A stretch of DNA of 64,000 nt. Source: Eledone cirrhosa (lineage: Eukaryota). Positions 1-64,000 of the stretch are shown here, piece after piece. How positions within the stretch are numbered: position 1 is the first letter of the stretch; each line of letters begins with the position of its first letter. The translations under genes and the position numbers were made by a program. The stretch lies in NCBI GenBank assembly GCA_964016885.1, contig OZ024759.1, forward strand, positions 31,682,001 through 31,746,000, given 5' to 3'. The notes beneath the pieces are model-generated. The model did no database searches, was not told the origin of the DNA, and worked only from the letters and a program-made list of their open reading frames with translations.

Positions 1-330
1 GTAAAATGATGATGATGGAATTTCTAACTTACTTCTTAACATTGTACAATACAAAGAGGTGGTACAGTTAATATCTCAACAATCACATTAGGCCGAACTA
101 CTTCTACTGTGATGGATGACACTTGAGAAAACAGACTCCACCCATGACAATCCCCACAACCCTCTCTCACCATAATCACCTACTACCCACCACCACAGGC
201 ACTACTGTTTAAATATAACAATACAAAGATAAATGATTTTCAAGGCAAGCAATGTTTATATGTGTGAAGATTTGTACATGTGTGTGTGTGAGAGTATGTG
301 TTTATCTATATATGTATGTCTCTCTCTCTC

Positions 331-364
<34 letters not shown>

Positions 365-947
365 CATACATATATAGATAAACACATACTCTCACACACA
401 CACATGTACAAATCTTCACACATATAAACATCATCATCATCATCATCATCATCGTTTAACGTCCGTGTTCCACGCTTGCATGGGTTTAGATGGGAGTTTT
501 CCCACTTGAGGCAAGAGTGGTTGTCTTGCTCGCATAGGACTGTCTGGCGGGTTTTCTACAGCTGGATGCCCTTCCTAACACCAACCACATTTACAGTGTG
601 GGGCTGGGAGGTTTTTACCGTGTTGCCTACACGGCCACATTACAGCGTGGACTGTGTGTTTTTTTGTCGTGACACCTACTACACGATCTCATTTGTTTCG
701 GCCTGGATATTGTGGCACCAACATAACTTTACATTGAAAGGGGCGGTTCGGATGAGGTGGGGGGGGTGGGACGGGGGTGTATTTTGTTAGAGATGCCTAC
801 TGACTGTAGTAGGTTTTACTTTGTATTTAGGTAAGGCGGGTCTTCTCTATTACTAAGTACTGCCAAAGGTCTCGGTCCAGTGACATTGTCTTGGAGAGGT
901 GTAAGTGTTTGAGGTCGGAATTTATCAGCTCGTCCCATATATATATC

Positions 948-990
<43 letters not shown>

Positions 991-2529
991 GAGGAGAGAG
1001 AGAGAGAGAACATCCTGTCCACACTGTAAAGTGGTCGTGTAGGTGATACGATAAAAAGCATCCAGTCCACACTGTAAAGTGATCGTGTAGGAGACACAGT
1101 GAAAAGGCTCCCAGTACACACTGCCAATGTGGTTGGTGTTAGAAAGAGCATCCAGCCATAGAAATCAAGCCAAAATCAGTTCTGATGATCTGAATAAGGT
1201 GAAACAATTGTTCTCGGAAATGGTGAACTAACTGTTGTGGAACTACTTCTATATATATATATATATATATCTTCATAGGGCATCAGGACAGACATTGGTC
1301 TATTGGAGATGCTGGACATGGCAGCAATAATGAGGGACAGAGACCGCTGGGGAGAACTTGTCCATGGATCTCGGGAATTTTACCCGCCCTAGACATATAT
1401 CCTCTACTTTTACTAATATAAATATACATGCTTTAATCCTTTCATTACATTATTTTTAATAAAAGAGACTGCCTATGATTTTCTAAATAATTTGGAAAAA
1501 CGTAGGTTCAGTAATGAAACTCACAACCTTACAGTCATGAGCCAAACACTCTAACCACAAAGCCTCGTCTTCACAAGGTAGAGTAATGCTACAAAAACAG
1601 AAATTCTGAAACAAATTCTTTTTTTGCAGAATCATAATCTTCTATGCTTAAAACATAGAGATCTAAAAAGAAAAAAAAAACAGAAACAAGGAATAAATTA
1701 AACAGTTACCTGGGTGGCATTTTGAAACTCAACCATAATTTTTTTTTTTTTTTTAAATATTTATATGACATTTTCAAAGGACTGACATTTAAATTTAAAT
1801 ATCATTTGAAAAATTCATTGAAAATCAATGTTTTAAGTAGGTATTATAAAAATACTTTGTTACAGTCATTTGTTTAAAAAACAATCTCTTAATATCCTGT
1901 AATACCTTGTGGTTGTTGTTGGACATCTGTTGATTTCGATGATGAGTATTCCAGTTGTTCAATCAACGGAACATCCTACCAATGATAGTTAATGTGTCAG
2001 TGGCTGAGCATTCCAAAGACTCATGTACTCTTGATATAATTCTCAGGGAGACTCAGCGTGGCAGTGTGTGACAAAGGCCACCCTTTGACTTACAGGTACA
2101 GTCTATGTATTATAGAGTATTCCACAGACACATGTACCCTTAATTTAATTCTAAGGGAGATTCAGTGCGGCACTGAATTTAGAGAGTCAGACAACATGCT
2201 TTGTGGCATAGAGTTACAAACCTTTAGGTTCTGAGTTCAATATTTTAATAATTCATTTCTAGGATATAATTACATATATGTTCAGCATGTATGTACAAAT
2301 GACATACAGGATTAAATGTATGAGTAACTTTGGAGAAATAAATATTTATAAGGATAAATGTAGGGTTAGAACCTGAGACCTTTTCATTGGGGAGTGAACT
2401 TATTATAGCAACACAGCTGGTATGAGAAATGCAATGTGTTTGAGTATAAGTTATAAAGTGCTATAGACATATGATAAATAATATATATATATATATATAT
2501 ATATTAACAAATTAAATATCCCTTTTGCT

Positions 2530-2563
<34 letters not shown>

Positions 2564-3044
2564 AAAGCAAAAGGGATATTTAATTTGTTGATAATTCAAC
2601 AAATATATATATTTATAACTGATTGAAGCACTCAACAGATTTTCTCGAGTATAATATCAATGATATTAAATAAATGGAAACTATATTTATTAAACCACCC
2701 GCAAAAAAGCACCCAGCACTCACTGTAAATGAGGTTGGTGTTAGGAAGGCCATCCAGCTGTAGAAATCAAGCCAGAATCAGTTCCCGTCCCACCCTTGCA
2801 AGCAGGGAAAAGCGGACGTAAAATGAAATGATGATGATGATGATGATACATAACAAAGGAAGTGTGGTAAGGAATCAGGTGGATCATAACACACCAGAGT
2901 ACTTGATACTTTGGGTAGTAGAGTGGTTTATAGGAAGAGTCCGAGCGTCGGCCTTTTCGACAGCTAGTTCAGAATTAACTGTCGAAACGGCCGGCGCTCA
3001 GCTGCCGGGGTCCTGACTCTTTTTCTATATATATATATATACCT

Positions 3045-3530
3045 GGATTCGTTGGCTACCATAAGATACCAAGGGGCAGATATACAAAGCCAGTATGAGA
3101 AGCATGTTGCTCCACGCCAGTGAGACCTGGGCCATGTCATCCGACTGTCTGAATCAACTCAGAAGAAATGACAGAGCTATGATCCACTGGAGGTGCAGTG
3201 TGACCACTGAGAACAATGTCAGCTCAACTGAGCTCCTGAAAAGACTCCTGATTGACGACCTCGAGAATGTGCTTCTCATGAGACGCATACGCTGGTATGG
3301 CCATTTTGAGTGCAGTGAAGACTGGATCAGTATAGTGATGAATGTCGATCCAGGAGGCAGTAGAGGGCCCAGGAAGACCAAAAATGACTTGGATGGGGGA
3401 TGTCTGTCGAGATCACAATAGGCTTGGCCTGACCCAAGGGAGACCGGCGGAGAGAAACACATGGAGTAGGACGCTAAGGGGCGCTGTTAGACAGGACCCA
3501 CCCCTACTTAGGGTTTAATTGTGTCCTGCA
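3045..3530 (+). mobile_element. RTE-clade LINE 3' fragment
   Basis: RSMLLHASETW...LRRNDRAM...RRIRWYGH...RGPRKT, the C-terminal signature of RTE ORF2. Confidence 0.8.
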
Positions 3531-5996
3531 TAATCAAAAACTTGATTATATATATATATATATATATAGATATGTTTCTTTATTAGCCACAGGGGCACAA
3601 AAAAAAGGGACAAATACAAAGGAGGAAGTTTACATACAATAAAAACGTGTAAAATGTTATCACAAATGCAATTTAAAAAAAAAAACAGACGTCGGTAGGT
3701 AGTTAGTTCATTGTTTTACGATCGTTTCAGAGGGTCGTTTGATCGATATCTATCTATCTAGATAGATATATATCGATCAAACGACCCTCTGAAACGATCG
3801 TAAAACAATGAACTAACTACCTACCGACGTCTGTTTTTTTTTTTATTGTTCTATGCACAAATACATGCATACACACATATATATATATATATACACACAC
3901 ACACATATATATATATATACATATACATACACACACACACACATATATATACGTATACATACTTATATATATATATTTATTCATGTATGTTCATACACGG
4001 AACAAAAAGCGCTACCTGAAGTATATATATATATATATATATGTTGCAAATTCGATCGCTTTTCCACTGTACCACCGCGCACAATCTGGGGAGATGGTCA
4101 AAGTTGGACATCTTGAAACTATATATATACATATATATATATATATACCATTGCATGTTGATATAGTTTTCGATTTCTCCCAATGAAACCTTATCACTAC
4201 TATTTTCTCTCACTCTCTCTATATATATTTATACATGTGGCGTAATATTATGGTTGATTAATTTAAAACATTCTTATAAGTAGTATATATATGTGGTATG
4301 CGGGACAGTTTTTACTACTTTTCTTTTAGTGTAATCACAGCTTTATTTCACAGTTGAATGTGTGGAATACAATGCCAATAAGAATAAAATCGTTTAATCG
4401 AATATCCCGCCATGTCACGCTAAATAAATACTTGCTATCATTTGTGTCTTGTATCTATGTCGAAAAAATAACGGACGAACTGACACGACGAGGCGTCTTA
4501 GTTTGAATTTCATATATATTAATTTCATATTTATATATATATACGTATAAATATATAAATATCTGTTTATACATGTATATATATATATACACATCTTTTG
4601 AAAAAACTTTGACGTGAAACGCATCAAAATTTCTCAACTTCTCGATTTCTTTTTGGCAAACATATTTCAGTTGAGAAACTTCTAATTATTTCTGAAAATA
4701 ATTAATATATTATTAGTTAATCAATAATATATCTATATAAATATATATTTATTTATATCTATATATATATGAAAAATGGACACCCTGATATTTACTCTGT
4801 TGAAGGAGATATATGAAGGTAACAAACATTCCCTAAAACAGTATTCTCTCCTCGAAAACTCAGGTGGTTGATAAGGAGTTTTTGATAATATTTTAATTTA
4901 TTTTATTTTAATGTTTAACAGGAAATTTTAGCTGAAACTGTGGGCTTGGAAACAAACAAAAAGAAAATCGGGTGTAATAATCAAAAAAAAATGTTAAGAG
5001 TTGCTTTTTTTATAAAAAGTTTTATTACTTAATGAATAATTTTTTTACAGAATGAAAATATAAACGCATATAATAAATATAATAAATTATAGCTAGGAAT
5101 CTTATAAATATAATACACAAAAATATATAATCAAAGCGAGAAGAAAACAAATTTAACTAAGTATTTTAGTTGAAAAGTTTGGTTGGAATTTTGAAGGTAA
5201 AATTTATTTTCCTTTCTCTTTTTCCAGTGATTTTTGATATTTTGAATGAATATGGCCTTCAAAATCTTCATAAATTATTAAATTATTGGTTTTCTGTGGT
5301 TCCTCCACTCTACAACTATATCTTTGAGTTGGGTATTATAATATAAATATACAAAAATAATGAAAAGAAATTTTTTTTTAGATAGAGCCAAATTTGTCAT
5401 ATTTATTAAACAGGTAGGACTATATATATATATATTGTACATTTATATATATATTGTACAGTTCATATATATATATATATATATATATGAAATGTACATT
5501 GAAAAAGATATATATATATATACATATATATAATAAAAAGAAATCGAAAATGTACCTGGAGTCTTATTTAAGGATATTTATTTATTTCCTTTACCAGTTT
5601 CACAGTTCTTATGCTTTTCAAAAGTAAAATTGAGATGGAGGGTTTGGACTAGAACTGTTTCATTAGTATGAAATCACCAGGAATGTCCTGTTGATTTCAT
5701 AAAAATAACATTTACTAGATGAAGCTGTACGTGGCAGAGCTGTACATATTATAAAATATAAAAGAAAACATTATGCCATAGACATTGTCATTATTAATTG
5801 TTATGTTTTTCGAAGACTGGAGGAATTTTAATATTTATTCACAGTAGAATGCGTTTGCATAGAGTAAAATAGTAAAGTTTGTTAGGAAATCGTGGGGAGG
5901 GAGACACTCATACACCTGGTTTTATTTCTGCTATAAACACATTTATTAAACACTGTTAATAGTCGTTTGTTTTTACAGGTGATACTAATAAGAAGA

Positions 5997-6730
5997 ATGG
6001 TTTCTGATTTAGGCACAAGGCCAGTGGTTTGGGGGAGAGTGGGAAGGGAAAGTCGATTAAACGACCTCAGTGCGTTACTGGTACTTTATTTTATCGACCC
6101 TGAAAGGATGAAACCCAAAGTTAACCTCGGCGGAATTTGAACTCAGATCGTAAGAGTCCCGCAACTCTATGCCGCAAAGCATTTTGTCCGACGCTCTATC
6201 GACTCTGCCAATCCACATAATAATAATGGTTTCTTATTTAAGCACAAGAACAGCAATTTGTAGGGAGGGGGTAAGTCGATTTATCGATCCCCACCCCCGA
6301 AAGGTTGAAACGCAAAGACGATGTAGCCGGGATTTGAACTAAAAAGAATTTTATCCGACGCTCTACCGATTACTGTCAATAATAACCGCCCTCTTGGCTT
6401 CTTAAACTACAAGGGCAGCAATTTATTTGTAGGGAGAGGATAAATCGATTATATCGATCTCAGTACGTAACTGGTATTCTACCCAACTGATATTATATCT
6501 TATTGACCACCACCTTTGAAAGGATGAAAGACCAAGGCGGTATCGGCGACATTTCAACTTAGAACGCAAAGAGCCGGGATTTTTTTTTCCAGGTGATATT
6601 TTCTTATTTATGCTCAAGGCCAGCAACTTTTGCTGCCGGGGTGGTGGTGAAGTCGATTATAGTGGTCTCCAATACATAACTGGTTTTATATTTTTATCAA
6701 ACCCGGAAGAATGAAAGAAAGGTAAAGCTG
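5997..6730 (-). mobile_element. Tandem cluster of ~4 copies of a second SINE family (Nin/Deu-like central domain)
   Basis: Minus-strand gagttcaaatcccgcc..ctttgcctttcatcctttcggggtcgataaaataaagtaccag..tggccttgtgcctaaattagaaac; other copies near 11130, 21800, 22875, 37045, 40700, 41455, 45150, 45370 and 52351. Confidence 0.75.
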
Positions 6731-7644
6731 ACGAGTTTTGTCACCGTATATTTATTTATTTTATAGCGGACGCCGCATGGCAGAATAGTTTGGGGAGTTC
6801 AATTGGCAGTTACGCCTTATATCTTAAGTATAGTTATTTGGTATACGGTAAGGGTGTTTAGAATCATACCAAAGTAGAAATGAACCTCTTCTGAATATCG
6901 AACATCACTTGGTATTGATCTAGCAGCTCCAGGCTGCTTAACAAAAACTTTGTAGCCTTCGGTTTCAATCAAAAACCTTGTGAGTGAAACTGTTTTGGAA
7001 GTCCGTTAGATGGATGGGTGGACGGACTGAATTATTCAAAGTCACAGCATTGTTATACACAGACTGTGTTACGCTGAAAATCTCCGAGAATCACGTTATG
7101 AGTACACCCAGCCACTTACACTATAAGATGGACTGTACCTGTAATTTAAAGGTGCAGCCTTGTCATGGGGGGCAAAATCAACCGGTAGGAGACCCAGAGC
7201 AAGATGGTTGCATCACATCCGTGAGCTTGGCTGGTCACGCTTGGGGGATCCAGTTGGAGATGGTTGCTTCTGACAAGACCCGTTGGAAGGAGTGTTTGAG
7301 GGCTCTGCCTGCCACGACCCTCCCAGGAATGGGTGGGCGAAGAAGAGCCTCGTCATACTGATTCTCCCTGAGAATTACGTTAAAGGAACACACAAGTCTG
7401 TGGAATACTCAGCCACTATAACACAAGACGGACTGTACCTGTAATTTAAAGGTGCAGTCTTGTCCCATATTGTGCCATGCTGAATCTTCCTGAGAATTAC
7501 GCTAACGGCTACACCTGTCTACGGAATACTCAGACTTACATGTTAATTTCGCCAGCAAGTCGCTCCGTTAATCAAATAACTGGAACGCTTACCGTCGAAA
7601 CCACTCTCCATTTATGACCTGTTATTGTACTCTTAACTGAACTT

Positions 7645-8165
7645 ATTTTGCCTTTCACCTTTTCGGGTTCAAATCATCTTTCCGCTGTCTTGATACGATA
7701 AAATAAAAGTAAATACCGAGATCGATTCCCCATCCCCGTCCTTAAGATCGATGGCCTTGTTCCCCTAAATTAGAAACTTTTATTATGGGCGGTGGATTGG
7801 CAGAACCGTTAGAATGCCTTGCGGTATTTGTTTTGACTGTTAACGTTCTGATTTCAAATCCTGCCGAGTTAACTTTGCCTTTCATTCATCTAGGGCTGAT
7901 CGATAAAATAAAGTACCAGTAAAGTACTGGCGATTGATTGATTTAATCGGCTTTCTCTTCCCCTCGCACCTCACGCTGGCCTTGTGCCTAAATTAGAAAC
8001 GATCATCATTATCGTTTTTGCCGCATTTAATTACGGTCCGTTACGTTGAGTTCAAATCCCGCCGTGGCCAACAAAATAAAAATACCAGTACCATGTCAAT
8101 ACACTCGACTTCCACCCCCACCTCTCACCCAATTGTTGGCATTGTGCTTTAAATTAGAAACCGTT
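7645..8165 (+). mobile_element. Tandem cluster of ~3 copies of the second SINE family
   Basis: Same consensus on the + strand. Confidence 0.75.
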
Positions 8166-8199
8166 ATTATTATTATTATTATTATGATCATCTAGAAAA

Positions 8200-8600
8200 G
8201 TCTGTTGGTGGTGTTATTTTGTTTGTATTCAGTGGTGGAGGGACACGAGGTCGTTTCTTTGTTCCGTTTTAACCACCCCGAGTTTCCCGCCGATTTCAAA
8301 ATAGCTGACTGCAGTGAATGGAAGGCGAGGCTACGACAGACTAAAATAGAAAATCTCTGATATTCAATCCGGACGAAGTCAGCGACAGATCTTAGCAGAA
8401 AAATCCTTTCGGAATATATCCGACTTAATGGTGCCAAAGAAAATCTAAAAAGTCCATTCCTAAGAATGCTGACTTTATTTTCCTTGAATATCAACCAATG
8501 AAGCAGAAGAGGAAAATTTTGTAGAAGCAATATATGATGGCGGAGAGCTGGTTTGTTTGAGGTTAAGCTGTTACAATTTTGTCACCATAAATTCAGGTCA
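8200..8600 (+). promoter_or_regulatory. Candidate promoter / non-coding first exon region
   Basis: Non-repetitive and relatively CpG-rich; YY1-like GATGGCGG near 8535; donor-like cag|gtcagt near 8596. Gene 1 needs an upstream non-coding exon. Confidence 0.25.
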
Positions 8601-8889
8601 GTTTGAACCACCTTGTTCCCCCGAATCATAAATATTTTCAATGTCTGTGTCACTTTGTTGGCAGTCAGTGACAATATGTCTGCGTCACTAGCTTTTCCGT
8701 TGTGGTTATTTGTTGTTAACTGTTGTGGCTTTTTTGGCTTGGATTGGCATTTTTTTTCTTCTCTTCTCATCGCTTCTCTCTCAGATATTTTCTTCTCTCT
8801 TGCCAATGTCTTCGTACAAACACACACATATACATATACAAAATCGAAGTATATATCAATTACATATATAAATATATATATACGCACAC

Positions 8890-8940
<51 letters not shown>

Positions 8941-8986
8941 TACATATGATCATACACATTTATTATTTATTTATATACACACATAC

Positions 8987-9020
<34 letters not shown>

Positions 9021-9133
9021 TATACACACATATCTGTATATATAAATATATACACAAACGCACACAGGCGACTATACACATGCAGAAATATACACAATCA
9101 CACTCGTATACAAACACACACACACACTGACTA

Positions 9134-9440
9134 GAGAGTGGGAGGAAGAGATGGTGATTTAGTGAGAGAGGGTCAGGAAGAGATGATTTTAGTGAGAGAG
9201 GTTGAGGAAGAGATGATGATTTAGAGAGAGTGAGAGGAGGAAGTGATGATTTTAGTGAGAGGGGGCTGAGAAAGATGTGATTTAGTGTGAGAGGGGGAGG
9301 AAGAGATGAGGATTTAGTGAGAGAAAGTGATGGTAATTTAATAAGAGGGGAAGAGAAAGTGATGGTGATTTAGAGAGAGAGGGGGAGGAAGAGATGATGA
9401 CTTAGAGAGGGGGAGAGAAAGTGATGTCGATTTAGAGACA
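9134..9440 (+). repeat. Purine-rich minisatellite, ~30 bp x 10
   Basis: Repeated gagagggggaggaagagatgatgatttag. Confidence 0.8.
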
Positions 9441-9640
9441 CTGGTTGTTAACACAAGGACAACAATCTCCATTTTACTTTGGCTTAGTATAAATATATGT
9501 ATATATGTCTATATTATTTTTTTCAAAAATTCACTGCTATTCTAACCACTGAAGTGTTCTTGTTGGTTTATTATATGTCGATTGTTTCACATCTTTTAAA
9601 ATATCCACGATCCGGGCCATCTTCCATTAACGCATTTCTG

Positions 9641-9723
<83 letters not shown>

Positions 9724-10102
9724 TATATATATATGCATACGTATATGTATGTGTGTATGTGTATTTATATATATATTTTAGCAGGGTAAGAGTAAACGGA
9801 CGTTAAATGATGATATATATACATACATATATATAGATATATATATGCCATTTTTCTCTGTTTTACTTTCACCATATTTATTTACCTTTTAAAACTCCCT
9901 CCAAACCACCTCATGCCCCCTATTATTATTGATCTACTCATTTTACTCGAAACACATTGCCAGCAACGTTGTTTTATTTTGCGTATTACCTAACTGTATC
10001 GGGGTTAACCACGGTTTAAAAAGGGTACTCAGTACGTTGGTAGAGTGTAGGCATCTTGTAATATATATATAATATCTCTCTCTCTCTATATATATATATA
10101 TA

Positions 10103-10149
<47 letters not shown>

Positions 10150-10279
10150 ATGACTACATGACTAGAACTGTTTCATTCGTATGAAATCATCAGGAATATA
10201 TTCTTCGCTCGCTTATCCTAAATCTTCAAATATATATGACATCAGTCATTTAAATTTTCTGTATGTATTTTATATATAT

Positions 10280-10328
<49 letters not shown>

Positions 10329-11532
10329 AAATCACTGTATTTAGAAGATAATAAAAGATCAGTTAGTTTGTAAGTATATGTTGTTAGGTCCTTGAACTTG
10401 ATAGACAAACGATGTGCTGTGAAGTTCATTCTGTTCCCTTAAAGACGAGACTGATTTCTCCCATATCAAACACAGATGTTTTGATTCTGCAAGTCAGATC
10501 ACTGCTTTAACCATTTCGTTGCCATATTTCTAATAATGAAAGTCACTGCCTATTTCACTTTCAAATCACTTTGAAAATAATCAAGAATTTACAGCAAATC
10601 TAAATAACTAAACTTTCTCATTATTTAAATTGGTTTTTGGAACATAACTTAAAGTTTCTTAGGTAAAATTTATGGCGAAAGATTTTTTTTTTGTTTTTTG
10701 GTTTTAGATAAATATAAACACTTTAAAAATAACCAGTTTTGAATCACAGAACCAGAAGTGGTTTTGTATTTGGTTATAAGATTTTAGCATGGCGAATCTA
10801 TATATTTATAATCTTGGCAAACATATTTTCTTTCTTTTGCGATGTTTTTGAAAAACTTTTAGCTAACTTATAATAGATCGAAGTTTGTTAATTATTTTCA
10901 AAATAAATCCAAACTGCTTGTGTGTGTGTTACTTTTTATGAATACAGTTATGTGTGTGTCTTTTAAATTCTATGTGTTTAATTAACCCTTTTCATACCAT
11001 CTTGAAATGCTATCTTTCGAAGGTGTATAAATGAATGAACGATCAGAGGACTTAACATTTATTTCTTCTTTCGTTTTAATAGATTTATGCTTTTCAGAGT
11101 TTACTTGGGGGGGGGGGGGGGTATTTAGTTACGGTTTTCTTAGAATCTGAGTTCAAATCCCGCCCAAACCAAGCCAACTTTGTCAATCTTTCTTCCGGGT
11201 GACGATAAAATAAAGTACCAGTAACGCACTGGGGTCGACATAATCGACTTTCTTCTCCCAGATTGTTGACCTTGTGCTAATATTGGTAACCCCAACCCCA
11301 TCCATTTTGAAGGGTTTCCCTTTATTTAGATTTAAATATTTCAGTATAAATATTATGTAAGGACCATTTTCAAGAGAAATAACATCTAAAAAAATGAAGC
11401 GATATTTTAATTTTTTTTTTAGTAAAACCCACTCCGAATTCCACATTAATTATTTAATTAAAACACCGAGTATTTCATTAGAAATACAGTCGTTTCACTC
11501 ATCAAGGTTGGATAATGATATAGAGAAAAGTA

Positions 11533-11586
<54 letters not shown>

Positions 11587-12088
11587 ATATTTAAAGAACC
11601 AATAGGTGAAACTTGGAAGTCTCTACCACCTTTCTCTTCAGCAAATGAAAATCTTATTCTCTGTTCACACATACTGTGTGCTCTTTTAGTTAAACTTTAG
11701 GCGTCAATACAGTAGTATTTAACCCCCCCCCCCCCCATATATATATATACATATATACATATATGTATATACATATATATATAAACATATATATATATAT
11801 ATATATATACATATATACATATACATATATGTATATATACATATATGTATATATACATATATGTATATATACATATGATTATATATATATATATGATTAT
11901 ATATATGATTATATATATATATATATGATTATATATATATATATATGATTATATATATATATGTAATATTTAATTTGTTGGGATACAAGCAAATATTTTT
12001 ATAACTGATATAAAGCACTCAACAAATTTTTGGAGTAAAAAATATATTATATATATATATATATATATATCTTGTGTATGTATGTCCG

Positions 12089-12165
<77 letters not shown>

Positions 12166-12805
12166 TTACTGGTGGTGCTCGTTTTGCTGTTTGTTATTCT
12201 TGCGAGCACTTAAGTACTAGTAATAATAATAATAATAATAGTAGTAGTAGTAGTGATAGCAGCAGCAGCAGTAGTAGTAGTTGTTGTGGTAGTAGTGGTT
12301 GTGGTACAGCCCGAAAACACAACAAACCAAATCTTACTGCTACTACTACTACTACTACTACTACTACCTGATCTGGTGGTGGCGGGGCGAGAAGAGAAGA
12401 GATGGTATGTAAATGTATGTGTGAAGAGGTTATTGTGTGTTATATATATATATATATATACACATATATATATAATGTGAGTGCTTGGTTATGCAGTTGG
12501 GTGCCACCACCTTCACCAACATTACTGCTGTAATATACAATATACTGTCAGTCTATCTCTCCCTCCCCTATCTCTCTCTCTCTCCCCTATCTCTCTCTCT
12601 CTCTCTTTAACACTTTATTACATTATTTTACTGACAAGAAGGAAATACACACACGCACACATATATATATATATCTTAGCCAACCAACAAAACGACATTC
12701 TCCACATAAGCTGTGTGTATGTGTGTGCGTGCCTGACAGATATGCAAACGGTAGATTAATATATTTTTATTTTCAACGTGCAAACGTTTGCTTTTCTCTT
12801 CCGCC

Positions 12806-12836
<31 letters not shown>

Positions 12837-13098
12837 CCCCACACACACACACACACACTCAAATATTGTGTGTGTATGGAGAGGACATCCATCGGTTTCG
12901 ACGATGAGCGTTCCAGTTGGTCGATCGACAGAAGAACAGCCTACTCATAAAAGGAACATGTCTGTGGTGGAGCATTCCACCTTTAATTCAATTCTTATAG
13001 GTGCAGTCTGTGTATATAATGTGTGTGTGCAAAAATTCAACAAACGCAAGGACAATACAGTACTGGTGATATATATAAATATATATATATATATATAC

Positions 13099-13453
13099 GA
13101 TATTAAATAAATGGAAACTATATTTATAAAACCATATTTATTTCATCATATATATTTCAGGGATATCATATTAACAATATGTTATGCCTTCCTCAGACAA
13201 AATACAATATAGACAGTTTTATAGATAAATAGATTTGACATACCGTTCAACATCGACTGGTATTTGAAAAAGTTGATTTGGCAAATACAAGTCGATGTTG
13301 AACGGTATGTCAAATCTATTTATCTATAAAACTGTCTATATTGTATTTTGTCTGAGGAAGGCATAACATATTGTTAATATGATATCCCTGAAATATATAT
13401 GATGAAATAAATATGGTTTTATAAATATAGTTTCCATTTATTTATTTAATATC
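13099..13453. repeat. Near-perfect palindrome (~165-bp arms, ~15-nt loop) of an AT-rich dispersed repeat
   Basis: Arms read as reverse complements of each other. Confidence 0.92.
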
Positions 13454-13540
13454 ATAAATATACTCCAAATACTTGTTGAGTGCTTTTATATCAATTATAA
13501 ATATTTACTAGTTGTAACCCAACAATTTAAATATAACTTT

Positions 13541-13610
<70 letters not shown>

Positions 13611-13613
13611 CAC

Positions 13614-13681
13614 CTTCGTCTGACGACCGATCCAGACGTATATTAATATCGTCTGTGATCCAGAAACCTTTGGTAATGGAG
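13614..13681 (+). ncRNA. Type I hammerhead ribozyme-like motif with long stem II
   Basis: Stem I cttcgt/atggag, core CTGACGA, stem II gatc-cagacg/cgtctg-gatc, GAAAC, stem III acc/ggt, GUA cleavage triplet. Base of stem II is mismatched. Confidence 0.6.
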
Positions 13682-14236
13682 TAGTTATATATTGTGTTGT
13701 TCACTTTCTAATTAAATAGGTCTGTTCTATACACAGAGCACTCTTTTTTTCCTTTGATTTTTCTTCGGAATTACCTAACACACATACACACATATATATA
13801 TGAATGTTAGTTTAGCGCTTGATATAGTAGGGAAAGAGTCTTAACGTTTCGGATTTTATAATGTATAAAATCATCGTAAAGCACAGGCCCTTTTTTTATA
13901 TATATATCAGGAAGATCTTATTTGTGTGGAATGGCAGAATCGTTAGAGTGATCGAATTCCACCTGGGTCAGCTTTGCCTTTCATCGTTCCAGGGTCGATG
14001 AAAAATACTGTGTAAACCTGTCAAAACAATCGACCTTCCTCTCTACCCCTCTACCCTAATAATTGCAACACTCGTACTACGAGAGGTGGACGGACCATCG
14101 GAATTTGTGGTATTCATTCATTGCTTCGTTAGTTAAGGTCCTCGGTGTAGCCTTATGATGGCTTGTGTATATAACAATCGGGTGTGTTTCAAAGATAAGC
14201 TTGTATACACACCTGTTGTGGCGTGTATATATATAT

Positions 14237-14557
14237 CATCATCATCATACGTCCGCTTTTCCCTGCTTGCAAGGGTGGGACGAGACTGATTCTGGCTTGA
14301 TTTCTACAGCTGGATGCCCTTCCTAACACCAACCTCATTTACAGTGAGTGCTGGGTGCTTTTTTGCCGTGGCACCTCCACGACCACTCTGCAGTGGAATG
14401 ATAGGGACCCCAGTCCCTATCATCTCATTTCTACAGCTGAGTAAACTGGAGCAATGTGAAATAAAGTGTCTTGCTCAAGGAAACAACACATCACCCGGTC
14501 TGAGAATTGAACTCACAACCTTTCGATTGCAAGGCCAATGCTCTTACCACTAAGCCA
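14237..14557 (-). mobile_element. tRNA-derived SINE (same family as 44419)
   Basis: Reverse-complement copy abutting the long (TA)n tract. Confidence 0.85.
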
Positions 14558-17075
<2,518 letters not shown>

Positions 17076-17120
17076 GTGACGAAACATAAGTCAATTGCAT
17101 GAACTCATTATCCTTTATTT

Positions 17121-17176
17121 ACTGCTATACATATTTCGATGATAGCCATTGAGTGGCTATGACCTCATCAGGCAGT
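17121..17176 (-). ncRNA. Type I hammerhead ribozyme motif
   Basis: Minus strand: actgc CTGATGA ggtc atagcca ctcaa tggctat catc GAAA tatgt ATA gcagt; perfect 5-bp stem I and intact core. Confidence 0.75.
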
Positions 17177-17273
17177 TAGTCAGTTCTTAGATATGCCAGC
17201 TCTGTGTTTATGGTGTTAATTGTATCAGTATATATATATATACACACACACATATATACACACATATATATAT

Positions 17274-17306
<33 letters not shown>

Positions 17307-17332
17307 ATATATATATATATATCACTTAATAA

Positions 17333-17378
<46 letters not shown>

Positions 17379-17601
17379 CTTTTTATTAAGTGATTTCTCT
17401 CACGGGGATTACCCACCCGTTTTTCCTCATTTAGTAAAACTAATCTCGGTCATTAAAATATAAATAGCTTGACTGGCTAACTTCCCACTTTGATTGTCAG
17501 CGAGTTGTTCGGTTTACTAAGTTTATTCATTGTCGTACGAGCTTTTTCTAAGAACCACTCACTGTGTTAAGTACCAATACGTGTTTATATATATATATAT
17601 A

Positions 17602-17850
17602 TAGTGGAATCTCGACTTACAAACTTAATTCGTTCCTGTAGGCTGTTCATAAACCGAAACTATTTTTCCCATACGAAATGCCGAGAGAGAAAGACTGTGT
17701 GAAAGACAAATAGATATCACCATAGTAACTAACTACAGAGCAAGGGATGCTTTTCTGCTTTTCTGCTTGTTGCCAGCCGTAGTTGCTGGCTTGTGTGTTC
17801 GGAAAAATTGTTTGTGATGAGAGGCTTTCGTGAACTGAGGTTTCACTGTA
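17602..17850. mobile_element. Tigger/pogo-like MITE
   Basis: Imperfect TIRs tagtggaatctcg / tgaggtttcactg in TA context. Confidence 0.5.
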
Positions 17851-18389
17851 TATCCATGTGTATGTGTTGTGTGTGAAGTTTTGTTTTTATAAATTATAAA
17901 GAATTTAGTAGTAGTAGTAGGTTATAAGTTTTTATAAATTATAACTACTACTACTACTACTACTAAATTCTTTGTGGTAACATAAAACCTTTCCATCTCA
18001 CACGATCCATTAACTTGCTCGGGTCTCCACTGGATAGTTCTTAGTTCTGTATCATCCTCAAATACTCTCTTTAATGTTTTTGAGAGGCCTTCTGTGTTTG
18101 TGTTTCACATTAGTTGGCTCCCCTAGTAAAGAGTTTTGTAGCAGGTTCGTTGCCTCTTATGACATGACTTGCAAGTTAAAGACACCTGGCCCAGATAGGC
18201 GGGAGGTTGCTGTAAAGAATGACAAATTAACCATATAAATTCGTAGTTAGGTTTAAGGTTAGTTAAGACAAGTTGACAAAAAAGTAAAAATAATTATCAA
18301 CATAATTGTAAAATATATCTCTGTAAAATCTATATTAAGAAACAATGTGATATGGAAAGGCACTAAACTATATAGCTGTCGTATGTATA

Positions 18390-18449
<60 letters not shown>

Positions 18450-18963
18450 ATATAGCAGCATTGGCAACAAGTACAAAAACTCCACGGTCATCAGCTGTCA
18501 AAATGGATGCACAGTTTTGACACTTCCTGACAGTAATGCTGGACCATCTGGGGTCACAGAGTCTGACAAAATAGCCAAAACACTGTCTTTGGAGTATTTT
18601 ACAAGATGAATACAAAACTTGTGTGTATAGAATTAAATATAGACTTTGAAGTTTATATATATATATATATAGTGTTGATTACACAACAAAAAGCAACTAG
18701 TCCACCCTGTAATGTGGTTTGTGTTAGGAAAGGCTTTGTGCCGTAGAAACCAAGGTAAAATACAGATCTGTTTGAGCATGACGTCCCCATTTAAGCCATG
18801 CAAATGTGGAAAAATGGATGTTAAACGATGCTAAATCACACACACACACACAGGGTGTCTCAATAGTCACTATGTACTTTGAATACTAATAAGTGCAACA
18901 AAATAGATAGTAACTTTTGAAGCACACTGTGTGAGTATATTTTTATGATTTTGTGTATATATC

Positions 18964-19085
18964 TTTCCTGATGATTTCCGAATGAAACAGTTCTAGTCCT
19001 GTCGAAGCCATTTCTATATTAAAAATTTATACTCTGCTATGTATTGAGTACTTTACTTACTGTGGTTATCCCGGATTGAACCCGA
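18964..19085 (+). ncRNA. Hammerhead-bearing ~125-bp repeat (family A)
   Basis: tttc CTGATGA tttccgaat GAAACAG ttctagtc CTGTC gaag, then a tail shared with the 56444 and 57980 copies. Confidence 0.6.
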
Positions 19086-19739
19086 CACAGACACACACAC
19101 ATATATATATACATATATATATATATTTATGTATAAAGAGAGAGAGAGAAAGAAAGAGTTTTGTGCCTTCATTTAACTTTGTTTCCTCGTAACTTTCTAA
19201 ATAATGTGTATTTTCCAGATCATGTAGATAAACTAAAATCAATAAAATTGTCATTATCTCTCACGGAAATTACCGGAGGTGTTTGTAATGTTAAAACGAA
19301 GGATTAACTCTATATTATCGTTGTTAGAATGTATATTTTTTTGAGGAGAGGTTGTTTGTTGTTAGGTCACGATGACTTGCCATAAACCAGCTTGTGTTTT
19401 GCTATCATTGGAAGCCATCACTCCCACTCTCTCTCTCTAACTATAAGTAGTTAGGAAGGTGTCATCATTATTGTTATTGTTGTTGTAATAGAATTTCTGC
19501 TAAGGATCAGAATAAGAAAACGAAAATATCTCATTTGATACATAGGTTTCATTGGGTAAACATGTATTAGTATTAGTATGGTTCTTGTTTCTTAATTGGC
19601 CAATTCACTGATACAGTGTATATATACTTATATATATATATATATATATTTATATACAATGATATTAAATAAATGGAAACTATATTTATAAAACCATATT
19701 TATTCTATTATATATATTTCAATATATATATATATATAT

Positions 19740-20052
19740 TTAGTGGTAAGAGCATTGGCCTTAATCGAAAGGTTGTGAGTTCAATTCTCAGACCGGGTGA
19801 TGTGTTGTTTCTTTGAGCAAGACACTTTATTTCACATTGCTCCAGTTTACTCAGCTGTAGATGATAGGGACTGGGGTTCCTATCATTCCACTGCAAAGTG
19901 GATGTGTAGGTGCCACGGCAAAAAAGCACCCAGCACTCACTGTAAATGAGGTTGGTGTTAGGAAGGGCATCCAGCTGTAGAAATCAAGCCAGAATCAGTT
20001 CCGGTCTCACCCTTGCAAGCAGGGAAAAGCGGACGTAAAACAATGATGATGA
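19740..20052 (+). mobile_element. tRNA-derived SINE (same family as 44419)
   Basis: Near-identical sequence, flanked by (TA)n. Confidence 0.85.
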
Positions 20053-20072
20053 TATATATATATATATATATA

Positions 20073-21016
20073 TATACGATATTAAACAAATTGAAACTAT
20101 ATTTATAAAACCATATATATTTCATTATACATATTTCGGGGATACCATATTAAAAATATGGCATGCCTTCTTCAGATAAAATACAATATATAAACAGTTT
20201 TATAAATAATTTTGACGTACCATAAATATTGATCAACTTTTATGTAAGAAGTTGGTTTGGTAGTGAAATGTTTATAAATATTTAGTGTTAAGCACAGTTA
20301 AAAAGAAAGACGGAGAAAAAGAAGAAATGTATGTAAAGAAAAACAGAGAGAAATAGAGAGAGATAGGGGAGAGAGAAATAGTGAGGAGGTGAAAAAAGAG
20401 AGGCAGCTGAGGCAACAGATGAATAATAATAATTCATCATACAAATTGAGAGATTTAGGAGGGAGGGAGTACTGTACTTATTTAGTTATAGTGTTAAGGA
20501 GACGGAGAGAAATAAAAAATGAAGAGAAAACAGAGAGAGAGAGAAAGATAGAGGTGGTGGGAAAAAAGAGGTAGACCAAATAATAATAATTATTATATAT
20601 GGGGAGGTGAGAGAAATAGGAGAGAAGTAAGAGAGAAAACAAGAGAGAAACTCTCGAGGCAAAGTTAAAATAACCGATACTTAGACTTAATCAAATATAA
20701 AGAGGGAGGAGAAGAAAGAGCTATATCTCTCTCTATTTCTCTCTGTTTTTCTTTACATACATTTCTTCTTTTTCTCCGTCTTTCTTTTTAACTGTGCTTA
20801 ACACTAAATATTTATAAACATTTCACTACCAAACCAACTTCTTACATAAAAGTTGATCAATATTTATGGTACGTCAAAATTATTTATAAAACTGTTTATA
20901 TATTGTATTTTATCTGAAGAAGGCATGCCATATTTTTAATATGGTATCCCCGAAATATGTATAATGAAATAAATATGGTTTTATAAATATAGTTTCCATT
21001 TGTTTAATATCGTATA
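20073..21016. repeat. Inverted repeat, ~290-bp arms around a ~355-bp purine-rich spacer; same family as 13099
   Basis: 20073-20365 is the reverse complement of ~20724-21016 with few mismatches. Confidence 0.92.
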
Positions 21017-21099
21017 TCTACTCCAAAACTTGTTGAGTGCTTTATATCAGTTATAAAATATTTACTTGTTGTAACCCAACAATTTTAAATAAAACTTTT

Positions 21100-21102
21100 G
21101 TA

Positions 21103-21133
<31 letters not shown>

Positions 21134-21363
21134 TTATATATTTATATTTATATATATTTATATTTATATATATTTATATTTATATATATTTATATTTATA
21201 TATATTTATATATATTTATATTTATATATATTTATATTTATATATTTATATTTATATATATATATTTATATATATTTATATATTTATATTTATATATATA
21301 TATATTTATATATATTTATATATATATATGTTTATATTTATATATTTATATATGTTTATATAT

Positions 21364-21395
<32 letters not shown>
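21100..21395. repeat. (TATATT)n microsatellite
   Basis: Seen directly. Confidence 0.9.
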
Positions 21396-21398
<3 letters not shown>

Positions 21399-24059
21399 CT
21401 TTGTAAAATGATTGTGTTGGTGCTATAATAAAGCTCGTCTAGACCACTCTGTAAGGGGGTAGTGCTGGTACCACAATAGAATCCACTCAGTACACTCTGT
21501 AAAATGGTAGTTGCTGGTGCTATGATAAAATGCCCTCCAACACATTCTGTTGAGCGGTAGTGCTAGTTCCACAATACAACGCACCCAGTAAAGTGGTTGG
21601 TGTTAAGAAGGGCATCCGTCTAGATTCCATGCCAGAATGGAAGGTATGAGCAAGACACCTGTCCAGCATGGGAAACTGATGTAAACTTGATGGTGTGATG
21701 ATGATGATGATATTGTCCTATTTTTAAGATGAACAAGATTACTAGCTCAAATCTCATCCTTTTATTCAATTATTGGTTAGTATCCTGATTACTATAGGCA
21801 GCGAATTGGTAGAGTTGTTAGAATGTGGGATAGAATGCTTTGCGGTATCTGTTCTGGCTTTCTGCTCTCTCAGTTCAAATCCCGTCAAGGTCAATTTTGC
21901 GTTTCACCCTTTCGAGGTCGATAGAAAAAGTTCCAGACTAGTACTGGGGTCAATTCTTCCTCTATATCTCTTTCTCATTATGATTCTTGCACACATTCTC
22001 TCTCTATCCTTCTCTGGAAGAAATCTGCTGTACTCAAGCCTTAAGAGAAGATGGGCTCTGCCATGTTTAAAAATGCCCTAGAAACCTATGTCAATATTGC
22101 ACCCCTACGACGCTACCGGGAGTTATGGGAGATAAGAGATTCAGATTATGTGGCTTAATGGTCCCACCCTTGCAAGCATGGATAAAGCGGACGTAAAATG
22201 AAATGATGATGATGATGAATGGTTCGGGTGTTCAGTTTGTGGTCATAAGGTCACATGAATTTGATTCCTGAACCCGTTCCAATCCACTCAGCTGGCAAAA
22301 GTGAGTTATACCTGTAATCCAAAGGGCCAGTTATGTCACACACTGTGTCATGTTGAATCTCCCTGAGAACTACTGATATTTATTGCATCAACTGATTGTG
22401 AAAGGCATGCAGTGTAGTGGGTAGTGTGTTAGGCTTATCTTAAGTTTGTGGGTTCAATTGAATTTCATTTTTCCTGTAAAACTTCTTATCATCATTATCG
22501 TTTAATGTCCATTTTCTCTGCTAGCAAGGCTTGGACATGATGTCACAGACGAGTCAGTACTCAAGCAGAGCCCTTTCTGACCTCCAGCAAAGCTGGGGCC
22601 CTGATATATGCATTTTATCGTGGCACCAAGACTAGGGAAGATATCATGTTTTTGGTATAGCTGAAGAGGCCTCCCAATTGATTCCAGTATTGTACTGCCG
22701 CTATATTTATTGACTTCGAAAGGCAAAATTGTGCACCAGTGGAATGTAACAAATAGCTGCAAGGCATTCTATCCAACATTCTAACGAATCTGCCAATTTA
22801 CCACCTTAGATTATTAAATATATTGTCGTAAAGTGAATAAGTTGTATATGGGAGGTTGGGACATCAACTGTTTCTACTTTTGGCACAAGGCCAGCAATTT
22901 GAAGGGAAGAAGAGGAAAGTCAATTATTTTATTGACCCTGTAAGGATGAAAGGCAAAGCTGACCTTGGTGGGATTTGAAATCAAAACATAAAAGGCTATA
23001 AAGTATGTTGTCCAACGCTCTACCGATACTGCCAGTCTACCGCCCCTTGGTTGGGACATTAATGTAAATAGATTTCAGTTTTATGACCTTTAATACATTC
23101 ATAAAATATGTTATTGTATAGTTATTGCTTTAAAGTTCAACAACTTGTGGAAAATAATTTAAACTCTTGTACTTATTCCGCTAATGCAATTGTTTTTGTA
23201 TGAAAGTTAATGTGATATTTTATTTTACTGGTTTCACTCATTGGCCAGCATCCTGTCTGGGGTACTGCCTTCATCTGAAACTCAGGGCTTGTTTTATTGT
23301 CTGGGACATATTTTATTGATTTTTCTTTTTGTCAAACTGCCAAGTTACAGGACATGAACAAACAACAGTAATTGTTAAGCAGTGTAGATATAAACACATG
23401 CACAGACACACACAAGACATGTATGTGTATGTGTCTATGTTGGTGGTAGGAAGGGCATCCAGCCATAGAAAACCTGGCAAAGATAGGTACAAGAAGACTC
23501 TCCAGTTGTTTCAAAAACATTGCGACTGCCCTACTGTTGGTGCCACCATAAAATGCACATATTGCACTCTGTTGAGTGATGGAATGTGTGTAAGAGTGAT
23601 ACGGGGGCCCTGGCCTGTCTGAGTGGTCAGGTTTGTATCACAGACCGAGGTGTAGTTTAAGGTAGTAAGGTATCAAAATTTTAACGTTTTCAACAGAAAC
23701 TTATCACCAGACAATATTATTTTCCCATGAATAATTAATTCTGTTACAAAGACAATATTACCTTTCTCTCATGCCACGTGAAAGTGTGTGGCTGAGTGGT
23801 TAGGGAATTGAATTCACAATTGTGAGATTGTGAGCTCGATTCCCAGACCAGGTGATGCGTTATGTCCTTGGACAAGACACTTTATTTCATGTCGTTCCTT
23901 CTACCTAGAGTTGCGACCGACAGATAGCATTAGCTATTGGAGTCGTTCCTTCTACCTAGAGTTGCGACCGACAGATAGCATTAGCTATTGGAGAGACCAA
24001 TGGAAACATTGTTTCCTCGGTCCAATTTGACGAACGTCGATCGACTCATGCTACTCCAA

Positions 24060-24410
24060 CATTCCACAGTATAAGACATTATTTATTGAATTAATTCCTG
24101 TAAGACTCTACTTAACTTCTAGATATCTCATTATCATAACTGTATCTGCTACATACCCTGGAGAACACACACAGTGAATAAATCGCTCTACAGTCCACAC
24201 ATTTGCCTTTCTGAGACATCATAAGGCGTAGGAGGTTTGCATTAGCCGGATATGAGAAATGTCACAATGAATCTGCTGGCAGAGTTCTTTTCTGGAAACC
24301 TGATGTGTGCAGACAGGTTGGGAGACCAACCACTAACATCGGGTTGGTAGGAGAGAAACTTTATTGTGGCATCAGTAATTGATGTATAGAGGAAGACGAC
24401 ATTTCATCAT
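24060..24410 (+). mobile_element. Degenerate RTE-like LINE fragment
   Basis: RRFALAG...FWKP...VGRP-like remnants with frameshifts. Confidence 0.4.
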
Positions 24411-25721
24411 AATGCATCCTTATTATAACTGAATCTGTTTCTTGTCTGTGTATTCTGTTACTGGGCAAAAAAATGTCCTTTGGAACCCAGCAAAAACTAG
24501 TGGTAAGCTTGGGAAATTCCTAAACTCTTATGATAACCAAACTGCCAGAAACCAGCCATGGTTCTATGATACAGAACTTTTTTTAATTTAAAATGTTTAT
24601 ATTTATCTAAAAACCTTGCATATAATTTTATCATAAGTTATATTTCACATAACAGATAAATAATGAGCAAGTTATATTACTAAGTTCTAGATTATTTAGA
24701 ATATTAAACTTCCTAGGCAGTGATTTTCATTAGAAATATGGTAATGAAAGGGATAAAGTGTTTATATTTATTTAAAAACCTTCTACCATAATTTTATGTA
24801 AGAACCTTTGTTATGTTCCAAACATCACAGCTTAATAATGATATATTTAGTTATATTATTAAATTCTGAATTATTTTCGAAGACGTTTGACATGTGAAAA
24901 TCAGTACTTCACTTTAGGAAGGGCTTCTGGTTGTAGGATACTGATCTAAAAAGGATTTGTCTGACTTGTGCCAGCATGAACAGGCAGTTGTAAAACTGCT
25001 GATGATGATGATTTAGTTTAAATAACATGCGGATAGAATATTTTTAACTCTGAAATGATTTAACCAAAAATATCTAAAAACTTGTTAATTCAAATGTTTT
25101 ATAATAGTGGACTTCAAATATCTGCATTATTAGAGTAAAGACTGTTTATTGTGATGCGGTCATAGTGTTTGTTTATACTTTATATGTTTCAATAACGTCT
25201 TACTAATGTAGTTTCATAGGTTTCAATTTTTCAATTCAATGTTTACAGTATCATTACTAATGGATAGATTGTTGTAAAGAAATTGTGGTATTAGGGTAAA
25301 AACTTGAATGTGATAGTCATAGTGGTTTTGAACTTTTCAAGAATGTTTTACTAAGGTGATTGATTAATTCAAATGTTTATAGTATCTTTACTAGTGGTCA
25401 GATTGTTGTGGAAGTTTGAGGTATTGGAGTATAAATTTTAATATGTAATATGATACAGCCATAGTGCTGCTTTGTACTTTACAAGAATGTTTTGCTAATG
25501 TGGTTTCATGTTTGTTAATTCAAATGTTTACAGTATTAGAGGAAAGACTTTAATTTTTAATGTGATACAGTCATAGTGCTGCTTTGTACTTTCCAAGAAT
25601 GTCTTGTTTATGCGGTTTCACATTAAATTGTGAAGCCCAAAAAATCACTATCAGAACTAAAAATAACTGATTTGAACTTTTTTTTCTCTCTCTTTTAGGT
25701 TTATGATATTAGAATTCCAAT

Positions 25722-25903
25722 ATGCCACGCAGAGGTGAAGAATCTAGTCCAGCCCCACGGCGTAGCCCACGGGCGGCTGTTAAAGCTTCTGCTTCCCCAA
25801 GTCCCATTATTCGAGCGTCTCGCAGTCAAAGTACCTCCAGTGCAACCCCCAAGCAGTCCACTCCCAAGACACAGGCCGTCAGTCCTTTACCCAAAGGAGG
25901 AAA
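25722..25903 (+). CDS. Gene 1 coding exon 1 ([17 protein letters not shown]...)
   Basis: Acceptor ttttag ends 25698, ATG at 25722, donor gtaagt at 25904, phase 2. Confidence 0.75.
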
Positions 25904-27867
25904 GTAAGTTGATTTTCAGTACATTATTTTTTTTTTTACCTCTTACAGGGGTGTATTGACTGAGCTGTTAGTGTTTGATTAAACCTTTTGTTACCATATT
26001 TCTAATGAAAGACCCTTCCTGTGGTTTTCAAATAATTTTGAAAATAATCTAGAATTTGGAGGGAGGCAGTTTCATAATATATCTACCCTTATCATTATTA
26101 AACAGTTTTTTGGAGCATAACTTGAAAAGTACAAAAGAATACTATGATTCTTCTTCAACACCCAATTATTCGTAAGAGGGTCGTGGGGGCAGAGTCCTCA
26201 AATACTCTTTTCAGCGGGTCCTGTCAGAAGCAACTGTCTCCAACCGATCTGGCTGGATCCCCAAGCACAATCAGCCATGTTCATGGACGTTATCCAACCA
26301 TCTTGCTTGGGGTCTTATTCCAGTTGGTTTTGCCCGTAAAATCTGTCCAGTGATTCTTTCTCGAGACATTCTAACCACATGCACATAAAAATTTCCACAT
26401 TGATCCGTCTACAAGTAAAGATACAATAAACATTTGAATTAACAAACCACATGAATCTACATTTTTAAAAAGCCCAAAACAACACTGTGACTGCATGATA
26501 TTAAATATTAAAGTCTTTACTCTAATACTACAAATTTTCACAAGCTATCTGCTATTAAAAACACTTTAAACATTTGAATTATGAAACCACATTAACAAGA
26601 TATTGAAAATTACAAAACAGAACTATGTATTAAAATCACATTAAGTATTAAAATCATAACTCTTGAACTGCAAAATTTCCTGGTGATATGTCCACTTGTA
26701 AAGATAATGTAAATATTTGAATCAATAAACCTGTTTTTAGATATTTTCTGCTAAATCATTGCAGGATGTTAAGAGCTAGCACTTTTAATATCGACCTGCT
26801 TGAAATTGCCTCTGGTTCTGTGATAAAACTCCATTTGAAAGTGTTTGTATCTAAAATAAAACTTTCTGTCATTTTGTATAAGAATTGTTTGTTTTTTTTC
26901 ATACTCTAAACGTCAACATAATGAATTAAAACCCTCTAACTTTTTGATTATTTTCAACATTAACTGAAACATATTCAATGTCCAATCCAATCCTGGGCCT
27001 TCTCACTCGTGTTGGAGGAACCTTTCCCTGGTTAAACTCCACCATTTCCTTTTGTGTTTTAGCCATGTCTTCAGGGATGTAGCCGTACACACCACGTTTG
27101 GCCAATTATGGGTTGGTGAGGCTATTTAATTCATAGTTAGGGTGGATGGCCATTGACTATGAGGAGTTCATCTGACTTTTTAACAGCTCTTGTTTTTTTG
27201 TACTGCTGGGGTTTCCACTTACCCTTCTCACCAGACCGGGGTCTGGTAAAGGAGTTAATTTAGTCCCCAACCACGCGACCATAAAGCAGGTTCTAGTGGG
27301 TTACCTGGTACCAGTAACAGGCAGAAGCCTGACTTGACCATATTCAATGTATTTCATGGAAGATATTGTAATGAAAAGGTTATTTGAGGTTCACTTGTAA
27401 ATTTGTTGTTTGTTTGTTTGTTGTAGAGCCGCAGCAAAGGCAGCCAAAACTAAGGTGAAAGAAGAAACTCCAAAAGCAAATCAACGTTCACCTCGGACTC
27501 CTGCCAATAAACAATCAGGTATTATTTCTTGTTCTTGTGATGGTTGGGGTGGTGTTGGTTGTTGTGGTAGTGATGATTGTGGTGGTTTTGTTGCTGTTGT
27601 CATATTGAATTCTTGGTAGCTGGGACTATATTTCTATCTCTGATAGACAATCGGGCTTTATTTCTTGGGGTTGTAGTAGTGCATGTGGTGGTGATTGTGA
27701 TGATGGTGCATGTGGTGGTTGTTGTGGTGGTGATTGTGATGATTATGATGGTGCATGTGGTGGTGGTGGTGGTGGTTGTGGCTGGTGATGGTGGTTGTCG
27801 CTATATATATATATATGTGTGTGTGTTTGCAATAAAGCATGCTGGTTCCCTTATATACACACATATA

Positions 27868-27909
<42 letters not shown>

Positions 27910-28111
27910 TACACACACACACATATGTGTATGTGTATATATATATATACATATATACACATATACACACACATATGTGTGTGTATATAAGGGAACCAGC
28001 ATGCTTTATTGAAAACATGACTGTGCTCCTGTTTGATCATTTTTATTAAGGATTTTCATATTTTGTTATTAGTTCTTTATGCTTAGTTTGGATCAGTAGC
28101 ATTCATAAATC

Positions 28112-28147
<36 letters not shown>

Positions 28148-31100
28148 CACATACACTTACACACACACTCATGTGTCTATAATGTTTATGCTTTTGTAAT
28201 TTGTTAGGTGATGCAAAGAAGACCTCAGCTAGTCGGTCATCATCGCGGCAGTCCTTAGCCAAAAGTGCACCCAAAGGTAAAGGACGGCAGAGTAGAGGAG
28301 TTGGAGAGGAGGAGGAGGAGGAGGAGGAGGAAGAAGTAGAAGAAGAAGAGGAGGAGAAAGAGGAGGAAGAGGAGGAAGTGTCTGAAGAAGAGGAGGTGGC
28401 CACCCCCACCGTCACTGCTGTGAAAGGGCGGAGCCGGTCAAGAGGTCAGCCCGAAGTTAAAGACACTACACCCCAAGTCCGGGGTGGTAGAGTGGGTCGA
28501 TCCCAAGCTGCAGCAGAGAAGAAGACCCAGAAGGCCAGGTCTGCAGCTGCCAGTAAAGAGGAAGAGGAGGAGGGGGCTGGAGATGAGCAAGAAGAGGAGG
28601 CAGAAGAAGAGAAGAAGAGTAAAAATCAAAATCGGGCTGGGTCGAGGAGTCGGAGATCAACGGGTCGGAAATTGGAGGATGTAGTGACGGAGGAAGCACC
28701 AAAAGGTAGAACAGCGAGATCCAGAAGTAGGGGCCAGGGGAAGAAAGCTACAGAAGAGGACGGCGACAACAAAGATGCCGATGAGGAAGCGAAGGAAGCT
28801 GTTGCTGAAGTGCCCACGGGGCGCTCTTCTCGAGCGAGAAGCAGGGGACAATCAAAGGAACAGGGTGTGGTTAAGTCGGTGATGCCAGAGCTGGAAGTGG
28901 AAGAGAAAGGGAAAGCAACAGAACCAAAACCACCAGAGACAGAGAAGATAGCCGGCAAAGATGCCAAGCAGGAAAGTAAAAATAAAGAGGTGACCGATGT
29001 CGACCAAGTAATTGATGCTGGTCCGGAGAGTGCGAAGAAGAGCAGTGATGCTGACATAGTCGTAAAATCTGCTGAAGACACGGAGCAGTTCAGTTCAGAT
29101 CAGAAATCTCGCAAACGGATGGCAGGTGATGTTGAAAAGTCACCGGAGAGTGTCTCGCCGGCTTCGAAAAAGAAGCGTGTTGCTACAGGAGGCGCTGCTG
29201 TTGCTCCTGCCACCACAGAGGTGATGGTCACCCCAGCAAAGGGCTCAATCTCCCCAGCAAAGGGCTCAATCTCCCCAGCAAAGGGCTCAATCTCCCCAGC
29301 AAAGGGCTCAATGACGACTGAAGTTGCTCTTGTACCAGATGATAAAAAAGAGGGTGCTGTTGAGGTTGGCAAGGACAAGGAGAGTAGCGCTGATGAGAAA
29401 AAGCTAAAGTTGACCGATCCTGAGAAGAAATCTACCGAAGGAGAAAAGGTACAACAGACGCCAACATTTGGAAAGACTTCAGTGTTTTCTGAATCGGCGA
29501 AAGCAACGGAAAGGATTGAAACTGACATGGAAGTGGATGTTGTGGAAAGTCCGGCAAAGGTGTGTCAGGTGCTGTCACCCAAGAAAACTCCCACAAAGCA
29601 ACCTCCTGTGGCGGCGGTGGTTTCGTCACCAACCAAGAAAGCTGAACCGCAAGCAGCAGCAGCAGCAGCAACAACAACAGCAACAGCAACAACAACAACA
29701 ACAACAACAGCAGCAACAACTACCACCACTACCACTACTACCACCACCACCTGTGCTGCTACTATTCTAACAAGTAAACCAACAGAGGCAACAGTTAAAG
29801 TGAGTCCCCCGTCAGCCGGGGTTATTGATCTGTCGCGGAGTCCGGTAAAGCACCAGACAGAAGTTAACATATCAAAAGCACCACCTGTAGCAGTTGCGCT
29901 TCATGCATCGTTAGGGCCTGCACAACAAAAACAGAAACCAGGGGAGTCTCCGTTAAAGATGACCCCTAAGTTGCCTGTGAACCTTACGAAATGTTCAGAA
30001 CCAGTAAAAACAGTTTCTAAATCAGAGCCGACTGTAATTGCAGCGAAATCTTCCCCCACCCCAGCAGCCTGTGTTCCTAAAGCAGTAGAAGTGTCTGTTG
30101 TGTCATCCTCATTGACTAAACCTAATTCCCAGGCTGTTTCTGCCAAACCAATCCAAGGTGCCCCTCCTAAGTTGTCATCACCAACAAGATCTGAATCTGT
30201 TGTGACCAGTCGAGCTGCTGTAGCTGCACCACCAGTAGCCAGCAACGCAGGGGTGTTAAAACCTCACCCCCAGCCGTCTGATAAAACTGTCAAGCCCTCT
30301 ATAACTCAACCTCTCAGCATGGTTAGCGCAAAGACCCCTGTCATTCAGGCTCCAAGTGCCAAGCCTCTTGTTGCCGTGGAGAAGACTCCACCACCACCAC
30401 CACCAACAACAAAAATCACAACAGCAACAAGTCCCAATGTGACTTCGTCCCCTTCGAAGCCTCCTGCAGTGCCTTGTGTTGGCAGTTTCCCTGCTAAATC
30501 CCCACTAAAGCCTGAACTTAAGCCACACAGTCCTTCTATTATGGCCTACTCACCACCTAAACAACATTTCAGTGAAACAGCTTCATCTGGATCTCCCATC
30601 AGATCTCACAATGTCACCATGCATGGCTCACCTGTTAAGCTACCAAATCCTGTCACCTCCACTTTCTCACCTGCCAAGTTACCCGATAAAACGTCGTTAC
30701 CTCAGAGACCTCCTGAGGGAAAATCACTAACGATGCCACCGAAGACAACAGGTGTCGATTTATCATCAAAGCTACCAGGTCACAGTTCGTCACCCCAGGC
30801 CCCCAAGATAATGGGTTACTCATCTTCACAGGTACTACCTGTGAAATCCCCACCTGGCCATCACAGCACTTTGTCGGCTGTAACTACAAAACCTGGCAGT
30901 GTTGAAGCTTTTCCAGGAAAACCTTGTCCAACTCCGATGGGTTCTGCCAGGCCCACTGAATCAATGTCCATGGTTTCTAATGTAAAAAACCCACCTCAGT
31001 TTTCACCAAAGGATAAACAGCCAATTTCTACAAGAATACCAGCTACTGGGGTCATTACTGGAGGTTCTATTGTTGCACGAGACATAAGCCCTTCACAGAC

Positions 31101-34100
31101 CCGAGATATGTCAGTGAAACCGCCTCATGCTGGTTGTACTTCACATCCTATATCGATACCTCACACCGGTTTCTCGAAATCAGCTATGCCAGCGCCTGCC
31201 CCCCTTTCTATGTCCACCTCACACCAAAGGGTACCTATGAATAAACCAAGCCCGGATTTCTCTGCCGGTAAACCAACCGTTGCAACTTCATCCCCGACTA
31301 AAGTGACTCTGAAACCAAACAGCCCAGTAACAGATGGGAAGCAACATCCAGTTGCTATGCCTTCTTCAATGCTTATTAAAACTGGACCCCAGCATATCGG
31401 TTCTCTTCGCGGCAGAGTACTTCCTCCTGCGCAGATGTCTGTGAAACCAGTTTCTACCACTGGCCCTTTGTTGTCAACCACACACGTCGATACGAAGCTG
31501 GCCCCTAGTACCACTGCCGAACAACACAAGCAGCAGCAGGGCAGCAAACCTTACTATTCAGACAAGCCCTCACAGCATGTGACTGGATCGTCAATGAAGC
31601 CTATCTTGCTATCTGATGCAGCCCAAACAAACCCTGTCTATTATTCGTCATCATCCAAGCCGCCAATGTCGACATCCGACATGTCAGCCAGCAAGTCATT
31701 TTCTCCAACATTCCCTTCGAATCCAATGCTTATGTCCGCAATGCCAAAGACCCCTACATCTCCAGCTGATAGTGCCGCCATGTCACGACACATGGGAACA
31801 ATGTCGCCGAAACCGGTCACCCCAGAAGCACATCATACCAGTGCTGGTTTTGCCCGGCTTCCTGGCAGCCCATCTCTAAGTATTCCTGCATCTAAACCCC
31901 CCATGGCCCATTCAACCAAACCCCAGATTACTCATATGACAGGTGTGGTTACCTCCAAGGCTGCAGTTGCTCATGGTACCAGCATTTCATCTGGTAAGCC
32001 CCAAATTACTCACATGATGGGCACAGTCCCTCCAAAGGTTTCATCTCCAACCCCAATCCTCTCTAAACCCCCTGTCACCCACATGGCCGGGGTCGCTTTA
32101 CAGAAACCACAGGTGACTCACATGGCTGGGTTAGCACCCCCAAAACCTCAGGTGCAATCCACTGAAGGTGGCCTTTTATCAAAGCCGGTTGTTTTACACG
32201 CTGTGGGTTCAGCTGCGAAACCGATGCCAGGGCACCCTTCTGGTCAGTCCCCTTCACTGGGACTGTCACCAAGCAAGATGGACATGTCACACGGAAGCAA
32301 CACATCCACAGATTCAGACAAAGCAAAGCCTTTACAAGAGAAGTCTCAACCCCAGCCTTTTCCCGGCGTGGAATACTCCAAATATATGTCTCCAGTGAAG
32401 AGTTCTGATGCTGGTTGTGGAAGGTCGCCTGTCGATATGACCCAGAAGCCTTCCTATGGTGGACATTACATGTCTAAATCTGAGGGACCACACTCATGCA
32501 TGGCTCCCAGGCCACAGGCCTCGCCAGTCAGCTATGCTAAAGGTTTTACTTTAGAACAGAAATGTGAGCAGCTGCAGCAGCATCCCCAGAAGTCAGTTGT
32601 TCAGACAGTGCGAGCGTCGGAGCCTCAAGAAGTTAATCTGTCTGCCAATAAACCCAAGACTCTTTTGCCTACACCTAGCAACATGGATCAATACAGGAAG
32701 GACGCGGTTGATTTAAAGTCATCTCCAGCGAAATCCGCAACCAACAGCCAAGACTGTTTCAAAATGAAATCGACAGTCCCAGAAGCTGGCATAGTCGCAG
32801 GTAAACCACTCAGCGGATCTCATGACAAAGTGCCTAGTCCAGCAGTCGTATCGAATCCAAAGACTGGGGTTCCGATAACAGGTTGTGGAACACCGACTGT
32901 TGTAACCAGCGGCGGCCACGACAACAGCAAAATGATGATGATGTCAGCGAAAACTCAGCATTTCACAGGAGGCCCTGTAAATACACCTTCACAACTTAAC
33001 AAGCCTGCACACCTAGCAACACCGAGTCATCCAGTCAGCACTTTTGCCCCCACAAGTGCTCCTACCCTGCCTCTTTCTACATTAGTTACTTCGTCATCTT
33101 CATCCTCGTCGTCGCCTTCGTCGGGGCCTCCGAAAGCTACTTCTTCTGTCGACGTCATCAATGGCACTAAGATGTCAACAGAATCTCAACAAGTATGTGA
33201 TCTAAGCAAGAAGCGCAAAGCCGATTCGTCAGAGAACGACCCGCACAGCTCGAAAAAGGCTCACAGTGCCGAGGAAGAAGCAAATCTGGTTGCTAACGGC
33301 CAGAAAATCAGCGGAAGTTCTCAGCAAGCTTCGAGGGTCACTGTTGAAACCAAAGTCCAGAAGTCTGAACCTATGGAGGTTTCTCAATCCGTTAGCAGTA
33401 GTAGTTGTAGTAGTAGCAGCAGTAGTAGTAGTAGTATTTGTGGTACTACACAGAGCAGCTCAAATGTCGATGCTTTACTCAAAGACTATGTTGTTGTCAA
33501 TAAAGATGATGTCCCTGCCAAAGACAGCGTCGAAGTTCGGCAGTCGCTGCCCAAGTCTCCTCCTTGTAGTAACCCCCCCAAACCCCAGTTGAAGCATCCA
33601 CTGCCTACGTCTCAGCAGAGCACAATGCCCCCTCAGTTGCCTAAACCCCCAGCAAGCTCGGCTGGGCTGATGAGTTGTGGTCCTTTAGCAGGAAGTAGCC
33701 CTAATAGAGACACTTTGCTCAGTCGCACTTTTAGATTTAACCCAACCCTCCCCAACAACACAATTATGGACAAGAGCAGGCAGTTCAGTGTAGTCTCGTA
33801 CAATATACTTGCCGACTGCCATTTCAACAAGCTTCTGAAAGACAGATATCCTGCTGAAGAAAAGCAATTTCTGGAGCTCCCAGCTCGTCACAAACGGTTA
33901 ATGGCTGAGCTATCCTACATTGATGCTGATGTTGTATGTTTGCAAGAAGTGGAACCGGAGTACTATAGCAAAACCCTCTCTCCTGATATGCAAAAGTAAG
34001 TTGAAATTCATTATTCTGTTTTGTTAATTCTTAATGTCCTGTATCGCATGAAATCAAAATCTTGAAAAAAACAAAACATCACAATGATTGCATCACAGTA

Positions 34101-37100
34101 AATTTTGAAGTTTTTACTCTAATACAACTAATTTTCACAATGATCTGTCAACTAGTAAAGATAGTTCAAACATTTGAGTTAACAAGCCTGTTTTTAGATA
34201 TTTACTAGTAAATCGTTGCAGGATGTTAAGAGTTAATTTTGAAAATTAACATTTTGTTCTTGTGTTTCAAATAATTAAAAATTTGTTGCAATTTTTTGTT
34301 GTTGTTAAGCTGATGTTTAGAACATAACTTCACAAAAAGTTCTTAAAATTATATTTAACCCTTTAGCATTTACATTACACTGTATTTACAATTATATTTT
34401 CACGGTAAAGACTTTACCTCATACAATTATCTCACATAATATCGAATCTATGAGATTTTGATATTATTTATGTTGAGAACAATACCTTAACACCAGTATG
34501 TGTGGCCGGTTACAGCTGGTTTGAACAGAAAGAGGTGAGATAATTCTGGCCAGATACAGCTGGTTTAAATGCTAAAGGGTTAAAGGTTTTAACCTGGTTT
34601 TATGATACAAAACTGTTTATTCTAAACTTTATATTTATCTAAAATCTTTTCATCCTGATTTTAGATAAGAACTTTTTTAAGTTATGTTCCAAACCCCCCA
34701 AAATTTATATTACTAAAATCCAATGCTCTATATATACTATTGTACTTTCGCGGCATAGGCTTTATCTTACATAATATAGAATCTATGAGATTTTGATATT
34801 ATTGATTTTGGAAACGATACCTTAACATCAGTATCAGTGGCCAGTTATGGCCAGTTTGAACAGAAAGAGGTGAGAGAATTGTGACTGGATACAGCCAGTT
34901 TAAATGCTAAAGGGTTAAATATAATATGTTTGAAAGAAACGCACACTCATATATATGTACAAGTGTTTTAATTCATTGGTATTTTTTGAGAAGGCTTTGA
35001 AAAAAATACAGCAGTGTGTTGAATTACTTGCACATGTGTATAAGGAAAATATTGCATAATATATACACTTGATAACTAATGTATTGAGTCCTTTCTTTGA
35101 CTTGCAGTCTTCTTGAAAAATACAATTCATTTACTATTATTAAGATATATATGTAAATATTCATACATGTGTATATATATATGTGTGTGTATATATATGT
35201 ATAGGTATCTTTATATTATATAGAAATGATTTCTACAGGACAAGAACTGTTTCATTTTAGGTGTTAAAAGGTGATGATTATGATGATGGTATAATACACA
35301 CATACTCTCACCTTTTCTTTTGTTTGTACCCACACCTACATATATATATATATATATGTGTATGTATATGTAAACCATTTTTTTTAGAACCATTGAATAA
35401 TAAGGAAGCTTTTGAATTTGTAAATTAGAAGCAGCAAGGTTTTTTGACTAAGAAAAACAGTCTAATAAGTCGGGCATATAGATTAACACTGCTGTACAAC
35501 ATTTTTTCCATCTCTAGGGTTTATATACCAGACTTATTTTTCATAATCGAAAAATGTTTATCCTTTGAATTTACAAGTTCAAAAACCTATATATATTCTC
35601 TACTTTGATATTGAGCACTTTGTGTTTCCAAACCAAAATGTACAGATATATATACATACACATGCATGCAGGGTGTCCCCAAAAAATCGATACACACTTT
35701 CATTACTTGTACAGGTAATATTTATTAGAATCCTGTTGAAGTGTGTATAAATTTTTAGGGACACCTCTGTGTGTGTATATATATATATACATGTATATAC
35801 ACGTGTTTGTGTGTGTGTGTGTGTGGATGGTGTTAGGAAGGGCATCCAGCTGTAAAAACCAATACTGCTAATCCAACACCCTAATAATGATAGTAATAAT
35901 AATAGTCAAATACCCTAAATGAGAAAATCGGGTAAGATACCTCTGTCTCCAGGGGTTCTTTACTCAATTTTCAAATCTATTATTTATATTGATCAACTAT
36001 TGTTATAGTGATTTATGTCAACTAGAAGTTCATCATCATCATTTAATGTACATTTTCCACGCTTGCAGGGGTTAGATGGGTTGTTACATTAAGAGGCAAG
36101 TCGGGTCCAGAGACCATGTTTTGCTTGTATGGATCTGGATTTTCTGGTTCTGTCTCTACAGCTGGATGCCCTTCTGAATGCCTCCTGTGGGCTGGCTCTG
36201 GGTGCTTGTCGTGTCACCAACATGACCACCTTAAAGTGTGGATTGAGCAATTTTTCTTGTGTCATCAACACGACCACCCTACAGTGTGGACTGGATCATC
36301 AACACAATTACTTTACTGTGTGGACTGGGCACTTTTTCTCAGGTCACTATCAATATCACCTTACATATATATATAATCCTTATGATTTTTACATTGACTT
36401 TTCTATGCTTGCATTGGTTGGGCTGGGCTTTTTGGAGCATTGTCTTACAACCAGGTTACCCCTTTTAGTCACTTAATGTAAACTGTGTGTGTGATATATA
36501 TTGGTAATATGTGTGTATATATATATATATAGGCTGCTTGTACCTGCTTTAGAATAAGGGTGAAGGTGTGTCAAAAGGGTTAGCGTCAAGAAGAGCATCT
36601 GACTGAAAAACATTGCTTCAATAAAGACCCCTTGATTTGTATGAGACCTACTAAGTTAACTCATGCTCTTGGAGGGAAAATAACCTTAAATCCCCTGTTA
36701 TATATCTAGTGTTTATCATGGGGTTATGGTCAGGTCAAGCTTCTGTCTGTTACTGGTACCATGTAACCCAGTACAACCTGCTTCATGGTTGTGTGGTCAG
36801 TGATTAAACTGGCTCCCCCATCGAACTTTGGTCTGGTGAGGAGAGTAATTGGAACCCCAGCAGCACAGAAAGAGTTGTCAAAAGGCAGATTATTTAGTAA
36901 CATAACTTTCTCATTATCAAGTGAGGTTAGCTTTGTAATTTATTGTGTTTCATTGTGGCACCAGCACTAAAGATGATGCTGCTTGCTTGTCCAGACTGAA
37001 GAGTCCTCTTGGACTCTATATTATTATCATTATATTCATATGGTGGGCAGTGGATTGGTGGAATCATTAGTGCTGAACAAAATGCTTAGTTACAGGCCTT

Positions 37101-39747
37101 TTACATTTTGAGTGCAAATCCTGCTAAGATCAACTTTGCCTTTCATCCTTCTGGAGGTTAATAAAATAAAGTCCCAGTAATATACTGGGCACCAATTTAA
37201 TCAACATTCTCTTCCCCAAAAATTGCTAGCCTTGTGCCAATATTAAAAACAATTTATGTTTATATATATTGTTATATATATTTTTATGTTTTTCATTTAA
37301 ATTTCAGACTGGGATATGAAGGTTTTTACAAAAAGAGAGTCCATGAGAACTATGATGAAGGAGAAACAACATTTTATAAGACAAGTCGTTTTTCTGATGC
37401 TGAAAATACAGCTTACAGTCTGAAACAGTTAATAGACAAGGTAAATAATATGTATATATTTCTATAAAACAGTGTTGTAGGTTGTTTGAAGAACTGTGGA
37501 ATATGAGAAGTGGGTTGGTATGTTTTGGTAGCTGAAACTGGGTTTAACCCTTTAGCATTTACATTACTCTATATTTATTATTATATTTTCATGATAAAGG
37601 CTTTATCTCACATAATACTGAATCTATGAGACTTTGATATTATTTATTTTGCGAACAATACCTTAACATAAGTATGTATGAGTGGCCGGTTACGGCTGGT
37701 TTGAACAGAAAGAGGTGAGAGAATTCTGACTGGATACAGCCAGTTTAAATGCTAAAGGGTTAATTCAAATGATTATAGTATCTTTACTAGTGGATAAATT
37801 GTTGTGTGTTGTGTACTTTTCAAGAATGCCTTGCTAATATAGTTTCATGTGGTTTGTTAATTCAAATGATTTTAGCATCTTTATTGTACCCACAGATTAT
37901 TAAATGATTTTAATATTCAGTGTGATGTAGTCACAGTGTCTTGCTAGTGTGATTTCATGTGGTACAGGATGTTGAGAATTAAATTACATTTCCCTGTATA
38001 TGTGTAGGACATTCCAAGAAATTATTGTATTTTTTCTGTATATGTGTAGGACATTCAAGAGATGAGCCTCTCAGAGGAAGTGAAAGAATCGGTCCGTCGC
38101 TCTATGTGTCTGCCTGATGTACTTCTGGTGACACGACTTCGGTGTAAAAATACTGGCAAGTTCATCACAGTTGGAAATGTTCATATCAACTGGGGCGGTT
38201 TTAAACTTCCTAATAGTCAGTGTGTTCAGGTAAGTTGCTCACTCTGAATATCTTTCGTTACCATATATGCTAGCGTGGAAGATAGACGTTAAACGATGAT
38301 GATGTTAATGATTTCTAATGAAATGGTTTTTAAATAATTTAAAAAGTAATCAAGAATTTGGAGGGATTTAGTAAAATAACTAAGTTGGTGTTGGCAACAT
38401 AACTTAACAAAGGTTCTTACATAAAATTATGATGGAAGATTTTGAGATAAATATAAACACTTTAACCCTTTCCTTACCATATTTCTAATGAAGAGACAGT
38501 CTTTGCATTTCAAATAATTTAGAAAATAATCAAGAATTTGGAGGGATTTAGTAAAATAACGTTTTCATTATTAAACTGGTGTTTGGAACATAACTTAAAG
38601 GTTCTTATATATTATGAGAGTAGATTTTTAGATTAAAAACATTAAAATAAAAACAATTTCTGTATTGTAGAACTGGAGGCGGTTTTAAAAGGGATAACTA
38701 TCTTTCTCGTTATTAAACTGGTGTTTGGAACATAACTTAACAAAAGTTCTCCACTGTTTTCAGATTGCCCGTGCTATCAGGGAAGTTGTAAACCGAGCCG
38801 GCAGTGATTCTAACCCCCATGTGATTTGTGGGGACTTCAATTCCAGCCCAAAGTCCCCTGGTTATCAGCTGGCATCGGAAGGCTATTTAGCAGATGCTAT
38901 GATTCAGCTCCTGCAATCCTCAAAAACAATGGAGATGCCAGATGGATCGGTAAGTCGGACTAAATGGATTTTTTTGTTTTTGTTTTTTGTGAATTTTTTT
39001 CTTGTCTCTGGCAGTGTGTTATTTGTTACACCAGAAGCACCAGGATCATGGCTGTGTGGGTAAAGTGTTTGTTGTGCAACCATATTTTGTACTCTTGAAG
39101 AAGGGCTTAAGCCAGAGACGTCAAACTTTCTTTTCTCTTTTCCATATAAAACATGAAAATAATAAGACTTTTTGTACCTCTGTTTGTTGTATCTTTGAAC
39201 TACACACATACATACATACATACACATACACACACACATATATATATATATGATTTTTAGGTTATAGCAGAAATAGTGTTCTTAAATATATGCCTCATTT
39301 ATTTTCAGAAATCGGCACTTGTAGATCATCTTTGGGAAAGATTCCAGCACACTTCATCCAGTCTTAAGAGTGCCTATGCTGTTGTACAGGTAAGATCTGC
39401 TAATTATTAGAGTTTCTTTCTATTTCTGTGTTGTGTAAAGTGGTAAAGTGGTAAGGGTGTTGGATTCATGATCATAAGGCTGTGGGTTCAATTCCTGGAT
39501 CAAGTGATGTTCTCAGGCAAGATCTTTGATTTCATGATAGTACCTTTGGCCCCTATCATTAACCCTTTAGCATTTACATTACTCTGTCAAATGTCATGTT
39601 TATCTATTCACATTAATTTGAGATAATCATACTCAAGAGGGTTATCAACTATATTTGTTTGTAATTTTGTTAATTTTCTATGTGCAGACTTGAAATTTTG
39701 TCAATAGATGTCTAAATATCAATAATTTACAATTATTTATTTTTACC

Positions 39748-39778
<31 letters not shown>

Positions 39779-40550
39779 GTTAAATTTGACTTTTATGGGC
39801 AGGTGAAATTAATTAACAGGTGTAAAAGTAATGACTTTATGGATATACACAAAAATTTAAACATTATGTGCCTAACCTGTTAGGTTTGTTGCAAAAATTA
39901 TCTAACAATGACCTAGATGTTGACTTCCAACAATTTTAACACTTAATTAATTTTAAATGCAAGTGTTATTTTTGTGGTAAAGGCCTTATCTTGCAGTAAT
40001 CTTGAATCAACGAGATTTTGATGACGTCATTGTTTATTTTTAGAACGATATCTTAGTGTGGGTATCTTCAGCCGGTTTGAACACTAAAGGGTTAAAACAT
40101 CAAGAAATGTTTGAAAGATAGGGGCTACAATCCTAGTGCTGGTTCCATGATAAACTGCAACCATCACACTCTGTATATGTGTGTACAGTTGTATATATAT
40201 ATATATATATATATATGCACGCACACACATACCTATATGTGTGTGTATGTGTAATTTTTGTGTAGTTATATATGTGCGTGTATGTAGTTGTATGAGTATA
40301 TATATATATATATATTTAACCATCTATATGTATATCTATTTATCTACAGGGTATTGAACCAGATTTGACCACAATGACAGAGCACACCAGAGAGTGTTTA
40401 GACTATGTCTTCTACAGTTCCACCAGTTTGGAGGCTGTCGGTGTCCTGCAAGTTCCTGCTAAACAGAATGTGCTTGACTGCAAACTCATTCCAAACAGAA
40501 CCTTCCCGTCTGACCATCTCTCATTAAAGGCAGTCTTGGCTTTTAAATAA
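25722..40550 (+). CDS. Gene 1: ~2280-aa protein, long disordered N-terminus plus C-terminal EEP (CCR4/Nocturnin/Angel/PDE12-like) phosphodiesterase/deadenylase domain; 8 coding exons
   Basis: Exons 25722-25903, 27427-27518, 28208-33995, 37308-37440, 38050-38229, 38764-38949, 39309-39389, 40350-40550 have GT-AG ends and compatible phases (6843 nt). EEP motifs: [42 protein letters not shown]. Confidence 0.9.
26130..26390 (-). mobile_element. Degenerate RTE-like LINE 3' fragment
   Basis: Minus strand resembles [12 protein letters not shown]..., with a 'cccacgaccctc..gaagaa' type tail. Confidence 0.45.
27427..27518 (+). CDS. Gene 1 coding exon 2 ([16 protein letters not shown]...)
   Basis: ttgtag acceptor, gtatt donor; phases 2 and 1 join exons 1 and 3 in frame. 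Confidence 0.75.
28208..33995 (+). CDS. Gene 1 giant coding exon 3 (5788 nt): acidic/RS-rich then S/P/T-rich region, ending in the start of the EEP domain
   Basis: Open 1932-codon frame, higher GC than flanks, ends in [11 protein letters not shown]...[10 protein letters not shown]; gtaagt donor at 33996. Confidence 0.92.
34355..34583. mobile_element. piggyBac-like MITE (~225 bp)
   Basis: TTAA-CCCTTTAGCATTTA...TAAATGCTAAAGGG-TTAA; partial copy at 34730-34918. Confidence 0.85.
35668..35770. mobile_element. Short Tc1/mariner-like MITE
   Basis: TIRs cagggtgtccccaaaa / ttttagggacacctctg. Confidence 0.5.
37308..37440 (+). CDS. Gene 1 exon 4 ([10 protein letters not shown]...[12 protein letters not shown])
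   Basis: tttcag acceptor, gtaaat donor; typical EEP segment GY.G.YK.R...G...FYK..RF. Confidence 0.9.
37544..37763. mobile_element. piggyBac-like MITE
   Basis: Same TIRs and TTAA flanks. Confidence 0.85.
38050..38229 (+). CDS. Gene 1 exon 5 (...[10 protein letters not shown]...)
   Basis: tgtag acceptor, gtaagt donor, NxH motif. Confidence 0.88.
38764..38949 (+). CDS. Gene 1 exon 6 ([12 protein letters not shown])
   Basis: Catalytic GDFN motif; tttcag / gtaagt sites. Confidence 0.92.
39309..39389 (+). CDS. Gene 1 exon 7 ([27 protein letters not shown])
   Basis: tttcag / gtaaga sites, phase 0; H...LKSAY motif typical of the CCR4 family. Not in the ORF track. Confidence 0.88.
39559..40094. 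mobile_element. Longer piggyBac-like MITE, probably with an internal insertion
   Basis: ttaaccctttagcatttac...actaaagggttaa. Confidence 0.65.
40350..40550 (+). CDS. Gene 1 last coding exon (LDYVFYS...FPSDHLSL)
   Basis: ctacag acceptor; catalytic DY and SDH motifs; TAA at 40548-40550. Confidence 0.92.
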   Translation, partial: GIEPDLTTMTEHTRECLDYVFYSSTSLEAVGVLQVPAKQNVLDCKLIPNRTFPSDHLSLKAVLAFK

Positions 40551-42148
40551 ATTTTTCACATAGGTAAATCTATCTTTACGTGTTTTTAGTGTTTTTTTGA
40601 TTTTTTGTTAACATTAATATGTTAACAAATATCTCAGTTGATATAACTGACCTTCTGCCCTTGCGACAATGTTAGAAAGAATTGTTATTATTACTAGCAT
40701 ACTGGATTGGCAGTATCAGTCGAGTGTCGGATCCATGCTTTGCAGCATAGTTATGGCCCTTTATGATATGAGTTCAAATCCCGCCGGGGTTAGCTTTGCA
40801 TTTCATCCTTACGAGGTTGATAAAATAAAGTACCAGTAATGCACTGGGATAATTACTGCTAAAAGTAGAAACAATTATTACCCAAAGGGTGGTTTTTCTG
40901 CTAGCATGTGTAGTGTTTATATTGATATTATAACCAAATATATATGCATGTAGATATGATACGTCAAATGAAATCGTAATTGATAATATACACAGAAATT
41001 GAATGAAGTCTGTGTTACACTGTCTTCTGTAATCAGTAAAGTAATCCATGATACATTAAAAAAAAGACGATATTATATATTAACTGCATATATAATAAAC
41101 TAAAATGTTATGAAAACGAAAAAGTAGAAAATTAGCAACGGAAATATAAACCTTATATAACGATGCAAATATATGAATGTTTATATAAGAGATGTAATAA
41201 GTGTTATAATATGACGGGCACTAACCGGAAGTGTTGACATTTGAAAATATTAAAGAGGTGAATGTTAAAATAGGCAATACTTTATATATAAGAATATTTA
41301 TGTTTAATCAAGAGCTACAAAATTTAGTAGATAAATTACATAATATTCATTCATTATTTATTCATAGTAACCCAACTTATTTTACTAATGGGATAAAAAA
41401 TTATAAAACGGACACTGTCCCGCACTCTTCCTTTATTATATTATAGATTATTATTGGGTTCAAATCCCGCCAAGGTTAGCTTTGCCTTTCATCCTTACGG
41501 GGTCGATAGATAATGCACTAGGGTCGATTTAATCTACTTTCCTCTTCTCTTCAAATTGCTGGCCTTGTGCCTAAAGTAGAAACAATTATTTTGATTATTG
41601 ATTACATGCGCTGATGACACGATGAAAACCATCCAGTTCATCTTGTTAGATGGTCCTTTTTGTGCCACAATAAAAAGCACCCAGTCTACCCTGTTAGATG
41701 GTTGTCATGGTGGCTCAATAAAAAGCACCCAGTCCACACTCTAATGTGGTTGATGTTTACATTACTCTATATTTACGATTGTGTTTTCATGGTAAAGGCT
41801 TTATCTCTCTCACATAATATCAGATCTATGAGGTTTTGATATTATTTATTTTGAGAACAATACCTTAACATCAGTATGAGTGACCAGTTACAGCAGGTTG
41901 GAACAGAAAGAGGTGAGAGAATTCTGGCTGGATATGGCTGGTTTAAATGCTAAAGGGTTAAGGCATCCAGCCGTAGAAACGAAGCCAAAATACAGATCCA
42001 TATGAGCAAGACACTGTCTCATAACACGGCAACCTATCTAATCCATGCAAATGGGGGAAAATGGACGTTACATGATGATGATGATTGTTTTTTTTTTTTT
42101 CAGTTTTGTTTACTTTTTTTTAAATTCTTTTTTTTTTTATTTATTCAG

Positions 42149-42640
42149 ATTCGTCTCACATTTTGATAAAACCAGTGGCTATTTTTGGCGTTGTGGACCT
42201 GGTTTCATTGTTGTTCCTGCCACAAACCTCATCTTTCACCACTCGAAACCCACAACATCAACAACAACATCCCACAGACCAAATAATATTTTCTTTGTGT
42301 GTGGTCAGCCTTTCTCTCTCTCTCTCTTTCGTTTTTTTTTTCTCTTCTTCTTTGGCCATTTTTAATTCAGCAGCAGCAGCAGCAGATGTAGAAGGTTTTT
42401 TGTTTTTTTGAGGGTGGGTGGGGAAACTGATTTTTTTTTTTTTTTTTTTTATGTTAATAAAATGGAGTAGTTCACACACACACACACACACACAAAACTG
42501 TAACCCTACCACTACCACACCACACCACCACCAGACATACAGCAAGCAGCAACAACAACTATTACTACAGCTACTACTACTACAGTCATCACTATTATTA
42601 CACTTTGTTAATTGAAAATAAATAATAGATTATTAAAAGT
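42149..42640 (+). other. Probable spliced 3'UTR exon of gene 1
   Basis: Donor-like ag|gtaaat at 40563/40564 just after the stop; strong polypyrimidine+ttcag acceptor ending 42148; AATAAA/ATTAAA near 42617-42637. Confidence 0.45.
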
Positions 42641-42699
42641 TAGTATTAATGTACAACCTTTCCGTTTTTTTTTATCTTTTATTTTAATGTTTGTTTTTT

Positions 42700-43047
42700 G
42701 TTTTAAAATTGACTCCATCACATTTCTGTTTTAAAATTGACATCATCTCGTCTTTGTTTTAAAATTGACATCATCTCGTCTTTGTTTTAAAATTGACATC
42801 ATCTCGTCTTTGTTTTAAAATTGACATTATCTCGTCTTTGTTTTAAAATTGACATCAACATTTCATTTCTGTTTTAAAATTGACATCAACATTTCATTTC
42901 TGTTTTAAAATTGACATCAACAATTCATTTCTGTTTTAAAATTGACATCATCTCATCTCAGTTTTAAAATGGACATCAACATCTCGTTCCTGTTTTAAAA
43001 TTGACATCATCTCATCTCGGTTTTAAAATTGATATTATCTTGTCTCT
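42700..43047 (+). repeat. Minisatellite, ~28-31 bp units, ~12 copies
   Basis: Core gttttaaaattgacatca with two alternating variable tails. Confidence 0.9.
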
Positions 43048-43345
43048 GTTTTAAATTGACATCAACATTGGTTCTGTATGAGCAAGATACAGTCATCTGA
43101 TCTGACATGTCTCACAACAGGACTACTCGTCTAACCCATGCTAGCATGGAAAATGGACATTAAACAGTGATGATGATCTCCTCTTGTTAATATATATATA
43201 TGAATCTCTCTAATGTCCATTCACTTGTTCCTAGTTGCCAAACTCTTATCTTATCTTAAGCTCCACTTCATACCATCTTTAAGTTCTACTCTATCATATC
43301 TTAAGTTCCACTATAAAGTTCTACTTTGTCTTCAGTTCCTTAACT

Positions 43346-43545
43346 NNNNNNNNNNNNNNNNNNNNNNNNNNNNNNNNNNNNNNNNNNNNNNNNNNNNNNN
43401 NNNNNNNNNNNNNNNNNNNNNNNNNNNNNNNNNNNNNNNNNNNNNNNNNNNNNNNNNNNNNNNNNNNNNNNNNNNNNNNNNNNNNNNNNNNNNNNNNNNN
43501 NNNNNNNNNNNNNNNNNNNNNNNNNNNNNNNNNNNNNNNNNNNNN
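43346..43545. other. Assembly gap (200 N)
   Basis: Run of n. Confidence 1.
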
Positions 43546-50719
<7,174 letters not shown>

Positions 50720-50889
50720 TGAAGGAGAAGGGAGGTGATGAGAGGGAGAAGAAGATGATGATGATGATGATGATAATATGTGAATCGTATGAAAAATGTC
50801 CCAGATTGAATGTCAAGTTAAAGAAGGGTAATAATAATAGTAATAGTGGTTTCTGATTTAATAATGATAATAATAATAGGTACTATCTC

Positions 50890-51077
50890 AAATAGTTTCC
50901 AAGGATGGTTAAAGAACATTAGCCCAGCCTCGTTTTTTGGAACACTTCAAAAGGCATGCTTGCTGGGAACAGCAGGAACCTTCTGATACGTCCTGAATAT
51001 CTGAGGCTGCAGGTAGCGGCTTGATATTCATTTCAACAAACTTTCCAGTTAAATAACATCAATGACTGAGACTCAAA

Positions 51078-51109
<32 letters not shown>

Positions 51110-51110
51110 T
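50890..51110 (+). mobile_element. R4/Dong-like LINE 3' end with (TAA)n tail
   Basis: LQKACLLGTA motif followed by a short UTR and (AAT)n. Confidence 0.6.
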
Positions 51111-52118
51111 TAAAACAATGATACTAATGACAATGCTTTCTTTATTAACCACAAGGGTTTACATAAAGTAGACATTAAGGACAGTACAAGACAATACAGG
51201 ACGGTATAAATGGGCATTTCTGCATGTAAAAAAAACAGAGGATGTAATAAAAAATAACAATGAAAAATTCCCCAATAGGGGGGAGACTTCCGAGGGACAT
51301 TTGTGGAGAAAGCCCATTAAAAGGCCACAGTGACCCTGACCACCAGGGCAAGTGCCCTCTCCCAGTTTTCCACCTTTAATTTACAGACACATACTCAGAG
51401 TAGGCCCATTCACTCGGGCCATACTTGCCTCTCTCACCCATCTTTCAACAGAATGGTGGGAAGAGAGCACTTCCCTCTCTACCCTGATTTTCCTTTTCAA
51501 ATGAAATTTGAAAAAGTTAATCAGGGCATCACCGAAGAGGTAATAACAATAAGAATAATAATATCATTAATAATATTGATTTCTTTATTAGCCACACAGG
51601 GTTCATATTAAGGAAACATTAAAGACGGTACAGGACGATACAGTGTAGGGTTTTTCTTTGTGTAAAATAAAATTTATAAAAGAGACTAAGAAAATAAACA
51701 TTTAAAACAAACATAACAACTTTCCCAAAGGTGAGGAGACTCTAAGGGTCACTTGTATAGAAATCCCACAAAAGCCACGGTCAACCTGTCCGCTAGGACA
51801 AAGTACTCTCTCCCAGTTTATCTACTCCAATCTACAGGTGTATGCTCAAGGCAGGCCCATTTACACGGACCATGCTCACCACTTTATTAGTATTAATATT
51901 AATAATCGATAATATAAAAACAACACACACACACACTGATACATCACCCAAGCCCCAGGACTTACAAATATTAGCAGTACTAGGCATTTCACTCATATTA
52001 TGAAAGGTACTCCCACTACAATAGAAACAGCAACACCAGAAACCACACTGCACATACCCAAGGCACACAGAGCTGTGCTCAGTAATGCAGTGACCCCCCG
52101 ACACACATTAACAATAAA

Positions 52119-52182
<64 letters not shown>

Positions 52183-52654
52183 TTATTACCAGTAATTATA
52201 TGATGATGAAAGGTAGGTAGAATGTCATATGCATGCTGGGAAGGATGGACTTGTTTTTGTTAAATAAACCTTTTTATCTTCCTAGAGACAATAAAATGCT
52301 TAATACAATTCCTGTATTAGATTTATTTATTTATATTATTTGTTTGATTTAGGGCAGTGGTTTGGCAGAGTCGATAGAGCGTCGGACAATGTGCTTTGCA
52401 GTATGTAGTTAATTCCTTTTACACCCTCATTTCAAATCCCGCTGCGGGCAGCCTTGCCTTTCATCCCAACGGTGTCGATAAAATGAAGTACCAGTAATGC
52501 CCTGGAGTTGATTTAATCGACTTTCTCTCGACCCCCCCCCCCCCAATTGTTGGCCTTGTGCCTATATCAGAAATGATCAGAAGCGTGGTTGGTGTTAGGA
52601 AACCAAGCCACCATACACATCTGTATGAGCAAGACGTGGTCTTTGGACCTGACT

Positions 52655-53635
52655 CATTGCATAATTTCGGAAACATTTTTTCACGCTCAGAGTTGCTGAA
52701 GAATAGAACAAACTTCCTGCATCAGTTGTTAGCTGTCGAGACACTGCATCCTTTAAAACCTCCATGGAACAAACTCCCTGCATCAGTTATTAGCTGTCGA
52801 GACACTGCATCCTTTAAAACCTCCATGGAACAAACTACCTGCATCAGTTATTAGCTGTCGAGACACTGCATCCTTTAAAACCTCCATGGAACAAACTCCC
52901 TGCATCAGTTATTAGCTGTCGAGACACTGCATCCTTTAAAACCTTCATGGAACAAACTCCCTGCATCAGTTATTAGCTGTCGAGACACTGCATCCTTTAA
53001 AACCTCCATGGAACAAACTACCAGCATCAGTTGTTAGCTGTCGAGACACTGCATCCTTTAAAACCTCCATGGAACAAACTACCTGCATCAGTTATTAGCT
53101 GTCGAGACACTGCATCCTTTAAAACCTCCATGGAACAAACTCCCTGCATCAGTTATTAGCTGTCGAGACACTGCATCCTTTAAAACCTCCATGGAACAAA
53201 CTCCCTGCATCAGTTATTAGCTGTCGAGACACTGCATCCTTTAAAACCTCCATGGAACAAACTCCCTGCATCAGTTATTAGCTGTCGAGACACTGCATCC
53301 TTTAAAACCTCCATGGAACAAACTCCCTGCATCAGTTATTAGCTGTCGAGACACTGCATCCTTTAAAACCTCCATGGAACAAACTCCCTGCATCAGTTAT
53401 TAGCTGTCGAGACACTGCATCCTTTAAAACCTCCATGCTTCCTGAGATTCGCCAACACTACACCTAATATTCCCCCTCCATACACACACACACACACATG
53501 TATATCATGACTCATACACTATTCACTTCCCTGACATTTGTATATTATTCTAAGTACTATACATGCACCTTTGATGAGTTGTAGTGCACCTGAGCACTGT
53601 ACACTGTACACAGTAATTTCATTCATTATTATTAT
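52655..53635 (+). mobile_element. CR1/L2-like LINE 3' end with internal 61-bp tandem amplification; second 3'UTR copy at ~53980-54140
   Basis: HFFTLRVAE..NKLPASVVSCRDTASFKTSMLPEIRQHYT* resembles the CR1 ORF2 end FF..RV...WN.LP..VV....L..FK; (ATT)n tail. Confidence 0.7.
52706..53437 (+). repeat. Tandem array, 12 x 61 bp, nearly identical units
   Basis: Unit ctccatggaacaaactccctgcatcagttattagctgtcgagacactgcatcctttaaaac. Confidence 0.95.
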
Positions 53636-54803
53636 ATGTGATAACCCGTCTAACCCATCCAGCTGGATCAGTTGGAGACAATTGCTTCTGACAGGACCTG
53701 TTGGAAGGAGTGTTTGAGGACTCCGCCCCTCCCCCCTCTCAGGAATAAGTGACTGAAGAAGACAAAGAAGAAGAGAAGAGAGAAAAGAAACACTCAGTTG
53801 TCGTTTTTGCAAATCTTTATTTCCCACTGAATCGTCTGACGAGGGAAATTGGAAATCCTGCAATAGTTATGTTTACCAAATAAATCTCTATCTGAAGGAC
53901 TGAGTTCACAAGTCCCTGTTGTAAGTATACAAATGGAATAACCAGGGATACAAGATAGACTGATGCAATAAGATTTAACTAAATATCCCCCCTCCATACA
54001 CACGGACACATGTATATCGTGACTCATACACTGTTCACTCTCTTCACATTTCTACATTATTCTATGTACTATACATGCACCTTTGATGGGTTGTAGTGCA
54101 CCTGAGCACTGTACACATTAATTTCATTATTATTATTATTATATAAAAATTAAACAGATATTTTATATTTCGGAGGTGAACTTGTCTGGCAAATGACTTG
54201 ATCTAAGATCATGGTGTGTTGAAACTAAAGCAATTATATTGGGGAAAGAGTCATTTTAGCCACACTTGTACATGTCTGGCAAGTGATTTGATCTGAGAAT
54301 GTGTTATGTTGAAACTAAAACTAGTTAATCATTTTAGCCATCCAAATAACACACACAAAAAGCTGTTAAGTTCACTTTACATTTATTCGTTGGTGTCAAC
54401 ATTTTCGTCGTGCTGCTGGCTACCTGGTCGATGATACGGCTCTCTGTAGAGATTAAAAGAACCTAAGTCAAACTCACAGGTACGTTTATGTAAATTTTTA
54501 TTTCAGGTAGATATGAGGGTAGCGCTGAGATTTAAAACATATTTAATAAACTTTCGGGTGTGTTTTATTCCAGGGTGAATTCATTTGAAGTGGTACATAG
54601 GTAGCGCTGAGATTTAGAATAGACACAGATTTAATGAAATAAGTGAAACTTTCGATGTGTGTTTATTCCAGGACGAATTCATTTGAAGAGGTAGGTAGCT
54701 AGGGAACATTGAGATTTAATATAAAATAGACAGGAATTAAAGTAAAAGTAATGAAACTATTGATTGTCGCGGTTGAACGAAGCGTGTCTAAATTTTAACA
54801 GCG

Positions 54804-55931
54804 ATGTATAATAAGAAGAGAAACAAGGAGGAAAATAATACTGCAGATTCTGTGAATGGAGTGAGAAAGTCTGCGATGAGGAATGTAAAGGTAAATAATA
54901 ATAAAACCAAGAGAAATGAGAAATTTTTGAATGATTTGGTAGAACATTTGAAAAAAGGGGCGGGTGAAATGAATGACAACCGTGAGCGCCGTCTGTCGGT
55001 GGCGACAGCAGTTGTGCCGCCTGGCAGTGGTGAAACATCAACAAGAAAACATCAGAGGAACAAAGGAATTGTTTCTACTGCCGACAATATATGGACTGTT
55101 ACTTGTGGAAACTATAGTAGCTACTGTAATAGTAGTACTAGTAGTGGTGGTAATAGTTGTACTACTGTTGCTAATACTATCACTAATAATAGTAATAGTA
55201 GTAATAATAGCAGCAGCACCAACGCTTCCAGAAAAGACCAGAGCAGGTTCACAACCAAACCGAGGATGTCCAAAGACACGGCACGGAAGAGCACCACTGC
55301 CGTGAAAAAAACCCCGCCCCCCAAAACGCCCGAAGATGACCAAAACTCAGCCGCTTCTTCATCATCATCATCGTCATCATCCGCCAATAACAACAACAAC
55401 AATAACAACAACAACAACGAAGAAAGCAAAGATGTGGATTCGACGACGGACAACAAATCGAATCATGTTGATGGCGAAGATCCACCAGAATTGGAAACCG
55501 AACCAGAACTGGAATTGGAACTATCGGTGTCTTCTCCGATGTCCTTCGGTTCCGTCAACCCTGACACTAACCCCGATGTCAACCCTGATATTAACGACGT
55601 GAGCAATCAAAGCTCCGTTGTTAATAAAACCCAGGAGAATCCAGTGGATGGTACTCGTGAAATAGCCAAACCTAATGGTACAACTCGCAGCAAAAAGGGT
55701 GAGAACATTCCAAAGAGACGTGGAACCCGGCAACTGACCAGAGTTAGGGAAATGGACCGAGAACTGGCCGGCTGGATTAACGGTTATTACACCAATGACA
55801 GACTTGATGAACTTACACGGGACATGATCACAGACAGGGCCAGAGAGATAGCTAAAGAGAAGAACATTTTAGATTTTGCCGGTACTACTAACTGGTTTAC
55901 CAGATTCCTTGGAAGGAATTTCTCAGATGCG
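54804..55931 (+). CDS. Gene 3 large first coding exon: low-complexity region, KDTARKST peptide, CENP-B/pogo-type HTH at the 3' end
   Basis: 376 open codons ending in MDRELAGWI...LTRDMITDRAREIAKEKNILDFAGTTNWFTRFLGRN; gtgagt donor at 55932. The true start could be a downstream ATG such as 55266. Confidence 0.75.
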
Positions 55932-55936
55932 GTGAG

Positions 55937-55969
<33 letters not shown>

Positions 55970-57588
55970 TTGTTTATTGTTAATGTTAATAAATGTTGTG
56001 TTTGATATATTCAATGAAGTAGCAACAAATATAACCTTTAATCACAGAATCTATCACTTCCTTCCTATCTCTGTATCACTTATGGTTTACCAGATTCCTC
56101 GGAAGGAATTTCTAAGATGCGGTGAGTGAGTATATATATATATGTATGTTTATTGTTTGTGTAGGGTTTTGTTGATATATTCAATGATGGAGCGACAAAT
56201 ATAACCTTTAATCACATAATCTATTCCTTCCTATCTCTGTATCACTATTTCTTTCTCTCTCTCCTAGATAGTATCCAACACTTATTTTCTTATTTTCCTA
56301 AAGATTCTGTCATTTATTAAAATAATCTTATCTGTAGTTTAAAAAAAAAAAAGATTAAAGAGAAAAGTCTTAGAAAACCAGACTCCGATAAAATTGGTGT
56401 TTGTGCTGGTCCATGCCTATATATATATATATACCCGAGGAAAGCTTTCCTGATGATTTCTCTCGAATGAAACAGTTCTAGTCCTGTAGAAGCCATTTCT
56501 ATATTAAATATTTATACTCTGCTTTGTATCGAGTACCTTACTTACTATGGTTACCCCCGATTGAACCCGGGATAAACATATATATGTGTGTATATATATA
56601 TATATATAATAGTGATGTTGGTGTGTTTAGATAGATTTAGTGCATTATATTTTTATATTTATAAGGTTCCCAGTAATAATAATTGTATGTGTTTATATTT
56701 CTATTCTGTAAGAATTATTCATTTACTATTATATATATTATTTGTGTCTATATTTTCATTCTGTATTATTATATTCATAGAAAAGTAATAATAATGATAT
56801 ATTTTGTGGTGACAATAAAGTTTATATTTAGATATATGAGAATGTTTTAAAAAAAAAAAAAATAGAAATGAGTACATCACTAAACCACTAAGCTTATTTA
56901 TAAAACTAAATTACTTACAGTTGACGATAGAAATAAATAAAAATATACGAATTATGATCATAATTACAAATATAATTATAAATATAATAATAATTATTAT
57001 TTACCAAGCATGAAATGAATGACTTTTGTAAAATAATAGCAACATATATTATATATAATTCGAAAGTAACTTCCTAAGGTTTGAAAAAAATATCGAAATA
57101 TTTTTATATTTCGTTAATTTAAAAGATTCTTTTGAACTTTCATCAATCGATGTTAAATTACCTTTATTCTAATTTCTTTTGGCTATCGTTTATCTTTTCA
57201 CTCTGTTTTAAACTGACAACTTTCACATCAAAACAAGCACAAAATGTTTTTAAATATTCTTTTATTTCCCCCTAATTTCCAATTTCCACTTTTCGTATTT
57301 GCACAAGTTGTTTTAATTTCTACAGAGACAACAAACAGCAACGTGAAAATATACAGAAATTAGGTTTAACCAAAGCAAAAATATATAAATTTAATTGTAT
57401 AATTGTTTAATTATATTTTTGTTTACTCTACAAGTACTGATAATATTTACTCATGCAAATATACACGATGTTTATATCGCCATGTGCATACACACACATG
57501 TATGTATGTATGTATGTATATATATATATATACACACACACACTATAATCACTCTTTCTCTCTCTATATATATAAACATATACACCTA

Positions 57589-57632
<44 letters not shown>

Positions 57633-59389
57633 GTGTTGTGTATTTGTTTTGCAAGATTCTTGATGTGAAATCGCGTGTTGAAACCTATATTGTTATATTT
57701 GTAGACGGTCATATTACCTGTATTGCCAATAAAAAAACACACGTATCATGATTTACACTTTATCTTTATTCGAGTCGATACTCAATAAGAACATGTAAAC
57801 GAAGCTTCATCGTTTTTTTCTTATTATATATACTCTGCCTGTGATCGAGTGCTCAGATTGGACCATCACCAGTAATTCCTTGAATCACGTTTACTATATA
57901 TATATATTGTTTAACTCTTTAATATATATATATATATATATATATACATGAAAATAGAGAAATTAATATATATTTATAACCGAGTTCAATCGGGGGGTAA
58001 CCACAGTAAGCAAGGTACTCAATACATAGCAGAGTATAAATATTAATACAGAAATGGCTTCTACAGGACTAGAACTGTATCATTCGGGAGAAATCATCAG
58101 GGCTTCCTGGTGATTTCTCCCGAATGAAACAGTTCTAGTCCTGTAGAAGCCATTTCTATATTAAATATATATATAGAAGTGGTTACACAACAGTTAATTC
58201 ACCATACCGAGAACAATTGTTTCACCTTAGCGGATCCTCAGCTCGTAATGGACATGGTTATACTTAACAGGACTGAGTGCTCTACCACTACGGATATTAC
58301 CTTTCAGTGTTCTACCACTATATATATATATATATGGTTGACGGTTGAGGGAAAGAGTACTCGATACCGAAGTAGAGTTTAAATATTCATTTTATTCAGG
58401 CTAAATAGTGAGTCTTGTTACTCTGGAGTTTCACCTGTTTATCACAGGGTCACCAAGATCTATATTAAAACTCGTCCTACGGCCTTTAGTTGCTCTATAC
58501 TTTTATCTTTACCAAACTATTACTCCTATGTATATATATATATATATTTAATGTGTGTGTACACAAAGAAGAGTACTCAATACGCTATATAGTTTATTAC
58601 TGTCACAACCACTAATCAGTTTCGTATACAAACAAAAGCAAGCATACATGTGCCCGATTGCGGGAGTTTGAGCTCTTGTATTTCTTCAATGAAATTCCAA
58701 ATTATCTCCCTTAGTTGTTGTGGCAGTTGATGTTATTTAGCCCTAGGTCAAACCCCTGATTGATCAGACTTATGAAAGATATTCCTGCCATGACAATCCT
58801 TCTTGTTTTTCTATCCTTTCCTCATATATTTCATGAACACCATTATCCCAATGGAGGCCTTCTTTTTTAATAGACGGGGTGCGATTTGGGAGAGCTTTGG
58901 CTGCTGTTTTTAGCTGGTCTAGCAGCTATGTAGATGATTAGTGTTGTTAGATATGAAAGGATCAGAATTTGCAAGTAGGAAGGAAGCTGCAAAAGAGGAA
59001 GACATGGGCAGCACTACACATACACAAACTCGTGTGTGTATGTGTGTGTGGCTGTTTTTTTCCTCTTAGTGGTCTAACTTTTTATTTTCTTCTTTTATTT
59101 CTCGTTCTATCTTCTGCTGAAAGACCAACGTCTGAATCGTTATGACTCTTTCCTGTCTATATCAAGTGTCAAACTAATATATATATATCTTCCAGAAAGG
59201 TATACAGTCCTGTTATACAGTCCTAATGACCCAGAAACATGTTGATTGTTCCTCAAAGCCAGTGTTGAACAAACAGGTGACGATCGGTCACCGGCATGAC
59301 ACAGCTTCTTATCGAGCTCGTTTGTTTACAAACGAATCGGATATTATTTTTAATGTTCGATATAACCCATACGTACATATATATGTGTG

Positions 59390-59427
<38 letters not shown>

Positions 59428-61495
59428 GATATGTATATATATATATTGGGTCGTCAAGTATGAAATTTGTAGAAATTTGGTTGTTTTTTTTTTCTACAAA
59501 TTTCATACTTGATGGCCCAACATATATATACATTTCTGTGTATATATATGTGTGTGTATATATGTGTATTTATACTTACTTTCATTGTAATATATATATC
59601 TCTTCATTGGTAATGTATTGTTTTAGTGTGTTGTTTTCCCATTTACTTTTCACACACACACGCACACAATGAACTGTATCTGTAATTCCAAGGTACATCT
59701 TTGTCAAACACAGAGTCATGCTGAATCCAGCTGAGGATGTCATTAATAGGCCAAGTGTCTGTGGAATACTCAGCCACTTACACTAGGAGTGTACAGATAA
59801 ACAATCTAAAGTAGTGTGAGATCCATCATTGAATCATCTTCCTTCACCACCACCACCACCACGTTCACCACACCACCACCACCACCACAATCACAATCAT
59901 CATCATCATCATCCTGTTTATCTACTCCTCCTCATCATTGCCATCATCATCATCACCATCCTTTTTTTTCCATCCCCACCTTCATTCCCCATCACCACCT
60001 CCTTATCATCATCATTGTCATTGCCATCCTCTTCCTCATCATTGACATCACCATCCTTTTCTTTCCTCTCTATAATCACCATTCTCCTCACCACCATCAT
60101 CATTACCATCATCATCATCATCTCTGTGCTCCTTGTATCTTCTGCCATCATAATCACCATCCTTCTTTTCCTCATCATCACCATCATCCTGATGCCTGCA
60201 CTATATAGACAAGTTCCCTCCAGTACAGTTTCCTTCCACTTTTTCATTTTACTGTATCCTTTCCTTTGTGAAGTTCAGTAGCCTGAGAGAAGCCATTACT
60301 ACTTCTTTCTACACACATCTTCCTTGGTCTTCCTCTCCTGCAGCTTCCTTCCTACTTTAAACTTCTGGCATTTTCATCTCATTAAATCTTTCTCTTTTTT
60401 TTCTCTCTTTTGCAGAGTGTTAGTAAACAACTAAAAATGCTTTCTTTTGCAAATCCTGGGAAATTTATGGAAGATTTCGATCCAGAACGAAGTGCCAGGG
60501 AAATGCGTAAGATGAATCGCAGAATTTACAGAGAGAAGTATGTCTTTGTTGAACTATTTTTTTCATTTAGTGTTTTTTAATTGTGTTGCTTTAGTGGAGT
60601 CTGTGCTGCTGTATGGGTCTGAGACCTGGACACTGACCAAGAAACTCACTCAGATGGTGGATGGGTGCTACACGAGAATGCTGAGGATGGCTCTGAACAT
60701 TAATCAGTATACACTGAGGATGAAGAACTCAGAGCTGTACGGGAGCCTCCCAAAGGTCAGCTCAAGAGTAGCACAGAGGAGACTGAGGTTAGCTGGACAT
60801 GCTCACCGACATCCAGAGTTGACACTGCACTCAGTGCTCCTGTGGGAGCCCCTGCATGGACACACTGGAAGAGGAAGAACGAGGTTAACATATGTTGATG
60901 CCCTAAGGACAGGCACTGGTCTCTTAGAGACGCAGGACATGGCAGCGATAATGAGGGACAGAGACCGCAAGAGAGAACTCGTCCATCGATCTCGGGGAAT
61001 TTTTCCCGCCCTAGACATTGTGTGTAGTAAGGTTAGTGGAATGGCAATAATCGGTAGAGAGTAAAGTGGTCGTGTAGGTGACACAACAAAAAGTACCCAG
61101 TCCACACTGGAAAGTGGTTGTGTAGGAGATAGGCATTTTTATGGACCACATCAAATATTTGTGGGTTTTTTTTTACCTCTTTGCAGGTTCTCTAAGAACG
61201 TAACCCCCCACAAATACTAGGGGACAACTGTATATCACTGACACTTATTTATATTTCTGTTTGCAGTGTCAAGAAGAACCAGATGTACGATGAAGCCGGT
61301 CGGCTTCTTGATAACAGCAAAGATGTTTGTGACTGTTTGGATGAAGATTGTCCTGGTTGCCACTTCCCTTGTCGCAAGTGTGGCTCTGAAAAATGTGGCA
61401 CCGAGTGCCGCTGTAATCGGAAGTGGGTCTATGAGATGGTGGAGATTGAAGGTACCAATCTAGTGATAAACAATCCCTCCCTTACAATAGTTTAA
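54804..61495 (+). CDS. ARL14EP: Gene 3: ARL14 effector protein (C11orf46)-like with N-terminal disordered region and CENP-B-type HTH; ~492 aa in the minimal model
   Basis: Exons 54804-55931, 60416-60537, 61267-61495 join in frame (optional exon from 59196). C-terminus matches ARL14EP: LSFANPG...RE.R and YD..G.L...DVCDCLDEDCPGCHFPCRKCGSEKCGTECRCNRKWVYE.VEIEG. The link to the first exon is inferred from phase only. Confidence 0.7.
56444..56570 (+). ncRNA. Hammerhead-bearing repeat (family A), intact core, in an intron of gene 3
   Basis: gctttc CTGATGA t ttc tctc gaa t GAAACAG ttctagtc CTGTA gaagc. Confidence 0.68.
57980..58165. ncRNA. Inverted pair of family A hammerhead repeats forming a hairpin
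   Basis: Minus copy ~57980-58103 (CTGATGA, GATAC variant); plus copy 58101-58165 (ggcttc CTGGTGA...GAAACAG...CTGTA gaagcc). Confidence 0.6.
59196..59276 (+). CDS. Possible in-frame cassette exon of gene 3 (KGIQSCYTVLMTQKHVDCSSKPVLNKQ)
   Basis: ttccag acceptor, phase 0, open frame; donor either gtgacg at 59277 or gtacat at 59373. No recognisable homology. Confidence 0.3.
60416..60537 (+). CDS. ARL14EP: ARL14EP-like exon (SVSKQLKMLSFANPGKFMEDFDPERSAREMRKMNRR)
   Basis: Strong pyrimidine tract + tgcag; gtatgt donor; resembles ARL14EP LRSLQFTNPG...REKRRL. Confidence 0.88.
60585..61016 (+). mobile_element. RTE-clade LINE 3' fragment (gene 3 intron); same family at 44760-45005 (-) and 1275-1395 (+)
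   Basis: VESVLLYGSETW...RRLRLAGH...GRGR.RLTYVD; near-identical DNA at the other sites. Confidence 0.82.
61267..61495 (+). CDS. ARL14EP: ARL14EP cysteine-rich C-terminal domain exon
   Basis: CDCLDEDCPGCHFPCRKCGSEKCGTECRCNRKW; ttgcag acceptor; TAA. Confidence 0.94.
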
Positions 61496-61677
61496 TATAT
61501 GTATATATACTCGCATACTTACTCATATGCACACACACATACTTACATACATATACTATCTCTTTTACTTGTTCCAGCCCATCAGATGTAGCCATGCTGG
61601 GGTACTGCCATTACGTGTGTGTTTGTGTATATATACATATATATAATGTAACACACACACGCACATATGTGTGTGTG

Positions 61678-61727
<50 letters not shown>

Positions 61728-61761
61728 AACACACGCATATGTGTGTGTATATATATATATA

Positions 61762-62982
61762 TTAGGTTGCACAGAAAGTTTTTTTGCCTTTTTCAAATCT
61801 TTATTGACTTTGGCATTTTTTAACATTAGGAAAATTTTACAAGTCAAAATAATCACTCCATCATTTGCGATCACCATCTGCCATCATTTAGGAAAGCACA
61901 TGATTCCATCTTTGTAGAATTCTTCTGGTTTCAATGCTAAGAATTCCGTCATCCACTGATTTAACTGGTCTTCATTGGCGAAGGTGTTTGATCTTTGATT
62001 GCATTGCTTATTGAGAGAAAATGTGATAGTCTGTAGGTGTAAGGTCTGTGATAGTCTGTAGCTGCATAACCACCCAAGCTAGCTCCAGCAGCTTCTCACA
62101 GGTCATTCTTGATGTAGGCAGCTGAGCTTTGTCTTGAAGGAATCAAACAAAACCATGGTGTGGCCGCACTTGTACGATTTTCCACACTAATCTGTCAAAT
62201 TGTTGGCAATAAACATCAGATGTTATCCTGCTTTTCAGTGGGAGCAGCTCGTAGTGATGACACCTTTCCAGTTCCACCAGATGCACAATAGGTTCTTGTG
62301 AGGGTGGAGGCCAACCTTTGCTTGCCACTGTGGTGCACTCACTTTATAGACCGACGATTGCTTGTACTTGACATCAATGGAGAGACAGCAATTTTTATCA
62401 CCAGTTGATTGTGTGACAGTAAGAGAGCAGAGAAGTTGTAGCAGCCACCTGGCATTTACAGTTATGCTCAGTCAGACTGAGGGGCACCCTTTTGTCCAGC
62501 TTGGACACCTTCCCTATTGCATGCATGTGATTGAGGATTGTTGTTTTCGATGCTCCAAGCACTTCGGAGAGTTGAAGTGATGTCTGGCCTAGATCGGGTT
62601 CTACCAGCTCGTGCAATTGTTTGTTATTGAAGTTGGATGGACGTGCCGCATGAAGTCCTGCATCTTCAAGGCTGTAATCACCAGAATGGAAGCATGTGAA
62701 CCAGTTCCTGGCACTGCGTTCAGACATGGTCTGCACCCAAATGCATTGTTAATGTGCCAACTAGATGCTGCTGCACTTGGGCCAGATTTTCTAGTCCTGA
62801 AGTAAACAGCTTCAAATAAGTGATTTGGATAGATCCAGGCTGCTTCCTCTTTGATGGCGTAACAGAAAATCATAAATGCACATAGTGCACTCCAACATTA
62901 CTTAGTGCATATGCACAACTTTCAACATTTCCAGAAAACTCTACCAAAATACCTCCTTTTGTAAAATGGCAGGAATTTTTTG

Positions 62983-62988
<6 letters not shown>
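61762..62988 (-). mobile_element. Decayed mariner (Tc1/mariner) transposon
   Basis: Minus-strand remnants SERSARNWF..F.SGDYSLED, KVSKLDKRVPLSL (WVPHEL-like), HYELLP...ITSDVYCQQFDRL and DLTPTDYHIF-like, with stops and frameshifts; imperfect TIRs in TA context. Confidence 0.85.
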
Positions 62989-63062
<74 letters not shown>

Positions 63063-63165
63063 TTAAATCTCTACATATATGCGTGTATATATGCATATGT
63101 ATATGCATATATATATATGTGTATGTATGTATATGAATATATATATACACACACACGCATACATA

Positions 63166-63210
<45 letters not shown>

Positions 63211-63239
63211 GTATTTATAAGTATATATTTATATGTACA

Positions 63240-63278
<39 letters not shown>

Positions 63279-63317
63279 GTATTTATAAGTATATATTTAT
63301 ATGTACATATTTATATT

Positions 63318-63352
<35 letters not shown>

Positions 63353-63769
63353 AAATACACATAAATTTCACTTTGATTCAATCTATTAAAGGGAATGTAG
63401 AGTTTAACTATTTTTGTTTTTTGTTGTTGTTTCAGGCCCCAAAACAGAGGATAAAATGATATTTAAGGGGCTGATTTCTTGCCAATTTCTAAAGGGTTCA
63501 CCGTTTTTTTCAAAACCTTCATCAATCCCATGTTGTTAAAGAATTCTTCCTTCCTGCTAGTTTTAAATAAATGTCCCATAAACTAATATTGAAATAAAGA
63601 ACACACACACACACGCACACGCACACGCACACCTACCTACCTACCACACTTAATAACATATTGTTTAATTAACTTGTTGGATTGTGGAAGGGACTTAGTA
63701 TGTATGTGTGACATCAGAACGAGTATCCTCCACCTCCAACTAACACTCGCTCTATCTACCTACCTATCT

Positions 63770-64000
63770 ACCAATCTCTCTATCTATCTATCTATCTACC
63801 TGCCTACCTACCTACCTACCTAACTAATCTATCTACCTACCTCCCTACCTACCTACCTACCTACCTACCTACCTCCCTACCTACCTGCCTGCCTATCTAC
63901 CTACCTATCTACCTACCTATCTATCTACCAACCTATCTATCTACCTACCTACCTACCTACCTACCTCCCTCCCTCCCTATCTATCTATCTACCTATCTAT
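63770..64000. repeat. (CTAC/CTAT)n tetranucleotide repeat
   Basis: Seen directly. Confidence 0.9.

Follow-up and report, generated by a model that had tools for sequence, protein, structure and literature searches.

Structure of the gene

The window analysed is a stretch of 64,000 nucleotides of Eledone cirrhosa DNA. The exons 54804-55931, 60416-60537 and 61267-61495 form one gene, which codes for a helix-turn-helix (HTH) domain followed by the ARL14EP core; all features described here are on the + strand. Exon A (54802..55931) is preceded by a likely AG acceptor at 54800-54801, and from ATG 54804 there are 376 open codons up to the phase-0 GT donor at 55932, downstream of which the reading frame enters (TA)n. 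Either ATG 54804 or the in-frame ATG 55266, where the Octopus database proteins begin, is a candidate start codon. The N-terminal part of exon A is low-complexity and poorly conserved. The HTH is located at the 3' end (55716..55931) and consists of a basic arm and a three-helix domain of the CENP-B/Tc5 type; the Pfam HTH_Tnp_Tc5 match spans 55749-55919, and the codon for the Arg equivalent to CENP-B Arg125 lies at 55902-55904. Intron 1 (55932..60415; GT-AG, phase 0) is repeat-rich. The acceptor AG ends at 60415, so that, as the initial annotation had stated, a phase-0 donor after the HTH faces a phase-0 acceptor at 60416. Exon B (60416..60537) codes for the first half of ARF7EP_C. Intron 2 (60538..61266; GT-AG, phase 2) contains a very high-copy fragment at about 60590-61060 with no Pfam match, which we take to be a LINE 3' end from its resemblance to one. 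The coding part of exon C (61267..61495) contains the cysteine-rich domain (CRD, 61328-61414), in which human G218 and R236 have their equivalents, and closes with the stop codon TAA (61493-61495); the 3' UTR extends to at least 61555. A candidate non-coding first exon is located at 54400..54479, with a guessed start and a strong donor GTACGT at 54480. CpG o/e is 0.74-1.58 over 54250-55000 compared to 0.19-0.44 upstream, and the depth of run X4 is 1.14 in the bin 54300-54543.

X4 is one of four public runs of the same organism (X1-X4), all from one study. It behaves like RNA (library type unrecorded), and runs X1-X3 read through the introns; a search for runs of the kind RNA listed no RNA run as containing the gene. 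Record 26 of X4 (954 letters, 0 other letters) aligns to 55430-55927, 60415-60537 and 61267-61555. The segments are consecutive in record positions, corresponding to the join 55931->60416, and intron 1 is absent. The record spans both introns, and all coding introns thus have transcript support, which in Eledone cirrhosa is one contig at depth 4.8. This confirms the splicing of the HTH exon to the ARL14EP exons proposed in the initial annotation. The alternative link proposed there, via 59196, was not upheld: because the record positions are consecutive, the candidate cassette exon (59196..59276; 81-nt, AG..GT, in-frame) has no room in that join, and the segment was not found in the orthologue proteins. 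The bin of this segment has a DNA depth of about 6000, compared to about 10 for unique sequence. X4 contigs cover 55063-55170 and 55430-55927 of exon A, with the 5' end outside the read cover; X4 cover is absent over 54544-55031, which is uninformative on the expression of that part.

Pfam found no DDE_1 match in exon A, in the whole gene or in its orthologues. Of 322 inverted pairs, the 25 longest include no clear pair of terminal inverted repeats around exon A. Both results agree with the earlier reading. We applied the criteria for host-transposase fusions of Cosby et al. (bioRxiv 10.1101/2020.05.07.082677): a transposase-derived Pfam domain, assigned via relatives and fold, sits in a multi-exon gene.

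Conservation of the junction

The database proteins of O. sinensis, O. vulgaris and O. bimaculoides have the same HTH-ARL14EP junction. Junctions of the 55931->60416 type are seen in P0001, P0039, P0040 and P0002. P0002, a Logan protein, is found on 117 contigs, none longer than 2 kb; where splicing has not taken place, its read-through forms stop at this very position. A paralogue (B, on C14) has the same architecture and exon phases as the window gene (A). Over 68 codons of the HTH, this one paralogue pair gives pN 0.177 and pS 0.898 (Nei-Gojobori counts only; dS is saturated). Judged by these counts, the HTH is under purifying selection. The introns are repeat-filled and evidently merged ARL14EP models exist in the databases (P0021 with an MFS transporter, P0037 with ERAP1_C), features that would also be expected if a transposon fragment lay upstream of ARL14EP by chance and had been merged with it by gene predictors only. 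The spliced contigs (X4 record 26 and those of P0002) contradict such an artefact, as do the two loci with identical exon phases and the purifying selection, and we consider it extremely improbable.

The HTH domain

HTH_Tnp_Tc5 (PF03221) matches aa 316-372 of exon A with 18.0 bits (E 0.0029), under the cut-off of 22.2 bits. All seven family members scanned give this match; five of the seven score under the cut-off, and two pass it (P0040, 23.4 bits; P0002, 25.7 bits). A profile made from the two in-genome HTHs finds 12 proteins among 1.84 billion representatives, 2 family members and 10 others. Each of the 10 others has a Pfam HTH_Tnp_Tc5 match above the cut-off, and the best of them comprise DDE-less proteins with several HTHs as well as two short fragments. 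Apart from the paralogue, a close pogo relative of the HTH is absent both in the genome search and among these representatives. Upstream of the HTH, a first module (CENP-B_N, Psq or Brinker) gave no Pfam match at E up to 1 (0.5 for the relatives); this region is unconserved and is unstructured in the predicted model. Of the bipartite DNA-binding domain of CENP-B-like proteins and pogo transposases, the second HTH module only is present.

The AlphaFold model of the HTH, calculated with the two in-genome sequences as the only input, has a pLDDT of 83.7. Compared with 48,161 chains, its best fold match is to residues 70-131 of CENP-B (1hlv_A; Z 9.7, rmsd 2.4 over 62; second-best match Z 6.2), with the caveats that, as the tool itself notes, a chance Z of 7-13 is possible for three-helix bundles and that AlphaFold may recall the CENP-B fold. 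The full-length model matches 1hlv_A with Z 8.1. Foldseek places CENP-B first for the HTH model, weakly (E 1.0), and finds 8hfp_A as the sole match for the full-length model; the ESM Atlas gave no usable match with P0004. By sequence, CENP-B in the PDB was missed by phmmer with the orthologue and by the two-sequence profile. The profile that does find 1hlv_A has ten Tc5 sequences among its members and served for residue numbering only. The HTH core W..F..W-x-x-R-F is present, W-x-x-R-F of the recognition helix included, and the Arg of this helix aligns with CENP-B Arg125, which is reported to contact DNA (PMC6721688). The Tc5 matches and the predicted fold identify the domain as a CENP-B/pogo-family HTH, as in the initial annotation, and more precisely as the second HTH of that family. 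The HTH_Tnp_Tc5 fold is common to CENP-B and the pogo-derived proteins Abp1, CAG and TIGD; these proteins and the mollusc CENPB-type factors (PMC10027918), however, retain the two HTH modules, whether or not a DDE domain is present. In a literature search, no pogo-derived protein with an ARL14EP domain was found described. Homodimer prediction with residues 130-317 of the O. sinensis orthologue scored 0.00 twice, in a setting where the controls were not folded, and carries no weight for or against a dimer.

The window HTH is less basic than pogo HTHs, with 14 K+R and 11 D+E as compared to 11-18 and 5-9 for eight genomic pogo HTHs. Relative to the pogo HTHs, S-x-G-W becomes T-x-N-W, two residues are inserted after helix 1, and one or two basic residues are lost after R-F. 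The near-neutral charge and the altered flanks of the recognition helix in paralogue A would fit an HTH kept as a protein or nucleosome surface (for a histone, a LIN-65/ATF7IP-type cofactor or SETDB1) with direct DNA binding lost. Human C11orf46 is reported to contact histone H3 via a region outside the CRD (PMC6739341), so the N-terminal domain may serve a non-DNA chromatin contact. The Arg125 equivalent, the basic arm and the fold are all kept, though, and the HTH of paralogue B is clearly basic (15-16 K+R and 8 D+E), which makes the loss of DNA binding unlikely. DNA binding by the HTH, together with its basic arm, is probable.

The ARL14EP core and SETDB1

ARF7EP_C (PF14949) matches the two later exons with 95.3 and 29.3 bits (cut-off 27), and the CRD matches PDB 8hfp_A with E 6e-23. 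The equivalents of G218 and R236 are kept in 77 of 77 CRD-bearing homologues, the octopod ones included; the numbering was taken from a 260-aa salamander protein, in which C209, G218, R236 and C237 fit the published numbering. In the human protein, R236H is reported to abolish SETDB1 binding (PMC6739341). The octopod protein shares the core and the CRD, with the SETDB1-binding residues kept, with ARL14EP/C11orf46/ARLE-14/CG14464, and at the level of sequence the SETDB1-binding CRD is intact. The SETDB1 gene is located on C3 and has Tudor_4, MBD and Pre-SET exons. It was located through Tudor_4, as the PF01429 genome search missed its MBD; in 8HFP, the MBD exon has its match in the SETDB2 chain (E 6e-7). 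Both H3K9me3 and SETDB1 are reported in octopus (PMC9476566). By analogy with human and worm, the CRD very probably binds the non-canonical MBD of SETDB1. The protein might instead work outside the SETDB1 pathway, for example as an effector of ARL14 in the cytoplasm or as an independent transcription factor that has a different partner; PMC6105299 mentions a cytoplasmic role of vertebrate ARL14EP, and three paralogues would permit a change of partner. Against this, binding of the SETDB1 type has been reported from human, worm and fly (PMC13108219), the residues that the CRD requires for it are in place and the HTH points to the nucleus; we regard such a role as improbable.

Origin of the fusion

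The HTH is present in 4 of 81 ARL14EP homologue clusters, all from a single clade, and ARL14EP in the other clusters is without a CENP-B-type HTH; the architecture is therefore derived and not ancestral. Within the family, 45-63 of 68 HTH residues are identical to the window, compared to 9-22 identical residues when 62-106 N-terminal positions of non-orthologous relatives are aligned. No Nautilus sequence is among the homologue matches. The phase-0 acceptor position of exon B is common to other molluscs (junction table; read-through frames P0096-P0098), and as read from these frames the acceptor is a 'socket' into which different upstream exons fit. The fusion would go back to a single capture of an exon, at the phase-0 intron ahead of the ARL14EP core. 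The capture would predate the duplication into A and B and the Argonauta-Octopus split. Its donor would be either a transposase of the pogo family or a domesticated gene that had arisen from such a transposase, the latter because the nearest HTH relatives are mostly DDE-less multi-HTH proteins. The HTH-ARL14EP architecture is annotated automatically in UniRef; the literature search found no paper describing it.

Proposed function

As this spliced and conserved octopod gene joins a lone transposon-type HTH of the CENP-B/pogo family to a SETDB1 partner, we favour, on balance, a likely role of the protein as a DNA anchor for SETDB1. A single HTH module, in place of two, would read no motif longer than a few bases, and the anchor would thus prolong the residence of SETDB1 on chromatin. 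H3K9 methylation would be biased to motif-rich DNA and not to the ends of one transposon family. Worm ARLE-14 promotes the stable chromatin association of MET-2 but does not determine its localisation, and the distribution of H3K9me2 is normal in arle-14 mutants (PMC6105299).

The initial annotation proposed a host-transposase fusion that could bring SETDB1 to transposon ends or other DNA motifs. The fusion, the HTH family and the intact CRD stand; recruitment to transposon ends is weakened. In a targeting factor of the KRAB-transposase type, the HTH (perhaps as a dimer, or A with B) would read a defined motif that goes back to pogo terminal repeats and send SETDB1 to transposon remnants or to genes that have acquired such sites. 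The recognition helix is the best-kept part in both paralogues and in all species seen, the genome has at least 150 Tc5-HTH loci (455 candidates; two checked have a long DDE_1 frame), octopus transposons are reported to be without 5mC (PMC9476566), and POGK is a reported vertebrate precedent (PMC11887677). However, the first module missing from the octopod gene has, by eye, a counterpart in the pogo-like loci inspected wherever the frame is open, a close donor of the HTH was not found in the genome or among the 1.84 billion representatives, and ARLE-14 stabilises without targeting. Targeting of this type is therefore less likely, and we rate it as rather doubtful.

The available part of Cosby et al. 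(bioRxiv 10.1101/2020.05.07.082677) describes vertebrate host-transposase fusions, KRAB-transposase above all, and does not name the ARL14EP host module; the octopod gene extends transposase capture to cephalopods. In common with the KRAB-transposase fusions and POGK, a transposase-type DNA-binding domain is spliced to a silencing module in a multi-exon gene under purifying selection. The octopod gene differs in that it is an invertebrate gene, has a single HTH module of the two and lacks DDE; its transposase-type part is the upstream exon, no close donor element was found for it, and its host module would bind SETDB1 directly and not via KRAB-TRIM28. In SETMAR, the SET enzyme itself is fused and the whole mariner transposase is kept. 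There, too, a transposase DNA-binding domain is coupled to histone methylation, as proposed for the octopod protein, in which an adaptor is fused and the enzyme is separate. For animals that lack KRAB zinc fingers, the way in which SETDB1 reaches its DNA targets is largely an open question; the octopod gene is a small two-domain candidate.

Other N-termini of ARL14EP

In other lineages, the ARL14EP core appears to be preceded by transposon-type domains of other kinds. THAP is present in 4 of the 81 homologue clusters and is seen in oyster, scallop and prawn isoforms; ARL14EP of most molluscs has a short N-terminal tail only. The vertebrate N-terminus is a Cys/His domain unrelated to the HTH and matches a dispersed transposon-like repeat, which may be Sola2-like; four fragments of this repeat gave no Pfam family. 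Possibly, then, ARL14EP is a plug-in adaptor that has repeatedly been armed, always at the same phase-0 intron, with transposase-type domains (a pogo HTH in cephalopods, THAP in oyster, scallop and prawn, a Sola2-like zinc module in vertebrates), a KRAB-independent SETDB1 route to specific motifs in which the octopod HTH fusion would be the oldest fixed invertebrate case seen, targeting H3K9 methylation by sequence; we put this forward tentatively. The recurrence of such domains at the same core suggests that the so far unexplained N-terminal half of human C11orf46, the product of a neurodevelopmental risk gene, may derive from a transposon and serve to bind chromatin or DNA.

A homology of the Cys/His domains of clam and vertebrates, suspected by eye, is unsupported (hhalign probability 0.5%). 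Searched against their own genomes, the Saccoglossus and clam proteins match ARL14EP loci only, and a word-based search for longer proteins with the salamander N-terminus gave 0 of 99 candidates. The vertebrate and Saccoglossus N-termini are aligned in BLAST and alone are not significant (E 0.1-0.2). In the ESM Atlas, the salamander N-terminus matches unnamed clusters only (0.91-0.92).

Gene structure and splicing

The gene is encoded on the plus strand by three coding exons. Exon A, which carries the HTH, is an open frame of 376 codons from ATG 54804 to a phase-0 GT donor at 55932, and exons B (60416-60537) and C (61267-61495) match Pfam ARF7EP_C (PF14949); these coordinates agree with the initial annotation. 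The predicted spliced product has 492 residues if translation starts at ATG 54804 and 338 if it starts at the in-frame ATG 55266. The window (G000:C20:31682001-31746000) belongs to a genome of 3.0 Gb, and the closest named proteins come from Octopus and Argonauta. A 190-bp local duplication at 56083-56153 repeats the final 39 bases of the HTH exon and its GT donor (89% alike); this copy carries a TAA in the exon's frame, and its decoy donor is apparently unused.

The window was compared with four public sequencing runs (X1-X4), all from one study; the run search listed none of RNA kind. X1-X3 continue through the introns and are DNA-like. A 954-letter contig of X4, whose library type is unrecorded, matches 55430-55927, 60415-60537 and 61267-61555 with zero differences (contig positions 42-539, 543-665 and 666-954), from which the joins 55931->60416 and 60537->61267 are read. 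The first of these, the proposed splice of the HTH exon to the ARL14EP exon, is also read through, independently of X4, by proteins of O. sinensis (XP_029649710), O. vulgaris (CAI9738984) and O. bimaculoides (XP_014786357). The Logan protein P0002 (117 contigs, each ≤2 kb) crosses the same junction; its cluster also includes read-through forms stopping just beyond the donor. The alternative route via 59196 was not borne out, as the X4 contig leaves no room for the 81-nt candidate exon, which sits in a high-copy bin of run coverage. A retrocopy is an unlikely source of the spliced contig because the genome search places ARF7EP_C at only three loci and the HTH at only two, and it is exceedingly improbable that HTH-ARL14EP is an artefact.

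The HTH domain

The CENP-B-type match anticipated for the HTH holds for the family, with Pfam HTH_Tnp_Tc5 (PF03221) found in all seven members scanned and above cut-off in two, but the window protein itself scores 18.0 bits, under the cut-off of 22.2 (residues 316-372, E 0.0029). A profile from the two in-genome HTHs gave 12 matches at E <= 0.001 among 1.84 billion representatives: two family members and ten others (two short fragments and eight multi-HTH proteins). In Pfam each of these ten has HTH_Tnp_Tc5 above cut-off, whereas DDE_1 is found in none of them. The AlphaFold model of the HTH, built from the two in-genome sequences alone, has a pLDDT of 83.7. Against 48,161 chains its best match is CENP-B residues 70-131 (Z 9.7, rmsd 2.4 over 62; next Z 6.2), and the full-length model has the same top match (Z 8.1; next 7.2). 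Since this is the top structural match, the HTH is, by its predicted fold, the second module of CENP-B. The first module is absent from the gene and its orthologues in Pfam scans, the orthologue alignment and the structure model, and the gene has no DDE domain after the HTH, as initially noted.

The HTH retains W-x-x-R-F, with the Arg aligned to CENP-B Arg125, a side chain that contacts DNA according to the review PMC6721688. Against DNA contact, S-x-G-W is changed to T-x-N-W, fewer basic residues follow R-F, and the HTH of this gene is close to neutral in charge. That the HTH is a contact surface for protein or nucleosome we consider improbable.

Predicted SETDB1 binding and proposed role

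The cysteine-rich domain (CRD) matches C11orf46 as solved in complex with the SETDB2 MBD (8hfp_A, E 6e-23). All 77 CRD-bearing clusters conserve the residues corresponding to human G218 and R236; R236H destroys SETDB1 binding in human cells (PMC6739341). The single Tudor_4 locus in the genome, on C3, is followed by MBD (over two exons), Pre-SET and SET-like exons, making up the SETDB1 orthologue (L034-L036, G000:C3:149192001-149222000); in 8HFP, SETDB2 is the chain that its MBD exon matches. With these residues conserved and a SETDB1 gene present, the CRD is putatively fit for SETDB1 binding, and the chance of a role outside SETDB1 is slim.

We lean towards a chromatin anchor for SETDB1, in which the CRD would hold SETDB1, the HTH would hold DNA with a preference for a short motif, and the whole protein would anchor SETDB1 on chromatin. 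This agrees with worm ARLE-14, which doubles the chromatin association of MET-2 without setting H3K9me2 location (PMC6105299). The initial annotation proposed that SETDB1 could be brought to transposon ends or other motifs; the fusion it invoked is real, but true sequence-specific targeting of pogo-derived sites is kept only as an unlikely rival. At least 150 Tc5-HTH loci occur in the genome, but none is close to the gene's HTH (best of eight scored locally, 23.6 bits). A recurrent, KRAB-independent targeting route via ARL14EP is doubtful though conceivable. Two Tc5-HTH loci, L010 (G000:C6:60688665) and L029 (G000:C3:70739390), have long unbroken pogo/Tigger-type frames with DDE_1 (counted from the start of the HTH, 439 and 432 residues); their sequences suggest young elements or domesticated TIGD-like genes.

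Paralogues and evolutionary history

The HTH-ARL14EP fusion is real, under selection and lineage-restricted. Paralogue B (L005:4979-8627, G000:C14:42562978-42566626) shares the three coding exons and their phases, and corresponds to the Octopus and Argonauta proteins P0003, P0004 and P0047. Between the paralogues, pN is 0.177 and pS 0.898 over 68 HTH codons, and pN is 0.139 and 0.084 in exons B and C, with pS ~0.70. In exon B of paralogue B the F-A-N-P-G stretch is no longer conserved, a divergence that may reflect altered function. The third paralogue (L007:4100-4932, G000:C5 about 79389100-79389930, minus strand) is intronless, a single open frame lacking the HTH; it is retrocopy-like, with a basic K/R stretch ahead of the CRD, and has relatives among Octopus and Logan proteins.

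Homologues were surveyed by two word-based, incomplete searches (8000 candidates scored in one), giving 81 clusters, all scanned with Pfam (21 in one batch and 60 in another). The octopod-type HTH occurs in four of the 81. It is missing from the named proteins of gastropods, bivalves, chitons, nemerteans, brachiopods, annelids, crustaceans and deuterostomes; no named squid or Nautilus protein was among the matches listed. In a core tree of 36 hand-picked homologue rows and 117 columns, its bootstrap not fully settled, all eight rows with the HTH group together as a single clade (99/94). The fusion is hence not ancestral, in line with the initial reading. Since the named proteins of the other groups are without it, the HTH appears derived, with a single origin older than the gene duplication and the Argonauta-Octopus split.

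Other modules stand ahead of the core elsewhere. THAP does so in 4/81 clusters (Mizuhopecten isoform X1, Crassostrea virginica isoforms, Palaemon isoforms, which also carry a C4-type finger, and one further protein). The scallop and oyster THAP form departs from the plain isoform exactly where the HTH exon joins in octopods, and an acceptor at this position is revealed in other molluscs by read-through frames. As THAP forms are absent from the listed cluster members of the close relatives Pecten, Argopecten, C. gigas and Macrobrachium, those of scallop, oyster and prawn may be of recent origin or minor isoforms. Another conserved Cys/His domain, outside any Pfam family, is common to clams and freshwater mussels (P0020, P0025, P0031, P0066, P0128). 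A four-Cys segment precedes the core in P0018 (Lingula), and prawn P0110 has a weak zf-C4 match there.

One dispersed repeat of the Eledone genome, present in four broken copies, resembles residues 3-66 of salamander ARL14EP (L047-L050: C15:9822126, C1704:17258, C1:355440708, C4:246416340), with E 1.2e-4, 1.3e-4, 0.05 and 0.37 and 34-39% identity; the copies are 84-91% alike across their longest blocks. The ARL14EP-like part comes first, followed by fragments that by their motifs resemble a DDE transposase and that have no Pfam match. These copies support a putative transposon link of the vertebrate N-terminal domain.

Relation to known fusions

O. bimaculoides proteins are labelled 'HTH CENPB-type domain-containing protein' in UniRef, and a database table gives PF03221 together with PF14949 for P0002; the architecture is therefore already in automatic annotation. 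No publication linking ARL14EP with Octopus was found in a search outside which most subscription journals lay, nor one on an HTH-ARL14EP fusion by titles and abstract starts. ARL14 is absent from the text and five text supplements of an Octopus-covering survey of transposon-derived factors (PMC10027918; figure-only sequences could escape) and from the main text of a cephalopod epigenetics paper (PMC9476566). A vertebrate survey tabulates 55 host domains, among which ARL14EP could be (bioRxiv 10.1101/2020.05.07.082677); further background is in sections of PMC13108219, PMC11887677 and PMC4231638. The octopod gene would be a new variant of the host-transposase fusion: like those known it joins a transposase-type DNA-binding domain, here a pogo/CENP-B-type HTH, to a host domain, which in this case is the SETDB1 adaptor ARL14EP, with function inferred.

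Neighbouring features

Upstream of the gene, four exons belong to a DNase II gene (46040-49650, plus strand), and between the two genes is a tandem array (52706-53437) of a 61-bp unit repeated 12 times with 98% matches. A 1938-codon open frame at 28183-33999, acidic and then Pro/Ser/Thr/Lys-rich, reads as an exceptionally long disordered exon and closes with the first part of an Exo_endo_phos domain (E 8e-5, below cut-off); its gene is presumably CCR4/Angel/PDE12-like.

Follow-up and report, generated by a model that had tools for sequence, protein, structure and literature searches.

A histone H3-like word in an octopod ARL14EP protein with a predicted DNA-binding domain is probably incidental

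Does the peptide MSKDTARKST, encoded in a stretch of 64,000 nucleotides of Eledone cirrhosa DNA (hereafter the window), act as a mimic of the histone H3 tail, or is its likeness to H3 a product of chance? The original prediction placed it in an ARL14EP-like protein and proposed a methylation-dependent docking site or decoy. Its letters and coordinates are correct, with an ATG at 55266 and codons continuing to 55295, and so is the match to residues 4-11 of H3 (KQTARKST), seven of the eight letters being identical; counted from this Met, the ARK lysine is residue 8 and lies in register with H3K9, and Asp occupies the position of Gln5 of H3. The weak H3K27-like word VRKSA announced upstream is present as well, in the frame of the motif (Table 1). 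Three DNA-type runs, all of one sample that may be the same as that behind the assembly, span 54269-55345 with zero letters differing from the window; since they agree, an assembly slip at the motif is ruled out, and no more than that. We find that the word and its gene are real, that the word is probably not needed as a mimic and that the fusion of its host protein to a helix-turn-helix (HTH) domain is the better lead.

The gene that carries the word

The link to ARL14EP, which had been assumed, is shown by a single 954-letter contig of run X4 that joins 55430-55927, 60415-60537 and 61267-61555 across GT-AG junctions; because this contig connects the motif's exon to two ARL14EP exons, the motif gene is spliced into ARL14EP, and the three exons yield a 338-aa product without a stop. 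We read X4 as RNA-derived, given that one contig skips both introns and that the genome yielded no intronless copy of the HTH; no listed run is recorded as RNA.

The identity of the host protein is likewise upheld. PF14949 is matched on the two ARL14EP exons at 95.3 and 28.6 bits (curated cut-off 27), and the last two exons match PDB 8hfp_A, ARL14 effector protein (E 1e-24). In common with ARL14EP/C11orf46/ARLE-14, the protein has PF14949 and a cysteine-rich domain of 29 residues, which retains all nine Cys (9/9) as well as the Arg that corresponds to human R236 (codon at 61409); 21 of the 29 residues are identical to P0089 (260 aa), whose numbering matches human 209-237 in PMC6739341. It differs from C11orf46 in carrying a low-complexity tail and a CENP-B-type HTH in front, and in that its SETDB1 binding is only predicted. 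In the human protein the change R236H abolishes SETDB1 binding (PMC6739341), and the partner surface of the ARL14EP cysteine-rich domain is the MBD of SETDB1 (PMC13108219). By analogy, we infer that the cysteine-rich domain of the window would bind the SETDB1 MBD as in human. The structure of the human ARL14EP-SETDB1 pair has already been solved. A SETDB1-type Tudor match is present in the E. cirrhosa genome, and O. bimaculoides is reported to have orthologues of SETDB1 and UHRF1 (PMC9476566).

The N-terminal region of the coding exon is probably disordered: residues 1-132 of an orthologue have pLDDT below 50 in a model built from a 6-sequence alignment, and the window's own N-terminus is of low-complexity composition.

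Several repeats lie in and around the gene. At 56085-56260 there is a tandem copy of about 55895-56084 that takes in the exon end, its GT donor and the first part of the intron, and the X4 contig uses the first donor. The last intron holds a high-copy repeat (60560-61170) with very high contig depth and no Pfam match, whose reading we take to resemble the end of a LINE reverse transcriptase. On the minus strand, 61800-62540 is covered by a 4420-letter X4 contig with 3 differences and presumably resembles the end of a mariner transposase.

Table 1. Features of the motif gene and its upstream extension, in window positions
Feature	Position	Strand	Basis or remark
In-frame open extension, 154 codons, putative coding	54804..55265	+	ATGs at 54804, 54876 and 54969
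VRKSA, weak H3K27-like word	54861..54875	+	Same frame as motif; translated only with ATG 54804
MSKDTARKST	55266..55295	+	Sequence; without conservation in orthologues
Coding exon: low-complexity N-terminal region (Ser, Asn runs), then HTH	55266..55931	+	Phase-0 donor GCG/GTGAGT
CENP-B/Tc5 (pogo-type) helix-turn-helix, one copy	55728..55928	+	Pfam PF03221 E 0.0029, structural match
ARL14EP exon, first part of PF14949	60416..60537	+	Pfam, X4 contig, reading frame
Last coding exon with cysteine-rich domain (61328-61414)	61267..61495	+	PF14949 E 3.9e-27; PDB 8hfp_A E 1e-24

Conservation, chance and the start of the protein

The nearest named proteins are those of Octopus sinensis, O. vulgaris and O. 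bimaculoides, with which the window protein groups at a support of 98/98 in a 14-row tree. The comparison of TARKS with its flanks, put forward at the outset as a check on the motif, goes against it. The segment reads MSKDTARKSTTAV in the window, MSKDMMTVQKDTGAM in O. sinensis, the same but ending in I in O. vulgaris, and MSKDMTTVLKNTGAM in O. bimaculoides, so that TARKSTTAV of the window stands against TVQKDTGAM (O. sinensis) and TVLKNTGAM (O. bimaculoides), O. vulgaris differing from O. sinensis in the last letter. The flanks MSKD and KTPE are kept, whereas 3/3 orthologues have other letters in place of the A, R and S of TARKS, these being three species of one genus of which two are nearly identical in the motif segment; the motif is therefore less conserved than its flanks. 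Four letters of the segment, T, K, T and A, persist in Octopus (T-x-x-K-x-T-x-A), so the ARK lysine itself may matter. Relative to O. bimaculoides, the differences that make the motif (V/A, L/R and N/S) amount to one base change each; relative to O. sinensis, one of the three needs two. Identity to O. sinensis is 62/67 in the HTH, 111/117 in the ARL14EP part and 35/45 over residues 56-100.

Across 98 fetched homologue records, a redundant and partly fragmentary set of which 89 have the cysteine-rich domain, ARK[ST] and TARK are both absent, and ARK[ST] is also missing from all six frames of the two paralogue loci fetched. No Argonauta orthologue of the motif gene, as distinct from its paralogue, was retrieved. 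Because the relative P0003 has no alignable motif segment, a gain in this lineage and a loss in Octopus cannot be told apart. An inserted histone gene fragment was considered as the source of the word and rejected, as the segment and the Octopus orthologues are collinear and a DNA search of 54740-55420 matched only itself and simple repeats.

Given the composition of the motif protein, the expected number of matches at 7/8 or better is 6.7e-6, and the expected counts of TARKST and ARK[ST] are 3.5e-5 and 0.012, respectively. Genomes encode some tens of thousands of proteins; the match is rare for one protein named beforehand and is to be expected when the whole proteomes of many genomes are scanned with a free choice of histone words. 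When the genome was scanned with a loose DNA pattern for TARKST, 369 matches were counted and the reversed control had 748; exact TARKST is encoded in 20 of the first 100 matches listed (counted by eye), some of which are probably histone genes; such loose counts say little about proteins. One published scan found a looser G9a-type four-residue motif in more than 17,000 proteins (PMC10611923), and no base rate is given in the accessible part of PMC11703355. Within the window, the only other ARK[ST] is a TARKS at about 33296, out of frame in a 1938-codon open reading frame. The latter is a low-complexity exon (28183-33999, plus strand) with a weak endonuclease/exonuclease/phosphatase domain at its end (E 0.0022), which we take to be PDE12/Angel-like.

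In terms of chemistry the word fares better. G9a has the consensus RK/ARK and the minimal site TARKSTG, and the Arg beside the Lys is essential (PMC8541646). TARKST matches 6/7 positions of that site as six contiguous residues, with the RK core in an ARK[S/T] context and Thr in place of the seventh residue, Gly; in view of this fit, methylation of the ARK lysine is plausible. Of the proposed docking site or decoy, the methylation thus remains plausible, and a needed role is disfavoured by the lack of conservation.

The suggestion that the peptide is N-terminal, like a real H3 tail, is sound as to the in-frame Met at 55266 and doubtful as to the true N-terminus. The frame of the motif is open for 158 codons upstream, with no stop in it as compared with 10 and 31 in the other frames, and three in-frame ATGs occur there; the motif may accordingly be residues 1-10 or lie as deep as residues 155-164, and a free H3-like N-terminus is doubtful. 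The upstream frame stays open in 0/20000 shuffles and its 106 codons outside the simple repeat in 2/20000, a rarity that has to be set against the 77 of 6725 stop-free runs of the window that reach 106 codons. The annotated starts of the three Octopus orthologues are all at MSKD. An X4 contig on 55063-55170 has a depth similar to that of the spliced contig (3.7 and 4.8), from which the transcript probably extends at least 200 bases upstream of Met 55266. Among the X4 pieces listed, none lies over 55266-55295 or over the upstream ATGs, the nearest being at 55063-55170 and from 55430 onward, and the nil X4 cover over 54421-55034 is no evidence on the start site. Counted from Met 55266, seven residues precede the lysine and the free first two residues of H3 are without equivalent; in H3 numbering, eight residues precede K9.

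Upstream of the open frame, inspection by eye shows a short unit of about 80 bases duplicated at 54170-54330 and one of about 85 bases triplicated at 54500-54750; both contain several GT and AG sites, and these units may hold 5' exons or a promoter. Further upstream, 52706-53437 is a tandem array of 12 copies of a 61-base unit with 98% matches.

A CENP-B-type helix-turn-helix fused to ARL14EP

The exon of the motif also encodes a CENP-B-type HTH that the original prediction had missed. Residues 155-221 are modelled as three helices (pLDDT 86), and among 48,161 chains their best structural match is 1hlv_A, the second HTH of CENP-B (Z 9.8, rmsd 2.4, 62 aligned residues, 21% identity; next row Z 6.2), which is also the top Foldseek row, there not significant (E 0.73). 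PF03221 scores 18 bits on the window HTH, below the cut-off of 22.2, and is above it in P0003 and P0041 (25.7 and 23.4 bits). A profile search of 1.84 billion representatives returned 17 matches, two from this cephalopod HTH family at about 1e-38 and 15 from outside it, 13 of which match PF03221. In the ESM Atlas only leads below 0.9 were obtained, one with PF03221; searched by sequence with the HTH profile, the PDB yielded no relative, and the full-length orthologue model (mean pLDDT 49) had no clear match in fold searches. We predict that the domain contacts DNA.

The likeness to HTH proteins derived from CENP-B, pogo or Tc5 is one of fold, the second HTH of CENP-B being closest, and also of sequence, most of the nearest relatives outside cephalopods being PF03221 proteins. 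CENP-B has two HTHs, whereas the window protein has one: a first HTH (CENP-B_N or BrkDBD) and a DDE domain were undetected in the 381-codon reading (E <= 0.1) and in full-length orthologues (E <= 0.01), and the remaining exons (<= 111 aa) are occupied by PF14949. With no first HTH, the protein may bind DNA weakly or depend on a partner to do so. A parent pogo transposon was not found in the genome (2 matches among 20 candidates).

The 3.0 Gb genome has three PF14949 loci among 8 candidates. Besides the motif gene there is a paralogue at C14:42563173-42566587, whose HTH shares 65% identity with that of the motif gene and is followed some 3 kb downstream by an ARL14EP exon, and a third ARL14EP at C5:79389170-79389439, an intronless-looking 306-codon frame on the minus strand with no HTH seen by eye, which is like P0023 of O. 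bimaculoides and is possibly a retrocopy. Among named proteins the HTH-ARL14EP fusion was encountered only in octopods: the HTH was found in 0/45 other PF14949 proteins scanned (E <= 0.01), four of which (P0016, P0029, P0053 and P0094, including scallop, oyster and prawn) have an N-terminal THAP instead, a second kind of DNA-binding domain joined to this predicted SETDB1-binding module. A scallop THAP isoform and a THAP-less Pecten protein diverge just before a conserved KQL stretch, at the position of the window's phase-0 intron, a coincidence that suggests an exchange of the first exon.

UniRef labels the O. bimaculoides proteins HTH CENPB-type, so the architecture is already in databases; in the open literature searched we found neither the HTH-ARL14EP fusion nor an ARL14EP mimic described. 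Octopus is reported to have pogo-derived CENPB genes (PMC10027918); 'ARL14' does not appear in the main text of that paper, and its supplements may list the motif gene. KRAB fusions provide known cases of a transposase DNA-binding domain spliced to a repressor module (10.1101/2020.05.07.082677). KRABINER-type KRAB-transposase fusions share with the window protein the splicing of a transposase-type DNA-binding domain to a host repression module; they differ in taking the KRAB-TRIM28 route, whereas for the window protein direct SETDB1 binding is predicted, with one HTH, no DDE detected and no parent transposon found (10.1101/2020.05.07.082677).

Readings of the word and their meaning for SETDB1 targeting

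Our preferred reading, to which we give a probability of roughly 70%, is that TARKST arose incidentally, and in a restricted lineage, from a few point changes in the front of octopod ARL14EP, which changes fast and is predicted to be disordered. The HTH would hold DNA and tether an H3K9 methyltransferase complex, the cysteine-rich domain would hold the SETDB1 MBD and thereby make the protein a DNA-tethered SETDB1 adaptor, and the tail before and between the domains would drift, with TARKST as one outcome. The ARKS lysine may well be methylatable by a G9a/GLP-type enzyme, to judge from the consensus fit and the nearness to such enzymes; any such methylation would be a tolerated and dispensable side reaction, given that Octopus does without the word. 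What speaks against an incidental origin is a match of so low an expectation in a family tied to the H3K9 pathway, and H3K9 mimics are known to cluster in proteins of that pathway. The narrower proposal that the protein is a DNA-tethered SETDB1 adaptor alone, with no working mimic, is tentative and somewhat short of even odds.

The main rival, a working mimic peculiar to this lineage, either gained recently or old in octopods and lost in Octopus, would be a substrate of a G9a/GLP-type enzyme or SETDB1 and would dock HP1, CDYL, MPP8-like proteins or UHRF1, closing a feedback loop on SETDB1. We consider this unlikely, even though six contiguous residues with the essential Arg fit the G9a minimal site (PMC8541646), the orthologue region is predicted disordered, the low per-protein expectation holds, the Tudor match and the SETDB1 and UHRF1 orthologues of O. 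bimaculoides supply candidate partners, the SETDB1 cofactor ATF7IP has an N-terminal mimic (PMC6172828) and SETDB1 has one of its own (10.1101/2025.10.22.683908). Weighing more heavily are the absence of the word from 3/3 close orthologues and from all 98 homologue records, its accessibility by single-base changes, the Thr and Asp at the Gly and Gln5 positions and the abundance of the looser motif (PMC10611923). The comparison with established mimics points the same way: the sites of ATF7IP (K16), SETDB1 (K1170/K1178), G9a/GLP, WIZ and LIG1 (K126) have in common an ARKS/T core with Arg before Lys, and the window word resembles them in its setting too, a stretch of probable disorder within a protein predicted to belong to the heterochromatin pathway; however, K16 of ATF7IP is shared across vertebrates (PMC6172828), K1170 and K1178 of SETDB1 recur in many species (10.1101/2025.10.22.683908), and the sites of these two proteins are methylated and read, whereas the window word is absent in the nearest orthologues. 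H3K9 mimics are a known kind, and it is in conservation that the window word falls short of it. A more elaborate version, quite improbable in our view, would make the protein a cephalopod KRAB-like adaptor (HTH plus ARL14EP) with a lineage-added front H3K9 mimic, which finds DNA, recruits the writer and, once methylated, the reader, the THAP-ARL14EP proteins of bivalves and prawn being parallel inventions.

Two further readings dispense with histone chemistry or with translation. The word may be internal to a longer low-complexity N-terminus (up to 492 aa), its basic residues serving as a linker or nuclear-import sequence, as the long open frame with its three ATGs, the rarity of its 106 open codons among shuffles and the Lys-rich neighbourhood (KKTPPPKTP) would allow; the MSKD starts of the three annotated orthologues and the 77 comparable runs in the window make this highly improbable, and an internal position is in any case no bar to G9a-type methylation, LIG1 K126 and the SETDB1 sites being internal (PMC6172828; 10.1101/2025.10.22.683908). 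That the word is untranslated, either spliced out or in the 5' untranslated region, would agree with the gap in the X4 pieces listed over it, yet is scarcely credible for a segment that matches the beginnings of three Octopus proteins, shares the frame of the HTH and has X4 pieces of like depth on either side.

The incidental reading leaves the motif alone as a modest lead, such words arising easily and this one being unconserved; the mimic idea is nonetheless cheap to test, because the three orthologues from Octopus, which lack the word, offer natural controls. Of greater weight is the domain fusion. How lineages without KRAB proteins aim SETDB1 at DNA has been discussed for zinc-finger genes (PMC10547256), and an ARL14EP with its own predicted DNA-binding domain, kept across octopods in two paralogues, is a direct candidate for SETDB1 targeting in cephalopods.

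Follow-up and report, generated by a model that had tools for sequence, protein, structure and literature searches.

Penelope-like elements (PLEs) are already known to carry hammerheads in their pseudo-LTRs (pLTRs), to target (TA)n, and to bear inverted copies and one-sided tails; what the hammerhead does in them, and how their mirror ends and tails originate, are open questions in the available text of PMC8557442, PMC11167929, and PMC3846280. The Eledone cirrhosa repeat described here (family A) is a new family of this known kind. It shares with the Hydra clade, including Hydra-1_Obim, a single frame encoding a reverse transcriptase (RT) plus, at its C-terminal end, a GIY-YIG endonuclease, the DKT, CxCx5C, CxxC, and CxH motifs, (TA)n targets, a pLTR hammerhead with a U-U at stem II, an inverted 5' copy, and a one-sided tail, as these are set out in the accessible parts of PMC8557442. 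Judged against the same sections, Hydra-1_Obim is nonetheless a different family, with another hammerhead and a protein that is clearly diverged by eye, and family A departs from the clade in having RWR rather than RWK, a loop III of 8 nt rather than 1–3 nt, a tail of ~65 nt rather than 30–40 nt, and many open frames.

Other described systems resemble family A in part. Poseidon_Ac of Anolis, like family A, has two internal RT start sites that bound its tail and a hammerhead near the ORF start, and in vitro it offers a precedent for priming from two ends, with both DNA strands cut and extended and uncut RNA as the template, as in the route proposed below; its ribozyme needs protein (PMC11167929, available sections). 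Its RT start sites lie inside the ORF, which begins in stem II, whereas in family A the hammerhead and both sites are located in the 5' UTR. Penelope of Drosophila virilis likewise has its transcription start in the pLTR with the hammerhead shortly downstream, although the accessible parts of PMC2377424 and PMC4209133 describe an internal promoter without a TATA box and, in the 5' UTR, an intron whose end lies at helix I, whereas in family A the promoter appears to lie upstream, with TATA at -30, and the putative start is helix I itself. A rotifer pLTR has been reported with a putative TATA and initiator, and palindromes were there read as antisense self-priming (PMC3846280, in part). Animal non-LTR retrozymes share the type I hammerhead (PMC7229834 and bioRxiv 10.64898/2026.07.22.740005, available text), but they are non-coding units in head-to-tail tandem (PMC7229834), whereas family A is part of a coding element whose copies are dispersed or head to head and rarely in tandem.

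The window, that is, the whole 64,000-nt stretch of DNA analyzed here, had been annotated initially as containing about seven copies or fragments of family A, usually beside (TA)n. All seven were present at the places and on the strands claimed (BLAST against the copy at 56444, E 8e-8 to 2e-46), these short copies (hereafter stubs) do sit in (TA)n, and no eighth copy was detected in the 64-kb window at E<0.05 with the same query. The copies at 57980 (-) and 58101 (+) are the two arms of one mirror insertion, with a core change in each arm, and the window therefore holds six insertion loci. This head-to-head insertion (57970..58165) consists of a long arm at 57970–58101 (-) and a short arm at 58101–58165 (+), the latter beginning with an extra G, and both cores are mutated. 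The remaining loci comprise a long-arm stub with shortened stem II/loop II (18963..19084, +), a short-arm stub with damaged stems I and III (10125..10196, -), a fragment holding the 3' half of the hammerhead (35212..35256, -), another holding the 5' half with a mutated core (5646..5683, -), and the 56444 copy, the only one in the window with the core and all three stems. The stems had been said to hold in the consensus; the other six copies are fragmented or damaged in core or stems.

The 56444 stub (56444..56577, +) lies between (TA)n flanks; it begins at what would be base +2 of the transcript and stops at the distal site where reverse transcription would start. It had been described as intact and as ending at 56570; its core and three stems are present, but it ends at 56577 and its stem I is weakened. 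The predicted type I hammerhead (56444..56494, +) comprises stem I (56444–49/56489–94, with one bulged U and the outer pair lost), the core at 56450–56, an extra U at 56457, stem II (56458–60/56465–67), U 56468, GAAA at 56469–72, and stem III (56472–75/56484–87, closed by an 8-nt loop), with a predicted cut after A56488 at a GUA site. It thus has the type I core (CUGANGA...GAAA...UH) and three helices with helix I open, a 3-bp stem II with a U on either side, and a 4-bp stem III; the core letters, the variation of loop II, and the cut position 56488/56489 are as first annotated. Its stem I 5' strand, however, is GCUUUC (first G missing, one U bulged) and not the GGCUUC of the earlier consensus, and this strand overlaps a 14-nt palindrome at the 5' junction (56438..56451, unstranded), which competes with stem I and the first core bases and is probably the remnant of a mirror arm. 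Downstream, the tail (56509..56577, +), which separates the proximal end at about 56508 from the distal end at 56577, contains a hairpin with one compensatory pair. Rfam returned no hammerhead match on 56400–56600, and for the entire window none was among the matches listed (150 of 381), all of which were microsatellite noise.

Pairing of the ribozyme was examined across subfamilies, in which stem I reads GGCUUC/GAAGCC, AGCUUC/GAAGCU, or AGAUUC/GAAUCU, in addition to the bulged GGCUUUC form that includes 56444. Among 16 hand-picked related rows, an alignment that leaves out the bulged form, both-sided changes were found at two stem I pairs and one tail-hairpin pair, three events that do not amount to independent samples. 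Pairing was kept in 97% of cells compared with 25%–44% in slid controls, and none of 500 shuffles reached the score, while stems II and III are invariant and therefore uninformative. Core nucleotides had been expected to be better conserved than the flanks: the hammerhead region is 87% alike when the oldest subfamily is compared with the youngest (a value also obtained inside the older one), against 58%–65% for the promoter side, but the 3' tail matches the ribozyme in conservation, and by this measure alone the core does not stand out. Per-column conservation among dead copies is flat outside loop II and, being shaped by the search pattern, provides no test of the core. Core and stems were kept in 17 of the 74 arms at loci selected without a hammerhead query. 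The U-U at the base of stem II, initially labelled non-canonical, does fall outside the textbook consensus, but it is a common form in the Hydra clade, present in 14 of 25 published families by our own count from the published table (PMC8557442, in part). The axolotl hammerhead HHR_Amex2 also has a U-U at the helix II base and shows weak cleavage (22% in one hour; PMC7229834, available text). In family A, the 8-nt loop III permits a monomer fold, and two strands are also predicted to pair into a dimer (-14.2 kcal/mol). Fold predictions computed without tertiary terms, to be read as relative values only, gave the hammerhead a share of 0.03 with the best clean start and of 1e-4 to 6e-4 in the young subfamily; even the highest of these is a minor state.

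Homology to the best copies continues upstream by 135 bp, 170 bp, two (GT)n-led subunits, and a microsatellite to the end of a GIY-YIG frame. The 125-bp unit was accordingly ruled out as the entire element, since its homology extends via the promoter and these parts to the ORF. A protein search yielded 23,625 candidate RT pieces, and among the 150 scored, many had open frames of at least 758 aa. A sister version of the hammerhead lies 174–175 nt before the ATG of a 714-codon RT/GIY-YIG frame in 17 of 20 loci chosen for long frames; a second direct copy follows 4.3–6.1 kb after the ATG in 12 of the 20, several have an inverted copy upstream, and family-A-type tails in loci L123 and L126 lead into the same ATG. 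Where both hammerhead copies are present, the unit between them spans 4.5–6.3 kb, larger than the generally under 3 kb of the Hydra clade, a tendency that is not diagnostic (PMC8557442, in part), and the excess is microsatellite-rich 3' sequence.

The single ORF of 714 codons encodes an RT followed by a C-terminal GIY-YIG endonuclease, with YRDD at 346 and YIG at 602, DKT (in place of DKG) at 115, CxCx5C at 566, CxxC at 666, and CxH at 694; its RWR at 37 is a conservative change from RWK, and the second His of CCHH is absent by eye, as in the published Hydra alignment. Insertion into (TA)n and a hammerhead in the pLTR, both characteristic of the clade, were likewise found. Naiads were ruled out as the identity of the element, which has a C-terminal endonuclease, DKT, and a hammerhead, whereas the available text of PMC8557442 gives Naiads an N-terminal endonuclease, DKA, and no canonical hammerhead. 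Pfam does not name the protein, and GIY-YIG falls below the cut-off in one of four relatives; a partial relative with 62% identity was named from Octopus vulgaris, and low-depth contigs of run X4 overlap the ORF, to which we attach no weight as evidence. Family A is almost certainly Penelope-like in origin, so that the early suspicion of a Penelope pLTR was right and can be narrowed to the pLTR/5' UTR of a Hydra-type PLE (17 of 20 loci, protein motifs), the apparent placement in the clade resting on motifs and a by-eye comparison with the published alignment. We consider it very probable that family A is the hammerhead-bearing pLTR/5' UTR of a PLE with Hydra-clade motifs and that its copies are short reverse transcripts of uncut RNA.

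Several further observations concern the parent element and its neighbors. A consensus-like splice donor occurs ~70 nt past the stop codon in L296:5649, L305:5841, and five more loci; it precedes a 2–4 kb microsatellite region that varies between copies, possibly a retained 3' intron. A 43-bp piece of the upstream part is found in a tandem array of more than 20 units (L079:1500–3150), zinc-finger-like sequence found upstream in L077/L078 was dismissed as locally duplicated, and Penelope-like frames of other families occur at L126:6917–9055, L017:1720–2184, and L090.

Family A is abundant, as first proposed: an exact 30-mer of the 56444 copy occurs 5,881 times in the 3.0-Gb genome, while its reversed control does not occur at all. 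Sampling 39 stretches at round coordinates (390 kb) yielded 11 arms in 8 insertion loci, or about 60,000 family A loci when extrapolated to the genome (Poisson range roughly 27,000–120,000). Most of these stubs begin at the first base of stem I. Of 77 older-type arms at loci taken from short patterns or round coordinates, 63 have their start no more than 7 nt from the core, and upstream bases are kept in about 12 of 100 listed older-type copies (by eye), compared with about 62 of 100 listed copies of the young subfamily. In 48 of 55 arms that retain the promoter, TATAAA precedes stem I by exactly 30 nt (search range 23–38); promoter-bearing arms also have CCAAT near -80. A TATA box at -30 is the mark of initiation by polymerase II, and a cap read by a reverse transcriptase appears as one additional G. 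At junctions between a stub and an A/T run, stem I was preceded by G in 69, C in 3, and A/T in 28 of the 100 listed out of 105 (hand count), while the parent element has C at this position in 21 of 25. The extra G is less clean in the young subfamily (46 G, 21 C, and 33 A/T among 100 listed of 275), in which it can also derive from the complement of the other stem I strand. Together these junctions suggest that the RNA of the element probably starts at the first base of the predicted hammerhead, although the extra G could instead be an untemplated addition at any RNA end or a feature of a short master copy. Among the openly accessible literature matches listed, none described transcription beginning at a hammerhead's first base, or a footprint of the cap in stubs of PLEs.

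Two clusters make up the 3' ends, with 37 of 77 near +65 and 31 near +120 to +135, and a 4-bp hairpin follows behind each of the two ends. The hairpin behind the distal end has a constant 4-bp stem and a variable loop (L305:3575–3600, with equivalents in L123, L126, and L138). Of 52 close mirror pairs, 42 combined a long and a short arm, none was long with long, 3 were short with short, and 7 were other, although a long query had been used to pick the loci behind some of the pairs, a bias that would favor long with long; overall, long and short arms are about equally common (120 and 130). No pile-up of junctions was found at the cut site: once overlapping rows had been merged by hand, it had 13, compared with 21 for an equal TA lying 8 nt upstream.

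We weighed two other origins for the stubs. The initial annotation had favored a non-autonomous or retrozyme-like family; in such a case the stubs would propagate themselves, SINE-like or as retrozymes, from a short master of their own and circular RNA with a borrowed PLE protein. Stubs do far outnumber ORFs (partly a rough depth sum over contigs, and contig depth is not copy number), their ends are sharp, a few direct tandem copies exist (L191/L192, and one trimer), and retrozymes have been proposed to derive from pLTRs (bioRxiv 10.64898/2026.07.22.740005, available text). Yet every stub subfamily has a promoter-bearing or ORF-linked counterpart, the upstream TATA is absent from the stubs, the cut site lacks the junction pile-up, and the stubs are mostly single or head to head, whereas retrozymes form head-to-tail arrays (PMC7229834, in part). 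With the repeat tied to the ORF, the copies are better regarded as cut-short products of an autonomous element than as a separate family, the dispersed or head-to-head arrangement leaves the retrozyme comparison unsupported, and we judge self-propagation decidedly improbable. Alternatively, the common 5' end could reflect RT stalling or fold-back at stem I on a longer RNA, with the extra G untemplated or a junction base. Fold-back junctions via stem I homology were indeed seen, and head-to-head palindromes have been attributed to self-priming on an antisense template (PMC3846280, available sections). However, fold-back in subfamily A1 would leave stem I preceded by A or T rather than G, the extra G also occurs directly after plain (TA)n, and the end falls exactly 30 nt past the TATA box in subfamilies with differing spacer sequences, making stalling or fold-back unlikely.

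The explanation we prefer, a TATA-driven start at the hammerhead followed by reverse transcription of uncut RNA, could operate as follows. RNA polymerase II would start at the first base of stem I, and the transcript would be capped. On the model of the in vitro results for Poseidon_Ac, the element protein would nick (TA)n and use both DNA ends as primers, each at a different one of the two internal sites. A cDNA begun in the 5' repeat copy would run off at the cap, copying it as the extra G, and the two cDNAs would then be joined head to head. From uncut RNA as template, 5'-repeat priming would thus yield promoterless stubs, which, having no upstream promoter, would be dead; 3'-repeat priming would give longer, 5'-truncated copies, and the promoter would be regained only via a partial tandem. 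Cutting would be slow, perhaps assisted by protein or a dimer, ~45 nt from the cap, and would also sever the downstream copy; a cut at +45 would uncap the RNA ahead of the AUG and so limit the element. Uncapping of element RNA as the role of the ribozyme is a tentative proposal, and we lean slightly against it. The composite reading, with stubs as LTR-like "strong-stop" cDNAs made from sense, uncut RNA at both break ends, a TATA-driven start at the hammerhead, and the ribozyme as an uncapping switch, seems to us evenly poised between right and wrong on the sequence patterns described. If true, it would explain the need of PLEs for a partial tandem to be active and would make two-ended priming on the sense strand a better account of their head-to-head repeats than antisense self-priming. 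A young, apparently intact element with tens of thousands of stubs provides ends that predict the start site to the base.

The 56444 copy lies in sense orientation within an intron of gene 3 (54792–61495, +), a gene that combines a long low-complexity N-terminal part, a weak CENP-B/Tc5-type HTH, and an ARL14EP-type C-terminal domain; domain searches gave a weak HTH match (PF03221, below the cut-off) and ARF7EP_C (PF14949). One X4 contig joins 55430–55927, 60415–60537, and 61267–61555, and the GT/AG sites and the frame fit. This contig spans the exons, and the host intron (GT..AG) is therefore 55932..60415 (+), between exons that end at 55931, occupy 60416–60537, and start at 61267, and splicing occurs in that sample at least; X4, a run whose kind is not on record, is treated as RNA only on account of this one spliced contig. 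The copy is thus intronic and sense between the HTH and ARL14EP exons as annotated, but the further exon at 60416–60537 also lies between them.

Cleavage of the gene 3 pre-mRNA by this copy had also been suggested, and it would allow the ribozyme to tune the gene. The sense orientation in the intron, the presence of the core and three stems, and an 8-nt loop III that allows a monomer fold are in its favor. Nevertheless, the predicted fold share of the 56444 copy is ~1e-7 with 30–100 nt of its own upstream flank and 3e-4 without the flank, against 0.03 for a clean start, and the X4 contig joins the three exons across the intron. PLE hammerheads are furthermore described as slow or protein-dependent (PMC4209133 and PMC11167929, in part), and introns cut by a slow hammerhead can still splice (PMC2995048, citing others, available text). 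Cleavage is possible but poorly supported, with the fold predicted to be disfavored in context and a spliced contig crossing the intron; that the copy cuts the pre-mRNA and tunes gene 3 is highly improbable. We regard the 56444 insertion as probably an ordinary, dead stub that affects gene 3 little.

Other hammerheads were also observed. A second family (B) is present in the window at 58171–58330 (-), with its core at 58241, and at 1182–1254 (+); it has a palindromic 8-nt stem III and the same stem II U-U, and the 58241 copy is antisense in the gene 3 intron. The 5' junctions of family B are spread, with no sharp start and no clear extra G. Elsewhere, L127:1–3200 consists of eleven head-to-tail 310-bp units with a hammerhead in each, a retrozyme-like array. 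At least three further hammerhead families occur (L073, L077, L070, L080, L060, L125, and others), and in two of them a TATA-like run is found ~46 nt before the core.
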